64,000 nucleotides of DNA from Nitrospirota bacterium. GTDB taxonomy: Bacteria > Nitrospirota > Thermodesulfovibrionia > Thermodesulfovibrionales > Dissulfurispiraceae. Position 1 is the stretch's first letter, and every line of letters starts with the position of its first letter. Shown one piece after another: positions 1 to 64,000 of this stretch. The stretch is from NCBI GenBank assembly GCA_040754455.1, contig JBFMCP010000001.1, positions 215,720 through 279,719 on the forward strand. The letters are read 5' to 3'. The translations under genes and the position numbers were made by a program. The notes under the pieces were generated by a model. It was not told the origin of the DNA and made no database searches. It saw nothing but the letters and a program-made list of their open reading frames with translations.

Positions 1-1
1 G

Positions 2-478
2 GCGGTAAAAGAAGCGGGGCTGCTCACCCGTTTCGCCGAAACAGTGTACCTCATCGCCCCCTCACAGAAGTTGAAAGTGGCGGAAGACAATCCCACGCTC
101 GCCATTCAAAACCTGAAAGTGATCCTCGGCCACACCACCACCGCTATCGAAGGTGCCGAGGTCGTAGAGAAGGTGCGCCTCAAAGATGCACAGGGGAGGG
201 AGACGACGCTCGCTCTCGACGGCGTCTTCGTCTATCTGCACGGAAGCAAACCCATCATCGATTTTCTGCAAGGGGCGGTCGAGGTCAGCGAGGATGGGTG
301 CATTGCGACCAATAAAATGACCGAGACCTCTCTTCCCGGCGTCTTCAGCGCGGGTGATGTGACCTGCACCGAGGTCAGACAGGTCATCATTGCCGCAGCG
401 CAGGGATGCATCGCAGCCCTCTCTGCGGAAAAGCATGTCTTCCACCGGAAGAGAAGAAAATTCGACTGGCACGGATAG
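2..478 (+). CDS. trxB: Thioredoxin-disulfide reductase-like flavoprotein, C-terminal part (begins before the window)
   Basis: Frame open from position 2; C-terminal FAD motif TSLPGVFSAGDV...RQVIIAAAQGCIAA typical of TrxB. Confidence 0.8.
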   Translation, partial: AVKEAGLLTRFAETVYLIAPSQKLKVAEDNPTLAIQNLKVILGHTTTAIEGAEVVEKVRLKDAQGRETTLALDGVFVYLHGSKPIIDFLQGAVEVSEDGCIATNKMTETSLPGVFSAGDVTCTEVRQVIIAAAQGCIAALSAEKHVFHRKRRKFDWHG

Positions 479-490
479 CATAACCGGTGA

Positions 491-898
491 ATGGGTGAAA
501 AGGGAATGGAATATACCGAACTGAAAAAAATGGTGCTCGACTATATGGAGAAGGGATTCCTCGAAAATATCATCGATATGTTCAAGCACGATGCGTCCCT
601 CTATCCGCTGATCATCGATATGATACGGGACGAACGGATTAGGGTCCGGCTGGGGGTAACAGCGCTCGTCGAAGAACTGGCAAAGGTAAAGCCCGAACCG
701 CTCATCAGGCTCATCCCCGATATTGCCTCTCTCTTACAGGACGTGAACCCCACGGTCCGCGGCGACGGTGCAAACCTTCTGGATATCATCAAGCATAAAG
801 ATGCGCTCCCTTATCTGCTGAATGCCGAGAGCGACGAGGACGATGATGTCAGAATGATCGTGCGCGAAGCAATCAAAGAGATCAGCGGGCTCAATTAG
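491..898 (+). CDS. HEAT-repeat domain protein (start may be 506)
   Basis: Helical repeats LLQDVNPTVRGDGANLL and DEDDDVRMIVREAI. Confidence 0.7.
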   Translation: MGEKGMEYTELKKMVLDYMEKGFLENIIDMFKHDASLYPLIIDMIRDERIRVRLGVTALVEELAKVKPEPLIRLIPDIASLLQDVNPTVRGDGANLLDIIKHKDALPYLLNAESDEDDDVRMIVREAIKEISGLN

Positions 899-935
899 AT
901 AGCTACGACAGCGACTACGGGACTTACGCGACGCG

Positions 936-1089
936 GGCAGGAACGGGCACTCCAAGAAGCTTTCTCATGCGCCTTTATTCTATATCGATATGCCTCACCT
1001 CTCAATTAAAGAGCAGTTATCAAGAATGTGAGGTCTTGGTGGAAGTAGAAGGAAGCGCTAAAAAGCTTCTTTCCGCACCCATTCCTGCC
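936..1089 (-). repeat. 154-bp structured dispersed repeat, copy 1 (MITE-like or ncRNA)
   Basis: Imperfect ~28-bp terminal inverted repeats (GGCAGGAAcGGGcaC...GCACCCATTCCTGCC); reverse complement aligns end to end with 29587-29741. Confidence 0.8.
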
Positions 1090-1098
1090 TTTCTTCCC

Positions 1099-1782
1099 CT
1101 AGTCGAGTTTCAGCGCCTTCAGGAAATTCTCTGTATCAGACAGCGTCTCGAACACCACATCCGCCCCTGCCTGCAGAAGAGCATCGATGGAATAAGGGCC
1201 GGTGGCTACCGCAATACAGAATGCGCCGTAGGGCTTTGCGCAATAGACATCCCGCGGCGTATCGCCCACGATGACGCAGTCTTTGAAATCTATGGGGTGA
1301 CCGGCCCTCTGCTCAAACCGTTCCCGAGCGACAGGGAGCAGCTTGTTCCTATCCTCATCATCATCGCCGAACGCACCGAAAGAAAAATAATCGTTTAAGC
1401 TGAAGGCCCCTAGCTTTATCCGCGCACCACGCTCGATGTTGCCGGTCAAAAGCCCCAGCTGGCAGGCTTCGTTCATTCCGTTCAGATGTTCAATGGCCTC
1501 CCGGATGCCGGGCTTGAGATGCCTGTTGCTATTAGAAATTTCAGCCCCGAGGTATCTTACATATGCGTTCACAAATTGAGGGACTAGTCCGTTATCGGTC
1601 GGAAATCCGTGTTTCCCAAGGCATTCTTTAATAATCTGCAGGTCCGTCTTGCCTGCCATGCTGATGCCTCTGAACGCATCATCAATCGAGAAGACTTCTC
1701 TGAAGGCCAGGTCCATAGAACGTGTCCCAGCCCCGCCGGAGTCCATAATCGTACCGTCGATATCAAACAGTATCAGTTTCAT
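1099..1782 (-). CDS. HAD-superfamily phosphatase (phosphoglycolate phosphatase-like)
   Basis: Motif I FDIDGT, motif II LTGN, motif IV VGDTPRD. Confidence 0.85.
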   Translation of the reverse strand: MKLILFDIDGTIMDSGGAGTRSMDLAFREVFSIDDAFRGISMAGKTDLQIIKECLGKHGFPTDNGLVPQFVNAYVRYLGAEISNSNRHLKPGIREAIEHLNGMNEACQLGLLTGNIERGARIKLGAFSLNDYFSFGAFGDDDEDRNKLLPVARERFEQRAGHPIDFKDCVIVGDTPRDVYCAKPYGAFCIAVATGPYSIDALLQAGADVVFETLSDTENFLKALKLD

Positions 1783-1886
1783 TTATCTAAAATACCGGTT
1801 GTCTAAAGAGCAAGTCAAATAACGCTGCTCCACGTACCGTCCCGATTTGCTATAATATCGGACCTCCCTAAAACGAAAGGAATGCG

Positions 1887-2474
1887 ATGAAGGAGCGACT
1901 GACTCGACTCATTTACGACAAGGCATTTAAATACAGCAAAGAGCCGGTATTCAAGTTGGTTTCGGGACGCATGAGCAATTACTATTTCAACTGCAAGGCC
2001 GTCACGCTTCACCCCGAGGGCATGTACCTCATCGGGAATATCATCTTCGAGATGATCAAGGATCTGCCGGTGAACGGTATCGGCGGTCTTACCCTCGGCG
2101 CTGATCCCATAGCTGACGCCGTCGCTTATACGTCGTATCTCAAGAAAAAACCTATTGAAGCATTCGTCGTCAGAAAAACCGCCAAGAGCCATGGTACCAT
2201 GCAGTGGATTGAAGGAAATGTGAAATCGGGCGATAAGGTAATCATTGTCGATGACGTAATCACCACGGGGAAATCGACCATTGAAGCGATTACAAAGGCG
2301 AAGGAGGCAGGCCTGGAAATCATCAAAGTCATTGCCCTTGTCGATAGACAGGAGGGCGGCTATGAGGCGGTGCAGGAAAGCATTAAAGAAATAAATGTTC
2401 CTTACAACCTCGTCGAGGCCGTCGTTACGAGAGAAGATGTCATGGCATTATACCGGAACGACAATCCCGCCTGA
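1887..2474 (+). CDS. pyrE: Orotate phosphoribosyltransferase
   Basis: FKLVSGRMSNYY, RKTAKSHG loop, PRPP motif IIVDDVITTGKS. Confidence 0.93.
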   Translation: MKERLTRLIYDKAFKYSKEPVFKLVSGRMSNYYFNCKAVTLHPEGMYLIGNIIFEMIKDLPVNGIGGLTLGADPIADAVAYTSYLKKKPIEAFVVRKTAKSHGTMQWIEGNVKSGDKVIIVDDVITTGKSTIEAITKAKEAGLEIIKVIALVDRQEGGYEAVQESIKEINVPYNLVEAVVTREDVMALYRNDNPA

Positions 2475-2683
2475 TTTTACAAAATTGACCGGATAGTCGA
2501 TAATTCATCGCTGTTATTAAACGGTGTGTGCCAAATCGGGGGGGGGCGGGTGACTGTTGTTTCGTTTTTCTTCTTTAGGTCTTCGAAGTCGTATCATGTC
2601 ATGCTGCTTGTTGCCGTCGCCGTGCTGCCCGCCCTTGTGCTCCTCGATGTCATAATGCCGATTCCCAAACTCCAAAGTTCAAA

Positions 2684-3379
2684 TCACCGCTCGATAACTC
2701 TCTCTAAAAAAAACCTCTGTACATTCTCGGAGGCCTTTAGGATATCGTTCTTATTGAGCGGTGTCGCCGTTCTGTCCTCAATGATATTGCTGATCCCCCT
2801 CACTTCTGCTACGGGAATTCCGTTCAAAGCGCATATGTGGGCGACGGCAGCGCCTTCCATGCTCTCGCAGACCGCATGGAAGCGCTGTTCAAGTGCATAT
2901 CCCCGTTCCAGCGTGCCGCTGCAGGAAGAGACCGTCACAAAATTTCCGCGAGGGGTGAAATTCCCGAGGGCGTCAGGAACCACGAGGGGGAATTCGTTGT
3001 AAAAGGCATGCTCAGGGGCAGAGAGGAGCGGTAGCCGGAGGGTTTCCATTGTGCAAAAACTACCCCTGAGTGCCAATCCTTCATCACCATAGATATCCCT
3101 TTCAGCCACTGCAATATCTCCGACACCCAATCCAGATGAGGGATAAGCACCTGCGACGCCGATGGAATATACGAATCCGGGCTTGCATTTCTCGACCAGG
3201 AGTGTCGTTCCGTGGGCGGCATTGGCCTTCCCGATGCCGCAGATGCAGATCACCGTCTCCTTACCTTTCAGTGCACCTCGATAGAATATCTTATGTTGAA
3301 ACAACAGTCGTTCTTTTCCGGCTAGCCGGCCGAGCAGGAGGTCCGCTTCAATCTCTGTCGAGACGACAATGCCTATCAT
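2684..3379 (-). CDS. mqnB: Futalosine hydrolase (PNP/UDP phosphorylase superfamily)
   Basis: GIGKANAA, GVAGAYPSSGL, TVSSCSGT, ESMEGAAVAH, EVRGISN. Confidence 0.8.
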   Translation of the reverse strand: MIGIVVSTEIEADLLLGRLAGKERLLFQHKIFYRGALKGKETVICICGIGKANAAHGTTLLVEKCKPGFVYSIGVAGAYPSSGLGVGDIAVAERDIYGDEGLALRGSFCTMETLRLPLLSAPEHAFYNEFPLVVPDALGNFTPRGNFVTVSSCSGTLERGYALEQRFHAVCESMEGAAVAHICALNGIPVAEVRGISNIIEDRTATPLNKNDILKASENVQRFFLERVIER

Positions 3380-3456
3380 GAAAGATTCAAAAGGCAAAGA
3401 GAAAAGGTAAACAACGGAGCTCCGGAATTTTTAATTTTTCTTTTTAAATTTTTCAT
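3380..3456. repeat. Degenerate heptamer tandem / inverted-arm element (AAAGATC-like family)
   Basis: A-rich 7-mer arm, short spacer, T-rich complementary 7-mer arm; resembles 33912-33990. Confidence 0.45.
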
Positions 3457-3457
3457 G

Positions 3458-3958
3458 TTAATCGCTGACGCCGTCCTTCGGCGGCTCTTTTTCTTCGAGG
3501 ATATACCGCACCTTTACATCCATATCCTTTCTCAAAGAGTTGTACACGGAGCAGTACTTTTCGTGCGAGAGGGAGACAGCGCGGTCGACCTTCTTGGGAT
3601 CGAGGTTCTTACCGCTGATATGCAGAATCATCTCGATAGCCTTAAAATACTGCGGAGGGGTAGGGTTCCGCTCTCCGATGATCTCCAGCTTGAAGTTCGC
3701 AAGCTCCACCCGCATCTTCTGGAGGAACATGACGACATCAATGCCCATGCATCCTGCGAGGCTCAGCAAAAGTGCATCCGTAGGCTTGCAGCCCCACTGA
3801 ACATGGGCGTCGAATTCAATCTCGTATCCTTCATTGGTCCGGCCCACAAAAATCAGGTCTCTGTCCCACGAAAGCGTCCCCTTGACCACCGGATTGATCT
3901 TTCCCTTGTAGTCCTTCAGCGACTCCTCTAACGAAGCATCCTTTTCCTTTCCGCTCAT
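3458..3958 (-). CDS. OsmC/YhfA family protein
   Basis: PTDALLLSLAGCMGIDV and SHEKYCSV with the two conserved Cys. Confidence 0.85.
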   Translation of the reverse strand: MSGKEKDASLEESLKDYKGKINPVVKGTLSWDRDLIFVGRTNEGYEIEFDAHVQWGCKPTDALLLSLAGCMGIDVVMFLQKMRVELANFKLEIIGERNPTPPQYFKAIEMILHISGKNLDPKKVDRAVSLSHEKYCSVYNSLRKDMDVKVRYILEEKEPPKDGVSD

Positions 3959-4144
3959 CCTCTCGACCTCCTCCTTCTATACTTTTCTATAATATCTAAG
4001 AATTGTATTGAATTATCCGCCCCGCAGTCAATTGAACGGGGGTCGGTGCATTTACAAGCCCCGAAGAATATTGTTTCCTCTTCTCACATTTGTGAATTAT
4101 AATAAGTACAATAGGTTTCACAGACTTGTCCAAGGGGGAGCACC

Positions 4145-4462
4145 ATGAGAAGGTTTATTGTAGGGGCAGGGACGATTGTCATGGCAATCATACTCGGCAG
4201 CAGTGCCCTGGCAGTTCCCACGGGCCGTATCCTGGAGTGGAAGACGGGGAGCAGTACCGTTGTCTTTGACGGCGGGGTCCATTCATCGCAGGGACTGAAA
4301 TGCACTGATTGTCACCCCAACCCGTTCATGATGAAGAAGGACTACGCAAAGATGAAGATGGTCGAGCTCATTGAGGGTAAATACTGCGGCGTGTGCCACA
4401 ACGGCAAAAAGGCATTTCCCTCGAATACGGCAAAAGATTGCGGGAAATGCCACAAGATGTAA
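4145..4462 (+). CDS. Periplasmic triheme cytochrome c (c7/c3-like)
   Basis: Signal peptide plus three CxxCH motifs (CTDCH, CGVCH, CGKCH). Confidence 0.88.
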   Translation: MRRFIVGAGTIVMAIILGSSALAVPTGRILEWKTGSSTVVFDGGVHSSQGLKCTDCHPNPFMMKKDYAKMKMVELIEGKYCGVCHNGKKAFPSNTAKDCGKCHKM

Positions 4463-4567
4463 GCCGGCCCTGAAACATAACTATCCATCACTCAATTCCC
4501 CTATTTCAGTGCTCCATTACTCAGGCCCCCCTCCTCTTTCCCGAATATGTGGTAAAATCGGAACAGT

Positions 4568-6196
4568 ATGAATGGTGCGGAACTCCTGGTACGATGCCTT
4601 GAACATGAGGGTCTTCGCTTTATCTTTGGCCTCCCGGGCGAAGAAAACCTTGAGCTGCTCAACGCCCTCACGGCATCGAAAATACAGACGGTCATCAGCC
4701 GTGACGAACGGGGTGCAGCTTTCATGGCGAACGCCTACGGCAGGCTTACGGGCTCACCGGGCGTCTGCTTCTCCACCCTCGGCCCCGGCGCAACGAACCT
4801 CGTCACCGGCATCGCCGATGCACTCCTCGATTTTGCTCCCATGCTCGCCATCACCGCCCAGGCATCGCTCCTCAGGGCGCATAAGGAATCGCACCAATAC
4901 ATCGATGTCCTCTCGATGCTCAAACCCATTACCAAGTGGAACTCACGAATCGGCGCCTCCCAGGTCATCCCCGAGGTGGTTCGGAAGGCCTTCAAAATCG
5001 CCATGCTCGAAAAGAAAGGGCCTACACACCTGGAATTGCCTGAAGACATCGCCGATGCACCGGCTGAAGGTACGCCTCTCCCGCTCTCGGTGATCGAATA
5101 CCCGGCACCCGATGCGAAACGGGTGAAGCGTGCTGTTCAGATGATGAGAGATGCGCGGATGCCGGTGATCCTGGCTGGCGACGGCGTTATCCGCAACAGC
5201 GCATCGGAAGAGCTACTCCGCTTCGCACGACAGACAGGCATTCCCGTTATCTGCACCTTCATGGGAATGGGCGTCGTTCCTGCGGACGACGAGCTCTTTA
5301 TCTCGACCATCGGGCTCCAGTCCATGGATTACGTCCAGTGCGGCCTCGACAGGGCAGACCTGATCATTGCTGTCGGCTATGATCCTGTGGAGTTCAGTCC
5401 CAAGTACTGGGATGCGAGCAAACGGATCATCCATATCGATACCAATCCGGCAGAAGTCGATGCCTCATATAATGCCTTCGAACTTGTCGGCGATATTAAA
5501 ACAACCCTGTGCACCATCACCGCATCAGCCGACTTCCAGAAAGATCCCGATTATTTCATCCGCCTGAAGCGGGAGATCGAGGAGGACAGGAACGATCCGC
5601 TCCTCTATAACGGCGGGCAGGGAATCAGCCCGCTCCGCATCGTCCTCGATATACGGAAAGCGCTGCAGCGGGAGGACATCCTCATCAGCGATGTCGGCGC
5701 CCATAAAATCTGGATCGGCAGGTTCTATCCTGCCTACACTCCCACCAGCGTGGTAATCTCCAATGGGTTCGCTTCCATGGGGTTCGCTATTCCCGCCGCA
5801 ATCGCCGGGAAACTCGCCTATCCCGGGAGGGCCGTGGTCGCCGCAGTAGGCGACGGCGGCTTCCTCATGTCCATGGCAGAGCTCGAGACAGCGGTGCGGC
5901 TGAATATCCCCTTCGTCACCGTGATCTTCAACGACAGCTGCTATGGCCTTATCCAATGGAAACAGATGGTAAAATATAAAAGAGATTTCTGCGTGAATGT
6001 GAAAAATCCCGATTTCGTCAAGCTTGGCGAATCGTTCGGATGCAGGGCGTACCGGGTCGAGAGAGCGGATGACCTCCTCCCCACGCTCAAAGCCGCCCTT
6101 GAGCAAAACGTTCCCGCGCTCATCGATTGTCGTGTCGATTATAGCGTGAACATGAAACTGACCGATAAGTTAGGACATATCGTATGCAAAGCATAA
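4568..6196 (+). CDS. ilvB: Acetolactate synthase large subunit (TPP enzyme)
   Basis: FGLPGEEN, STLGPGATN, TPP motif GDGGFLMS...FND. Confidence 0.85.
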   Translation: MNGAELLVRCLEHEGLRFIFGLPGEENLELLNALTASKIQTVISRDERGAAFMANAYGRLTGSPGVCFSTLGPGATNLVTGIADALLDFAPMLAITAQASLLRAHKESHQYIDVLSMLKPITKWNSRIGASQVIPEVVRKAFKIAMLEKKGPTHLELPEDIADAPAEGTPLPLSVIEYPAPDAKRVKRAVQMMRDARMPVILAGDGVIRNSASEELLRFARQTGIPVICTFMGMGVVPADDELFISTIGLQSMDYVQCGLDRADLIIAVGYDPVEFSPKYWDASKRIIHIDTNPAEVDASYNAFELVGDIKTTLCTITASADFQKDPDYFIRLKREIEEDRNDPLLYNGGQGISPLRIVLDIRKALQREDILISDVGAHKIWIGRFYPAYTPTSVVISNGFASMGFAIPAAIAGKLAYPGRAVVAAVGDGGFLMSMAELETAVRLNIPFVTVIFNDSCYGLIQWKQMVKYKRDFCVNVKNPDFVKLGESFGCRAYRVERADDLLPTLKAALEQNVPALIDCRVDYSVNMKLTDKLGHIVCKA

Positions 6197-7776
6197 CCAC
6201 CGACTTTCTCGTCATCGGTAGCGGCGTAGCAGGGCTCAGGGCCGCCATCGAGCTCGCACGCCACGGCAGCGTGGTCGTCGTCACCAAAGATATTCCGACG
6301 GAGAGCAGCACTGAATACGCCCAGGGCGGCGTCGCCGTTGCCCTCAGTGACGAGGACGAGGTGGGCATCCACTTTGAGGACACTATAAAGGCGGGGGACG
6401 GCCTCTGCAAGGAGAGCGCAGTGAGAGTCCTTGTCGAAGAGGGGCCCAAAAGAATCTATGAGCTTATCGAGTGGGGCGCCGAGTTCGACCGTGAGGGGAC
6501 AAAGCTCTCCTTCACCATGGAGGCGGCCCATTCGAGGAGGAGAATTCTGCACGCCCACGGCGATTCGACCGGCAAAGAGCTGGTGCGGGTATTGATCACC
6601 AAGATTAAGACACTCCCGAACATGCAGCGGCTGCCCTTCTCAGCCACCTTTGACCTCATCATCAATGAGGGAATCTGCAGAGGGGCATACGTACTGGCAG
6701 GAAGCGAAAAGATCGCTGTTTTTTCGAAGGCGACGGTACTCGCCACCGGAGGAGCGGGACAGGTCTTTTCGAGAACAACGAACCCCGCGGTGGCAACAGG
6801 AGACGGCATCGCCCTCGCCTACCGGGCAGGCGCGGTGCTCGAGGATATGGAGTTCGTCCAGTTCCACCCCACGGCGCTCTTTGCACCTGCGGCACCCCAG
6901 TTCCTGCTCAGCGAGGCAATGCGCGGCGAGGGGGCGCTCTTGAGAAACATCCATAAAGAGACCTTCATGAAGCTCTATCACCCCGACGCCGAGCTCGCAC
7001 CACGCGATGTGGTATCGAGAGCGATCGTATCGGAGATGGCGCGAACCGCGAGCAGTCATGTGTATCTCGATCTTACCCACCGCGGCGCGGAGTTCATCAA
7101 GAACCGGTTTCCGAGGATCTATGCTACCTGCCTCAAATACGACGTGGATATTACGAAAGATCTCATACCGGTTTCGCCGGCGGCACACTACATGATCGGC
7201 GGTGTAAGAACGGATCTCGACGGCGCAACCTCCATTAGCGGCCTGTTCGCAGCAGGCGAAGTCGCCTGCACCGGCGTGCATGGCGCCAATAGACTTGCGA
7301 GCAACAGCCTTCTCGAAGGCCTCGTTTACGGCTTCAGGGCAGGAGCAGCTGCTGCACAATACGCCAATGAGGAAGCGCCTTCTTCCTCCGCCGCGCTCCC
7401 GGGTTTCCGGGCCTCCGAACTAAAGGGGCTGGAAGAGATACGGGCCACTTTGAGAAGGACCATGTGGGAAAAGGTCGGCATTATCCGGCACGGGACATCC
7501 CTTGCCGAAGCTTATGAGAAGCTCCTTGAGTGGCGCTTTATCTTGGAGATGGATTTTTCGACGCGCATCGAATACGAGTTGAAGAATATGCTCACCGTCG
7601 CCCTGCTGATTACCGAGGCGGCGCTGCGGCGCAAAGGAAGCGTCGGCGCCCACTACCGGTCAGATTTTCCTGAGCTTGGCGAGGAGTGGCAACACCATAT
7701 TTCCCTTGTGAGGCCGGCCTCTTTCGAATCATCGGCAGAAGGTGTGCTGCACAAAAGAGGGCCCGGCGCGGCCTGA
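6184..7776 (+). CDS. nadB: L-aspartate oxidase
   Basis: GSGVAG, AQGG, EAAHSRRRILHA, QFHPT, GVHGANRLASNSLLE. Confidence 0.95.
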   Translation: MQSITTDFLVIGSGVAGLRAAIELARHGSVVVVTKDIPTESSTEYAQGGVAVALSDEDEVGIHFEDTIKAGDGLCKESAVRVLVEEGPKRIYELIEWGAEFDREGTKLSFTMEAAHSRRRILHAHGDSTGKELVRVLITKIKTLPNMQRLPFSATFDLIINEGICRGAYVLAGSEKIAVFSKATVLATGGAGQVFSRTTNPAVATGDGIALAYRAGAVLEDMEFVQFHPTALFAPAAPQFLLSEAMRGEGALLRNIHKETFMKLYHPDAELAPRDVVSRAIVSEMARTASSHVYLDLTHRGAEFIKNRFPRIYATCLKYDVDITKDLIPVSPAAHYMIGGVRTDLDGATSISGLFAAGEVACTGVHGANRLASNSLLEGLVYGFRAGAAAAQYANEEAPSSSAALPGFRASELKGLEEIRATLRRTMWEKVGIIRHGTSLAEAYEKLLEWRFILEMDFSTRIEYELKNMLTVALLITEAALRRKGSVGAHYRSDFPELGEEWQHHISLVRPASFESSAEGVLHKRGPGAA

Positions 7777-7818
7777 TCCTCTTACAAACACCTTATTATT
7801 ATTATTATGAGGAGTACA

Positions 7819-9231
7819 ATGAGACGAGCCAAGATAGTCTGCACCATAGGCCCTGCCTCGAGCAATAAAAAAATAATGAGCGCTCTCATCAAGAGCGGCA
7901 TGGATGTCGCGCGTCTGAATTTCTCTCACGCTGACCACAAAACGCATGAGGCATCCGCAGCTCTGGTCAGGGCCGAGGCTGCGCGGCAGAACAAGACCGT
8001 TGCCATTCTGCAGGACCTGCAGGGGATAAAGATACGGATCGGCAATGTCGAGGGCGATGCCCTGCCGCTGAGAGCAGGAGAAGAGCTCTCCCTTTATCCT
8101 GGAAAAGATACGAGCACCGCCCAAAAACTCTTCATCTCCTATCCGGCACTCCTGCAGGACGTCAAAACGAACGAGATGATTCTTATTGATGACGGGCTTA
8201 TAAAACTGCAGGTCATCGACAGGACGAGGGAGTCCCTGCGGGCCAGGGTCATCGAGGGCGGCACGCTCAAATCAAAGAAGGGCGTCAACCTCCCCGCCTC
8301 AAAGATAACACTCCATGCATTCACTGAAAAAGACCGGAAGGACATCGCATTCGGCATCAAGCTGGGCGTCGATTATATCGCGATATCCTTTGTTCGGACA
8401 GCGGATGATATCGAACGCGTGTTCAGCTGGGCGAAAAGGAGGAATCTCACCCTCCCCCCTCTTATTGCCAAGATCGAAAAACCCGAGGCGCTCGACAATA
8501 TCAATGATATCATCGAGGTGGTCGACGGCATCATGGTGGCGCGGGGAGACCTCGGCGTCGAGCTGCCGGCAGAGAAGGTGCCGGTCATTCAGAAAATGCT
8601 GATCGAGCTGGCGAACAGAAAAGGCAAGCTGGTCATCACCGCCACCCAGATGCTCGAATCCATGACACAGCATACCAAACCGACGAGAGCGGAGGCTTCT
8701 GATGTCGCCAATGCGGTGCTTGACGGCACCGATGCCCTGATGCTTTCGGCAGAGACCGCCTCAGGCAATTATCCTGTAGAGGCAGTACAGATGATGGACA
8801 CCATCATCCGTTACACTGAAGAACATCTGATCCATAAGATCGCCTCTGTCTACGATGTCGGCAACCGTTTTACCGAGGCCACCGCCGACGGAGCGGTAGA
8901 GGCGGCCCATGACATCGGTGCAACGGCGATTGTCGCCTTTACCAATCGGGGCTACACCGCCCGCCTCCTCGCAAAATTCCGGCCCAAAGTACCGGTTATT
9001 GCGTTTACCCCCGATGAAAAGGTTCTGAAACAGATGGCCCTCTACTGGGGAGTGACCGGAAAGCTGATTAAATACAAGGCAACAAAGATACTCGAAGACC
9101 CCTGCATGCATGAGGTCGAGAGATCCCTTATAAAAGACCGGCTTATAAAGAGAGGGGACAGCATCGTCCTTGTTGCGGGCTCGCCCTTCCTCGGAAAGCC
9201 GAACATCATCCGGCTCCACAAAATCATTTAA
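7819..9231 (+). CDS. pyk: Pyruvate kinase
   Basis: KIVCTIGPAS, ARLNFSH, MVARGDLGVE, TATQMLESM; SD GAGGAG before ATG 7819. Confidence 0.96.
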   Translation: MRRAKIVCTIGPASSNKKIMSALIKSGMDVARLNFSHADHKTHEASAALVRAEAARQNKTVAILQDLQGIKIRIGNVEGDALPLRAGEELSLYPGKDTSTAQKLFISYPALLQDVKTNEMILIDDGLIKLQVIDRTRESLRARVIEGGTLKSKKGVNLPASKITLHAFTEKDRKDIAFGIKLGVDYIAISFVRTADDIERVFSWAKRRNLTLPPLIAKIEKPEALDNINDIIEVVDGIMVARGDLGVELPAEKVPVIQKMLIELANRKGKLVITATQMLESMTQHTKPTRAEASDVANAVLDGTDALMLSAETASGNYPVEAVQMMDTIIRYTEEHLIHKIASVYDVGNRFTEATADGAVEAAHDIGATAIVAFTNRGYTARLLAKFRPKVPVIAFTPDEKVLKQMALYWGVTGKLIKYKATKILEDPCMHEVERSLIKDRLIKRGDSIVLVAGSPFLGKPNIIRLHKII

Positions 9232-9252
9232 GCCGGATAGTTCATAGATTGA

Positions 9253-9296
9253 GTGGGAGGGGGGTAAAAAGCTTCTTGCAGCACCCGTTCCCGCCC
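9253..9296 (+). repeat. Collapsed, ends-only copy of the 155-bp element
   Basis: GTGGGAGGGGGGT...AAGCTTCTTGCAGCACCCGTTCCCGCC resembles both termini of the 936 and 29587 elements; followed by CGCG as in copy 1. Confidence 0.55.
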
Positions 9297-9380
9297 GCGC
9301 TCTCTCTACATGCAAAGACACCGCCGTCATCTCCCTCTTCCATTGAAAAACTGCTGATTATTCCTGTAATATTAGAGACT

Positions 9381-10481
9381 ATGGCTAAAAAAGAAAAGAA
9401 GCCTTTGGGATTTGAACGGCAGAGGGATGAGATCGACCAGATCGACAACAAGATACTTGAGCTCCTGAACAGGAGGGCCCGTCTCGCCATCGAAATCGCC
9501 ACCATCAAGAGAAAGGCCAATCTCAAATTTCATTCGCCGGAACGTGAAAAGGCGATCATCGAGCGCCTTACCTCCTTGAACAAAGGGCCTTTCCCCAACG
9601 ATGCAATAAAAGTGATCTTCAGGGAGATCATATCGGCATCTCTTTCATTAGAAGAGCCGCTCAAAGTGGCCTACCTCGGTCCCGAGGGGACTTTCACCAA
9701 CCTCGCCGCTTTGAGATACTTCGGTCATTCCGCTGCGTTTATTCCTGTCGACAGCATAAAGGCGGTCTTTGAGGCGGTGGAAGCAAACAAGGCTGATTAC
9801 GGGCTGGTGCCGATCGAAAATTCCAATGAAGGTGTGGTGAGTTCCACCCTTGACCTCTTTATGGATTACGACCTCAAGATCTCTGCTGAAGTGATGCTTG
9901 AGATCTCACACAATCTCCTGTCGAAGAGCGGAGACAAGGCAAAGGTAAAGAGGATATACTCTCACCCGCAGGCAACATCACAATGCAAGATATGGCTCGA
10001 GAACAACATGCCTCATGTTTCCCTCTTCGAGGCGACAAGCACGGCAAAGGCAGCGGAAATCGCTGCAAAGGACGAGGAGGCTGCCGCCATTGCGAGTGAA
10101 ATGGCGGCACGGCTCTATGATCTCAAGTTCATCGAGCGTCACATTGAGGATAGAAAAAACAATTTCACCCGCTTTCTGGTGATCGGCAAGAGCTGCCTGA
10201 AAAAAACCGGCGCTGATAAGACATCCATACTGCTTTCGGTAAAAGACAAGCCCGGCGCCCTCTACGAAGTGCTCCTTCCGTTCAAGACGGCAAAAATAAA
10301 TCTCTCGAAAATTGAGTCGAGGCCCTCCAAGAGGAAGGCCTGGGAATACATCTTTTTCATCGATATGGAAGGCCACATCGAAGACAAAAAAATTAAAAAA
10401 GCGATAGATGAAGTAAAGGAACACAGCCTCTATCTGAAGCACCTGGGTTCCTATCCTATCGGAGAAAAGATTGAGAGGTAA
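9381..10481 (+). CDS. pheA: Chorismate mutase / prephenate dehydratase
   Basis: CM domain RDEIDQID...LLNRRA; PDT motifs AYLGPEGTF, PIENSNEG, NFTRFLVIG; ACT motif IESRPSK. Confidence 0.95.
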   Translation: MAKKEKKPLGFERQRDEIDQIDNKILELLNRRARLAIEIATIKRKANLKFHSPEREKAIIERLTSLNKGPFPNDAIKVIFREIISASLSLEEPLKVAYLGPEGTFTNLAALRYFGHSAAFIPVDSIKAVFEAVEANKADYGLVPIENSNEGVVSSTLDLFMDYDLKISAEVMLEISHNLLSKSGDKAKVKRIYSHPQATSQCKIWLENNMPHVSLFEATSTAKAAEIAAKDEEAAAIASEMAARLYDLKFIERHIEDRKNNFTRFLVIGKSCLKKTGADKTSILLSVKDKPGALYEVLLPFKTAKINLSKIESRPSKRKAWEYIFFIDMEGHIEDKKIKKAIDEVKEHSLYLKHLGSYPIGEKIER

Positions 10482-10487
10482 GCAGTA

Positions 10488-11588
10488 ATGGTAAAGCCGC
10501 TTGATTACGTCGCTGTCATCAAACCCTACGTACCGGGAAAGCCGATTGCAGAGCTCGAACGCGAGCTGGGCATCAAGGGATCGGTAAAGCTCGCTTCAAA
10601 CGAAAATCCCCTGGGTCCCTCCCCCAAGGCTCTTGAGGCTATAAAAGGTTATTTGAATACCGAGTATGATCTCCACCGCTATCCCGAGGGAGGCGGCTAC
10701 TATCTGAAGAGCGCCATTGCCGAGCGCTTTGCAAAGAAGGGCGTTACCGTCGAGCTCGATGAGATGATTCTGGGCAACGGCTCGAACGAGCTCCTCGATA
10801 TTGCCGTGCGGACCTTTATGGGCCCCGGCGACGAGGCGGTCATGGCAAGGCCTTCCTTTATTGTCTATGCGATGGCGGTACAGTCGGTCGGCGGGAGACC
10901 GATCGAAGTCCCTCTCGTCGATTACCGGCATAACCTCGCGGCGATGGCTGACGCGATTACCCCGAAAACGAAGATGGTCTTTGTCGCCAACCCGAATAAC
11001 CCTACTGGCACCGCCAATAAAAAGGATGAGTTCGCGGAATTTATGAAGAGGGTCCCCGACGGCGTCCTCGTCGTCACGGACGAAGCCTATTACGAATATG
11101 TCAAAGACCCCGATTATCCGGATACACTGAAATATTTTTCGGAAGGCAGGGACATCCTCATCCTCAGAACTTTCTCAAAAGCCTACGGCCTCGCGGGTCT
11201 GAGAATCGGCTACGGCATCGCTCAAAAAGAGATCCTCGTCGAGATGAACAAGATCAGGGCGCCCTTCAACACCAACACGATGGCGCAGATTGCCGCGTTG
11301 CATGCGTTGAGTGATGAAGCACACCTCTCGAAATCGATCGAGACGAACGAGCAGGGCAAGCAGTATCTCTATAAAGAGCTGACGGACCTCGGCATTCGCT
11401 ACATCCCCACAGAGACGAACTTCATTTATATGCCGCTGGAAACAGATTCCAAGGCAGTGTACGATGCATTGTTGCAGACGGGCGTTATCGTCCGGCCGAT
11501 GGGCCCCAAGGAGATACGCGTCACCATAGGATTGCCGGAAGAGAACAAGCGCTTTATCGAAGCACTGAAACGCGTTATTGCGTTATAG
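10488..11588 (+). CDS. hisC: Histidinol-phosphate/aromatic aminotransferase, copy 1
   Basis: KLASNENPLG, NPNNPTG, DEAYYEY, RTFSKAYGLAGLRIG. Confidence 0.92.
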   Translation: MVKPLDYVAVIKPYVPGKPIAELERELGIKGSVKLASNENPLGPSPKALEAIKGYLNTEYDLHRYPEGGGYYLKSAIAERFAKKGVTVELDEMILGNGSNELLDIAVRTFMGPGDEAVMARPSFIVYAMAVQSVGGRPIEVPLVDYRHNLAAMADAITPKTKMVFVANPNNPTGTANKKDEFAEFMKRVPDGVLVVTDEAYYEYVKDPDYPDTLKYFSEGRDILILRTFSKAYGLAGLRIGYGIAQKEILVEMNKIRAPFNTNTMAQIAALHALSDEAHLSKSIETNEQGKQYLYKELTDLGIRYIPTETNFIYMPLETDSKAVYDALLQTGVIVRPMGPKEIRVTIGLPEENKRFIEALKRVIAL

Positions 11589-11682
11589 CGTTTATCGCGT
11601 TTGTCGCCCAGTGCATTATAGCGTGCATGCAAAAAAAATCTTACGCTGTAAACGCTGTACGTGAGAAACACTATAACGCTGC
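11571..11682. repeat. 8/9-mer tandem / inverted-arm element overlapping the hisC stop
   Basis: GCGTTATT GCGTTATA GCGTTTATC GCGTTTGTC ... ACGCTGTAA ACGCTGT ... CTATAACGC. Confidence 0.65.
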
Positions 11683-11707
11683 ACTAAGAGAGGGGAGGAG
11701 TTGAGCC

Positions 11708-12733
11708 ATGGATATCATTGTTCTGAGTCCCGATGCCTCGGAAGAGAGCATACGGCATCTCGTCAAAAAGCTCGAGAGCAAGGGGCTGAAGGCAAACGTC
11801 TCGCAGGGTACTGAAAGAACCATTGTCGGTGTCATCGGCGATACCTCAAAGGTGACCGAAGAGGAAGAGGACGCAATACGTGCGATAACGGGCGTCGAAA
11901 ACGTCGTGCGCATTGTCAAACCTTACAAGCTCGCCAGCCGTGAGTTCAAGAAAGAGAATACCGAGATCACCGTCCGGGGTATTACTATCGGCGGCAAAAA
12001 AATACAGGTGATTGCAGGCCCCTGTGCGGTCGAGAACAAAACCATCCTCACCGCTATTGCAGAAAAAGTAAGAGATGCTGGCGCTGCATTCCTGCGAGGC
12101 GGCGCCTACAAGCCGAGGACCTCCCCCTATTCCTTTCAGGGCCTGGGATTGGAAGGATTGAAATATCTCGCAGAGGCACGGGAAAAGACCGGCCTCCCAG
12201 TCGTTACCGAGATCATGGATCCCCGGGATATAGAGGGAATCGTTGAATATACCGATATCATCCAGATCGGCGCGCGCAACATGCAGAATTTCAGGCTCCT
12301 CCTCGAGGTAGGTTCGGTGAAAAAGCCGGTGCTGCTCAAGCGAGGGCTCTCCTCGACCATCAAGGAATGGCTCATGTCCGCCGAGTATATCATGTCCCGC
12401 GGCAATCACAACGTAATCCTTTGCGAGCGGGGAATCAGGACCTTCGAGACCGCAACGAGGAACACCCTCGATCTCAGCGCCGTACCGCTCCTGAAGCAGT
12501 TAACGCATCTGCCCGTTGTCGTCGATCCGAGCCACGGCGTCGGCAAATGGGACCTCGTCGCTCCGATGGCAAAGGCGGCGGTCGCCGCAGGAGCGGACGC
12601 ATTGATCATCGAAGTCCATACCAATCCTGAAGAGGCCTTCTCCGACGGAGAGCAGTCCCTCAGGCCCGACGATTTTGCAAAGCTCATGAAGGAACTGAAG
12701 CCGGTCGCACAGGCGGTAGGAAGAGACATATAA
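11708..12733 (+). CDS. aroF: DAHP synthase, class I-beta with N-terminal regulatory domain, copy 1
   Basis: [38 protein letters not shown]. Confidence 0.95.
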
Positions 12734-12781
12734 GTAACTGCAAAACAAAAAACCTAAATTCTAAGTCAGTACGAGGTTGCT

Positions 12782-14359
12782 ATGGAATTAACGACAGGGA
12801 AAAAAGTACTTATGACCGGCAACGAGGCTATAGGCCGCGGAGCCATCGAGGCGGGTATTTCTTTTGCAAGCAGCTACCCCGGCACCCCGTCCACGGATAT
12901 CCTCGAATATCTCGCAAAAAACTTCTCCGGTCCTGCCCAGTGGGCGATCAATGAGAAGGTTGCCCTCGAAACCGCTATAGGGGCATCTTATGCAGGCAAG
13001 CGCGCCGTCTGCTCCATGAAGCATGTGGGAGTAAACGTAGCCGCCGATCCCCTTATGACCGCCGCGTATCTCGGCACAAAAGGAGGGCTGGTGCTCGTGG
13101 TTGCCGATGATCCCGGTGCCTACTCCTCGCAGAACGAGCAGGACACGCGCTTCTTCGCGCGCTTTGCAAAAGTGCCCTGTCTCGAGCCGAGCGACGCACA
13201 GGAGGCGAAAGACATGATGCTGCTCGCCTTCGATCTCTCCGAAAAGATGGAGATGCCGGTCATTCTCAGAACGCTCACCAGAGTATCCCATGCCCTTTCT
13301 CAGGTAACGATTGGAGACATACGGCCGCAGAATCCGCTCTCGGTCGAAAAGAATCCCGCAAAGATGCTCGCCGTCCCTACCAATGTCGTCCGCTGCCACA
13401 AGGCTTTGAATCAGAAGCAGCTGGAGTTGAAGAAATGGTCCGAGAACTCGGGATTGAACAGGGTTGTCGGAGGGGGCAGCAAAAAGGCGATAATCGCCTG
13501 CGGCATCGCCTATACCTACGCACGGGAATACGGCAATGCCTACGACGTGCTGAAGATTTCGAGCTATCCCTTCTCCGAAACCATCATCGATGAGTTCGTA
13601 CACGGCCGTGAAGAAGTCTGGGTCCTTGAGGAAGGCTATCCCTTCGTGGAAGAAATCGCGAGGAAATACTCCACAAAGGTGAAAGGCAAGATCTCCGGCG
13701 AACTCCCCGCAGAGGGCGAGCTGGGGCCGGATGCAATGGCGAAATACGTCCCCGGCTGGAACGACGGCGGCAGCACAGCTGCGGCAACCGGCCCCTTGCC
13801 GATGCGGCCTCCCGTGATGTGCCCCGGCTGCCCCCATAGAGAGCTCTACAAGGCTCTGGTTGCGGCAAAGCCGGCCTTCACCGCAGGAGATATTGGTTGT
13901 TACACCCTCGGCGCCGCCCCGCCCCTTGCTGCACTGGACACCTGCCTCTGCATGGGCGCGAGCATCAGCAAAGCGGCAGGCATGTCGTTCCTGGGAGTAC
14001 AGCGGATCGCTGCAGTGATCGGTGATTCCACCTTCCTGCATTCGGGAGTCCCCGCGCTGATCAGCGCCGTCTACAATAAAGCGAATATCCTGGTCATCAT
14101 CATGGACAACGAATCAACAGCCATGACCGGCCACCAGCCGACACCGCTGACCGGCTACACCGCCAAAGGAGAGAGGGGCGGCAAGGTCTCGCTTGAAGAA
14201 ATCTGCAAGGCCTGCGGCGTCGATTCGGTAACGGTGCTCAACCCCTACAAGGTCGAAGAAAACACACCGGTGATAAAGGAAAAACTGGATGCGCCTGGCG
14301 TAAACGTTATCATCTCCTGCAGCCCCTGCATTCTATCGGCGAAGAAAACGAAGAAATAG
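12782..14359 (+). CDS. iorA: Indolepyruvate:ferredoxin oxidoreductase alpha subunit (no C-terminal ferredoxin domain)
   Basis: GNEAIGRG, YPGTPST, MKHVGVNVAAD, SSQNEQDTR, CPGCPHR, GDIGCYTLG, TAMTGHQP. Confidence 0.92.
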   Translation: MELTTGKKVLMTGNEAIGRGAIEAGISFASSYPGTPSTDILEYLAKNFSGPAQWAINEKVALETAIGASYAGKRAVCSMKHVGVNVAADPLMTAAYLGTKGGLVLVVADDPGAYSSQNEQDTRFFARFAKVPCLEPSDAQEAKDMMLLAFDLSEKMEMPVILRTLTRVSHALSQVTIGDIRPQNPLSVEKNPAKMLAVPTNVVRCHKALNQKQLELKKWSENSGLNRVVGGGSKKAIIACGIAYTYAREYGNAYDVLKISSYPFSETIIDEFVHGREEVWVLEEGYPFVEEIARKYSTKVKGKISGELPAEGELGPDAMAKYVPGWNDGGSTAAATGPLPMRPPVMCPGCPHRELYKALVAAKPAFTAGDIGCYTLGAAPPLAALDTCLCMGASISKAAGMSFLGVQRIAAVIGDSTFLHSGVPALISAVYNKANILVIIMDNESTAMTGHQPTPLTGYTAKGERGGKVSLEEICKACGVDSVTVLNPYKVEENTPVIKEKLDAPGVNVIISCSPCILSAKKTKK

Positions 14360-14374
14360 AAAACTATTTTCAGC

Positions 14375-14419
14375 AACCGCAAAAGAGCCCTGCAGAAAAA
14401 GCAGGGCTCTTTTGCGGTT
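14375..14419. terminator. Bidirectional intrinsic terminator
   Basis: Perfect 19-bp stem AACCGCAAAAGAGCCCTGC / GCAGGGCTCTTTTGCGGTT with 7-nt loop. Confidence 0.85.
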
Positions 14420-14571
14420 TGCCGCCTTCACAGGAATCAGCGCACCGCTATTGTTGCCGATTTTTGTACATATGTTGCTTTTCCTTATTCGAATTTCAGT
14501 CAGTTCGGGGAAGATGTCAATATACAGAGGCTTCCGCGCTTGCTTCGAACCCCGGTCGCTTTATTTTTATG

Positions 14572-14600
14572 TTGACAATTCTGCAACGATTGTTTAATAT
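14572..14600 (+). promoter_or_regulatory. Sigma70-like promoter of the DUF262 gene
   Basis: TTGACA-N17-TAATAT. Confidence 0.55.
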
Positions 14601-14647
14601 TTCTTGGCTTCGTTAATCGGCCAATTACATCACGGGGGAGTGAAATT

Positions 14648-15838
14648 ATGAAAAAGCCGCTCAGTTGGTTTCTGGATGTGCACCGGTACGGGCAGTTGGA
14701 TTTGGAGCCGCCCTACCAGAGAAGAAGCGTATGGACCCTCAAGGACAGAAAGTTTTTCCTCGACACCGTCTTCCGGAAGTATCCCTGCCCAGCCGTTTTC
14801 CTGCATAAGGATATCAACTACGAAGCGGGAAAGATGAACTACCATGTCGTCGACGGAAAGCAGCGGCTCGAAACCGTCATTCTCTTTTTCCAGAACGAGC
14901 TCGCCATCGACCCGAGCTACGGCGACCCCAAGCTGAACGGAAAGAAATGGAAGGACATAGAGAACGATCCCGACCTCAAGACAGCATTTCTCAATTACGA
15001 GTTGACCGTTGAGTACATCGATACCAACGACAAGTACGTGATCAACGAAGTATTCGAGCGCCTCAACAGGACCTCGCGGAAGCTCGAGCGCCAGGAACTG
15101 AGACACGCCAAGTACGACGGCTGGTTCATCAATATAGCGGAGAGGGAGGCGGAAAAAGAGGAATGGGAGCGCCTCGGCATCGTGACCAAGGCGCGGATGA
15201 GGAGAATGAAGGATGTCCAGTGCGTCTCCGAGCTCCTTGCCGTGCTGCTGAAGAACCGTATTTTCAGCTTCAACCAGGAAGCATTGGATATTATTTGCGC
15301 CGAATATGATTCGCCCCACGAGACGTTTTCCGACTTCGATGAACAGGAATTCCTGAGCAAGCTTGTCTCCACCAAAGAGTATATCTTGAGAATGGAGGAT
15401 CATAATAAAGCCGTTTCGAAATATGCGAAGGGCTTCAACGACTTCTACAGCTTATGGACCTTTGTCGCGCTCAATCAGGACCGCCTGGATGCTCCCGAGA
15501 TCATTGCGGAGAAATATGCGGAATTCATGAAAAAGGTGGCAACACTCGTAAAGATAAAGGATATGAAGCTCCTGAGAGAGTATGAAAACGGCTCCTATCC
15601 CGATGCGTACACCTATCTGAAGAATTCCGGCCATGCGAGCACCGACCAGCTCCAGAGAGAAACAAGGAATGCCATCCTCGAGAGCAATCTTCTCGCCACG
15701 CCGATCCGGAACAGCGTCGCGGCTCCGCTCCTGGATGAAGTGAAGGTGGTTGAGCACCCGGTAGCGCCGGTATATTTATCGCCCACCGGGTTCGTTGAGG
15801 AAAGCGGCAACGGCAAGCATCAGAATGCGTTTCTGTAG
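14648..15838 (+). CDS. DUF262 (ParB-like NTPase, GmrS-type) domain protein with no evident nuclease domain
   Basis: PPYQRRSVW, VVDGKQRL, EVFERLN motifs; no HNH motif seen in the C-terminal half. Confidence 0.88.
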   Translation: MKKPLSWFLDVHRYGQLDLEPPYQRRSVWTLKDRKFFLDTVFRKYPCPAVFLHKDINYEAGKMNYHVVDGKQRLETVILFFQNELAIDPSYGDPKLNGKKWKDIENDPDLKTAFLNYELTVEYIDTNDKYVINEVFERLNRTSRKLERQELRHAKYDGWFINIAEREAEKEEWERLGIVTKARMRRMKDVQCVSELLAVLLKNRIFSFNQEALDIICAEYDSPHETFSDFDEQEFLSKLVSTKEYILRMEDHNKAVSKYAKGFNDFYSLWTFVALNQDRLDAPEIIAEKYAEFMKKVATLVKIKDMKLLREYENGSYPDAYTYLKNSGHASTDQLQRETRNAILESNLLATPIRNSVAAPLLDEVKVVEHPVAPVYLSPTGFVEESGNGKHQNAFL

Positions 15839-15866
15839 GCGGTAAAAGAGCACCTCCCCCAGGATA

Positions 15867-15907
15867 AAAGGGGACACGTCCTCACCCATCAGGGCGTGTC
15901 CCCTTTG
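15867..15907 (+). terminator. Intrinsic terminator after DUF262
   Basis: AAAGGGGACACGTCCT / AGGGCGTGTCCCCTTT hairpin. Confidence 0.75.
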
Positions 15908-16051
15908 TGTTTCAAAATGGGCGTCGACGTATAGACATCTTTAATAGCACTATAAAATAAGCTCATCTTTCTTGACTTGCCCTGCGAAATATATTATTTT
16001 GAAAGAACGATACGGCGTATACTTTTCACTATAGAGAGGGAGGCAAAGGGT

Positions 16052-16258
16052 ATGACGACAAAGAATGCATTCAACTGGGTAACCATCATTTCGACGATCT
16101 ATCTCATCCTGGCGGGCATCGGGAGCGCGACGACCGTGCGGGACAACCTTATCAACCACAGCGGGTGGGTCATCGTCAGCTATGTGGCAACCGGGGCAAT
16201 ATTCGTCGTTATTTCGATTATTATCATTCAGCAGTATTTTTCAGCTTTTAAAAAGTAA
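16052..16258 (+). CDS. Small (68 aa) two-TM membrane protein, hypothetical
   Basis: SD GGGAGG upstream; two hydrophobic helices; flanked by terminators. Confidence 0.65.
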   Translation: MTTKNAFNWVTIISTIYLILAGIGSATTVRDNLINHSGWVIVSYVATGAIFVVISIIIIQQYFSAFKK

Positions 16259-16277
16259 TTACCGCTGATCGAGCCTT

Positions 16278-16325
16278 ATGACAAAAAGAGGACAAGGCAA
16301 CCACCGCCTTGCCCTCTTTTGTTAT
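16278..16325. terminator. Bidirectional terminator between convergent genes
   Basis: ACAAAAAGAGGACAAGGC / GCCTTGCCCTCTTTTGT hairpin. Confidence 0.75.
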
Positions 16326-16332
16326 TATCCCG

Positions 16333-16764
16333 CTACAGCTTGTAGACCTCTTTGGCACTCAGCATGTTGATGCCGGCTTTCTTCAATGCCTTGATACCGG
16401 CATTGACATTCTCGGTGCGGAGGACGACCACCGCTTTTTCACCCTTCTTTTCCACAAAAGCGTACATGTACTCCACGTTGAGGTCGGCGTTGTTGAGCGC
16501 CCTGAGCACCTCGGCGAGTCCGCCAGGTCGGTCCGAAACCTCGACGGCGATCACCTCGTTCTCTCCTACGGTGAACTTATTTTTCTCAAGGACTTTTTTC
16601 GCCTTGTCGGGGTCAGGGACAATCAGCCGGAGAATGCCGAATTCGGAAGTGTCGGCGATCGAGAGCGCACGGATGTTGATCTTTGCCTTGCCGAGGACTT
16701 CCAGCGCTTCCTGGAGCCTTCCTTTCCTGTTCTCCAAGAATATCGATATCTGCTGAACTTTCAT
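16333..16764 (-). CDS. Tandem ACT-domain protein (paaK-associated type)
   Basis: [50 protein letters not shown]. Confidence 0.9.
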
Positions 16765-16780
16765 GTTTTTTCTCCTTTCA

Positions 16781-16872
16781 AAAACCGCAATCCGTAACGG
16801 GTAATGCGTGATCGGTAACGGATTAATGAGTTTTATTTCTTTTGTATTTTACTCATCACGCGCTACGGTTTT
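16781..16872. repeat. Heptamer tandem / inverted-arm element (GTAATGC family)
   Basis: GCAATCC GTAACGG GTAATGC GTGATCG GTAACGG ... TTACTCA TCACGCG CTACGG. Confidence 0.7.
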
Positions 16873-18170
16873 TACAATTGCCGCTGGTCGAAGACCCTCT
16901 TCGCCTTCCCCTCGCTGCGCGGGAGGCTCTTGGGCTCAACGAGCGTTACCTTGACGCGCAGCCCGATAGCTTCGTCAATCGCCTTCTCCAGCTTCTTCCT
17001 GAGCTCCTCGAGGTGTTTGATTTCATCGGAGAAGACCTTCTTCGAAACCTCGACCTTCACTTCGACCTCGTCGAGGTGGTGCGGACGCGTTACATAAATC
17101 TGATAGTGCGGCTCGATCCCTTTCACCGAGAGGAGCGCCTTCTCGATCTTGGAAGGGAAAACGATAACCCCCCTGACCTTGAGCATATCATCGCTGCGGC
17201 CGGTGACCCTGTCCATTTTCACAAGGGTCCTGCCGCACGGGCACTGCCCCTTCTTCAGCGAGGTGATGTCCTTCGTCCTGAAGCGGATAACCGGCATGCC
17301 CTCGCGGGTCAGCGTGGTCAGCACCAGTTCGCCTTTCTCTCCCTCCGGAAGAGGCTCCAGCGTCTCGGGAGAAATAATTTCGGGATAGAAATGGTCTTCG
17401 GCGATATGCGATCCGGTCTTGTCCATGCATTCCTGGGCAACGCCGGGACCGATGATCTCGGTGAGGCCGTATATATTCAGCGCATCGAGCTTGAGGCGCC
17501 GCTCGATCTCCTGCCGCATTCGCTCGGTCCACATCTCTGCGCCGAAGACCCCTGCCTTCAATTTAATCTTCTTCTTGGCAACGCCCTCTTCCTCGATCGC
17601 TTCTGCCAAGTACAATGCATAGGAAGGCGTACAGGTGAGGATCGTCGTACCGAAGTCAGCCATGATCTGTATCTGCCGCTTCGTCTGTCCCGCTGATACG
17701 GGGACGACGGTGGCGCCGATCTTCTGCGCTCCATAGTGCACGCCGAGTCCGCCGGTGAAGAGGCCGTAGCCGTAGCCGTTCTGGATGAGATCGCCCCTGG
17801 TCGTGCCGGCCATGGTCAATGCGCGTGCAACCACTTCGCCCCAGAGATCGATATCATTGCGCGTATAGCCCACAACCACCGGGGTGCCGGTGGTCCCTGA
17901 CGAACTGTGTACTTCGACGATCTCCGTGCCCGGGACAGCGAACATGCCGAAGGGATAGACTTCTCTGAGATCAGCCTTCTCGGTGAAGGGAATCTTCTTT
18001 ATGTCAGCCAGGGTCTTAATATCGGAAGGCTTGAATTTTGCGCTGTTGAATCGTTTTTTGTAGAAAGGAACTTTTTCATAGGCGTACGTTACAATCGCCT
18101 GCAGCCGTCCGAGCTGCAGACTCTCCCTCTCCTTTGCGGTCATACATTCCGCTTTCTTGTCCCAGATCAT
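16872..18170 (-). CDS. paaK: Phenylacetate-CoA ligase family, copy A
   Basis: [53 protein letters not shown]. Confidence 0.92.
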
Positions 18171-18205
18171 GGCTCCACTCCTTAACATGAACAGAAATTT
18201 ATGGT

Positions 18206-18616
18206 CTAATAGAAACGGATATTTTCGCCTTTCAAACGTTCTTTCGCTTCTTTTACATCTTCTACTTCGACAATCAAAAAGGCCTTGTTTCTCGATTCAC
18301 CGACGAGGACATGGACATTTTCGACATTGATGGCGTGCTTGCCGAGAGCCCTGACAACCTCATAGAGCATGCCGGGCCGGTCTTCAAGCTCGATGCCCAG
18401 CACCTCGTTGAGCGATACGGTAAAGCCTTTCCCCTTGAGGCTCGTATAGGCCTGGTCGGTCCTGTCCACGATGAATTTTATGACGCCGTAATCGCCGATG
18501 CTCGAGATATAGATGGCGAGGATATTGACGCCTTCGTCGGCAAAGACCTTGGTGATCTTTTCGAGCCTGCCCGGCTTGTTCTCTGCAAAGACCGACAGCT
18601 GCCGCAATTCGCCCAT
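18206..18616 (-). CDS. Tandem ACT-domain protein, second copy
   Basis: [20 protein letters not shown]; paralog of 16333-16764. Confidence 0.85.
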
Positions 18617-18635
18617 ACACTACCTCCTTAACGAG

Positions 18636-18715
18636 GAAATTCCACATTTAAAATCCCAAGCTTTCAGAGAAATCCGAATTCTTTTTGGAATTTGATGTTT
18701 GGAATTCGGAGTTTC
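18636..18715. repeat. Heptamer tandem / inverted-arm element (AAATTCC family)
   Basis: AAATTCC ACATTTA AAATCCC ... TGGAATT TGATGTT TGGAATT CGGAGTT. Confidence 0.65.
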
Positions 18716-18718
18716 ACA

Positions 18719-20011
18719 CTATAGCGTTCTATTGTCAATCACCCGTTTGGCCTTGCCTTCGAAGACCGGCAGTGTGCCGGGTTCGTGGAGCTCGACCTTC
18801 GGCTTCACCAGAATCTCGTTCTTCAGCAGATCGGTGATCCGGTTCTGGAGCTTCACCAGGTGCGTCACATTGCCGTCGAAGAGGTCCCGTTCGATCTCAA
18901 CCTGTACGGTCATGTGGTCAAGAGACTCGAGAATGATCTGGTAATTCTGCGCAACGCCCTTGACGCTCATAAGGATATTCTCGATCTGCTGCGGGAAGAT
19001 GTTGACGCCTTTTACAATGAACATGTCGTCGGTACGGCCGAAGATACGGTTGATCCTCCGGTGCGTCCGGCCACAGGAGCATGCCTCGGGAATAACTGCG
19101 GTGAGGTCCCTCGTCCGGTACCTGAGGATGGGCATGCCCTCCCTGCAGAGCGACGTAAGGACAATCTCGCCCTTCTCGCCGTCGGCAACCGGCTCGCCGG
19201 TCTCGGGATTAATGATTTCGAGGAGGAAGTTGTCTTCCCAGAGATGCATTCCCTCCTTGCCTTCGCATTCGAAAGCGACACCGGGGCCGTTCATCTCGGA
19301 AAGGCCGTAGGAATTGTAGACGTCGATGCCGTAGAACTGCTCGATCTTCCTCCTCGTCTCTTCGGAATAGGGCTCGGCGCCCATATAGGCCCTTTTCAAC
19401 GACAGGTCTCTCTGGGGAACAATGCCCTTCTTGATGAGCACATCGGCGAGATACAGGGCATAGCTGGGGGTTATATGAATGGCGGTCGTCTTGAAGTCCT
19501 GCATCAGAGTGATCTGGCGGTCCGTGTTTCCCGGGCCTGCAGGGACGATCAGAATGCCGACCTTCTCGGCGCCGTAATGCATGACCAGAGCGCCGGTGAA
19601 GAGTCCGTAGGTCATCATGTTCTGGAGTACATCGTTCTTTCTCATTCCCGTCATGACAAGGCAGCGGGCGATAAGATTGGCACCGTTATCGATATCGTTT
19701 TTCGTAAAGAAAATCGCCTTGGGCTTACCGGTTGTGCCGCTGGAGGTGTGGACACGGACGATCTCCTCCCGCGGGACGGCAAGCAGGCCAAAGGGGTAGT
19801 TGGCGAGCAGGTCCTCCTTGGTGGTGAAGGGGACCTTCCGGGCATCGGCCAGCGTTTTTATATCGTCGGGCTTGACGCCCTTTTCGTCGAAACGGCTGCG
19901 ATAAAAGGGCACCTTCTCGTAAACACGCCGCACGGTCTCCTGCAGCCGCCGGAGTTGGAGCTCTTCAAGTTGTCTGCGGCCTATGGTTTCAAACTCTTCC
20001 TGCCAGAACAT
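18719..20011 (-). CDS. paaK: Phenylacetate-CoA ligase family, copy B
   Basis: HTSSGTTG, YGLFTGALVMHYG, SYGLSEMNGPGVA, GRTDDMFIVKGVN. Confidence 0.92.
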   Translation of the reverse strand: MFWQEEFETIGRRQLEELQLRRLQETVRRVYEKVPFYRSRFDEKGVKPDDIKTLADARKVPFTTKEDLLANYPFGLLAVPREEIVRVHTSSGTTGKPKAIFFTKNDIDNGANLIARCLVMTGMRKNDVLQNMMTYGLFTGALVMHYGAEKVGILIVPAGPGNTDRQITLMQDFKTTAIHITPSYALYLADVLIKKGIVPQRDLSLKRAYMGAEPYSEETRRKIEQFYGIDVYNSYGLSEMNGPGVAFECEGKEGMHLWEDNFLLEIINPETGEPVADGEKGEIVLTSLCREGMPILRYRTRDLTAVIPEACSCGRTHRRINRIFGRTDDMFIVKGVNIFPQQIENILMSVKGVAQNYQIILESLDHMTVQVEIERDLFDGNVTHLVKLQNRITDLLKNEILVKPKVELHEPGTLPVFEGKAKRVIDNRTL

Positions 20012-20012
20012 C

Positions 20013-20594
20013 TTACTTCTTCGAGCTGATCGCTCGTCCTTTCTCAAAAGCGCTGAGATTCATATCGATGAATTTCGCAGGGACCGATTCCCGTATGGTC
20101 TGTTCCCATATTGAGATCGGGAAGGGGAGATAAGTGGAGAGGGTGCCGACGAGCACGATGTTCTCGGCCTTTGGCGTGCCTGCCTGTTTCGCCAGTTCAA
20201 GCGCATCCAGGGAGTCTACTTGGAAGCCCATTCCGGAAAGCCGGGCCACGGCATCTTCGGGATAGGGAGTAGCGGCATTAATATTCGGCGGCGGCACTTT
20301 TCGCAAATTCAGGATAATCCTGCTCTTGGGCTTGAGAAAATAGGAATACCGCAGGCCTTCCAGCTCTTCCATGGCGACCAGAAACTCTGCCTTCCCCACT
20401 GGAATGAGCGGTGAAAAGACCTCATCGCCAAAACGGACATGGCTGATGACGCTCCCCCCCCGCTGCGCCATACCGTGCAACTCGCTCTCCTTAACCATAT
20501 GACCGGCATTGGACGCACAGCGTGCCACGAGCCTGCTGGCGAGGATAATGCCCTGGCCTCCTACCCCTGCAAAGAGGATATTGACCGTTTCCAT
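20013..20594 (-). CDS. iorB: Indolepyruvate:ferredoxin oxidoreductase beta subunit
   Basis: AGVGGQGIILAS, SELHGMAQRGGSV, NLSAFEKG. Confidence 0.92.
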   Translation of the reverse strand: METVNILFAGVGGQGIILASRLVARCASNAGHMVKESELHGMAQRGGSVISHVRFGDEVFSPLIPVGKAEFLVAMEELEGLRYSYFLKPKSRIILNLRKVPPPNINAATPYPEDAVARLSGMGFQVDSLDALELAKQAGTPKAENIVLVGTLSTYLPFPISIWEQTIRESVPAKFIDMNLSAFEKGRAISSKK

Positions 20595-20693
20595 TAGTAC
20601 CTTCTTATCTTGTTATTAAGCGCTAATACTAAATTAGGCTGAAAGCGTGATTTTATCACAGATCAAAAATTTGCTGCAAACAGAGCCCCCCAC

Positions 20694-21770
20694 TCATGAA
20701 GATTGCTGCTTCCCCGCTACAAGTTCCTCAATTGCCTTCAGGAAGACATCCATCTCTTCGTCCGTTCCGATACTCACCCTGAGATAGTTGTCGATCCTCG
20801 GCGCGTTGAAATAGCGCACCAGAATGCCCTTCTCCCTCAATTGCCGGAGCAGTGCACCTGCAGGGACTTTCGGATGGCTGATGAAGACGAAGTTGGCCTG
20901 TGACGATGTTATAATAAAACCTATTTCTCTCAAGCGCGCAGCTACGCGCTCCCTCGTCTGTTTGATCTTTGCAGTAGTCTCTTCGAAGTAGGCGCGGTCC
21001 CTCATGGCTGCAGCGGCTCCGGCAAGAGCGAGACGGTCCAGCGTATAGGCATTGATGCAATTTTTGACCCGGTCGAGCCCCTGGATCAGCTCTCTCTGCC
21101 CGAGGGCAAAGCCCACACGGAGGCCCGCCAGCGCACGGGATTTGGAGAAGGTCTGCGTCACCAGGAGATTCGGATACTCTCGGATGAGACGCGCTGCCGA
21201 CGGCCCTGCAAAATCGATATACGCTTCATCGATAATCACAACGTGCTCTTTATTGTTGTCGAGAATACTCCTGATCGCATCGAGCGGCAGATAGATGCCG
21301 GTCGGCGCGTTCGGATTGGGAATGATGATGCCGCCGTTTTCTCTGAAAAAACCCTCGACCGGTATCGTGAAATCTGCTGAAAGGGGGACCGTCTTGTGAT
21401 CGATACGAAACAGGCCGGCAATCGTCGGATAAAAGGTATAGGTAACATCGGGAAGGAGAATCGGGCTGCCGGGATTGAAAAAAGCTGGCAATGCAAAGGC
21501 CAGCACCTCGTCGGAGCTGTTCCCTACGAATACCTCATCGATGCTCAGATCATAATACTCTGCGATAGCGGTCCTGAGCTCCCTGCACTCAGGATCAGGG
21601 TACAGCCGCAGCCGTTCGTTTGCGGTGCTCTTTATGGCATCGATTACCCGCGGCGAGGGGGGATAGGGGTTCTCATTGGTGTTCAGCTTTATGTAGGTCC
21701 TGCCGGTCGGCTGCTCCCCCGCTACATAAGGCACGATGGTTCGCGCAAGATCGCTCCAGTATCTGCTCAC
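20694..21770 (-). CDS. hisC: Histidinol-phosphate/aromatic aminotransferase, copy 2
   Basis: IKLNTNENPYPPS, NPNAPTG, DEAYIDF, TFSKSRALAGLRVG. Confidence 0.88.
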   Translation of the reverse strand: MSRYWSDLARTIVPYVAGEQPTGRTYIKLNTNENPYPPSPRVIDAIKSTANERLRLYPDPECRELRTAIAEYYDLSIDEVFVGNSSDEVLAFALPAFFNPGSPILLPDVTYTFYPTIAGLFRIDHKTVPLSADFTIPVEGFFRENGGIIIPNPNAPTGIYLPLDAIRSILDNNKEHVVIIDEAYIDFAGPSAARLIREYPNLLVTQTFSKSRALAGLRVGFALGQRELIQGLDRVKNCINAYTLDRLALAGAAAAMRDRAYFEETTAKIKQTRERVAARLREIGFIITSSQANFVFISHPKVPAGALLRQLREKGILVRYFNAPRIDNYLRVSIGTDEEMDVFLKAIEELVAGKQQSS

Positions 21771-21791
21771 GTTTGGCAGTCCTTTTGCGTG

Positions 21792-22808
21792 CTACAAATA
21801 TCTTCCCACTGCCAGTGCAATCGTCTTCATCTCACCCATGAGCGTTACGAACTGGGCGGGATTTAAAGACTGCGCACCGTCGCAGAGGGCCTTTTCAGGC
21901 TCGGGATGAACCTCGATAATAAGGCCGTCGGCGCCGACCGCTATCGCTGCTTTAGACAATGCGGGAACGTACTGAACATGTCCGGCGGCATGGCTCGGGT
22001 CGATGATAATGGGCAGATGGGATTTCGCCTTGACCACCGGCACACAACTGATATCGAGGGTGCTTCTCGTTGCGGTCTCGAAGGTCCTTATGCCTCTCTC
22101 GCAGAGCACAACGCTCCTGTTGCCTTCAGAGAGGATATATTCGGTAGCCATGAGAAACTCGTCGATCGTCGTGGACATCCCCCGCTTGAGCAGCACCGGT
22201 TTTTTCGTCTGCCCCAGCAATGAGAGAAGCGCAAAATTCTGAATGTTCCGCGCGCCGACCTGGAACATATCGGCGTATTTATACACCAGATCGATATCCT
22301 TCGGATTCACCACTTCGGTGACGACGGGAAGGCCCGTCGCCTCCCGCGCCTTTGCCAGGTATTTGAGGCCTTCTTCTCCGAGACCCTGGAAGGCATAGGG
22401 GCTGGTCCTCGGCTTGAACGCGCCGCCCCGCAACATCTTCGCGCCCGCGGACTTCACCTGCTCGGCGACCTTGATCATCTGGGTTTCGCTCTCCACCGAG
22501 CAGGGCCCGGCGATCACGACGATCTCTTCGCCGCCGATCTTGACGCCCGATACATCTACCACAGAGGCTTCCCGTTTTACCTCTTTGCTCGCAAGCTTAT
22601 AGGGCTTTGATATGGGAACGATCCGGTCGACGCCTTCAAAGTCCTCCAGAATGTTGACCTCGTCCCGGTTGCCGCCTACGCCGACGAGACCGACAACGTT
22701 CCGTTCCTTTCCGTAAATAACGTGCGGGGTAAAACCGAGTTCCTCCGCCTTTTTGCAGACCAGTTTAAGGTCCTCTTCGGTAGCTCCCATCTTCATTACG
22801 ACAATCAT
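21792..22808 (-). CDS. aroF: DAHP synthase class I-beta, copy 2
   Basis: [40 protein letters not shown]. Confidence 0.93.
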
Positions 22809-22824
22809 GGCACCTCACCTCGAT

Positions 22825-22929
22825 AAAAATTTAAATTCAAATTCCAGACACCAAACTCTAAACAAATCCAAAAATTCCGATTTTCATTTGAATTTGTTTA
22901 GAATTTCGGATTTGGAGTTGAGGATTTTT
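22825..22929. repeat. Heptamer tandem / inverted-arm element (AAATTCC family); supplies the paaI C-terminus and stop
   Basis: AAATTCC AGACACC AAACTCT AAACAAA ... TTTGTTT AGAATTT CGGATTT GGAGTTG AGGATTT. Confidence 0.75.
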
Positions 22930-23338
22930 CTTTTGCTCCTTCTGTCTTTCTCGGCAGCGGCAGCGCCGTTGCCATTCCCTGGGCAATGAGCTTTCCTGTT
23001 TTTTCGCTCTCCGCCTTGAATTCGACGACCAGCAGGCTCTTCCCTTTATGCACAGTCCTCGCCTCGGCCCTCACGGAATCACCTTTTACCGTAGAGCGGA
23101 ATATATTGAAGCTCCACTGAACACCAACGGCATCGACCACCGAATTCACCGCCAGCGCAAAGGCCACATCCAGGAGCGCGAAGATCATGCCGCCGTGAGC
23201 GATTTCATGAGCGTTCAGGAACTGTTCTTTCACTCCGGCCCTGACAACCGCATGCCCTTCGGAAGCCTCCACCAGCTCCATATCGAAGAGGTGAAAGAGC
23301 CGGTCTCCCTGCACGATCTGTTTGACTCTGCTGACCAT
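22898..23338 (-). CDS. paaI: PaaI-family hot-dog thioesterase
   Basis: FLNAHEIAHGGMIFALLD motif; SD GGAGG before ATG 23338. Confidence 0.85.
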   Translation of the reverse strand: MVSRVKQIVQGDRLFHLFDMELVEASEGHAVVRAGVKEQFLNAHEIAHGGMIFALLDVAFALAVNSVVDAVGVQWSFNIFRSTVKGDSVRAEARTVHKGKSLLVVEFKAESEKTGKLIAQGMATALPLPRKTEGAKEKSSTPNPKF

Positions 23339-23515
23339 TATTATCCTCCGGCCGCTTTCCGGAATTTCATGACAGTATCTGTTATTTTGTAGAATTATCA
23401 GTCGATAAAGCAAATAAATTTTACTACAAACCTGCTTTTTTGTATAATAAAGTCCCTGTTTCAGGCTTTTATCTAGATACGAGAGCACTACAATTCACTA
23501 TAAGGAGGGTAAGGG

Positions 23516-24673
23516 ATGAAACGAGCACGTAAGTTTCTGGCAATATTCTTTGCTGTTTTTTTCGTGGTGGGAGCATTGACAACCGTCTATGCTAAGGAGC
23601 CGTATAAAATCGGTGCCGTCTTCGCTGTAACCGGTCCTGCCTCATTCCTGGGGGAGCCCGAAAAAAATACCACTCTCATGCTCAAAGACCAGATCAATGC
23701 CGCGGGTGGCATCAATGGAACACCAATAGAGATCATTATCGAGGATTCCAAGAGTGATGAGACGCAGGCAGTCCTGGCAGCCAAAAAGCTCCTGGAGAAA
23801 GATAATGTTTTGGCAATTATAGGGCCGTCGACAACAGGGGAGTCCATGGCGCTTGTCCCCATCATGAACGCTGCCAAAACGCCACTCATTTCTTGTGCTG
23901 CAGGGGCGGGCATAACCCAGCCTGTTAAGGAACGGTACTGGATATTCAAGACTCCCCAGTATGATGTCAGCGCTGTTGAGGCTATCTATACACATATGAA
24001 AAAACAGAAGATATCAAAAATCGGTATTGTATCAATCTCTACCGGCTTCGGCGATGCCGGCAGAAAAGCGCTCCTCGATATGGCCCCCAAATACGGTATG
24101 ACCATTGTAGCCGATGAACGCTATGGTCCCAAGGACTCCGACATGACCACCCAGCTCACCAAGATCAAGGCCGCAGGCGCACAGGCGGTCATCAACTGGT
24201 CCGTCGGCCCCGGCCAAGTTGTAGTGACCAAAAACTGGGCAGCCCTCAAGATGGGGATTCCGCTCTATCAAAGCCACGGATGGGGCAGCAAGAAAAATAT
24301 CGAGCTGGCAGGAAAAGCTGCCGAGGGAGTAATCGCTCCCCTTGGAAGACTGGTAGTCTGGGATAAACTTCACGATACGCATCCTCAAAAAGCATTGCTC
24401 AAGAAGTATTCGCGGGACTATGAAGCTAAATTCAAGGGCGAGCCAGGTACCTTCGGCGGCCACGCGTACGATTCCCTCATGATGGTTGTCGAAGCACTCA
24501 AGAAAGTCGGACCTGACAAGAAGAAAATAAGAGATTATATTGAAACCAAAATCAAGAAGTGGCCCGGTACGGGCGGTATCTTCAACATGTCGCCGCAGGA
24601 CCACTGCGGTCTTGATAAAACCGCCTTTGAAATGGTGGTCGTCAAGAACGGCGACTGGGAGATCCTGAAGTAG
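23516..24673 (+). CDS. livK: Liv-type (HAAT) ABC transporter substrate-binding protein
   Basis: Signal peptide, TGPASFLG, INAAGGING, IIGPSTTG. Confidence 0.88.
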   Translation: MKRARKFLAIFFAVFFVVGALTTVYAKEPYKIGAVFAVTGPASFLGEPEKNTTLMLKDQINAAGGINGTPIEIIIEDSKSDETQAVLAAKKLLEKDNVLAIIGPSTTGESMALVPIMNAAKTPLISCAAGAGITQPVKERYWIFKTPQYDVSAVEAIYTHMKKQKISKIGIVSISTGFGDAGRKALLDMAPKYGMTIVADERYGPKDSDMTTQLTKIKAAGAQAVINWSVGPGQVVVTKNWAALKMGIPLYQSHGWGSKKNIELAGKAAEGVIAPLGRLVVWDKLHDTHPQKALLKKYSRDYEAKFKGEPGTFGGHAYDSLMMVVEALKKVGPDKKKIRDYIETKIKKWPGTGGIFNMSPQDHCGLDKTAFEMVVVKNGDWEILK

Positions 24674-24681
24674 CATCGGTT

Positions 24682-24712
24682 AAACAGGGGGGAGGGAATC
24701 CCCCCTTATTTT
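24682..24712 (+). terminator. Hairpin after the binding-protein gene (attenuating terminator or mRNA stabiliser)
   Basis: G-rich/C-rich stem followed by TTATTTTT. Confidence 0.5.
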
Positions 24713-24737
24713 TGCAGAATCTGTGGAGGCAGTTGCA

Positions 24738-25622
24738 GTGACGGTCTTTTTGCAGTTCCTGTTCTCGGGGCTCACCATAGGGGCGGTTTATGCGATGGTA
24801 GGCCTCGGATTTAATATCATCTACAATGCAACCTCGATCATCAATCTCGCCCAGGGAGAGTTCGTCGTTATCGGGGGATTGGTGATGTGGTTCTTTATCG
24901 AGTCGGTAAAGCTGCCCTTCCTTGTCTCTCTTGTGCTCACGCTCCTCACCACAGGGGTTGTGGCATTGCTCATGGAACGCCTGACCATCAAGCCCCTGAA
25001 AAAGACCGACCTGCTCTTGATGATCATGATCACGGTGGCTGTCTCGATTGTCCTGCGGGGACTGCTCATGTTCAAATTCGGCAAAGAGCCCTACGTCTAT
25101 GCACCCTTCACCGAGGGCGAGCCGCTCCAGATCTACGGCGCAATCATCCAGCAGCAGACGCTGTGGATCATCGGTATTACCTGTTGCTGCATCGTTCTCA
25201 TTTATCTTTTTTTCAGCAGGACGCTCCTCGGCAAGGCGATGCGTGCCTGTGCCGTCAACCCCACAGCCGCCAAGCTCGTCGGGATCAATGTGGAGAGAAT
25301 GGTCATGATCTCCTTTGTCCTGAGCGCCATCATGGGCGCAATAGCCGGCGTCGCGATAACCCCGATCTCGCTCATGGAATATGACAAAGGCCCGATGCTT
25401 GCCGTAAAAGGGTTTTCTGCCGCCATCATGGGCGGCCTCGGCCGCGGCAGAGGATCGGTCATTGGAGGGTTCATCATCGGTATCCTCGAATCCATGACCG
25501 CAGGATACCTCCATTCAGGACTGAAAGACGCGGTGGCATTGATCATTCTGCTCGCCGTGCTCTTCTTCAGACCTGCCGGGCTTTTCGGCAGCAAGGCCAT
25601 GCTTCAGCTACGGAAGTTTTAA
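24738..25622 (+). CDS. livH: HAAT ABC permease
   Basis: IINLAQGE, GKAMRACA, AIMGGLG, RPAGLFG; SD GGAGG before GTG. Confidence 0.9.
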   Translation: MTVFLQFLFSGLTIGAVYAMVGLGFNIIYNATSIINLAQGEFVVIGGLVMWFFIESVKLPFLVSLVLTLLTTGVVALLMERLTIKPLKKTDLLLMIMITVAVSIVLRGLLMFKFGKEPYVYAPFTEGEPLQIYGAIIQQQTLWIIGITCCCIVLIYLFFSRTLLGKAMRACAVNPTAAKLVGINVERMVMISFVLSAIMGAIAGVAITPISLMEYDKGPMLAVKGFSAAIMGGLGRGRGSVIGGFIIGILESMTAGYLHSGLKDAVALIILLAVLFFRPAGLFGSKAMLQLRKF

Positions 25623-25625
25623 GCC

Positions 25626-26561
25626 ATGTCGAGAGGAAATCGCACCGCCTACATAGTCTTTGTAGCGCTTATCATATTGTTCCCCCTTCTCTTCGGGGGA
25701 AGCTCCTATACTATCAGCATCGGTCTCTTTGCTGGAATCAATGCGCTGGTAGCTATAGGATTAAGCATCCTCATGGGCTACGCAGGACAGATATCCCTGG
25801 GACAGGCGGGTTTTTATGGTATCGGCGCCTATGTCTCCGCCATCCTCAGCACAAAATACGGGATGCCCGTTGTACCCAGTCTCGCCGCGGCAATGGTCAC
25901 GGCCAGCTGTGCCTCGGTATTCCTTGCCATTCCCGCCCTGAGGTTGAAGGGCCACTATCTGGCGGTTGCCACCCTGGGATTCGGCGAGATTGTCCATGTG
26001 GCACTGAACGAGTGGGGGCCCGGTGGTCCGTCGGGGTTCGGCGACATACCGCACTTCAGTGTGTTCGGATACACTTTTACGACAGCAAATGAATATTTTT
26101 ATCTCGTCTGGGGCATCGTGGCGGTCGTCATGATCTTCTCCTTCAACCTCATCAACTCGAGAATCGGCAGGGCCTTCAGGGCCATTCACGACAGCGAGCT
26201 GGCGAGCAATGCAATGGGAGTCGATGTCGCCGACCTGAAAGTGAAGGTCTTTATTCTGAGCGCACTCTATGCAGCGCTGGCGGGCGGCCTCTATGCCCAC
26301 TACATCACGTTTATAAGCCCGGGCAATTTTACGCTCTTTTATTCCGTGCTGGTGCTGATGATGGTCGTCGTAGGGGGGATCAACAATCTGTGGGGTGCGG
26401 TCATCGGTTCGATATTCATAACGGTGCTGCCCGAACTGCTCAGAAAGTTCGAGGAGTTCGATGTCCTGGCCTACGGTCTTATCCTGACCCTTTCGCTGCT
26501 GTTCTTCAGAAAAGGCGTAGTGCCGCTCATAACAGAAAAATTAAAAAAGAGGAGCATGTAG
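25626..26561 (+). CDS. livM: HAAT ABC permease
   Basis: GYAGQISLGQAGF, RLKGHYLAVATLGFGE, GRAFRAIHDSE. Confidence 0.9.
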   Translation: MSRGNRTAYIVFVALIILFPLLFGGSSYTISIGLFAGINALVAIGLSILMGYAGQISLGQAGFYGIGAYVSAILSTKYGMPVVPSLAAAMVTASCASVFLAIPALRLKGHYLAVATLGFGEIVHVALNEWGPGGPSGFGDIPHFSVFGYTFTTANEYFYLVWGIVAVVMIFSFNLINSRIGRAFRAIHDSELASNAMGVDVADLKVKVFILSALYAALAGGLYAHYITFISPGNFTLFYSVLVLMMVVVGGINNLWGAVIGSIFITVLPELLRKFEEFDVLAYGLILTLSLLFFRKGVVPLITEKLKKRSM

Positions 26562-26563
26562 CG

Positions 26564-27328
26564 GTGCTCGAAGTCAGGAATATAGGGAAAAATTTCGGCG
26601 GACTCGTTGCGCTCCGCGATATCAACTTCATCGTAGCGGAGCGCGAGATCAGGGCGATCATCGGCCCCAACGGGGCAGGGAAGACGACGCTTCTCAACAT
26701 CGTGAGCGGGATCTATCCGCCCGATCAGGGAGAGGTCATGCTCTCGGGCAAAAAGATCAGCTCACTCTCTCCCGTTAAAATCGCACGGAAGGGCATTTCC
26801 CGCACCTTCCAGCATGTCGAGCTCTTCGGCAGCATGACCGTGCTGGAGAATGTCATGCTTGGGCGGCATGTAAAGACCGGGGCGGGGTTCATTGCCTCGG
26901 GGCTCAAACTCCCCTTTGTGCTCCGTGAAGAGCAGAAGATCAGAAGAAAGAGCGAAGAGATCCTCGAGTATATCGGGCTTGCCCATCGGAAAGACGAACC
27001 AGCATCGAACCTCCCCATCGGCGAAGAAAGAATCCTCGAAATCGGCAGGGCGCTGGCGACCGAGCCGAAGCTGCTGCTTCTGGACGAACCCGCATCAGGG
27101 CTGAACGAAGCGGAGACGCTCCAATTGACTTCCTCCATCAAGCAGCTGCGTGATGAGAAAGGGATCACCATCATCCTGGTCGAGCATGACATGGGATTGG
27201 TGATGAACCTCTCCGAAAGGATTACCGTCCTTGATTTCGGTGAGCAGCTAGCCGAGGGTACCCCCGAGGAAATACGGAACAACAAACTGGTAATCGATGC
27301 CTATCTCGGAGCGGAGGATATCGTCTGA
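26564..27328 (+). CDS. livG: HAAT ABC ATP-binding protein
   Basis: FGGLVAL, GPNGAGKTT, RTFQ, LLLDEP, VEHDM; SD AGGAG before GTG 26564. Confidence 0.9.
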   Translation: MLEVRNIGKNFGGLVALRDINFIVAEREIRAIIGPNGAGKTTLLNIVSGIYPPDQGEVMLSGKKISSLSPVKIARKGISRTFQHVELFGSMTVLENVMLGRHVKTGAGFIASGLKLPFVLREEQKIRRKSEEILEYIGLAHRKDEPASNLPIGEERILEIGRALATEPKLLLLDEPASGLNEAETLQLTSSIKQLRDEKGITIILVEHDMGLVMNLSERITVLDFGEQLAEGTPEEIRNNKLVIDAYLGAEDIV

Positions 27329-28044
27329 TGCTGCTGGACATCAGGAATCTCAAGGTCTCGTATGGCGGCATCAGCGCGCTCCACGGCATTTCGCTCGCCT
27401 TTCAGGAAAAGAGCATTGTGAGCATCATCGGCGCCAACGGCGCCGGAAAGACAACGCTCCTCAATGCGGTCATGAACATCGTCCCTCTTGTCTCCGGAGA
27501 GATTTATTTCGACAACGTGAACATCACCAAAGCGCCGACGCATGAACTGGTGCAGAGGGGGATAAGCCTGGTGCCCGAAGGCCGCATGCTCTTCGGTCAT
27601 CTGACGGTCCAGGACAATCTCTCCCTCGGTGCCTATCTTTTTATCAATAAAATCGGAAAAAAGGAGGTGGAGAAAAGGGCAGAGAGAATATTTGAGCTTT
27701 TCCCGATTCTGAAAGAGAGGAAAAAGCAGCTCGCAGGAACCCTGAGCGGCGGACAGCAGCAGATGCTCGCCATCGGAAGGGCGCTCATGGCGTCACCGCG
27801 CCTGCTCATGCTCGATGAACCGTCGATGGGGCTTGCACCGCTCCTGGTGAAGGACATCTTCCGGGTCATCAAGCACCTCAATGAGGAATCGATGAGCATC
27901 CTGCTGATCGAGCAGAATGCGCGGGCAGCATTGAAGCTTTCCCACTATGCCTTTGTCCTGGAATCTGGAGAACTGGCAGGCCACGGCACGGGAAAGGAGC
28001 TTCTCGACAATGAAAGAGTAAAGAAGGCGTATCTGGGGGGTTAA
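27328..28044 (+). CDS. livF: HAAT ABC ATP-binding protein
   Basis: GANGAGKTT, VPEGR, LSGGQQQM, LDEPSMGLAP, IEQNA. Confidence 0.92.
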   Translation: MLLDIRNLKVSYGGISALHGISLAFQEKSIVSIIGANGAGKTTLLNAVMNIVPLVSGEIYFDNVNITKAPTHELVQRGISLVPEGRMLFGHLTVQDNLSLGAYLFINKIGKKEVEKRAERIFELFPILKERKKQLAGTLSGGQQQMLAIGRALMASPRLLMLDEPSMGLAPLLVKDIFRVIKHLNEESMSILLIEQNARAALKLSHYAFVLESGELAGHGTGKELLDNERVKKAYLGG

Positions 28045-28065
28045 AAAACAAAACAGGAGGATGGG

Positions 28066-29499
28066 ATGAGAAGGCTTTGGATGTTGCTGACGTTGCTGTT
28101 GGTCTCACTTTTGTTTGTCTCATCGGTGTACGCTGAAGTAAAGTTTGATTACGGGGCGTCGTTAAGACTTCGGCAGGAGATCTGGGATGATGTTATTAAT
28201 CTTGACACTCCCACAACAATTACTCCAGCAAAAATCGCTGCGAGAGACAGAAACTTTTTCAGACTCAGGACACAGGTCTGGGGCAAGGCAGACTTCACCA
28301 AAGACCTCGGTGCATATCTGAGGCTCACCAACGAGGCCAAGTACTATATAGGTCCCTTCAGGCCTAATGAGGGCAGGACTGATGCAAGTGCAAACAGAGA
28401 CAGGCTCGATGAAGACGAGCTCATCATCGATAATTTCTATTTCGATGCGAAAAATGTGTTCGGACTTCCTGTTGATGTGCGTATCGGCCGTCAGGATTTC
28501 CTCGGTCCTGACAGCTACGGCGAGGGATTTCTCCTCCTCGACGGCACACCTAATGACGGCTCAAGGAGCTTCTACTTCAATGCAGCCAGGCTGAGGTGGA
28601 AGATCACCCCGAAGAACAGTATCGATTTCGTCTATATCAGCAACCCAATGACTGACATCTATATGCCGTCGCTTCATCCTGCATCGACAGGCTCGGCATC
28701 TTTTGTAGACAATAAAAAATTGCTGAACGCTTCAGATGAGCAAGGCTTTATGGTGTACAGCAGGAATAAAGTGGGAGACAATCTCACGGTAGAGCCATAC
28801 TATATCTACAAATCGGAAGAAGGCTTCGCCCCCGGCGGAAGCAATCCCGTATTACCAAGCCTGCACCTCAACACGGTCGGTGCGCGCATCGTGTATGCTA
28901 TTCCAAACAGCTGGAAATTCGGCGGAGAATTCGCCCATCAGTTCGGAGAGTATTCCGGTGGGAGAGATAGGAGAGGCAACGGCGGGTATATCTTCGTTGG
29001 ACGCGCATACCCTAATGTGAAGTGGAAGCCCGAGTTTGATCTCCGCTATGTCTACCTGTCGGGCGATGATCCCGATACGACGAAGCACGAAGGATGGAAC
29101 CCCCTCTTTTCAAGGGCGCCTTACTGGAATGAGCTCATCATCTACACGCTCATCAATGAAACCAGAGCTACTTCCGGTGCTATTCCCGGCTACTGGACTA
29201 ATATGCATATTTACAAAGCATCGACAAAGCTGAACTTCAACGAGAACACCAATCTCACTCTCGCCTACCAGTATCTCAGGGCTGATGAGGAGACCAATAT
29301 CACCGGTGGCGCAGTCGGATCGATGTTCAGCAATGATGATAAAGACAGAGGGCATCTCCCAACGGCTTTCCTTAATCACAAGTTCTCGAAGAAGGTCGAT
29401 GGATTCCTGCAGTTCGAGTACTTTGTCCCCGGAGACTTCTACGGCAGTTCAGCAGACAACGCCATTTTCTTCAGGTGGCAGCTGCAGGTTAAGCTGTAA
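28066..29499 (+). CDS. Outer-membrane beta-barrel porin (alginate-export-like family)
   Basis: Signal peptide, alternating beta strands, RIGRQD, YLSGDDPDT, C-terminal FRWQLQVKL. Confidence 0.72.
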   Translation: MRRLWMLLTLLLVSLLFVSSVYAEVKFDYGASLRLRQEIWDDVINLDTPTTITPAKIAARDRNFFRLRTQVWGKADFTKDLGAYLRLTNEAKYYIGPFRPNEGRTDASANRDRLDEDELIIDNFYFDAKNVFGLPVDVRIGRQDFLGPDSYGEGFLLLDGTPNDGSRSFYFNAARLRWKITPKNSIDFVYISNPMTDIYMPSLHPASTGSASFVDNKKLLNASDEQGFMVYSRNKVGDNLTVEPYYIYKSEEGFAPGGSNPVLPSLHLNTVGARIVYAIPNSWKFGGEFAHQFGEYSGGRDRRGNGGYIFVGRAYPNVKWKPEFDLRYVYLSGDDPDTTKHEGWNPLFSRAPYWNELIIYTLINETRATSGAIPGYWTNMHIYKASTKLNFNENTNLTLAYQYLRADEETNITGGAVGSMFSNDDKDRGHLPTAFLNHKFSKKVDGFLQFEYFVPGDFYGSSADNAIFFRWQLQVKL

Positions 29500-29520
29500 T
29501 CCTACTTTCAGTTTCTTTCG

Positions 29521-29550
29521 AGCCCCCTCTCCGGAGGGGGCTTTTTTCTT
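29521..29550 (+). terminator. Intrinsic terminator of the liv-porin operon
   Basis: AGCCCCCTC-TCCG-GAGGGGGCT followed by a T tract. Confidence 0.85.
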
Positions 29551-29586
29551 CAGGGCAAATGATCGATATAGGAGTCAGAGGAAAGA

Positions 29587-29741
29587 GGCAGGAAGGGGTA
29601 CGGAAAGGAGCTTGCTCGCGCCTCCTTATACTTCCACTAAGGCTTCAAACTCTTAAAAGCAATTATTCTTATGCAGAGTATTGCATATCCGTTTATCATT
29701 AATGCGCATTGAGAAAGCTTCTTGGAGTGCCCCTTCCTGCC
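29587..29741 (+). repeat. 155-bp structured dispersed repeat, copy 2
   Basis: GGCAGGAAGGGGTAC...GTGCCCCTTCCTGCC; collinear with the reverse complement of 936-1089. Confidence 0.8.
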
Positions 29742-29840
29742 TGTACCACATACGCGTACTTCCTCTGTTGATGCGTTTGCCCTGTTATTTTTCACGCAAT
29801 GAGGAGCTTTTTCGGTCAAAAAGATATATAATAGAACGCT

Positions 29841-30698
29841 ATGCACGATTTTTCCTTCAATAAGGTAGCCATCCTGGGCGTCGGCCTCATCGGTGCATCC
29901 TGCGCCCTTGCGCTCAAAGAGAAAGGCTTGTGCAGGACCGTTGTCGGCTACGGCAGGAGAGAGGAGCATCTGCAGCAGGCAAAAGAGCGGGCGATTATCG
30001 ACGCCTACAGCCTGGACAGCCGCAAGGCCTGCAGAGATGCCGATCTCGTGATACTCGCTACGCCGGTCGGCCTGTTCACCGGCCTCGTCGAACAGATACA
30101 CGGCAGTCTGAAAAAAGGAGCGCTCGTGACCGATGTGGGGAGCGTAAAAGGTACTCTGGTACAGGAGCTCGAAGTGCTCATGCCCGACGGCGTGCACTAC
30201 GTCGGCGCTCATCCCATTGCAGGAGGAGACAGCTCAGGCATTGGCGAGGCGCGGGCAGACCTCTTCAGTGAAGCCCTTTGCATCGTTACGCCGACAAGGC
30301 GCACCGACCCGGGCGCCACCGAAAAGATCATTACGCTCTGGAAACAGATAGGCGCGAAAGTTGAGCTTCTGGATCCCGAACGGCATGATGAAATCTATGC
30401 AGCGGTGAGCCACCTGCCCCATATCGTCGCCTACGCCCTTGTCAATACCGTCGGGGATATCAATGCAGAATACCTCACCTATGCAGGGCAGGGCTTCAAG
30501 GATACAACGCGCATCGCCCTGAGTTCTCCCGAAATGTGGAGAGACATTGCGATCCTGAACAGAGAGAATCTCGTCCGGCTGATCGAAATGATACGCGATA
30601 ATCTTGAACACATGAGAAATTGCATTGATACCATGGACGCCTCGTGCATAGACCAGGAATTTAATAAGGCGCAGGCATTACGGAAGAAGCTGAAATAA
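29841..30698 (+). CDS. tyrA: Prephenate/arogenate dehydrogenase
   Basis: GVGLIGAS, TDVGSVK, HPIAG, HDEIYAAVSHLPH, GFKDTTRIA. Confidence 0.93.
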   Translation: MHDFSFNKVAILGVGLIGASCALALKEKGLCRTVVGYGRREEHLQQAKERAIIDAYSLDSRKACRDADLVILATPVGLFTGLVEQIHGSLKKGALVTDVGSVKGTLVQELEVLMPDGVHYVGAHPIAGGDSSGIGEARADLFSEALCIVTPTRRTDPGATEKIITLWKQIGAKVELLDPERHDEIYAAVSHLPHIVAYALVNTVGDINAEYLTYAGQGFKDTTRIALSSPEMWRDIAILNRENLVRLIEMIRDNLEHMRNCIDTMDASCIDQEFNKAQALRKKLK

Positions 30699-30702
30699 AA
30701 GA

Positions 30703-30726
30703 CGGTGAATGGGTGAATCGGTGAAT
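30703..30726 (+). repeat. Octamer tandem repeat (CGGTGAAT x3) containing the aroA ATG
   Basis: CGGTGAAT GGGTGAAT CGGTGAAT; same unit at 485-500 and 53611-53645. Confidence 0.7.
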
Positions 30727-32016
30727 AGAGGGAAAATAGAACTGAAAAAGGTTAAAAGCTTAAAAGGTGAGATCACTCCTCCACCCGATAAATCCATTTC
30801 CCATAGATCGATCATGTTCGCTTCTTTGGCTGAAGGAAAAAGCGTCGTGCGTAACTTCCTCCGCGCAGAGGACCCGATCAGCACCATGAATGCCTTCAGG
30901 ATGCTGGGGATCGACGTTCAGGACAACGGCAAAGAGGTCGTCATCCACGGGAACGGCCCTCGCGGTCTCAGGGAACCGTTTGATGTGATCAACTGTGGCA
31001 ACTCCGGAACAACGGTGCGGCTCATTGCGGGCATCCTCGCCGGCAATCCGTTCTTCTCAGCGCTCACCGGCGACGACTCACTGAAACAGCGGCCTATGGC
31101 TCGGGTCATCAATCCCCTGAAAGAAATGGGGGCAATCATTAACGGAAGAGCGGGCAACAAGTATCTGCCCATTGCCATCCAGGGAGGCAATCTCAAGGCG
31201 ATCCGGTATACCATGCCGATGTCTTCCGCACAGGTGAAGTCGTGCCTCATCCTTGCCGGCCTCTATGCAGGGGGCAAAACAGTAATTACCGAGCCCTATA
31301 AATCACGCGATCATACCGAGCGGATGCTCAAGGCGATGGGAGCATTGATCGAAGTGAATAATCTCTCGGTAAGCATCAAGGGCGGCTCGCCGCTCAGGGC
31401 CATCGAGGTCGATGTTCCGGCGGACTTCTCGTCAGCCGCCTTCTTTATCGTTGCCGCCCTCCTCGTCCCCGGCTCGGAGGTGATGATCAGGAACGTGGGA
31501 ATGAACCCCACGAGAACCGGCCTCCTCGACGTCATAAAAAATATGGGCGCATCGGTTGAACTGCTCAACCGCAGAGAGGTGTCCGGAGAGCCCGTTGCCG
31601 ATCTCTACTGCACAACAGCCGGAACTCTCAAGGCAACGACCATCAGCAAGGAAATGATCCCCTCGCTCATCGACGAATTTCCCATCCTCTGCGTTCTGGT
31701 GACCCAGGCCGAAGGGGTTACCAACGTACGGGGAGCGGAAGAGCTCCGCGTAAAAGAGTCGGACAGGATCAAGGCCATGGCAACGGAGCTGAAAAAGCTC
31801 GGCGTGGAGCTCGAAGAATATCCCGACGGCATTGCGATAAAAGGAAAGGCCTCATTGAAAGGCAGCACTGTCGAAAGCTACGGCGACCACCGCATCGCCA
31901 TGTCCCTCGCCGTCGCCTCACTGATTGCAGAAGGAACCATGACCATCAACGATGCCGCCTGCGTCGATATTTCGTTCCCCGGATTCTTCGAACAATTGAA
32001 AACACTCTGCCGGTAG
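30709..32016 (+). CDS. aroA: EPSP synthase
   Basis: DKSISHR, CGNSGTT, SSAQVKS, RDHTERM, RVKESDRI, DHRIAM. Confidence 0.96.
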   Translation: MGESVNRGKIELKKVKSLKGEITPPPDKSISHRSIMFASLAEGKSVVRNFLRAEDPISTMNAFRMLGIDVQDNGKEVVIHGNGPRGLREPFDVINCGNSGTTVRLIAGILAGNPFFSALTGDDSLKQRPMARVINPLKEMGAIINGRAGNKYLPIAIQGGNLKAIRYTMPMSSAQVKSCLILAGLYAGGKTVITEPYKSRDHTERMLKAMGALIEVNNLSVSIKGGSPLRAIEVDVPADFSSAAFFIVAALLVPGSEVMIRNVGMNPTRTGLLDVIKNMGASVELLNRREVSGEPVADLYCTTAGTLKATTISKEMIPSLIDEFPILCVLVTQAEGVTNVRGAEELRVKESDRIKAMATELKKLGVELEEYPDGIAIKGKASLKGSTVESYGDHRIAMSLAVASLIAEGTMTINDAACVDISFPGFFEQLKTLCR

Positions 32017-32027
32017 GCACTCTCGCG

Positions 32028-32450
32028 TCACAACCACCCTATCCTCTTCTCCGCCTTCAACTCCCGCTCCCGCTCGAAGACGAATGTGGTGATGATGTCT
32101 CTTATTTTTTCATCAACAGAAATCCACTGTAGTGCTACCCTGCGGGTACGGTGAGGGGTGTCGACACGCACGACCTCTCCACAGGCTACAATGATGCCTC
32201 TCTGCGTTTTCAAATGCATCTTAATTTCTATGATATCGCCGAGCGTGTAATGCTCCTCGGTCTCGAAAGCTATTCCCGCGCCGCTGATATCGACTCTTTT
32301 ACGCACCTTGTCATTCAGTGAATGACGGTGGTCGTGCGCGATGACGTGCCAGCGGCACGACTCTTTCTTTTCGGGCGGCACGAAACGGGTCTTCAAAGGG
32401 ATGTCGGCATATACCCTGAAGTACGCTCGTTTGTTTTTCTCGCTCTTCAT
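32028..32450 (-). CDS. Stand-alone PilZ-domain protein
   Basis: RAYFR (RxxxR) and DISGAG (DxSxxG) motifs. Confidence 0.8.
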   Translation of the reverse strand: MKSEKNKRAYFRVYADIPLKTRFVPPEKKESCRWHVIAHDHRHSLNDKVRKRVDISGAGIAFETEEHYTLGDIIEIKMHLKTQRGIIVACGEVVRVDTPHRTRRVALQWISVDEKIRDIITTFVFERERELKAEKRIGWL

Positions 32451-32594
32451 TGCTCCCGCCTTTTTCCGATATACAGTTATACCATAAAGCAGCCTTATGG
32501 TTAAAATCCACTGTAATATTTGCACTTTCTTGACTTTCATAGTATTCTTCTTTTATCTTGTCAGTTGCACTATTTTTCCTGAAAAGGGGGCGCT

Positions 32595-33365
32595 ATGAGC
32601 ACGGTAAAGATCGGTATTATCGGCGGTTCGGGAATGGATGACCCTCGTCTGATGAAGAATATAAAAGAGAAGAAGGTAAAGACACCTTACGGTGTCCCCT
32701 CTTCTCCCCTGACGGTCGGCAAGATCAACAGTGTCGATGTCGTGATACTCGCCCGCCACGGGAAAGACCATTCGATTTATCCTACGGGAGTGAACTTCAG
32801 GGCGAATATCCATGCTCTCAAGAAAGAGGGATGCACCCACATTCTCGCCACGACCGCCGTCGGCTCTCTGCGGGAAAAGATCAGGCCCGGCGATCTCGTC
32901 TTTGTCGACCAGTTCATCGACTTCACCAAGCACAGGCCGCTCACGTTTCACGATGAAAAGGTTATCCATACGCCGATGAGCGAGCCCTTTTGCAAAGAAC
33001 TCCGCTCCCTCCTCATCCGCTCGGCAAAAGAGCTGAAATTCAGGCATCATGCGAAGGGCACGGTGATCACCATAGAGGGTCCGCGCTTCTCGACCAAGGC
33101 CGAATCGCATATGTTCAGAGCATGGGGCGCAGATGTCATCAATATGTCGACCGTGCCTGAAGTCATTCTGGCACGCGAGGCCGGCATCTGCTACCAGGCG
33201 ATCGCCATGTCCACTGACTACGATTGCTGGAAGGAAGGCGAAGAGGCGGTCACCTGGGAGATGGTGCTCTCCATCATGTCGAAAAATGCGGAGAACGTTA
33301 AGAAGCTTCTCGTCGCAACGATTGCAAAGATAAAAGGAAGCGGCTGCACCGAATGCAAAGGATAA
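32595..33365 (+). CDS. mtnP: S-methyl-5'-thioadenosine phosphorylase
   Basis: [40 protein letters not shown]. Confidence 0.93.
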
Positions 33366-33378
33366 CAGGAGGGTGTTC

Positions 33379-33912
33379 ATGACCATCAAATCAAAAATCA
33401 GAACCATCCCGGATTACCCCAAGAAAGGCATCATGTTCCGGGATATCACCACGCTCATTAAAGATCCCGTCGGCTTCAGGCTGGTGATCGATAACTTCAC
33501 ACAGCGTTATGTCACGGGAGATGTGCCATTCGATGTGATCGTCGGCATCGAGTCGAGGGGGTTCATTATAGGAGGCGCGCTTTCCTATACACTGGGGAAA
33601 GGCTTCGTGCCGGTGCGAAAGGCCGGCAAGCTTCCAGGAGAAAAGATTAGCCATGAATATGCCCTTGAATACGGCACCGATACCATCGAGATGCATAAAG
33701 ACTCGATACAGAACGGCACACGGGTGCTCCTGGTGGACGATCTGCTCGCGACCGGGGGGACGGCGCTTGCCTCCGCTGCTCTGATTGAAAAGCTGGGCGG
33801 CGTTGTATCTGAAATGGCGTTCATCGTTAATCTTCCCGATGTAGGTGGAGAAAAGCGCCTTGCCGAGAAAGGATATAAATTTTTCGCCCTGACCGAATTT
33901 GAGGGAGACTAA
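33379..33912 (+). CDS. apt: Adenine phosphoribosyltransferase
   Basis: PDYPKKGIMFRDITT, ESRGF, RKAGKLP, VDDLLATGGT. Confidence 0.95.
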   Translation: MTIKSKIRTIPDYPKKGIMFRDITTLIKDPVGFRLVIDNFTQRYVTGDVPFDVIVGIESRGFIIGGALSYTLGKGFVPVRKAGKLPGEKISHEYALEYGTDTIEMHKDSIQNGTRVLLVDDLLATGGTALASAALIEKLGGVVSEMAFIVNLPDVGGEKRLAEKGYKFFALTEFEGD

Positions 33913-33990
33913 AGAGAGATCAAAGATCAAAGAGAAAAATTTAAAGATGCGGAATCCCTTGTTTTTGATCTTTTCTCTTTTCATTTCGCT
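33912..33990. repeat. Heptamer tandem / inverted-arm element (AAAGATC family)
   Basis: AGAGATC AAAGATC AAAGAGA AAAATTT AAAGATG ... TTTTGAT CTTTTCT CTTTTCA. Confidence 0.6.
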
Positions 33991-33992
33991 TG

Positions 33993-34640
33993 ATGCATAA
34001 AGTCATTGCCATAGACGGGCCGTCGGGTTCCGGTAAAAGCACCATCACCAAGCTGCTGGCGGAGAAGCTGGGATTCCAGCTTCTCGATACCGGCGCGCTC
34101 TATCGCGCGGTCGCCTTGCACCTGCGGAGGCAGCAGGTAGAGCCCGAGAGCACGGATGCCGAGATCCGGGATAAGCTTGAAAACGTCTCGATTATCTTCA
34201 AGGAGGGAAAGGTGCTGCTGAACGGCGAGGATGTCTCTGAGGCGATACGAACCACCGAGGCGGGGCACTATGCGTCGGTCTTCTCCGCCCGGAAAGTGGT
34301 ACGGGACTTTCTCTTCCAGGTGCAGCGCGATGCCGCGCTCCACAGCGACATTGTGGCTGAAGGGAGGGACATGACCACCGTGGTGTTTCCCGATGCATGG
34401 AAAAAATTCTATCTCGATGCCTCTGAGGAGAGCAGGGCGAAAAGAAGGTACCAGCAATTGAAAGAAAAAGGGATTGCCACAACCATGGAGGAGGCGATTC
34501 GGGATGTCAGGGAAAGGGATATACGGGACAGCAAGAGGGATATCGCGCCCCTGAAAAGGGCGGAGGACGCGCTCTATATCGATACGACGAACCTGACGCC
34601 CGAGGAAGTGCTTTCGCTCATCCTCTCCTCTATCCGATAG
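33993..34640 (+). CDS. cmk: Cytidylate kinase
   Basis: IAIDGPSGSGKST, DTGALYR, EGRDMTTVVFP. Confidence 0.95.
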   Translation: MHKVIAIDGPSGSGKSTITKLLAEKLGFQLLDTGALYRAVALHLRRQQVEPESTDAEIRDKLENVSIIFKEGKVLLNGEDVSEAIRTTEAGHYASVFSARKVVRDFLFQVQRDAALHSDIVAEGRDMTTVVFPDAWKKFYLDASEESRAKRRYQQLKEKGIATTMEEAIRDVRERDIRDSKRDIAPLKRAEDALYIDTTNLTPEEVLSLILSSIR

Positions 34641-34811
34641 CTTTTTGTATCATACGGCAAAAAATAATATCTACTTTTCTCATAAAGTATTACAATTAAA
34701 ATAATGTCTTCATTTTGACAGCAGTCGACGTAAGGAGATAAATGGCCGCTCTCGCCAGGCCGGATGTATAAAGCCTTGAATAATAAATACAAAATCCTGT
34801 ATCCTAAAAAT

Positions 34812-35714
34812 ATGAGTAAACATATCACCATAATCACGGCAAAACGCGCAGGCTTCTGCTTTGGGGTCAAGAGGGCTGTTGATCTGGCCTTTGATGCTGC
34901 CAAAAGCGGCAATCAGGTATACACCCTCGGGCCGATCATCCATAATCCTCAAGTCATTGACAAGCTGAAGACCGAAGGCGTCAAACCTGTTGACAATATA
35001 AAAAACAATAGGATAAAGACGCTCATTATACGGACGCACGGCGTACCGCTGGAGGTATCGGAGCGTCTGACTGATGCGAAATATGAGGTCATCGATGCGA
35101 CCTGCCCTTTCGTGAAAAAGGCCCAGCAATATGCTAAACTTTTAAAGGAAGAGGGATATCAGGTTGTAATTATTGGGGATAAAGAGCATCCCGAGGTCAA
35201 GGGTCTCATGAGTTACGCCGGAGACGATGTCGTCGTCATCAACAAGGGCGATTCCCTTCCCCGGTTGAAAAGCAGGGTGGGAGTAATCGTCCAGACGACC
35301 CAGCCGGTAGCGCTGCTGAAGAAGACCATCCTCGATATCCTGGAGCTGGTCAAGGAGATTAAGGTCTACAACACTATTTGCAACTCTACGGCGTTACGGC
35401 TCAAGGAAACTGAGGATCTGGCAAAGCGTGTGGATGTGATGGTAGTTGTCGGCGGCAAGAACAGCGCAAACACCACGCAGCTTGCCAATCTCTGCATCTC
35501 CCGGAATGTTCCGACATACCACATCGAAACCGCATCGGAGCTGAAAGAAGAGTGGTTTCGAACCGCAACCACCGTCGGCATAACAGCAGGGGCATCGACG
35601 CCGGATTGGCTCATTCACGAGGTGGAAGGAAGAATCAGCGATATAGGAGGAAGGGCACGTAATGGAAACACAGACCAGAGAAGAAACAAAAGAACTCGAA
35701 AAGCTGTACGCTGA
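34812..35714 (+). CDS. ispH: 4-hydroxy-3-methylbut-2-enyl diphosphate reductase
   Basis: AGFCFGVKRA, DATCPFV, HPEV, TICNST, GITAGASTP. Confidence 0.95.
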   Translation: MSKHITIITAKRAGFCFGVKRAVDLAFDAAKSGNQVYTLGPIIHNPQVIDKLKTEGVKPVDNIKNNRIKTLIIRTHGVPLEVSERLTDAKYEVIDATCPFVKKAQQYAKLLKEEGYQVVIIGDKEHPEVKGLMSYAGDDVVVINKGDSLPRLKSRVGVIVQTTQPVALLKKTILDILELVKEIKVYNTICNSTALRLKETEDLAKRVDVMVVVGGKNSANTTQLANLCISRNVPTYHIETASELKEEWFRTATTVGITAGASTPDWLIHEVEGRISDIGGRARNGNTDQRRNKRTRKAVR

Positions 35715-37266
35715 GACACTGCAGCGGGTAGAGCGGGGAGCGCTCACCCGCGGGAGAGTTATTGCAGTCAAAAGCGACGGCGTTGTCGTCGATGTGGGGT
35801 ATAAGTCAGAAGGAATCATACCCGCCTCCGAATTCACTGATAAAGAGCTGGCAGAAATAAAAGAAGGCGATGTCGTCGAGGTCCTGGTCGAACGGATCAA
35901 TGACGAAGAAGGAGTGGTCGTCCTCTCCAAAGAGAAGGCGTTGAAGATACGCGCCCTCGAAACACTCACGGCCGCGTACAACAGCAACGCCCGCATCGAG
36001 GGGACCGTGCTCGAAAAGACAAAAGGAGGTCTCTTTGTCAATATCATGGGAATAAAGGCCTTTCTCCCCGCCTCCCAGATCGACATTAAGGGAGTGAAAG
36101 ACCTCGATGCCTATATCGGGCAGACGATACCGTTGAAGATACTCAAACTGGCGCAGCAGAAAGGCGCTCCAAGCCATGCCCCCGGCATATCGATCATCGT
36201 ATCTCGAAGGGCCATCATTGAGGAGGAGCGGAGCAAGAAAAAGGAAGAGACCCTCAAGGTCCTCATGGAAGGCGCCCTCCTCAAAGGCACGGTCAAGAAC
36301 ATAACGGACTACGGCGTCTTTGTCGACCTCGGCGGCATTGATGGATTGCTCCACATATCGGATATATCCTGGAGGAGAGTCAATCACCCTTCGGAGTTCT
36401 TCTCTATCGGCGATGAGGCGGAGTTCATCGTCCTCAAGTATGATCCTGAGACCGAGAAGGTCACCCTCGGGTACAAGCAAAAGATCGCCGACCCCTGGCT
36501 GACGGTCGATGAAAAGTATACACCCGGAATGAAGATCAAAGGCAAGGTGGTGACGATCACCGATTACGGCGTCTTCGTCGAGATCGAGGAAGGACTCGAG
36601 GGGCTGGTCCATGTATCCGAGCTGGATTGGGGTCCCCGTCTCAAGCACCCGTCAAAGTACGTTACTATCGGCGACGAGGTGGAAGCAGTCATCCTGAACA
36701 TCAACAAAGAAGAGCGGAGATTATCCCTCAGCATAAAGCAGCTTTCACCCAAGCCCTGGGAGCTCGTCGGCGAGCGGTACAAGGTTGGGGACAGGGTGAC
36801 CGGCAAGATAAAGACCATTACCGATTTCGGCGCCTTCATGAGACTTCCCGAAGGCGTCGACGGCCTGATTCATATCTCCGACCTCTCCTGGACCAAACAC
36901 ATAAAACATCCCTCCGAGGTGCTGAAGAAAGGACAGAAGGTCGATGCCGTCGTGCTCAGTCTCGATCCTGAAAAAGAGCGCATGGCCCTCGGCATAAAGC
37001 AGCTCACTCCCGATCCCTGGGAGAGAGAGATACCGGCAAAATTCAAGCTCGGCGAAGAGTTCAAGGGGAAAGTACTGAGGATCACCGATTTCGGCATCTT
37101 TGTTGAACTCGAAGGCAGCGTCGAGGGGCTCGTCTACTCATCTGAGATCGATGCTTCAAAAGAGATCAAGGAAGGTGACGAGATACGGGTCCGGATCATA
37201 AAGCTCAATGTAGAGGACAGGAAGATCGGCCTGAGTATGAAGAACCTGAAATCCAATGAGAGTTAA
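35662..37266 (+). CDS. rpsA: 30S ribosomal protein S1
   Basis: Repeated S1 domains (DYGVFVDLGGIDGLLHISD and others); SD AGGAGG. Confidence 0.96.
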   Translation: METQTREETKELEKLYAETLQRVERGALTRGRVIAVKSDGVVVDVGYKSEGIIPASEFTDKELAEIKEGDVVEVLVERINDEEGVVVLSKEKALKIRALETLTAAYNSNARIEGTVLEKTKGGLFVNIMGIKAFLPASQIDIKGVKDLDAYIGQTIPLKILKLAQQKGAPSHAPGISIIVSRRAIIEEERSKKKEETLKVLMEGALLKGTVKNITDYGVFVDLGGIDGLLHISDISWRRVNHPSEFFSIGDEAEFIVLKYDPETEKVTLGYKQKIADPWLTVDEKYTPGMKIKGKVVTITDYGVFVEIEEGLEGLVHVSELDWGPRLKHPSKYVTIGDEVEAVILNINKEERRLSLSIKQLSPKPWELVGERYKVGDRVTGKIKTITDFGAFMRLPEGVDGLIHISDLSWTKHIKHPSEVLKKGQKVDAVVLSLDPEKERMALGIKQLTPDPWEREIPAKFKLGEEFKGKVLRITDFGIFVELEGSVEGLVYSSEIDASKEIKEGDEIRVRIIKLNVEDRKIGLSMKNLKSNES

Positions 37267-38110
37267 GAAGACCTGCCTCTCCATAACGCTGTTCGTCATC
37301 GCCCTCCTCGTTGTGAGTGCGGTAATCGTCCTTTTTCAGAAGCAGGTGCCCCTGGGAGAGAAGGTTGCGCTGGTAAAGGTCGAAGGCCCCATACTCGAGG
37401 CGAAATCGGTGGTGGACGAGTTGAAGGAGTACGCAAAGGATTCCTCGATAAAGGCAGTTGTCCTGCGGGTCAACAGTCCCGGCGGAGGGGTGGTCCCCTC
37501 CCAGGAAATTCATGATGAGGTCAAGAGGACGGCCGCTGTTAAAAAAGTGATTGTCTCCATGGGGTCGGTCGCTGCCTCGGGCGGCTACTATATATCCGCG
37601 CCAGCGAGCAGGATCATCGCCAACCCGGGTACGATCACCGGCTCCATCGGTGTGATTATGGAGGTGCCCAACATCCAGGGGCTCATGGATAAGCTCGGTG
37701 TCAAGACCGAAGTCGTAAAGAGCGGGAGATATAAAGACATTGCCTCGGTCTTTAGAGGTGTCGGGAAAGAGGAACGGGAAATCCTCCAGGGCGTTATGGA
37801 CGATGTCCATGAACAGTTCATGAGAGCCGTAGCAGAAGGCAGGAAAATCCCGCTCGACGAGGTGAGGAAGATTGCCGACGGCAGGATCTTCTCAGGGCGG
37901 CAGGCGATCGAGGCAAAGCTCGTCGATGAGCTCGGCGATCTCGATCACGCAATAAAAACCGCTGCAAAGCTGACGGGGATAAAGGGTGAGCCGGAGGTCG
38001 TGACCAAAAAGGAAAAATCACCTCTTCTGGATCTGCTCCAGGGAAAGATCCAGGAAACGGTAACGAAAGTCGTCCCGAAGATAGAATTAAAATACATGTT
38101 TACATTGTAA
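37256..38110 (+). CDS. sppA: Signal peptide peptidase (S49)
   Basis: LRVNSPGG, AASGGYY, TGSIGV, ADGRIFSG. Confidence 0.92.
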   Translation: MRVKKTCLSITLFVIALLVVSAVIVLFQKQVPLGEKVALVKVEGPILEAKSVVDELKEYAKDSSIKAVVLRVNSPGGGVVPSQEIHDEVKRTAAVKKVIVSMGSVAASGGYYISAPASRIIANPGTITGSIGVIMEVPNIQGLMDKLGVKTEVVKSGRYKDIASVFRGVGKEEREILQGVMDDVHEQFMRAVAEGRKIPLDEVRKIADGRIFSGRQAIEAKLVDELGDLDHAIKTAAKLTGIKGEPEVVTKKEKSPLLDLLQGKIQETVTKVVPKIELKYMFTL

Positions 38111-38144
38111 CGATCCAACAAAACACATCATCTGGAGGAAAGGT

Positions 38145-38450
38145 ATGACAAAATCGGTACTCATTGAAAAGGTAACCGAAAAGGTTGAAGGGCTCACCAA
38201 AAAGCAGGTCGAAACCATCATCAATACGATTTTTGACGGCATGAAAGAGGCCCTTGCACGGGGGGAGAAGATAGAGATCAGGGGGTTCGGGAATTTCAGG
38301 ATCAAACAGCGGAATGCAAAGGTTGCGCGCAATCCGCGGACCGGGGAGAAAGTCGAGGTGCCGGCAAAAAGAGTGCTCCATTTCAAGCTCGGCAAACCGT
38401 TTCATGATGCGCTCAACATGCCTCAGGAGAAAGAGACGAGGCACGCATAG
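38145..38450 (+). CDS. ihfB: Integration host factor beta / HU family
   Basis: IEIRGFGNF, ARNPRTGE; position after rpsA-sppA. Confidence 0.85.
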   Translation: MTKSVLIEKVTEKVEGLTKKQVETIINTIFDGMKEALARGEKIEIRGFGNFRIKQRNAKVARNPRTGEKVEVPAKRVLHFKLGKPFHDALNMPQEKETRHA

Positions 38451-38482
38451 AAACCAGAATCCACCATCAACCCATGGGACTT

Positions 38483-38567
38483 GGCAAGAGGCTATGGGCG
38501 ATGGGCTATAGGTCAAAGAAACAGAGAAAAGATTTTTCCTACAGCCTATAGCCCATCGCCTTTTGCT
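38483..38567. repeat. Heptamer tandem / inverted-arm element (GGCTATG family)
   Basis: GGCAAGA GGCTATG GGCGATG GGCTATA ... CCTACAG CCTATAG CCCATCG CCTTTTG. Confidence 0.78.
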
Positions 38568-38631
38568 TGTTTCTCCTCTGTGTACTTTGTAGTTTGCTTT
38601 TTTGATGGTGAAGCCAGGCCGCACTGTATCA

Positions 38632-38661
38632 TTGACAACCCTTCGAGTAAACCCGTATCAT
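38632..38661 (+). promoter_or_regulatory. Sigma70-like promoter, probably giving a leaderless dppD mRNA
   Basis: TTGACA-N18-TATCAT, then 7 nt to ATG 38669. Confidence 0.55.
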
Positions 38662-38668
38662 GCTTACT

Positions 38669-39643
38669 ATGTCCTCGCTTCTCAGTATAGAGCATCTGTC
38701 GGTATTCTTTAAGACAGATACAGGCCTCTTGAACGTCATCGCCGATCTCTCCCTCGACATACAAAGAGCTGAAATCTTCGGCCTCGTCGGAGAGAGCGGC
38801 TGCGGCAAAAGCCTTACTGCCCTCTCTGTTCTGCGCCTGCTTCCTCCGAATGCGGTAGCGAAGGGAAATATCCTATTCGACGGCGACAACCTCCTCGCCC
38901 TCAGCGAAGACGAGATGCGGCAGATACGCGGCAGGGACATCTCGATGGTATTCCAGGAGCCCATGACCTCTCTCAACCCCGTACTTACTGTCGGCTACCA
39001 GATCGCAGAGGCCCTGACAACCCATCTCGATATATCAAAGAGAGAGGCGATGAACCGGGCCATAGAGCTCCTGCAGGCCGTAAAGATCCCCTCGCCCGAG
39101 GTGCGTATAAAGGATTACCCGCACCAGATGTCGGGAGGTATGCGCCAACGGGTGATGATCGCCATGGCGATAGCCTGTAATCCCTCCCTGCTCATTGCCG
39201 ATGAGCCGACCACCGCGCTCGATGTGACGATCCAGGCCCAGATACTTGAGCTCCTCCAGGGACTGAGGAGAGAAAGGAACATGGCGGTCCTGCTCATCAC
39301 CCATGACCTGAGCATCATTTCCGAGCACGCAGACCGCGTCGCCATCATGTATGCAGGAAGAATTATGGAACTCGCCGCTGTAGATGAGTTGTTCAGCAAC
39401 CCCCTTCACCCGTATACGATCGGCCTTCTGGAATCATTGCCCGTATCCAAAGGGACGCCGCTCAAGCCGATCACCGGGTTTGTGCCCCACCCCGACAGAC
39501 TGCCCGGCGGCTGCAAGTTCTCGGACCGGTGCTTTGCCGCTCTGGATGAATGCAGAAGGGCTGAACCGGATTTAACGGAAGCAGCAAAAAACCATTTTGT
39601 GAGATGTATACGATGGAACGATATACAAAAGAGCTGCTCTTAG
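38669..39643 (+). CDS. dppD: Oligo/dipeptide ABC transporter ATP-binding protein
   Basis: [35 protein letters not shown]-terminal Cys cluster. Confidence 0.9.
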
Positions 39644-40641
39644 TTGCACAGGATTTGAAAAAATATTTTCCGATCAAAGGCAAATTCGCCGAGAAGGACA
39701 AATGGCTGCGCGCTGTCGACGGCGTGAGCTTCGAGGTAAAAAAGGACAGTGTCTTTGCAATCGTCGGTGAAAGCGGTTCAGGCAAATCAACAGTGGCGCG
39801 CCTGATATTGAAACTTCTCCCTCTTACCGGTGGGAAGGTGCTCTTTGAAGGGAACGACATATCGGTGATCCGCGGTGATGCGTTGAGACAATTCAGGAGA
39901 TCGATGCAGGTCATCTTCCAGGATCCCTTCGCCTCGTTGAATCCCCGGATGAGGATCGTCGACACCCTCTCGGAGCCGCTCAAAATCCACAAGATCATTC
40001 CTCAACAGGAAATCAAGGAGCGGGTGATACAGCTCCTCGAAAAGGTCGGCCTGAACAGTGATGCCCTGAACAGATATCCCCATGAATTCAGCGGCGGCCA
40101 GCGCCAGCGAATATGCATTGCGCGGGCGCTCACGCTCTCCCCGAAGCTCATTGTCGCGGACGAGCCGCTTTCGGCCCTCGATGTCTCGATACAAGCCCAG
40201 ATACTGAACCTCTTCCAGGACATCAGGAAGGAATCGGCAATCTCCTTTATCTTCATCAGCCACGATCTGAGGGTCGTCCGCTATTTCAGCGATGAGGTGG
40301 CGGTCATGTATCTCGGAAAGATCGTCGAGCGGGCGAAGACCGAAGACCTTTTCCGGTCCCCGCAGCATCCCTACACCGAACTACTCCTTTCATCAGCACC
40401 GAAGATCAAATACCGTGATCGGTCATCAGTAATGCATAATCAGTTGAAAGAAAAAAAATCCTTACCGATCACTGCTCACTCATCACCCGTCACCGACGCC
40501 AAAGATGTGCCGAGCCCCATTGCCGTGCCTCCGGGCTGCCCCTTCCACCCGCGATGCCCCCGGAGAATCGATATCTGCGACAAGCAAGCGCCTGATCTCA
40601 AGGACCGCGGCGACCGCGACATCGCCTGCCACCTCGATTAG
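39613..40641 (+). CDS. dppF: Oligo/dipeptide ABC transporter ATP-binding protein with an in-frame repeat insertion
   Basis: RAVDGVSF, GESGSGKS, YPHEFSGGQRQR, PPGCPFHPRC. Confidence 0.9.
   Translation: MERYTKELLLVAQDLKKYFPIKGKFAEKDKWLRAVDGVSFEVKKDSVFAIVGESGSGKSTVARLILKLLPLTGGKVLFEGNDISVIRGDALRQFRRSMQVIFQDPFASLNPRMRIVDTLSEPLKIHKIIPQQEIKERVIQLLEKVGLNSDALNRYPHEFSGGQRQRICIARALTLSPKLIVADEPLSALDVSIQAQILNLFQDIRKESAISFIFISHDLRVVRYFSDEVAVMYLGKIVERAKTEDLFRSPQHPYTELLLSSAPKIKYRDRSSVMHNQLKEKKSLPITAHSSPVTDAKDVPSPIAVPPGCPFHPRCPRRIDICDKQAPDLKDRGDRDIACHLD
40414..40496. repeat. Heptamer tandem / inverted-arm element (GTAATGC family) inside dppF
   Basis: GTGATCG GTCATCA GTAATGC ATAATCA ... TTACCGA TCACTGC TCACTCA TCACCCG TCACCGA. 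Confidence 0.78.
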
Positions 40642-40646
40642 GGCAA

Positions 40647-40769
40647 AAGCACAAATCCTAAGCACGAAATCCGAAACAACGACAAGCGCTCAAAACGGTT
40701 TTTGAGTTTTAAGCATTTGTCTTGGAATTTTGAATCTGTTGAGAATTTAGAGTTGAGGATTTCGAGCTT
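40647..40769. repeat. Heptamer tandem / inverted-arm element (AAATCCG family) between convergent genes
   Basis: AAGCACA AATCCTA AGCACGA AATCCGA ... AGAATTT AGAGTTG AGGATTT CGAGCTT. Confidence 0.75.
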
Positions 40770-40774
40770 GCCGT

Positions 40775-41347
40775 TCAGAGGAGTGTTTCTATCTGCTGCA
40801 CGATCTCGGGATCGGTCCAGTCCTGCTCTCCGAAATACTTGTCGACAATAACGCCGTTCTTGTCGATGAGCAGCGAGGTGGGCACCATAAAAACTTTGTA
40901 GAGGGATTTCGATACCGAGAGATTGTAGTCCACCAGCACCGGGAAGTTCATGGGATGCTTCTTGATGAAGTCCTTGACATCCCCTACTGCCCTGTCGGTG
41001 GAGACCGCAAGGATGATGAACTTTTTGTTCTTCATCTGCTGGCTCAGCTTGTTCATCGAGGGGATCTCATCCCTGCAGGGAGGGCACCAGGTGGCCCAGA
41101 AATTGAGCAGCACGACTTTGCCCTTAAATGATGAGAGGGAGACCTGGTAACCATTAAGATCTTTCAACGTAAAATCCGGCGCCTTCTGGCCTGTCGTCTT
41201 CTCGATATCAAAGGGAGAGGGAGGAGCAGCAAGCACGACAGTATTCAGGAGCCAGAATCCAGCAACCAGGATAAAAGCAACAGCAAAAATTGTTTTCTTC
41301 TGGCTTCTGACTTCTGGCTTCTGACTTCTGTTAAATGAGCTTTGCAC
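40775..41347 (-). CDS. TlpA/ResA-family thiol-disulfide oxidoreductase
   Basis: APDFTLKDLNG, LNFWATWCPPC; N-terminal signal or anchor segment. Confidence 0.9.
   Translation of the reverse strand: MQSSFNRSQKPEVRSQKKTIFAVAFILVAGFWLLNTVVLAAPPSPFDIEKTTGQKAPDFTLKDLNGYQVSLSSFKGKVVLLNFWATWCPPCRDEIPSMNKLSQQMKNKKFIILAVSTDRAVGDVKDFIKKHPMNFPVLVDYNLSVSKSLYKVFMVPTSLLIDKNGVIVDKYFGEQDWTDPEIVQQIETLL
41243..41330. repeat. Heptamer tandem / inverted-arm element (AGAAGCC family) encoding the TlpA N-terminus
   Basis: TTCAGGA GCCAGAA TCCAGCA ACCAGGA ... TTCTGGC TTCTGAC TTCTGGC TTCTGAC. Confidence 0.8.
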
Positions 41348-42206
41348 TTTTCAGAACACCTTTCAGTTTATCCTTGTTCGCTGCCGACATCTCGCAGAGC
41401 GGGAGTTTGAATTCTTCCTCGATCTTCCCCATCAACGCAAGCGCCGTCTTCACCGGGATGGGGTTCGTTTCGATGAACATGGCGGCATTCAGGGGCTCGA
41501 GCTTGTAGTGCAGCTCTCTCGCCTTTGCAATGTCGCCGCGCTCCCAGGCGTTATACATTTCTGCAACATCCTTCGGGGCGACATTGGCCGTAACCGATAT
41601 GACGCCTTTGCCGCCGAGGGCGAGGAGCGGCAGCGTGGTAAAATCGTCACCCGAAATAACCGCCAGCCGGTCGCCGCAAAGCCGCAGCACCTCACTCACC
41701 TGCTTCATATCGCCGGTTGCCTCTTTTATGGCGACAATGCTCTCGCAGCATTCAGCGAGGCGTGCAACCGTAGCAGGGAGCATGTTCACCGCGGTCCTGC
41801 CGGGGACATTGTAGAGGACAATCGGGAGCTTCACGTTCTCGGCAATAAGCTTGTAGTGCCTGAACAGACCTTCCTGTGTCGGCTTATTATAGTAGGGAGT
41901 GACCAGCAGGGCGCCGTCGGCGCCGAGCTGCTTCGCCTTTTCGGTAAGGAGAATCGCCTCATCCGTTGCATTGGCGCCGGTGCCGGCGATGACAGGAATG
42001 CGTCTGTTTGCAGCCTTTATCGCCACCTCAATCACCCTGAAGTGCTCATCAAACCCAAGGGTCGAGGCCTCACCAGTAGTCCCGCAGGGGACGATGGCAT
42101 GCGTACCCTGGGCAATGTGCCACTCTATCAGATCACCATATGCTTTTTCATCAAATTTCCCGTTTTTGAACGGTGTTACGATTGCGACAATTGAACCCTT
42201 GAACAT
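41331..42206 (-). CDS. dapA: 4-hydroxy-tetrahydrodipicolinate synthase
   Basis: CGTTGEA, PYYNKPTQEG, LYNVPGRT, IKEATG, ETNPIPVK. Confidence 0.96.
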   Translation of the reverse strand: MFKGSIVAIVTPFKNGKFDEKAYGDLIEWHIAQGTHAIVPCGTTGEASTLGFDEHFRVIEVAIKAANRRIPVIAGTGANATDEAILLTEKAKQLGADGALLVTPYYNKPTQEGLFRHYKLIAENVKLPIVLYNVPGRTAVNMLPATVARLAECCESIVAIKEATGDMKQVSEVLRLCGDRLAVISGDDFTTLPLLALGGKGVISVTANVAPKDVAEMYNAWERGDIAKARELHYKLEPLNAAMFIETNPIPVKTALALMGKIEEEFKLPLCEMSAANKDKLKGVLKSAKLI

Positions 42207-42226
42207 GAATGCCTCCCCGTTACAGT

Positions 42227-43339
42227 TTAGATGAACATAAGTCCCGATCGGTATTTACCTTCTGTCTTATTGCTCCATATGACAACCGCACCTTTGAGCA
42301 TCGAGGGGTTGTCCTTCTTTTTGAAAACGATAATTTCTCCCGGCTTCAGCTCGCTGTCGGTGATGATGCCGATCCCCGATTCGCTGATATCGAGGCAGAT
42401 GCAGGAATACGTAGCGCCTTTCGGCTCGGACTTCTTGACGAATTCGAGCGCGGTCTGGCATGCCCTCCGGGGGTGTCGCCTGTTTTCGGTTTTCTTCTCT
42501 TCGAGGTTGGCAATCCTCCCTTCGAAAACCTCGGTCGCCGGGCCGGTCATATAAATGTGATCATGCTCGGGCCACTCAATGGCAAGATCACCGCCGCGGA
42601 GGTGGATCGTCACTCTCCGCTCGGTCAACCCCTTCACCATCGCTGCCGCTCCCACTGCTGAAGCACCGGTGCCGCAGGCCAGCGTCTCCCCTGCTCCCCG
42701 CTCCCAGACTCTCATGGTCAGCTCCCGCCGGTTTATTACATTCACGAATTCGACGTTCGTCTTGTTGGGGAAGAGGGGATGGCTCTCGATAGCAGGGCCG
42801 TAGACCGTTACAGGAAAATCAGCTATATTTTCATTGAGAAAAACAACGGCGTGGGGATTGCCCATAGAGATGCAGGTTATTCTGAACTCCCTGTCATTCA
42901 CCTTGAGAGGATAGTCGACGATAGGCGCTGCCGCCTTGATGTTGACCGGAATTTTTTCGGCTTCCAGGAGAGGCTCTCCCATATCCACGCGCACCAATTC
43001 TCCCACTCGCTGGGGCCTGATGATCCCGGCAAGGGTATCGATCTTGAGGGTATCTTTGTTGGAGAGCCCCTTGTCCCAGACGTACTTTGCGAGGCACCTG
43101 ATGCCGTTGCCGCACATCTCCACCTCGCTGCCGTCGGCATTGAAGATCTTCATCTTGAAGTCGGCAGCATTTGAATTGAGCAGCAGCAAGAGCTGGTCGG
43201 CGCCGACGCCGAAGCGCCGGTCGCAGAGCCTCTTCGCGAGCTCGGTCATGGTAAAGCGGCTCGAAAGATCCATGTCTCTGGAGTCGATGAGGACAAAATC
43301 ATTGCCGAGGCCGTGCATTTTGGTGAAGGTCAATTCCAT
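42227..43339 (-). CDS. dapF: Diaminopimelate epimerase fused to a C-terminal PilZ domain
   Basis: KMHGLGNDF, EMCGNG, MGNPH, ERGAGETLACGTG; extra ~90 aa with RRHPR and DISESG. Confidence 0.92.
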   Translation of the reverse strand: MELTFTKMHGLGNDFVLIDSRDMDLSSRFTMTELAKRLCDRRFGVGADQLLLLLNSNAADFKMKIFNADGSEVEMCGNGIRCLAKYVWDKGLSNKDTLKIDTLAGIIRPQRVGELVRVDMGEPLLEAEKIPVNIKAAAPIVDYPLKVNDREFRITCISMGNPHAVVFLNENIADFPVTVYGPAIESHPLFPNKTNVEFVNVINRRELTMRVWERGAGETLACGTGASAVGAAAMVKGLTERRVTIHLRGGDLAIEWPEHDHIYMTGPATEVFEGRIANLEEKKTENRRHPRRACQTALEFVKKSEPKGATYSCICLDISESGIGIITDSELKPGEIIVFKKKDNPSMLKGAVVIWSNKTEGKYRSGLMFI

Positions 43340-43345
43340 AATTCT

Positions 43346-44599
43346 TTAGAGCAACTTGGGAATGATTTCGCCTCTTATGAGGTCATTGTATGTCTCTCTT
43401 TTCCTAATGGTAGCATATTTCTTTCCCTTGACCAATACTTCTTCGGCCCTGGGACGGCTGTTGTAGTTCGATGCCATCGTAAAGCCATAGGCTCCCGCAC
43501 TCATCACTGCGAGGAACTCGCCCTGCTGGACGCTCTGGATCTCCCTGTCCTTGGCAAGGAAGTCGCCCGATTCGCAAATGGGACCGACCACGTCGCCAAA
43601 AATCGTATCCTTCCTGTTTTTCAGCACCGGCTGGATGTGGTGGTAGGCATTGTAGATCGAGGGCCGTATGAGGTCGTTCATTCCGGCATCGACAATGATG
43701 AAATCCTTGTCCTCTCCCTTCTTAAGGTAGAGCACCTTGGTGACGAGTATCCCCGCATTGCCGACAATCGACCTGCCCGGCTCGAGAACAAGTGTGACCT
43801 TTCTCCCCTTGACCAGAGGCAGGATACTCTTCGCCAGCTGCGAGGGGATCGGCGGTGTCTCATCGTAATAGGTAATGCCGAGGCCGCCGCCGATATCGAG
43901 ATAGCTGATCTCGATGCCCTGTTTGGTCAGGTCATCAATAAGCGAGAGAATCCTCTTCAGCGCATCGACAAAGGGCGACACCTTGGTGAGCTGCGAGCCG
44001 ATGTGCTTATGGATTCCTACTATCGTGATATTCTTCAGACCCTGAGCAAGTTTGTAGTATTCAAGGGCGTTCTCTATGGGAAGTCCGAATTTGTGTTTCT
44101 TCAGTCCTGTCGAGATATAGGGATGGGTCATGGGATCGATGTCGGGATTGATGCGCAGGGCGACAGGGGCCTTCACCTTCATCTTCCCGGCGATCCGGTC
44201 GATCACCCGCAGCTCGTCCTCGGACTCGACGTTGAACATCAGGATTTTGCTCTTGAGGGCGTACTTTATCTCTTCCTCGGTCTTTCCCACGCCGGCATAG
44301 ACGATCTTTTTGGCGGGGATACCGGATTTCAGCGCCCTGAAAAGCTCCCCGCCGGAGACGACATCAGCACCGCCGCCCATTTTCGAAAAGAGCTTGAGTA
44401 CGGCAGTATTGGAATTGGCCTTGAGGGCGAAACAGGTGATATGGGGGAAGCCGCTGAAGGCCTCTTCATAGGCCTTGAAATGGCGGACGAGGGTATTGTA
44501 GCTATAGATATAAACAGGGGTCCCGACCTTTGCCGCTATTTCGCGTACCGGTACATCTTCTGCATACAACTCGCCGTTCCTGTAGTTGAAAAGATGCAT
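43346..44599 (-). CDS. lysA: Diaminopimelate decarboxylase
   Basis: FALKANSN, DVVSGGE, HKHIGSQ, EPGRSI, GPICESGD, GAYGFTMASNYNSR. Confidence 0.96.
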   Translation of the reverse strand: MHLFNYRNGELYAEDVPVREIAAKVGTPVYIYSYNTLVRHFKAYEEAFSGFPHITCFALKANSNTAVLKLFSKMGGGADVVSGGELFRALKSGIPAKKIVYAGVGKTEEEIKYALKSKILMFNVESEDELRVIDRIAGKMKVKAPVALRINPDIDPMTHPYISTGLKKHKFGLPIENALEYYKLAQGLKNITIVGIHKHIGSQLTKVSPFVDALKRILSLIDDLTKQGIEISYLDIGGGLGITYYDETPPIPSQLAKSILPLVKGRKVTLVLEPGRSIVGNAGILVTKVLYLKKGEDKDFIIVDAGMNDLIRPSIYNAYHHIQPVLKNRKDTIFGDVVGPICESGDFLAKDREIQSVQQGEFLAVMSAGAYGFTMASNYNSRPRAEEVLVKGKKYATIRKRETYNDLIRGEIIPKLL

Positions 44600-44695
44600 A
44601 CGATCCCCTCTCTGACCCCTTATTTGTTTGATTTTTTATCTGTTTTTTTACCATAATAATCAGGATAAAGTCAAAGAAATTGAACAAAAACAGTG

Positions 44696-44789
44696 AGAAT
44701 TCAGAATTCAGAGGCCAGAAGCCAGAATAAAACTCAAAAGAAAAGATGTTGTTTTTCTTGCAGGTTCTGACTCCTGACGTCTGAATTCT
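44696..44789. repeat. Heptamer tandem / inverted-arm element (AGAAGCC family)
   Basis: AGAATTC AGAATTC AGAGGCC AGAAGCC ... TTCTGAC TCCTGAC GTCTGAA TTCT. Confidence 0.8.
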
Positions 44790-44808
44790 TAAGAAAAGAG
44801 AGGAAGAA

Positions 44809-46746
44809 ATGGGAAAAAATATTGTCCAGAAGATATTTGAAGCACATAAGGCGTACGGCGATACGACTCCTGGAGGCACGATAGGCCTTAACGTTGACCA
44901 GGTGTACACCCAGGACGCCACCGGCACCATGGCCTGGCTCGAGTTCGAGGCCATAGGCATCGACAGGGTAAAAGTGCCGCTTGCAGTCTCGTATGTCGAC
45001 CACAACATGCTCCAGTCGAACTTCATGAACGCCGACGACCACCTCTTCCTCCAGACGGCTGCCCGGAAATTCGGCGCTTATTTTTCCAAGCCGGGTAACG
45101 GGATATGCCACCAGGTCCACCTTGAACGATTTGCAGCGCCCGGCAAGATCGCCCTCGGCACCGACAGCCACACCCCGACCGGCGGCGGCATGGGCATGAT
45201 CGCCATTGGGGTGGGCGGACTCGAAGCCGCCACGGTCATGGCAGGTGCACCTTTTGAAATCACCATGCCGAAAGTCGTGCAGGTAAAGCTGACCGGCACG
45301 CTGCAAAGGCCCTACGTTACGGCAATGGATGTCATTCTCACGCTTCTCAGAATGCTCACGGTGAAAGGCGGCGTCGGAAAGATCATCGAATACGGCGGTC
45401 CTGGTGTAAGCGACCTAAATGTTACCGAGAGGGCGACCATCACCAACATGGGCGCCGAGCTGGGTGCAACGACCTCGATCTTCCCCAGCGATAAGCGCAC
45501 CCTCGCCTTTTTGAAGGCAGAAGGCAGGGAAAAGGACTGGGTTGAACTAAAAGCGGACAAAGGAGCGGAGTATGCTGAGGTCATTGTGCTCGACCTGGGC
45601 AGCATCGAGCCTATGATCGCCCAGCCGCACAGCCCGGACAATGTGGTTCCTATCCGCGAGATAGCAGGGAAAAAGGTAAATCAGGTCTGTATCGGGAGCT
45701 GCACCAATTCGTCCTACCAGGCGATGAGCACGGTTGCTTCGATTCTGAAGGGCAGGACCATCCCGGCCTGGGTGAATCTCCTGATCAACCCCGGTTCAAA
45801 GCAGGTCTATGAAATGCTCTCCCGGAAGGGATTGACAGCTGATATGATCGCTGCCGGGGCGCGGATCCTCGAATCCTCCTGCGGTCCCTGCATCGGGATG
45901 GGAGGCGCCCCGGGGTCGGGACACGTTTCCATTCGTTCGTATAACAGAAACTTCCAAGGCAGATCCGGCACCAAGGATGCGCTCGTTTACCTCACCAACC
46001 CTATTGCATGCGCAGTTATGGCAGTGCGAGGCGAGATCATTGATCCGAGAGACGCGGGCATCGCTGTAGAAACTGCGAAAGAGCCGAAACAGTTTCATCT
46101 TAATGACAACCTCCTCATTCCTCCCCTTGCAGACACAAAAGATATCACCATCATAAAAGGCCCGAACATAAAAGAGGTGCCGGTCAAAGAGCCGCTCAGG
46201 GAAACGATTGCGGCAGAGGTACTGCTCAAGCTCGGCAACAACATAACAACCGACGACATCATGCCGGCAGGCTCGAAGGTGCTTCCTTTCCGGTCGAATA
46301 TCCCGGCCATTTCAGAGTTCGTCTTCGAGAATATCGACAAGAGCTTCAGCAGCCGCGCCCAGACAGCAAAGTCCAGCGGCGGCGGTATTGTTGTCGGAGG
46401 AGAGAACTACGGGCAGGGCTCATCGCGTGAGCACGCGGCCCTCGCCCCGATGTACCTCGGACTGCAGGCGGTCATCGCCAAGTCTTTTGCGAGGATCCAC
46501 AGAGCGAATTTGATCAATTTCGGCATCCTGCCCCTGCTCTTCACGTCAGAGGCCGATTATGATAGGATTGAGAAGGGGGACAGGCTTGTTATAAAGAATA
46601 TACCCGATGCCCTCAGAAACAGCCGGCCCCTCACGGTCGAAAATACGACGAAGGGGTTTATCTTCGAGGTCCTCGCCAATCTGAATGACCGCGAAAGAGA
46701 GTTGATCATCAAAGGAGGCCTCCTGCCCCATACCAAGAGCAGGTAG
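44809..46746 (+). CDS. acnA: Aconitate hydratase (short, ~650-aa bacterial/archaeal type)
   Basis: QDATGTMA, GICHQ, DSHT, IGSCTN, CGPCIG, NRNF, NYGQGSSREHA. Confidence 0.88.
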   Translation: MGKNIVQKIFEAHKAYGDTTPGGTIGLNVDQVYTQDATGTMAWLEFEAIGIDRVKVPLAVSYVDHNMLQSNFMNADDHLFLQTAARKFGAYFSKPGNGICHQVHLERFAAPGKIALGTDSHTPTGGGMGMIAIGVGGLEAATVMAGAPFEITMPKVVQVKLTGTLQRPYVTAMDVILTLLRMLTVKGGVGKIIEYGGPGVSDLNVTERATITNMGAELGATTSIFPSDKRTLAFLKAEGREKDWVELKADKGAEYAEVIVLDLGSIEPMIAQPHSPDNVVPIREIAGKKVNQVCIGSCTNSSYQAMSTVASILKGRTIPAWVNLLINPGSKQVYEMLSRKGLTADMIAAGARILESSCGPCIGMGGAPGSGHVSIRSYNRNFQGRSGTKDALVYLTNPIACAVMAVRGEIIDPRDAGIAVETAKEPKQFHLNDNLLIPPLADTKDITIIKGPNIKEVPVKEPLRETIAAEVLLKLGNNITTDDIMPAGSKVLPFRSNIPAISEFVFENIDKSFSSRAQTAKSSGGGIVVGGENYGQGSSREHAALAPMYLGLQAVIAKSFARIHRANLINFGILPLLFTSEADYDRIEKGDRLVIKNIPDALRNSRPLTVENTTKGFIFEVLANLNDRERELIIKGGLLPHTKSR

Positions 46747-46837
46747 AGGGTTGTTAACAGCCGCTTCTTGTTGACAAAAAGCAGCTGTTAATAGTAAATT
46801 ATTTATTCGAATTTTCAATGAGGGAGTTCCCTCTTGA

Positions 46838-46910
46838 GGGCCGCTAGCTCAGCTGGTAGAGCAACGCCCTTTTAAGGCGTGGGTCGTTGGTTCGAATCCA
46901 ACGCGGCTCA
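46838..46910 (+). tRNA. tRNA-Lys(TTT); CCA not encoded
   Basis: Cloverleaf GGGCCGC/GCGGCTC, anticodon arm ACGCC-CTTTTAA-GGCGT, T loop GGTTCGAATCC. Confidence 0.95.
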
Positions 46911-46918
46911 TTTAAAGA

Positions 46919-46994
46919 CCGTAATGAGTAACGCGTGATGCGTGATGAGATAAAAGGGTTTAACTCGTTACTGATCACTGATTGCGCATCACGG
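46919..46994. repeat. Heptamer tandem / inverted-arm element (GTAATGC family) forming the tRNA spacer
   Basis: GTAATGA GTAACGC GTGATGC GTGATGA ... TTACTGA TCACTGA TTGCGCA TCACGG. Confidence 0.8.
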
Positions 46995-47002
46995 CCGCTG
47001 AT

Positions 47003-47077
47003 GTCCCCATCGTCTAGCCCGGCCTAGGACATCGCCCTTTCACGGCGGTAACTGGGGTTCGAATCCCCATGGGGACG
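47003..47077 (+). tRNA. tRNA-Glu(TTC); CCA not encoded
   Basis: GTCCCCA/TGGGGAC acceptor stem, TCGCC-CTTTCAC-GGCGG anticodon arm, GGTTCGAATCC. Confidence 0.95.
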
Positions 47078-47088
47078 CTCTTTAAATC

Positions 47089-47119
47089 AAGGGGTTGCGG
47101 AAGCAACCCCTTTTTCTTT
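47089..47119 (+). terminator. Intrinsic terminator after the tRNAs (possibly bidirectional)
   Basis: AAGGGGTTGC-GGAA-GCAACCCCTT plus T tract. Confidence 0.85.
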
Positions 47120-47434
47120 GGTCACACTCCGCTCATCACATTCCAGATAACCATCGCTGTTGTAAACTTTTTCCACATTCCTGTCCCTTTGATTTACAGC
47201 ATATCGGCGGCTCCCCCGCCCGCAACAGGAACTTTTCCTTGGATTGTGTCGAGAGTTTTTACATCATAATGATCACATGCAGCAAAAGATAGAAGTTACA
47301 CCATTACATTTCAATCGGTTATAGAAATGGCATAAAAATTGAATAAAAGCTCTCAGATTCCCTTATGCAATCAGTCGGCGATAGAAGAAGCTTGTTCCCT
47401 TAGCACCTTCTCCCGGGCAATCTCCTTGTCCTCG

Positions 47435-47462
47435 TTGACACAAGGAGAAACTGTGATACACT
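47435..47462 (+). promoter_or_regulatory. Sigma70-like promoter of the 108-aa orphan gene
   Basis: TTGACA-N16-TACACT with TG extension. Confidence 0.5.
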
Positions 47463-47495
47463 TTACCTTAACAACCGCAAAACAAAGAGGTAGCT

Positions 47496-47822
47496 ATGGA
47501 AAAGGCAGACATTGAATTCCTGCAGAAAGTAATGGAGCAGATCAGCCAGTCGGCATTCGAGTTCAGCAAGGCGATTCTTCCCGTCCTCCAGAAGTTCAGA
47601 GATGAAATGACCGGCTATTACAAAACAATCTATCCTATCCTGCGCAAGGAATATGAGACCGCAGGGTGCCCCTATGGTTTGGACGATGAGAGCATGTGGA
47701 GCTGGCTGAAGGGTAAGGCAGGCACCCTGCCACAGGAAGACCTAGACCTGCCCGATACGGAAGAGCTTTGGGTCAATGATGTACTGAAGCTCCGGGAGTA
47801 CATGAACAGCAGAGTCAATTAG
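47496..47822 (+). CDS. Hypothetical protein (108 aa)
   Basis: SD GAGG, own promoter, protein-like composition; no family recognised. Confidence 0.7.
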   Translation: MEKADIEFLQKVMEQISQSAFEFSKAILPVLQKFRDEMTGYYKTIYPILRKEYETAGCPYGLDDESMWSWLKGKAGTLPQEDLDLPDTEELWVNDVLKLREYMNSRVN

Positions 47823-47832
47823 GCAAGGCCGT

Positions 47833-48564
47833 TCATTTTTGAGCGGCTTTGCTCTTCAATGTTTCAATGATCCTCTTCAGTCCCTGCTGCTTTTCGGCAT
47901 CGAGATCAAGGAGCTTCACCGCATATTTGACATGCTCGGTATCGGGGAATGCCTCTGCCGCCTGTATTCTGATGACAAAGGCTTCGAGCCCGCTTACCGT
48001 CTCCTGAGCCTCCAGCGTTATATCTATTGCCACCCGCTCGAGGATAGCAGGCAGCGGGTTCTTGCTGCTCAGCACGCTCAAAAGACCGCCCAGGCTGAGG
48101 TCGATCATCTTTCCCCGGGCAATGGCATTGCGAAAATGGAAGACAACCTCACCATGCGCTTCGTACCGCTCGAACTCCCTCCGGTCGAAGCGGTCCATGA
48201 TCCCGATAATCTTCTGTGCCAAAGCTTCAGCAGTGAAGGGCTTCACCACATAGCTATTCGCGCCCATCTCGATTGCCTTCAAGACACTCGGCCGGTCGTT
48301 TCGTGAGGTGACCATGATAAAAGGGGTACCGCTCAAGGTAGGATGGCTCCGCACCCATTGCAATATCTGATCTCCCGTAAGGTCAGGCATCTCCCAATCG
48401 CAGAGGATAAGGTCGTAGTCCCCCTGCTCCAGCTTGGACTGGGCCTCCTTACCATTGGTCGCCTCATCGACAATAATGCCCGCAAAGCTCTTTTCGAGCC
48501 CGAACCTGGTGAACTTCCTCATGGATGCGGCATCCTCGGCAATCAGGACTTTAAACTTTTTCAT
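47833..48564 (-). CDS. Response-regulator receiver fused to a PilZ domain
   Basis: VLIAEDA, LILCDWEMP, FIMVT, YVVKPF; RREFER and DLSLGG. Confidence 0.88.
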   Translation of the reverse strand: MKKFKVLIAEDAASMRKFTRFGLEKSFAGIIVDEATNGKEAQSKLEQGDYDLILCDWEMPDLTGDQILQWVRSHPTLSGTPFIMVTSRNDRPSVLKAIEMGANSYVVKPFTAEALAQKIIGIMDRFDRREFERYEAHGEVVFHFRNAIARGKMIDLSLGGLLSVLSSKNPLPAILERVAIDITLEAQETVSGLEAFVIRIQAAEAFPDTEHVKYAVKLLDLDAEKQQGLKRIIETLKSKAAQK

Positions 48565-48672
48565 AGCCCTCAATTATAAAAAAAGTGCTGCTGCTTTTTG
48601 TAGCCCCTTATTGCAGAATATCAATAATGACATATAGACAACGAGAGGTATTATATGATTTAGTTGTAGTAT

Positions 48673-49854
48673 ATGGTTACCATTTCATTGATTCAGAACG
48701 CGCTGGACGTCATTGCTCCCCAAGTGCATAAGACGCCTCTCATCTATTCCAATTCCTTCAGCAGAATGTTCGGCGCTGAACTCTACTTGAAGGCGGAAAA
48801 TCTCCAGAAAACCGGCTCATTCAAAGTGAGGGGCGCCTTCAACAAATTGATACAGACGAGGCCTGAAAAGGTCATTGCCGCTTCCATGGGCAATCATGCC
48901 CAGGGCGTCGCTTATGCTGCCACAAGCCTCGGCATGAAAGCGACCATCGTTATGCCCATTCGGGCGTCCATTGTCAAGCAGGAAGCCACCAGAGGATACG
49001 GTGCCGAGGTCATCCTGCACGGCGATTCGTTCAATGATGCCCTTGATTTCGCCCTGGCGCAGAAGGGGTATACCTTTATTCATGCCTTCGACGACGAGGA
49101 CATCATCGCAGGCCAGGGGACCATCGGTATAGAAATCTGTGATGAATTAAAGAATATCGATGCCGTGCTGGTACCGATCGGCGGCGGCGGGCTCATCTCA
49201 GGAATCGCGGTTGCCGTGAAGTCCCTCTCGCCGCGCACCGAAGTTATCGGCGTCCAGACCGCGGCTGCGCCCTCAGCCTATGCATCCTTTCATGCAAAAC
49301 GTCTGACCGCAGTATCCCCGCAGCCCACCATAGCCGATGGCATTGCCGTTGGCAGGATCGGCGCCACAACCTTCGAGATTATTCAGCGCTATGTTGATGA
49401 TGTGGTGACCGTCACCGAAGAATCGATCGCCAAGGCAGTGCTCCTCTTTCTGGAAAGGAAAAAGCTGGTTGTCGAGGGTGCCGGTGCCGTTTCCCTCGCT
49501 GCGCTCTTCGAAGCGGGGGAGCGTTTCAAGGGCAAAAAGGTCGTGCTCGTCGTGAGCGGCGGCAATATCGATTTTACGATTGTCGACAGGATCATCCATA
49601 AGAGCCTTGTATCCAGCGGCAGAATAGGGGTCATCAAGGTGATTGTCGGCGACATGCCCGGCAACCTCCATAAGCTGACCGGCATCATCGCCTCCTATGG
49701 CGCAAACATCCTCACCGTTGTCCATGACCGGCTCTCCCAGGATCTTCCTATCGGCATGACTACCGTCATATTCACGCTCGAAACAAAGGGGCATGAGCAT
49801 CTCCAGGAGATCGCGTCATCGATCAAAGAGGCAGGATTCACCCTCCATTCATAA
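48673..49854 (+). CDS. ilvA: Threonine ammonia-lyase with a single C-terminal ACT domain
   Basis: KAENLQKTGSFKVRGA, ASMGNHAQG, PIGGGGL, VSGGNID. Confidence 0.92.
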   Translation: MVTISLIQNALDVIAPQVHKTPLIYSNSFSRMFGAELYLKAENLQKTGSFKVRGAFNKLIQTRPEKVIAASMGNHAQGVAYAATSLGMKATIVMPIRASIVKQEATRGYGAEVILHGDSFNDALDFALAQKGYTFIHAFDDEDIIAGQGTIGIEICDELKNIDAVLVPIGGGGLISGIAVAVKSLSPRTEVIGVQTAAAPSAYASFHAKRLTAVSPQPTIADGIAVGRIGATTFEIIQRYVDDVVTVTEESIAKAVLLFLERKKLVVEGAGAVSLAALFEAGERFKGKKVVLVVSGGNIDFTIVDRIIHKSLVSSGRIGVIKVIVGDMPGNLHKLTGIIASYGANILTVVHDRLSQDLPIGMTTVIFTLETKGHEHLQEIASSIKEAGFTLHS

Positions 49855-49904
49855 CTTCCGCAGCTTCGTTGACTCTGTATTGGTTTTGTGATAATAATGT
49901 GATT

Positions 49905-50735
49905 ATGTGGGAATATAGCAAAAAAGTAAAAGAACTGTTTCTCCATCCGAAGAATGTCGGCGAGATCGAAAATCCCGATGCAGTGGGAGAGGTAGGCAGC
50001 ATCACCTGCGGCGACGCCCTCAAGCTCACCCTTAAAGTCGACAAGGAGACTGGGAAGATCATCGATGCGAAATTCCAGACCTTCGGCTGCGCCTCTGCTA
50101 TTGCAAGCTCTTCTGCGCTTACCGAGCTTATCAAAGGGAAAACCCTCGAAGAGGCACGCAAGCTGACCAACAAGGACATCGCCGACTTCCTCGGCGGCCT
50201 GCCTGACGAGAAGATGCATTGCTCCGTCATGGGAAGAGAGGCGCTGGACGCGGCGATAGCGAGCTACCGGGGAGAAGAGAGGCTTCCGGCATCAGGAGAA
50301 CGGGTCGTCTGCAAATGCTTTGATGTCACTGAGGACAAGATACGCCGCGTCATCATCGAGAACCACCTCACCACAGTCGAGGACGTTACTAATTACACAA
50401 AAGCAGGAGGCGGCTGCGGCACCTGCATCCCGGATATTGAGGCCATCCTCAGAGATATATGGTCGGTCAAGGCGCCGGAGAAGCCCAAGGAGCCGAAGAA
50501 ACTGACCAACCTCCAGAAGATCGCGCTCATTCAGGATGTGATCGAGAAAGAGATCCGGCCCCAGCTTCAAGCCGACGGCGGCGATATCGAACTATTGGAT
50601 ATAGAAGGCAACAAGGTGATCGTCGCACTCAGGGCAATGTGTGTTGCCTGTCCCATGGGCGGCGTTACCATCAAAGGCATTGAGGAAAAGCTCAGGGAGC
50701 TGGTCAGTCCTGACCTTGTGGTTGAAGAGCGATGA
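49905..50735 (+). CDS. nifU: Three-domain NifU Fe-S scaffold
   Basis: CGD, FGCASA, KMHCS; central CKCF...CGTC; C-terminal Nfu DGGD...CVAC. Confidence 0.93.
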   Translation: MWEYSKKVKELFLHPKNVGEIENPDAVGEVGSITCGDALKLTLKVDKETGKIIDAKFQTFGCASAIASSSALTELIKGKTLEEARKLTNKDIADFLGGLPDEKMHCSVMGREALDAAIASYRGEERLPASGERVVCKCFDVTEDKIRRVIIENHLTTVEDVTNYTKAGGGCGTCIPDIEAILRDIWSVKAPEKPKEPKKLTNLQKIALIQDVIEKEIRPQLQADGGDIELLDIEGNKVIVALRAMCVACPMGGVTIKGIEEKLRELVSPDLVVEER

Positions 50736-51934
50736 CCCCTATCTATCTCGACAACAATGCTACCACAGCAGTTGCGCCCGAGGTGCTCGATGAGATGCTC
50801 CCGTACCTCAAGGACCTTTACGGCAATCCTTCGAGCATGCATACCTTCGGCGGACAGCTCGCCAGAAAGATCAGGGAAGCACGGGCGAGCGTTGCCGCGC
50901 TGATCGGTGCGCAACCAGAAGAGATCATATTCACCAGCTGCGGCACCGAGAGCGACAACACGGCAATCATGAGCGCTCTCGAGATATATCCCCAGAAACG
51001 CCATATCATCACCACCCGCGTCGAGCATCCGGCGGTCTACAACTTTTGCAAACACCTCGCTCGGAAGGGATACCGGGTCACCTATGTCCCGGTCGACGGC
51101 AAGGGCACCCTCAATATGGACGTCTTTCACAAGGCGCTGGATGATGACACTGCCATTGTCTCCATCATGTACGCCAACAACGAAACAGGAGTGATCTTCC
51201 CCATTGAAGAGATAGGAGCACTCCTCCGTGAGCGCGGTATTCTCTTTCATACCGATGCAGTGCAGGCAGTGGGGAAGATCCCCATCGATGTAACAACGCT
51301 TCCTGTCGACATGCTCTCTCTTTCAGGCCATAAACTGCATGCGCCGAAGGGCGTGGGAGCGCTCTATGTGAGGAAGGGAACCCGCTTTTACCCCTATATC
51401 ATCGGCGGACATCAGGAGCATGGGAGAAGAGCAGGTACGGAGAATGTGGCCTCGATCATCGGTCTGGGCAAAGCCTGCGAGCTCTCGGGAGCGGCCCTTG
51501 CCGACGAAGTGGCCTCTCTGAGCAGGCTCAGAGACAAGCTCGAAGCGGCCCTGCTCCGCACGTGCCCGGATGCACGGATCAACGGCGACCCTGTGCACCG
51601 CCTGCCGAATACGACCAACATCAGCTTCGAATTCGTCGAAGGCGAGGCGATTCTGCTCAGGCTCGATGAGTTCGGCATCTGCGCCTCTTCAGGATCCGCC
51701 TGCACCTCGGGCTCCCTCGAACCGAGCCACGTCCTGAGGGCGATGGGCATCCCCTTCACGGCAATACACGGCTCGATACGGTTCTCACTCAGCCGGTACA
51801 ATACCGAGGCAGAAATCGACAAGGTGATTGAGGTCATGCCGCCGATCATCAAAGAACTGCGCTCCCTCTCTCCCTACGGCCGCGATAAGCTTGCCGCCGA
51901 GAAAATAGCCCAGTGCACCTCTTCTCCAACATAG
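50732..51934 (+). CDS. nifS: Cysteine desulfurase
   Basis: YLDNNATT, GNPSS, HTDAVQ, SGHKLHAPKG, SSGSACTS. Confidence 0.94.
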   Translation: MTPIYLDNNATTAVAPEVLDEMLPYLKDLYGNPSSMHTFGGQLARKIREARASVAALIGAQPEEIIFTSCGTESDNTAIMSALEIYPQKRHIITTRVEHPAVYNFCKHLARKGYRVTYVPVDGKGTLNMDVFHKALDDDTAIVSIMYANNETGVIFPIEEIGALLRERGILFHTDAVQAVGKIPIDVTTLPVDMLSLSGHKLHAPKGVGALYVRKGTRFYPYIIGGHQEHGRRAGTENVASIIGLGKACELSGAALADEVASLSRLRDKLEAALLRTCPDARINGDPVHRLPNTTNISFEFVEGEAILLRLDEFGICASSGSACTSGSLEPSHVLRAMGIPFTAIHGSIRFSLSRYNTEAEIDKVIEVMPPIIKELRSLSPYGRDKLAAEKIAQCTSSPT

Positions 51935-51974
51935 CAGAAGAGTATTCAAACAAGCACATTAGTTCCGGGCCGTA

Positions 51975-52892
51975 ATGGATACCACACTGGAAGACTTCAT
52001 ACCCGAATCCCTGATCATTGATGAACTCCATCGTGCCCGGAACAAAAAGATCATGGTCCTGGGGAGATCGGATACCGGTAAAACCACACTGGTCGAGCTG
52101 CTCGCCGACAGGCTTTCGCGAGAAACAGAAACCGGCATTGTTGATCTTGATATGGGACAGTCCCATATCGGCCCTCCGACAACTATTGCCTGGGGCAAGA
52201 CCGGGAGGGGATTCACTGATTGGGAAAGCATCAAGCCCGAAGATTTCTATTTCACTGGGACCATTACCCCTCTGGGCAGCCTGCTGCCTGCTATAACAGG
52301 AGCAAAACTGGTCACAGACATGGCAGTCGCCTCCTGCTCAAAAGTGATCATCGACACCACCGGTCTCATCGCCGAGCCTGCAGGCCGTACCCTGAAACAG
52401 TATAAAATCGATCTCCTCGCTCCTGACATCATCCTGGCCCTTGAGTTCGAAAAGGAGCTGCACCATATCCTTTATCCCTTCAGGCTCGTCAGGGTGCCGA
52501 AAATATACACCCTCTCTGTCCCTTCCGCCGTTGGATCGAAGAGCAGTATCAGAAGAGGCTCGTATCGGTTTGACAAAATACAATCCTACTTCAGCAATGC
52601 CCATAGCATAGAGGTTCCTTTCGAAAAGGTCGGCATGCGCTTCACCAGGGATCCGCTCCCACCGGGTATGGCGAATTTCAAAAACAAGATCGTCTCATTC
52701 AGAAATGAAGAGAACAGGGACGTGGCACTCGGCATTATCGAGGGTATACGGCTGAGAGAGAAAACGTTCCTGGTGCGCACTACCGGGGACAAGAAACAGC
52801 ACTTCGCGACCATGATCGTCGGAAGGACCGAAATCGACGAAGCCCGCGCCCTGATCTTCGATACCGATATTTTGAGAAGGCAGTTGACGTAG
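51975..52892 (+). CDS. Clp1/Grc3/Nol9-like polynucleotide 5'-hydroxyl kinase
   Basis: Walker A GRSDTGKTT, DLDMGQSHIGPP (DxGQ), IIDTTG, Arg-rich lid SIRRGSYR. Confidence 0.8.
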   Translation: MDTTLEDFIPESLIIDELHRARNKKIMVLGRSDTGKTTLVELLADRLSRETETGIVDLDMGQSHIGPPTTIAWGKTGRGFTDWESIKPEDFYFTGTITPLGSLLPAITGAKLVTDMAVASCSKVIIDTTGLIAEPAGRTLKQYKIDLLAPDIILALEFEKELHHILYPFRLVRVPKIYTLSVPSAVGSKSSIRRGSYRFDKIQSYFSNAHSIEVPFEKVGMRFTRDPLPPGMANFKNKIVSFRNEENRDVALGIIEGIRLREKTFLVRTTGDKKQHFATMIVGRTEIDEARALIFDTDILRRQLT

Positions 52893-52995
52893 ATTTTTGC
52901 CCCACACTATGCAAATGATGCAAGAGGCGGGATAGGTGCGGACCTGCAGTAACTTCAACATGGCAGTTCTGTCTTGTTTTCCGGGGAACCGTTCC

Positions 52996-54096
52996 TTACG
53001 AGCGACCTTGTGTAATCTTTGAAAACACCGTATCGAAGAATCCGGGATCGACCTGAAATGCTATTTCTACGGAGAAGAGATTCTCCGGGACTCCCAGCTC
53101 TCTGAGCTTCACCATGTCTTTCTCTGTCGTGACCATGATCTCGCTGCCGCATCTCCTCCCCTCTTTGATGAGAAAAGAGAGATCGGCTTCCGAGTAGTTG
53201 TGGTGGTCGCGATAGGCTCTATATCCTTTTATCTCTACACCAAGAAACTGAACGGTCTGCCTGAACGACGCATCATTGGCGATGCCGCAGAAGACATACC
53301 CTGCCCTGTCCTTCAACCGTTCGATGGGGACTGCCTCGCCGGCACTGTCTCTGATGCCGAGAACGTGGTAGCGCGAAGCATACGCAGGCGCTCCCGGCTT
53401 AATCGCCCTGAGTGTGGAGACAGCCTTCTCGTTTTCCGTCTTCGTAACCACAAACACATCGGCTCGCTTGAGCGCTGAAAGCGGCTCCCTGAGCGGTCCC
53501 AGGGGAAGCAATCTCCTGTTGCCGAACGGGTTGAGCCCATCGATAAGGACGATATCCACATCCCTATGGAGCTTCCAGTGCTGAAAGCCGTCGTCGAGAA
53601 TGAAAAGGATCGGTGAATCGGTGAAGCGGTGAGTCGGTAAATCGGCCAAGTGCTGCAGCGCAAACAGTCCGCCTTCATACCGATCTGCACATTTTACAAT
53701 CGGTACGTTCTTCAACCGCTCTGCCATGAGCATCGGCTCATCGCCGGCGTCACGCGCAGAAGAGCAGAAGCTTGGACCCTCCGCGCCTCCGTACTTCCGA
53801 GCTCGTACAAAGCACGGCCCGTTCGCCTTTCCCCTGTATCCCCTCGTCAACACGATCGGGAGAAGGCCCCTCCTCAGAGCCTCCTCCGCCAATGCAATCG
53901 CTGCAGGGGTCTTTCCCGTTCCTCCCACCGTTATGTTGCCGATGCTGATGACAGGGAAGGGAAGCCGTTTTTGCCCTTTTAGGGCATGCCGCTTTTTAAG
54001 CGTATACCCGATGTAATAAGGAAACTCTAAGATCGTCAGACGGTTACCCCGGAAATTTTTGCATGCTGATTTCTCTCTATAATATACGATTTTCAT
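52996..54096 (-). CDS. lpxK: Tetraacyldisaccharide 4'-kinase (start uncertain) with two in-frame repeat insertions
   Basis: ISIGNITVGGTGKTP, TRGY, GDEP, LDDGFQH, LLPLGPLREP, TTEKDMVK. Confidence 0.92.
   Translation of the reverse strand: MKIVYYREKSACKNFRGNRLTILEFPYYIGYTLKKRHALKGQKRLPFPVISIGNITVGGTGKTPAAIALAEEALRRGLLPIVLTRGYRGKANGPCFVRARKYGGAEGPSFCSSARDAGDEPMLMAERLKNVPIVKCADRYEGGLFALQHLADLPTHRFTDSPILFILDDGFQHWKLHRDVDIVLIDGLNPFGNRRLLPLGPLREPLSALKRADVFVVTKTENEKAVSTLRAIKPGAPAYASRYHVLGIRDSAGEAVPIERLKDRAGYVFCGIANDASFRQTVQFLGVEIKGYRAYRDHHNYSEADLSFLIKEGRRCGSEIMVTTEKDMVKLRELGVPENLFSVEIAFQVDPGFFDTVFSKITQGRS
53611..53645. repeat. Octamer tandem repeat inside lpxK
   Basis: CGGTGAAT CGGTGAAG CGGTGAGT CGGTAAAT. 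Confidence 0.75.
53754..53802. repeat. Octamer tandem / inverted-arm element inside lpxK
   Basis: GCGCAGAA GAGCAGAA ... CCCTCCGC GCCTCCGT ACTTCCGA. Confidence 0.6.
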
Positions 54097-54179
54097 AGAA
54101 TAATCATGCAGCTATGGTGTGTATTGTCGCCGCCTATCAATGTTCCTGCAGCCGGTGGGAAAAAATACCTTAACTTCTT

Positions 54180-56309
54180 ATGCCGGCAGACGATAATAAT
54201 GAAAAGAACTTACCACCGGAAACAATGAAGAAAATTCTACTCTCCTCTACCATACTCGGCTGTCTTGTGACGCTGCTCATGCTCATCGCCTATGGTGCGG
54301 AGTGGTATCCGCTGGAGATGATCGAGTACAAGCTGTATGATCTGCGGCTTAACCTGATCCATACCACCACGACATCGCCTGTTGTGCTCGTCGGTATTGA
54401 TGAGGCAAGCATCAGAAAGCTCGGCCCCTGGCCCTGGCCGCGAGCGTATATTGCCGTCGCAATAAACCGTTTGCATGAGTATAACGCTAGGGTTGTAGGC
54501 GTCAATATCCTCTATGCACAGAGAGACCTAAATCCGGGACTTGCAGCAATCAAGGACATCCTGAACAGGATCAAGGCTGAATCGCTCGGGAAGAAAAGAG
54601 ACAGGATTGTAGAGATCCTCGCCGCCCTGCAGGAGGCGGAGAAAAAACTCGACAATGATGCCTTGCTCGAATCCGCCATCTCCTCGGCAAAAAATGTGGT
54701 GCTGCCGATCCTGTTTACCTTCAATGGACAAAAAAACAGTGATGCGGCAGACGATAACAGCGGGCCCCTTAAAAAGAATTCTCTTGGTGCCTCCTTTGCC
54801 ATACCGCCAATGGCGCATGAAGTGCTTATGCCGGTACCAGACTTTGCCGGCCAGGCACTGGCACTGGGACATATCAATCGTTTCCCTGACCGGGACGGCG
54901 TCGTACGAAGCGAGCCTCTCTTTATAACCCACCAGGGCCACCTCTATCCCTCTTTCGCTCTGCAGCTTATGCTCCATTTTAACGGTCACGATATCAACAA
55001 AGTCGGCATCGAAAAACATGCACTACAGGCAGGAGCGCAAACCATTCCAATGTATAAGACAAACAGGCTGCTCATGAACTTTTCAGATACTACCCCGTTC
55101 TCATATTATTCTTTTTCCGATGTCATAAGCGGCACCATACCGGCGGAGCGGTTCACCGATAAGATCGTCCTGATAGGATACAGCTCCCGGCAGTCCGGCC
55201 CGCTGCTGAGGACGCCCCTCACGACGATGCCGGATATCACTGTTGCTGCGCAGGTCGTTGATGCCCTCCTGAACAAAACGTATATTGCCCGCCCGCGCTG
55301 GGCGGTTCCTCTCGAAACAGCCTTTTTCCTCCTTTGGGGAGCAGTGCTTACCATAGTAATCCCGAGGACCAGAACGAGCACCGGAGCGATTGTTTTGTTT
55401 ATCCTTCTGGCAGCCTGGACCGCCCTCTCGCTCTATCTCTTCGTGTCATACCGGTACTGGCTTATACTGTCCTATGTCATCGCCCTCACCGTTGCCGGAT
55501 ATATTGTTCTGCTCGTTCAAAACTCCTTTATGCGGAATGTCAATGAAGAGATCCAGGATGTTGATATCATTGAAAATAATGAGATAAAGCTGGTGGCCAG
55601 CGCACGGACCGATACCGGCAGAGCACGAGAGCACAATGAAGACAGCTTCTGCATTGACCGGGCCGTCGGCCTTCTTGCCGTTGCCGACGGCGTCGGCGGA
55701 CAGGCGTCGGGGGAGGTCGCAAGCAACATGGCCCTCGACGCGCTGCGGGAGTATTTAAAAAGAGCTGAAGCGGACCAAAAACAACCCGATAACTATACTA
55801 ATAGCTATTCTAAAGATACCTATATACTTGGTGAAGCGGTGAAACATGCAAATACCATACTCTTCGAGGCCGCGCAGCGTACTCCCCAGTGGCGCAAAAT
55901 GGGGACGACAATTGCTGCGGCACTGCTGCGGGGGAACAAGCTCAGCATCGCCCATGTCGGCGACAGCAGGATATATCTTGCACGGGCCCACCACATCGAA
56001 CAGCTTACCGATGACCACAGCCTCGCGCAGCCGGGCATGAAGCATGTCCTGACAAAGGCACTGGGGATAAATGCTGAGGTTGCCGTGGACCTCGGCGAGC
56101 TCACGCTTTCGGAGGGAGATGCCGTCGTGCTCTGCACCGACGGCCTCAACACCATGGTCGACGACCGTGCCATTCTCTCCACGGTCACGTCGGGAAAAGA
56201 TCCTTTCACGACATGCACCAGATTGGTTACTATAGCGAACAAAAACGGCGGGCATGACAATGTCACCGCCATTGTCGCCTACGCATATAAGAGGGGCGAG
56301 GCTCTTTAA
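54180..56309 (+). CDS. Membrane CHASE2 sensor fused to a PP2C (PPM) Ser/Thr phosphatase (start may be 54225)
   Basis: CHASE2: [30 protein letters not shown], then 3 TM; PP2C: REHNEDS, VADGVGG, HVGDSR, CTDGL, GGHDNVT. Confidence 0.88.
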
Positions 56310-56322
56310 GAAGGGGGATGCC

Positions 56323-57042
56323 ATGAACAAGATCCAATTGAAGTTCCAGGACAATATCCTGACCGAGGTGCCGTTCGATAAAGATATCATCACTATCGGC
56401 AGAAAGCCGGATAATGATATCCACATCGATAACCTTGCCGTCTCCGGTTTCCACGCCAAGGTGTATCGGGACGGGGACCACTTCATCCTGGAGGACATGG
56501 GGAGCCTGAACGGCACCTTTGTGAACGGAGTAAAGATTTCCAAGCATATACTGAAGGACAACGACAACGCCCTTGTCGGCAAGCATGTCCTGACCTTCAT
56601 ACTGCCTGAGGCGAAGGGCGACCCCGTCGATCAAACAATCGCAACAAAAAACATCAAGATGGACGAAACACTGGTGCTCGATCCTGCGCTCCAGCAGAGG
56701 CTCCTGCACAAGATGCCCGAGACGAAGACAGCGGCAGAGGGCAAGGAAGTTACGGGAGGGTTCATCGTCGTTGGAGGCTCGACCGACAGGGATGAATACG
56801 AATTGAAGGAGCGGGTTACCACCATCGGCAAGGACTATAACGCAGGGATACGTCTCAGAGGCCTCTTCACCCCGAAAGTCGCCGCCCTTGTCAACAGGCG
56901 CAAGGAAGGTTACTTCATCAGCCCCGCAGGGGGAGCGACCGTAAAGATCAACGGAGAACGGGCAAGCGAACGGCATGATCTGAAGGACGGAGATATCGTC
57001 GAGGTGGGAAAAATTAAGCTTCAATTTTATATCAAAGATTAG
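56323..57042 (+). CDS. Tandem FHA-domain protein
   Basis: FHA1 IGRKPDND...AVSGFHA...SLNGTFVNG; degenerate FHA2 ending LKDGDIVEVG. Confidence 0.88.
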   Translation: MNKIQLKFQDNILTEVPFDKDIITIGRKPDNDIHIDNLAVSGFHAKVYRDGDHFILEDMGSLNGTFVNGVKISKHILKDNDNALVGKHVLTFILPEAKGDPVDQTIATKNIKMDETLVLDPALQQRLLHKMPETKTAAEGKEVTGGFIVVGGSTDRDEYELKERVTTIGKDYNAGIRLRGLFTPKVAALVNRRKEGYFISPAGGATVKINGERASERHDLKDGDIVEVGKIKLQFYIKD

Positions 57043-57056
57043 CCCATGCATAGCTC

Positions 57057-58346
57057 ATGACTCCTCCCGCCTCCAAAAAGATAGGTAAATACGAAGTCGT
57101 CCGGGAACTAGGCAGGGGAGGAATGGGCGTTGTCTACCTCGGCTTTGATCCGTACAACAACCGCCACGTCGCCATCAAGGTCGCCCTGGAAGACTCCTTC
57201 CCTGATGAGGAAAAGAAGAAGCGCTTCCAGAAGATGTTCTTCAATGAGGCCCGCATTGCAGGCATGCTCGACCACCCCAATATCCTCGCTGTCTACGATG
57301 CGGGCATCCACAACAACCAGTGCTATATTGTCATGGAGCACATCGACGGCAGCAAAACGCTGAAAGAATACTGCACTGCGGAAAACCTGCTCCCCGTTGA
57401 GAAGGTCATCGAGATCATCTTCAAATGCTGTAAGGCCCTCGATTACGCGCATCGCCTCGGCGTCATCCACCGTGACATCAAACCGAGCAATATCATGCTC
57501 ACCCGGGACCTCGATATAAAGATCGGCGATTTCGGCATCGCCCAGCGCATCAAGGGAGCGGATACCCAGACCCAATTCCTCGGCCTGATGGGATCGCCCT
57601 GCTACATGTCGCCGGAACAGGTCAAGGAAGAGACCCTCACGAACCAGACCGACCTCTTCTCCCTCGGCGTCGTCATGTATGAACTGCTGACCGGCATATC
57701 CCCCTTCCATGCGCTCAACTTCTCGAGCGTCGTCCGCAAGATACTGTTTCAGGACCCGCCTCCGCTGCGCTTTTACCGTTCTGACATTCCCAAAGCGCTC
57801 GAAGTCATCGTCATGAAGGCGCTCAGCAAGAAGACGTCGGAGCGGTATAAGACAGGAGTACAGTTCGCCACCGACCTGCGGCTGACCTATGTGAATATCA
57901 ACTATTCAGAAGTCGAGGTCGATCAGAAAGAGCGGTTCAATATTTTACGCAAGCTCGATTTCTTCAGAGAGTTCCACGATTCCGAGCTCTGGGAAGTGCT
58001 TCAAGCGGCTATTTGGAGGGAAGTGCCGCCGCGGCAGCATATCATCGCCGAAGGCAGCATCGACGAGACCTTCTACATCATCATCTCCGGGGAGGCGCTC
58101 GTAAAAAAGGGAGGAAAAGAGCTCTCCGTCTTCAGAAGCGGCGACTGTTTCGGCGAGATAAGCTATCTCACCAAGACAAAAAAGGCCGCCGACCTCATCG
58201 CTGCCGCCGACGTCGTCCTGCTGGAGTTCAACAACGCCATCATCGAGCAGCTTTCCCCCAACTGCCAGCTCCGCTTTCACAAGATATTCCTGAAAAAACT
58301 GATCGAACGACTATCAAAGACTTCCAACGCGCTCTCGGAAGTGTAA
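57057..58346 (+). CDS. Cytoplasmic Hanks-type Ser/Thr kinase with a C-terminal cNMP-binding domain
   Basis: LGRGGMG, VAIK, HRDIKPSN, DFG, YMSPEQ; C-terminal YIIISG...GDCFGEISYL. Confidence 0.9.
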   Translation: MTPPASKKIGKYEVVRELGRGGMGVVYLGFDPYNNRHVAIKVALEDSFPDEEKKKRFQKMFFNEARIAGMLDHPNILAVYDAGIHNNQCYIVMEHIDGSKTLKEYCTAENLLPVEKVIEIIFKCCKALDYAHRLGVIHRDIKPSNIMLTRDLDIKIGDFGIAQRIKGADTQTQFLGLMGSPCYMSPEQVKEETLTNQTDLFSLGVVMYELLTGISPFHALNFSSVVRKILFQDPPPLRFYRSDIPKALEVIVMKALSKKTSERYKTGVQFATDLRLTYVNINYSEVEVDQKERFNILRKLDFFREFHDSELWEVLQAAIWREVPPRQHIIAEGSIDETFYIIISGEALVKKGGKELSVFRSGDCFGEISYLTKTKKAADLIAAADVVLLEFNNAIIEQLSPNCQLRFHKIFLKKLIERLSKTSNALSEV

Positions 58347-58403
58347 TACCATGGGCAAATTGATATTTCGAAGTACTATATCCATTTTCCTCTTTCATAA
58401 TAT

Positions 58404-58631
58404 TGTAACAGCAAAGTGATAATGTCCTATAGCGGCAAAATGAAAATGTCCTATAGAAAAGCTGTCATACTGATTTTTGATGGAGGGAAGCAGTATGGCA
58501 GGAGAGGACATTATCATGGTAAGGCACAAGGAGCTAAGGCGGCTTCATGTTATTCACAAGGTACTCGGGGGTGAGATTACACAGGAGAAGGCGGCGGAGC
58601 TTGCCGGACTGAGTGAGCAACAGGTACGAAG
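58404..58631 (+). mobile_element. Left end and truncated transposase of an ISNCY/IS1202-like element
   Basis: TGT terminus followed by two 22-bp direct repeats GCAAA(G/A)TGA(T/A)AATGTCCTATAG; ORF from 58495 MAGEDII...ELRRLHVI...AAELAGLSEQQVR (HTH) is cut off. Confidence 0.7.
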
Positions 58632-58854
58632 TGATATGCCCCCGTTTTTTTGGAACGGTATAAATACGAACTTCTGGTTACTTAAAACGTATGCCCCCAC
58701 ACTTTGGAACACCATATTTACGCACCACGCCTAAAGACCTCAGAGGGCGTTTTGTTGTTGAGACTGCTATGAGGCCTTTCGGTATTATAGAAGGTTCTAT
58801 AGCGCTCTATCACCTCCTTTGTCTGCGCAGGAGTTTCAAAGAGATTTCTGTTGA
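58632..58854 (-). mobile_element. IS3-family remnant: OrfB C-terminus plus end sequences
   Basis: Minus strand 58854-58718 reads ...FETPAQTKEVIERYRTFYNTERPHSSLNNKTPSEVF; IR-like TATGCCCCC...TTTGGAAC at both 58632 and 58688. Confidence 0.75.
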
Positions 58855-59434
58855 GGGGACCTGCCCCCCGAAAACAGTGCCACTTGTAATTAGAGTGATG
58901 TCATAATACAACACTCTTTACAAGGAGGCAGTAAACAGGTGAAAAAGAGCAAGTACACGGAGGAGCAGATTATCGGTATTTTGAAGGAAGCAGATGCTGG
59001 GATACCTGTTGTAGAGCTATGTCGGAAGTACGGCTTCAGTGATGCGACGTACTACAACTGGAAAGCAAAGTACGGTGGCATGACCACCAGTGATGCAAAG
59101 AGGCTCAAAGTCCTAAAGGATGAGAACCGGAAGCTTAAGCATCTGGTAGCCGATCTCACCCTTGATAACCAGGCATTAGAATCGGTGATCTCAAAAAACT
59201 TCTAAAGCCCAAGGCTAAGAGAGAGGCAGTGCATCATATCATGGAGCGCTTTGGGCATAGTGCACGTAGAGCATGCACGGACGGTGATTGAGGAGTGGCG
59301 AATTGATTATAACCAGGAGCGGCCCCATGGCTCTCTGGGAGATCTATCGCCGAAGGAATTTATGCGACGTGAAGAGGAAAAAGTTGCTGGAATTTTCTAA
59401 TTACCAGTGGCACTATGAATGGGGGCAGGTCCCA
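58855..59434 (+). mobile_element. Internally deleted IS3-family (IS407-like) element, 580 bp
   Basis: ~38-bp TIRs GGGACCTGCCCC...AGTGCCACT.GTAATTAGA; intact orfA; A6C frameshift site; OrfB start joined to OrfB end (YNQERPHGSLG) with the DDE core missing. Confidence 0.88.
58939..59205 (+). CDS. IS3-family transposase OrfA
   Basis: KSKYTEEQIIGILKE, LCRKYGFSDATYYNWKAKYGG, ENRKLKHLVADL. Confidence 0.9.
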   Translation: MKKSKYTEEQIIGILKEADAGIPVVELCRKYGFSDATYYNWKAKYGGMTTSDAKRLKVLKDENRKLKHLVADLTLDNQALESVISKNF

Positions 59435-59583
59435 TGCTCTACAAGGACAGCCTTTAAGAGCTTTTCAACAGCCTGCTGGGCGTGATAACACGCCATCCGG
59501 TACAGGGATTTTTCGAACAGGTACTCCGCAGATTGCAAGTCTTCACCGGCAATCTTAACCCACTCTTCAGTTTCCTTTCTCAT
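59435..59583 (-). pseudogene. HEPN-domain protein truncated by the IS after ~50 codons
   Basis: MRKETEEWVKIAGEDLQSAEYLFEKSLYRMACYHAQQAVEKLLKAVL; start overlaps the MNT gene end; cut at the IS terminus. Confidence 0.82.
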
Positions 59584-59914
59584 AGATCACCTTGCCCCTT
59601 TTGAGGATATCAAGCAAAAAGGAATACCTTTCTTTTAAAAGCGAGTTATACTCGGCAGGCATATATATGAACAGGTCAATTCCTACTTTCGGCTGTATCA
59701 GCCTGAATAGCTCAATCGAACGGTCAACGGGGCGTGCGGGGGTGTCCTTGATAATAAGAAGATCAATATCACTCCATTCGTGGACTTTATCTTCCGCAAA
59801 AGAGCCGAATAGGACTATTTTTTCAGGCCGATATTCGTTGATGATGATATCTATGATCCTGCCCAGCTCTTTGTTTAATTCGTTGCGTCTTTCTTCCAAG
59901 GTAAACAGTTTCAT
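59567..59914 (-). CDS. Minimal nucleotidyltransferase (MNT)
   Basis: LFGSFA...SDIDLLII (GS-x10-DxD). Confidence 0.88.
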   Translation of the reverse strand: MKLFTLEERRNELNKELGRIIDIIINEYRPEKIVLFGSFAEDKVHEWSDIDLLIIKDTPARPVDRSIELFRLIQPKVGIDLFIYMPAEYNSLLKERYSFLLDILKRGKVIYEKGN

Positions 59915-59958
59915 CTATCGCCCTTTCTAATTTTCATGCGCCCGGCATTACGCTTTCA

Positions 59959-62900
59959 TTATAACGATTTATCGTTATACGACTCCTGATCCTCTTTCAC
60001 CTGCATCGGCTGGGTCATAGCATCGACCGAAAGGTAATAATGCGCCACCTTTATAACTTCATGCCATTCAAGCCGGGCAGGGTCTTTTATCGGCTCCTGA
60101 AGAACTGGTTCTGTAGCGCAATTTGTGACAACATAGAGCCAGTAGCAATCTCTTCTGTCTTCTGCGACTCGTCGCTCGTTGGGCGTAAGAAGAATCGTGC
60201 CTGTGGAATCCCCTATACCCTTGACCTCGATAAGCCTGAGCTCGCCTGAGTTCAAATCAAGGCTTGTGATATCGTAACCCAAGTTCTTCTCGTGGACATC
60301 ATATACCTGGCGGCCTTGAGCCTTTTCATGCTCCATGACAACCTGCATAGCAATAGCCTCGGTCTCAAGATTTGGCCTCAGTCGGCGGACCTCGGGCGTT
60401 TCTCTTTCGGGATGGGGAAGGATAAGCACACTTGCCATCCGCTCCACAGCCTGTAAGGTAAGCGAGCGCTGGCGCTCAAGTTCCTGACGCCGTCTTTCAC
60501 GGCGGGAGAGGAGCTCTGCATGCCTTATCTCGGCTTGGGCAAGGCGTCCTTCGGCACCGGGGACTTTTTGTTCCACATCCGATGCGGCCTTGCCTATTTC
60601 TTCATCTGTCCTCTGGAGTAGTTCAGTAAGAGAAAGTTCGACATGTTCCACAATACGCTCTACCTCTGCAAGGCGTTCTGAGCGAGCCTCCTCAATAAAG
60701 GGTGTAAGCGCATTCTCGTTCAGCCATGCTGAAGCCTCAGGTATTGAAGAAACCCGAGGAAGACTCTCAAGGGGCTCGGGTGCCGGAGTAAGGTTTCCGA
60801 GAATGCTCGGCTCCTGAAGCCGGGGTTCTCCGTTCTCATTTATCTCCACTGCAAAAAGCCGTTCGTGTATTACCTGCCCAATGCCATCCACAACGCGGGC
60901 ACGATAGAAGTCCAACCGTGACGGTGCATCATGCTGAAGAGAATAGAAGCACGCACCTTTTCCGAAAACTTCTTGCGCCTGCGAATAGATATGCCGTCTT
61001 ACGGCCTCAAACAGAGGATGCCCCGGTGTAACCCATTCCAGATTATGTTCTTCCGCAGTCTCCCTGTCCGTTGAGCAACGAGGATATTTATTTGCCAATG
61101 AAGGAAGCTTCCAATCGGGTTGGGTTTCGTATTTTTTCAAAGCTGAAGGGGTTCTGCCTGGCTCGAATGCATGGGGAAGATGCGGTACGGCCTTAAGGTT
61201 TAGCCCTGGAATATACCCTGAGGCCTCCCGCATAAAGCGTGCAATCGTCTCAGGCACAACGCGTCGTTCCTGTGCTCTGGCACGCCGCTCTATGAGCATT
61301 TCAAGGTTGAGTTTCTTTGAGGCAAGGCCCTCAAGGGCATTCTGGCAAATGGCCCGGAACTGTGCCTCATCAACGTTTTTAAGAAGGCGTTCTTCCAAAT
61401 CCTCATCTCCAAGACGCCCGGAATAATAGTCCCTGAGCACCCTTTCCACATGTGAGGCTGGCAGAACTTCACCTATTACATTAAATACGGTGTCATCGTC
61501 AAGGGCATCCCTTATCTCTTGAAGTTTCTCAAGTAGACGCTGAAGCACGCGGCCTTCGATCGTGTTAGTAGCCACAAAATTGAATATAAGGCAGTTCTTC
61601 TTCTGGCCATAACGATGTATGCGGCCCATGCGTTGCTCAAGACGGTTAGGGTTCCAAGGGATATCGTAGTTGAATAGGATATTACAGTACTGAAGATTAA
61701 TGCCCTCTCCAGCCGCCTCTGTCGCAACGAGAATCTGGATGTTGCCTTCCTTAAATTGCTGTTCTTCATAAAGACGGCTACCGCGTTCATCACGCGACCC
61801 GGGCTTCATGCCGCCATGAATATAGCCCACCTGAAAACCCCATGCTTTTAGGCGAGCCACAAGGTAATCAAGTGTATCCTTGAACTCCGTAAATATTAAA
61901 AGCCGTTTTTCGGGGTGGTCAAAGAACCCTTCCTTTTGCAAAAGGTCTTTGAGACGTGAAAGCTTTGCCTCAGCTTGGGCATCTTCCACAGCCTGTGCCT
62001 GAGAGGCAAGCAGATTGAGTTCTTCAATCTCTTCCCTGATTTGCTCTGCGTTCCCGGTAAGGGTTATGGCCTCTATAATCTCTTCAAGGCGCTCGCGTTC
62101 GTTTTCCTCCATCTCCTCCAATTCTTCCGGCGAAGGCAGGTCTGGAGGTGCTAAACGGCATAATTCTTGAGCACGCTTTAATCCTTCATTGAGACGTCTG
62201 GCACGGTTTTCAAGTGAGTGGCGCATTGCATAAGTGCTTGATGCAAGACGGCGCTGATAAAGGGACATAAGGAATCCCACGGCCCGGGCGCGCGGGTCAT
62301 CGCCTTGCGCTGCTGCCTTGGCACTCTGTTGCTTCACAAAACGAGTAATATTCCGGTATAGCTCAAACTCCTCTCCATCTATCTGGAAGTCAACTGTGTG
62401 AGGTATACGCTTCGTAAAGATCTTCTCGGCTGCCCATGTCCCATCTGAACGTCTCTCGGGGAAATAGACCATAGCCTCTTTTGTACGCCGGAGATAAAAG
62501 GGGGCGCGTCGACGCTCCATTGCCTCATGAATGGATTTCACATCAGCATAGGCATCCGAATCAAGGAGTTGTAAAAAAAGACTGAAGTTGACAGGGTCTC
62601 CCTTATGGGGAGTGGCAGTAAGCAAAAGGAGATGGTCCGATGTGTCACGCAAGAGCTCGCCCAGCTTGTAGCGCAGGCTCTTATGGGTTTCGTCGGACGC
62701 CGACATGCGGTGTGCCTCATCGACGATAACGAGATCCCAGTGAACCTGCCGTAGTCCGGGAAGAATGTCTGCACGTTTGGCAAGGTCAAGTGATGTGATA
62801 ACCGTATTTTGTTCAAGCCACTGGTTTACGCCGAATTGATCCCGGATGTCCTGTCCCTTTATTACCAGAAACTTCTCATCAAATTTCTCTTTGAGCTCTC

Positions 62901-63399
62901 GTTGCCACTGGAATGCAAGGTTTGCAGGACAGACAATGAGTATGCGTTCCGCAAGACCCCTGAGCCTGAGTTCCCTAATAAGCAGTCCCGCCATAATCGT
63001 CTTCCCGGCTCCTGCATCATCGGCCAAGAGAAAGCGAACACGGGCAAGCTTGAGAAGATAATCGTATATTGCCTCTAACTGGTGGGGAAGCGGATCGACG
63101 CGGGATATGGACAGTCCGAAATAGGGATCGAATTCATAGGCAATCCCGAGGGAATATGCTAGAATACCGAGACGAAGCATATTTCCATCACCAGTGTAGT
63201 CGATTTTGGAATTAATAACTGTGAGCGCCGCAATATCTTTGGAAGTGAGTGTGACTTTTCTGAAGCGCTCTGATTGAGTCCCCGCGAGCCCTGCAATCCA
63301 AGAGTCGGGACCGTTTGCCTGTAAGGTCTCAACACGTATCGGCTCATTGAAAAGTGAGCCGATAAGTATCTGACCTTCTTTGAAAGGCATATTACTCAT
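59959..63399 (-). CDS. SNF2-family helicase with a C-terminal DUF3883-like PD-(D/E)xK domain
   Basis: LLADDAGAGKT, DEAH, LTATPH, EAAGEGINLQ, WNPNRLEQRMGRIHR; C-terminal LGYDITS...IEVKG. Confidence 0.9.
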   Translation of the reverse strand: MSNMPFKEGQILIGSLFNEPIRVETLQANGPDSWIAGLAGTQSERFRKVTLTSKDIAALTVINSKIDYTGDGNMLRLGILAYSLGIAYEFDPYFGLSISRVDPLPHQLEAIYDYLLKLARVRFLLADDAGAGKTIMAGLLIRELRLRGLAERILIVCPANLAFQWQRELKEKFDEKFLVIKGQDIRDQFGVNQWLEQNTVITSLDLAKRADILPGLRQVHWDLVIVDEAHRMSASDETHKSLRYKLGELLRDTSDHLLLLTATPHKGDPVNFSLFLQLLDSDAYADVKSIHEAMERRRAPFYLRRTKEAMVYFPERRSDGTWAAEKIFTKRIPHTVDFQIDGEEFELYRNITRFVKQQSAKAAAQGDDPRARAVGFLMSLYQRRLASSTYAMRHSLENRARRLNEGLKRAQELCRLAPPDLPSPEELEEMEENERERLEEIIEAITLTGNAEQIREEIEELNLLASQAQAVEDAQAEAKLSRLKDLLQKEGFFDHPEKRLLIFTEFKDTLDYLVARLKAWGFQVGYIHGGMKPGSRDERGSRLYEEQQFKEGNIQILVATEAAGEGINLQYCNILFNYDIPWNPNRLEQRMGRIHRYGQKKNCLIFNFVATNTIEGRVLQRLLEKLQEIRDALDDDTVFNVIGEVLPASHVERVLRDYYSGRLGDEDLEERLLKNVDEAQFRAICQNALEGLASKKLNLEMLIERRARAQERRVVPETIARFMREASGYIPGLNLKAVPHLPHAFEPGRTPSALKKYETQPDWKLPSLANKYPRCSTDRETAEEHNLEWVTPGHPLFEAVRRHIYSQAQEVFGKGACFYSLQHDAPSRLDFYRARVVDGIGQVIHERLFAVEINENGEPRLQEPSILGNLTPAPEPLESLPRVSSIPEASAWLNENALTPFIEEARSERLAEVERIVEHVELSLTELLQRTDEEIGKAASDVEQKVPGAEGRLAQAEIRHAELLSRRERRRQELERQRSLTLQAVERMASVLILPHPERETPEVRRLRPNLETEAIAMQVVMEHEKAQGRQVYDVHEKNLGYDITSLDLNSGELRLIEVKGIGDSTGTILLTPNERRVAEDRRDCYWLYVVTNCATEPVLQEPIKDPARLEWHEVIKVAHYYLSVDAMTQPMQVKEDQESYNDKSL

Positions 63400-63605
63400 C
63401 TGGATTTATCCCTGCTGGTTTTCTTATCCAGTCTTTCCTTCACCTCAAGTAGTCGGCGAAGCAGAAACGGTTGAGAAACCCTCTTACCGTTTTCCCAATG
63501 GTTTACCGTACTATATGTAACACCAATTTCCTGAGCAAACTGCTCCTGAGTTAGATTCAGCTGGCGGCGGAGATACTTTATGAGTTCGGAGATATTCTCA
63601 GTCAT
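63396..63605 (-). CDS. XRE-family helix-turn-helix regulator
   Basis: LRRQLNLTQEQFAQEIGVTYSTVNHWENG; stop overlaps the helicase start (ATGA). Confidence 0.88.
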   Translation of the reverse strand: MTENISELIKYLRRQLNLTQEQFAQEIGVTYSTVNHWENGKRVSQPFLLRRLLEVKERLDKKTSRDKSR

Positions 63606-63644
63606 CCGAATTTTATAGGATTCTCCAAATAAAGGCTTAAAACG

Positions 63645-63672
63645 TATGTAATACGATATGATAGGTTACATA
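63645..63672. promoter_or_regulatory. Candidate operator for the XRE regulator
   Basis: Inverted repeat TATGTAA-N14-TTACATA 40 bp upstream of the XRE start, overlapping a TTGATT-N18-TATCGT promoter-like element on the minus strand. Confidence 0.45.
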
Positions 63673-63772
63673 TGGAAATCAACATTTATTTTCATCCATT
63701 TGGTACGTTAAAAGCTGAGTATAAAACTAAGCCGCAACCGGCTTTTTAATGGGTAGCCCCAACATATAGTGG

Positions 63773-64000
63773 TTAAGCTCCTCTGAAGCATAGCGTTGGA
63801 TTAACTGGAGGCTTGGGGAATAGGTCCAGGCCACCGCAATGAAAATAAATGGCAGTTCGATAACGGGAACGATGATGAAAATAGTTTCTCATATGAGACT
63901 CATACCGATAGTCCCACAGATGACGCAGATTCTCCTTGATTGCCCATGCCCGGCACACCTTCAGGTCTTGTGCACGCAATGCCTCAAACTCTTGCCGCCG
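63773..64000 (-). mobile_element. ISL3-family transposase 3' remnant (runs off the window)
   Basis: LKVCRAWAIKENLRHLWDY and YRTAIYFHCGGLDLFP are characteristic ISL3 segments, abutted with the intervening part missing. Confidence 0.75.

Follow-up and report, generated by a model that had tools for sequence, protein, structure and literature searches.

Upon ligand binding, the RxxxR loop of PilZ proteins folds onto the PilZ barrel, and a C-terminal helix following the barrel is common in the family. The c-di-GMP-binding signature is defined by an RxxxR motif together with a D/NxSxxG motif (PMC11800159). Single-domain PilZ adaptors are known to act on HinK, a chemotaxis methyltransferase or SagS (PMC10912698). 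A soluble metabolic enzyme under c-di-GMP control has been described in GlgX, and the available text gives the site as the 'C-terminus' (PMC12564702). PilZ receptors covered in the literature, as far as the available text goes, act on exopolysaccharide synthases or on chemotaxis, two-component signalling and transcription.

Compared with DapA, DapF would be an unusual point of control, being a reversible epimerase. Hor et al. 2013 is said to have found that dimerization of DapF is needed for catalysis. The DapF dimer is formed by a pair of strands, one from each N-terminal domain, and alanine changes at N159, N194, E212 and R213 of C. glutamicum DapF almost abolish activity (PMC5296763). In E. 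coli, the Y268A/R36A changes break up the DapF dimer (PMC6061855). An initial reading of the DNA made without database searches (the sequence-only reading) knew of no characterised DapF-PilZ enzyme, and a literature search, with supplements outside its reach, likewise gave nothing on a DapF-PilZ fusion or its control by c-di-GMP among the titles and abstract openings listed. The available text of bioRxiv 2020.02.11.943704 does not contain the word 'epimerase', and the networks presented there were built for single- and di-domain proteins only.

In the window (the whole stretch of 64,000 nucleotides that was analysed), a dapF-pilZ fusion gene on the minus strand (42227..43339) forms a single ORF of 370 aa without an internal stop. 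The DapF epimerase part (aa 1-276; 42512..43339, minus), which is assigned from profile, structure and residue matches, is followed by a charged linker of low model confidence (aa 277-286; 42482..42511, minus) and by a short, six-stranded PilZ domain without a C-terminal helix (aa 287-370; 42227..42481, minus), identified from Pfam and a model. The fusion lies between lysA, encoding diaminopimelate decarboxylase (43346..44599, minus; TIGR01048, 522 bits), and dapA, encoding 4-hydroxy-tetrahydrodipicolinate synthase (41331..42206, minus; TIGR00674, 378 bits). Only 6 nt separate the lysA end from dapF and 20 nt the dapF end from the dapA start, which bears out the intact lysA-dapF-dapA operon described in the sequence-only reading. 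A TlpA/ResA-like thioredoxin-fold gene known from profile matches (40775..41347, minus) overlaps the end of dapA, and it adjoins dapA in many relatives too. A promoter and terminator scan gave no minus-strand site, and an Rfam search over the 64-kb window returned two tRNAs only and no riboswitch. Two tRNA genes are located after an aconitase gene (46838-46910 and 47003-47077, plus).

The epimerase part is complete, as had been claimed. It scores 305.6 bits against TIGR00652 over residues 4-277, where the equivalog cut-off is 114.65, and has the catalytic cysteines C76 (in CGNG) and C222 (in CGTG) at the positions originally reported. Also present are the substrate residues N13, Q49, N67, N78, N161, H163, N195, E213 and R214; the DAP-binding roles of the Asn, Glu and Arg residues among them are taken from the available text of PMC5296763 and mapped by motif. 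An AlphaFold2 model of the fusion (mean pLDDT 91.6, pTM 0.72) has the two-domain epimerase fold, which Foldseek aligns to 8qzy with an E value of 1e-33, an rmsd of 1.7 A and a target TM of 0.94; identity to 9mro is 52%. The last DapF strand (268-276) includes F272, which is the probable counterpart of the E. coli dimer residue Y268 (PMC6061855), an equivalence based on the alignment ends. Two DapF loops, 19-35 and 131-144, are indel hot-spots in the family with up to 41 extra residues, and a DapF of 410 aa in one genome (L032, G025) is part of this loop-indel variation.

The genome is 100% complete and has 24 GGDEF and nine PilZ matches. A DapL-type aminotransferase scores over its cut-off in this genome and meso-DAP dehydrogenase has no match there, so, judging from gene content, meso-DAP appears to be made through DapF alone. 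MurE of the genome carries a DNPR motif, which we take to be linked to meso-DAP. Two other PilZ proteins are encoded in the window, a response regulator receiver joined to a PilZ domain (47833-48573, minus) and a PilZ protein with RxxxR- and DxSxxG-like motifs (32028-32540, minus) which is located after aroA and opposed to its neighbours' direction.

The reading frame continues beyond DapF into the PilZ-like domain just as the sequence-only reading had described, with RRHPR at R287-R291 (42467..42481, minus), DISESG at D317-G322 (42374..42391, minus) and a protein end of GLMFI. These are the RxxxR and D/NxSxxG motifs of the PilZ signature, and PF07238 matches residues 286-369 with 31.7 bits in the full protein and 35.5 bits for the domain alone, above the gathering cut-off of 22.5. 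Both motifs are found in all 16 fused domains, and among separate PilZ proteins RxxxR is present in 24 of 25 and DxSxxG in 21 of 25. In the protein clusters the two motifs occur in 33/33 parsed full-length clusters, and P0019, which the parser missed, shows both by eye. The model of the PilZ domain alone (pLDDT 86.5) is a barrel of six strands with no terminal helix; the domain ends at Pfam position 85 of 102, and the protein stops with the sixth strand. The best structural match among 48,161 chains is PA0012/8u0i with c-di-GMP (Z 12.0, rmsd 1.9 over 80 residues). The c-di-GMP-bound 8u0i chain is equally short (85 residues), so a C-terminal helix is not required there. All nine Foldseek matches at E<=0.001 are PilZ proteins, the top ranks being held by BcsA (4p00), PP4397, VCA0042, YcgR and MrkH. 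The PilZ domain is under purifying selection: dN/dS is 0.14-0.32 for PilZ and 0.11-0.27 for DapF in the same six within-genus pairs, which share sequences, a seventh pair being saturated. The motifs, the selection, the barrel fold and the match to c-di-GMP-bound PA0012 together make it likely that the domain binds c-di-GMP, although this is a prediction from sequence and model. The PilZ subfamily is mostly stand-alone, multi-PilZ or receiver-PilZ, and the DapF fusion accounts for one of the best 150 representatives, 43 of the longer of which were scanned for architecture; a profile search among longer proteins gave five matches only, which is weak evidence. In another member of the subfamily, P0175 (446 aa), the PilZ domain is fused ahead of a methyltransferase domain.

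The sequence-only reading had looked to sequencing reads for confirmation of the junction, and assembled contigs from four independent studies now cross it in frame. Contigs from four of four runs (studies P1, P2, P3 and P5) span 42480-42520 without a stop or indel; these are four of 22 listed runs, with two possible source runs left out, and the sequences are contigs rather than raw reads. In X3 and X4 the interval 41900-43600 lies in one contig, while the contigs in X5 and X7 cover 41900-42845 and 42453-42778, respectively. The substitutions closest to the junction (42512 and 42530) are synonymous by codon reading, and no indel is listed there. The full-length two-domain form is carried by at least 34 protein clusters at 90% identity among the best 120 rows of the protein search, and the fusion is therefore more than a chance event. 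Fused proteins, where they are named in public sources, are called diaminopimelate epimerase, and one is annotated to Dissulfurispiraceae bacterium. A 95-aa NCBI product in the same cluster (P0012; window 42227-42514, minus), which apparently starts at an ATT codon, covers the linker and PilZ domain only, so public annotation may hide the fusion.

Matches to DapF occur in 64 of the 68 genomes of family f1, which is probably Dissulfurispiraceae. Among the 63 family loci classified (G081, split over two contigs, was left out), 12 have the fusion only, three have the fusion and a separate second pilZ, 18 have a separate pilZ and 30 have no intact PilZ. The 15 fused genomes represent six genera. 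A pilZ sequence thus occupies the slot between dapF and dapA at 33 of the 63 loci (15 fused and 18 separate, the latter including the stand-alone pilZ of G016 (L015), which is truncated at its start and lacks RxxxR). Outside the family, a separate pilZ occupies the same slot at four of 14 loci and at six of 20 further loci that were picked by hand rather than at random. Six other families of the order (f2, f6, f8, f11, f12 and f13) have the separate gene in this slot, which is kept even where lysA is not adjacent (G058, G152 and G163). Full-length, stop-free matches to the fusion come from family f1 only, as judged from the best 150 of 252 rows for 301 genomes of the phylum; beyond the phylum, the scope is that of the protein and genome searches named here. 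It follows from this spread of the separate and fused forms that pilZ is an old neighbour here and that the fusion took place at the level of the family. The sequence-only reading had held that a stop and an independent pilZ gene in related genomes would speak against the fusion. Such an arrangement does exist, at 18 of the 63 family loci, but the fusion itself stands. What the separate genes indicate instead is an origin of the fusion in an older gene next door, and such an origin is compatible with a functional link as well as with a mere passenger. The DapF-PilZ fusion is real, under selection and restricted to the family, having grown out of an order-wide dapF-pilZ-dapA arrangement.

In a first PilZ tree, 13 fused domains grouped together (g1, g6, g8 and g19; 99/99) and the g5 and g7 fusions fell among separate ones. 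Separate origins of the fusion, if true, would argue for selection on the link. The case for several independent fusions was weakened, however, since a single clade of all 16 fused domains was not rejected (AU p 0.064) and g5 joined the 13, with weak support, in a tree rebuilt after the truncated G016 row had been removed. On both the LysA+DapF+DapA tree (65 of 79 loci) and the DapF tree (38 of 76 rows), genomes with the fusion are interspersed with genomes that lack it. Remnants of PilZ are visible in several relatives. A sister species in the same genus (G001, L009) retains both ends of the PilZ domain in a remnant that is frameshifted, and G078 (L136) keeps the pilZ 3' end with 92% identity to G019. 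In G027 (L012), a deletion has brought the final codons of pilZ, out of frame, directly behind the dapF end, the tail in G071 (L134) is near-identical to this scar, and in G088 (L135) the start of the linker alone remains. A blastn search of 36 PilZ-less intergenic stretches gave two matches, G078 (E 4e-30) and G029 (L013; E 3e-7), where shuffled controls gave two weak ones (E 6e-3 and 8e-4); the remaining scars were found by pairwise alignment and frame reading. Loss of PilZ through loss of c-di-GMP signalling is ruled out by 29 and 25 GGDEF matches in the scarred genomes G001 and G088, respectively. Any c-di-GMP control is dispensable, because relatives with plenty of c-di-GMP enzymes have repeatedly lost the domain by deletion. 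The PilZ domain is thus selected where it is present, yet dispensable.

The genome has a second DapF-PilZ of 370 aa (G000:C42:6995-8107; L031:6995-8107, minus) that is 59% identical to the main copy and is located between a formate-dehydrogenase-like cluster and hpt-queD-pmbA, with neither dapA nor lysA there. It differs at 23 of 93 conserved columns, N161G, H163Q, N195D, E213G, R214K and G223S among them. Both cysteines and both PilZ motifs are kept, but the DAP-binding Asn/Glu/Arg set, as mapped by motif from the C. glutamicum residues, is not intact; N161, N195, E213 and R214 match N159, N194, E212 and R213 of the C. glutamicum enzyme. Four of the five relatives checked lack the copy between fdh and hpt, and the fifth has no fdh there. 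The cluster P0019, which is 97% identical to the second copy and has three members in other assemblies, keeps E213. In a comparison with the main copy, both domains give a dN/dS of about 0.18 at a dS of about 1.5; relaxed selection on the second copy is possible, because 10 residues differ from P0019, some of them conserved. No relative of the second copy turned up in a scan of metagenomes. Contamination is unlikely, the contig C42, which holds the only hpt and queD matches, being typical in composition (r 0.98). The second copy may serve as a regulatory pseudo-enzyme, may act as an epimerase on another substrate or may be decaying.

The reading we put forward, at a little under an even chance from sequence and model, is that c-di-GMP binding at the PilZ domain tunes an otherwise intact DapF, adjusting the supply of meso-DAP for the cell wall and lysine. 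The fused domain would have been captured from the old operon neighbour, pilZ being found between dapF and dapA across the order. The predicted binding of c-di-GMP would then act close to the dimer, as the first residue of RxxxR lies 15 positions beyond F272, a residue of the strand that would form the DapF dimer interface. If binding holds, there is about an even chance that the RxxxR loop, in folding over, draws the PilZ barrel against the N-terminal domain, altering the stability of the dimer or the closure of the domains. Shortening of the linker tether by c-di-GMP would be the simplest mechanism, with a slight lean towards damping of DapF at high c-di-GMP, and the control would be dispensable fine-tuning, given the repeated loss. 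That the second copy kept its PilZ motifs while losing substrate residues counts in favour of tuning. A fixed docking of PilZ on DapF is not seen in the model, because the linker is its least confident part (pLDDT 61 for 281-290). A comparison of fused and unfused DapF gave no sequence sign of a PilZ-DapF interface. Surface residues that seemed specific to the fusion (D96, E2 and positions 201-202) lost significance once kinship was allowed for, none remaining significant; D96, for example, is found in 13 of 13 fused and 14 of 61 other sequences, with a median p of 1 for independent pairs. The linker has a length of 12 in 26 of 34 cases, but this was rejected as a sign of coupling since control loops are equally or more conserved, five of seven tested DapF segments having no indel at all. 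The fused, separate and deleted states of PilZ suggest a dispensable control of wall precursor supply by c-di-GMP. A broader version is doubtful, namely that a dedicated PilZ receptor in Thermodesulfovibrionales puts meso-DAP synthesis directly under c-di-GMP, mostly as a separate adaptor and, in one family, fused to the dimer-interface strand of DapF, with the catalytically crippled second copy of this species as the sensing regulatory subunit of mixed dimers with the active enzyme.

Several other explanations need to be considered. Loss of a stop codon between two genes through an assembly or sequencing error might be suspected from P0012, which covers the PilZ part alone, and from the two separate genes in many relatives, but is scarcely conceivable for a junction that contigs of four studies cross in frame and a form that recurs in 15 genomes, six genera and at least 34 protein clusters. 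The PilZ barrel could also be a structural or oligomerizing add-on that does not bind c-di-GMP, as its shortness (Pfam 85 of 102, no C-terminal helix) might suggest and as non-binding PilZ families exist (bioRxiv 2020.02.11.943704). This is very improbable given that both motifs are invariant in fused copies while neighbouring columns vary, and that 8u0i, a PilZ protein as short, was solved with c-di-GMP.

Alternatively, pilZ could encode an ordinary adaptor for an unrelated target in motility, pili or transcription, a lost stop having joined it to DapF, where the tail was tolerated. At many loci with a separate pilZ, the dapF stop and the pilZ start are no more than about 10 nt apart, and the fusion therefore needs only a small change. 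The repeated clean losses of pilZ and the absence of a co-varying DapF residue fit this explanation as well, as do the coexistence of a fused and a separate copy in three genomes, as after tandem duplication, and the role of the closest structure, PA0012/TssZ, as an adaptor on a transcription factor (PMC10912698). The same dapF-dapA slot is kept in at least seven families, however, and where a fused and a separate copy coexist (G007, G008 and G070), neither has lost either motif, so that simple redundancy does not describe the fused copy in these genomes. Purifying selection indicates that the domain has some function, without saying which. A passenger is unlikely, if still a serious contender. 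It is also conceivable, though rather improbable, that the target is DapA in the first place, or LysA or MurE, and that DapF, with its own kinetics unchanged, is a tether through which c-di-GMP assembles, places or inhibits a DAP-pathway complex. Single-domain PilZ proteins commonly act through partners (PMC10912698), and E. coli DapF binds the partner RppH (PMC6061855). At this locus type, dapA follows in every pilZ-slot locus with enough downstream DNA, and none of the six of 20 further loci that lack dapA by dapF has pilZ there. Yet DapF is the partner in each of the 16 fusions and DapA in none, and the second copy moved DapF-PilZ to a locus without dapA or lysA. If tuning of DapF is correct, a biofilm (motile-to-sessile) signal would be tied directly to the flux of peptidoglycan and lysine precursors, and the family would offer a natural series of states with pilZ as a separate gene, fused, fused and separate, deleted or in a degenerate duplicate. 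Were the domain a passenger only, the case would still document an operon neighbour that fused to an essential enzyme and was then lost again.

Among described systems, the single-domain PilZ adaptors PA0012/TssZ (8u0i), MapZ and HapZ share the short barrel and the RxxxR and DxSxxG motifs, and the stand-alone pilZ of relatives resembles them. Identity to PA0012 is only 16%, and in the present case the PilZ domain is fused to a metabolic enzyme. An enzyme with a fused c-di-GMP receptor is a known kind of protein; DapF as the partner was not found described. The cellulose synthase BcsA (4p00) is likewise an enzyme with a C-terminal PilZ domain and is controlled in cis, but it makes an exported polysaccharide rather than an amino-acid or peptidoglycan precursor. 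GlgX, whose c-di-GMP site is not known to be a PilZ domain, acts outside amino-acid and peptidoglycan precursor synthesis. DapF of E. coli also takes part in a regulatory protein complex, with RppH (PMC6061855), which differs in consisting of separate proteins and in concerning RNA decay without a second messenger. With known DapF enzymes (TIGR00652, PF01678; PDB 9mro, 8qzy, 4ijz and 5m47), the fusion shares the fold, the cysteines, the substrate residues and the place in lysA-dapF-dapA, and it differs from them in the additional C-terminal PilZ domain, since all 19 matching PDB sequences align no further than query residue 278.
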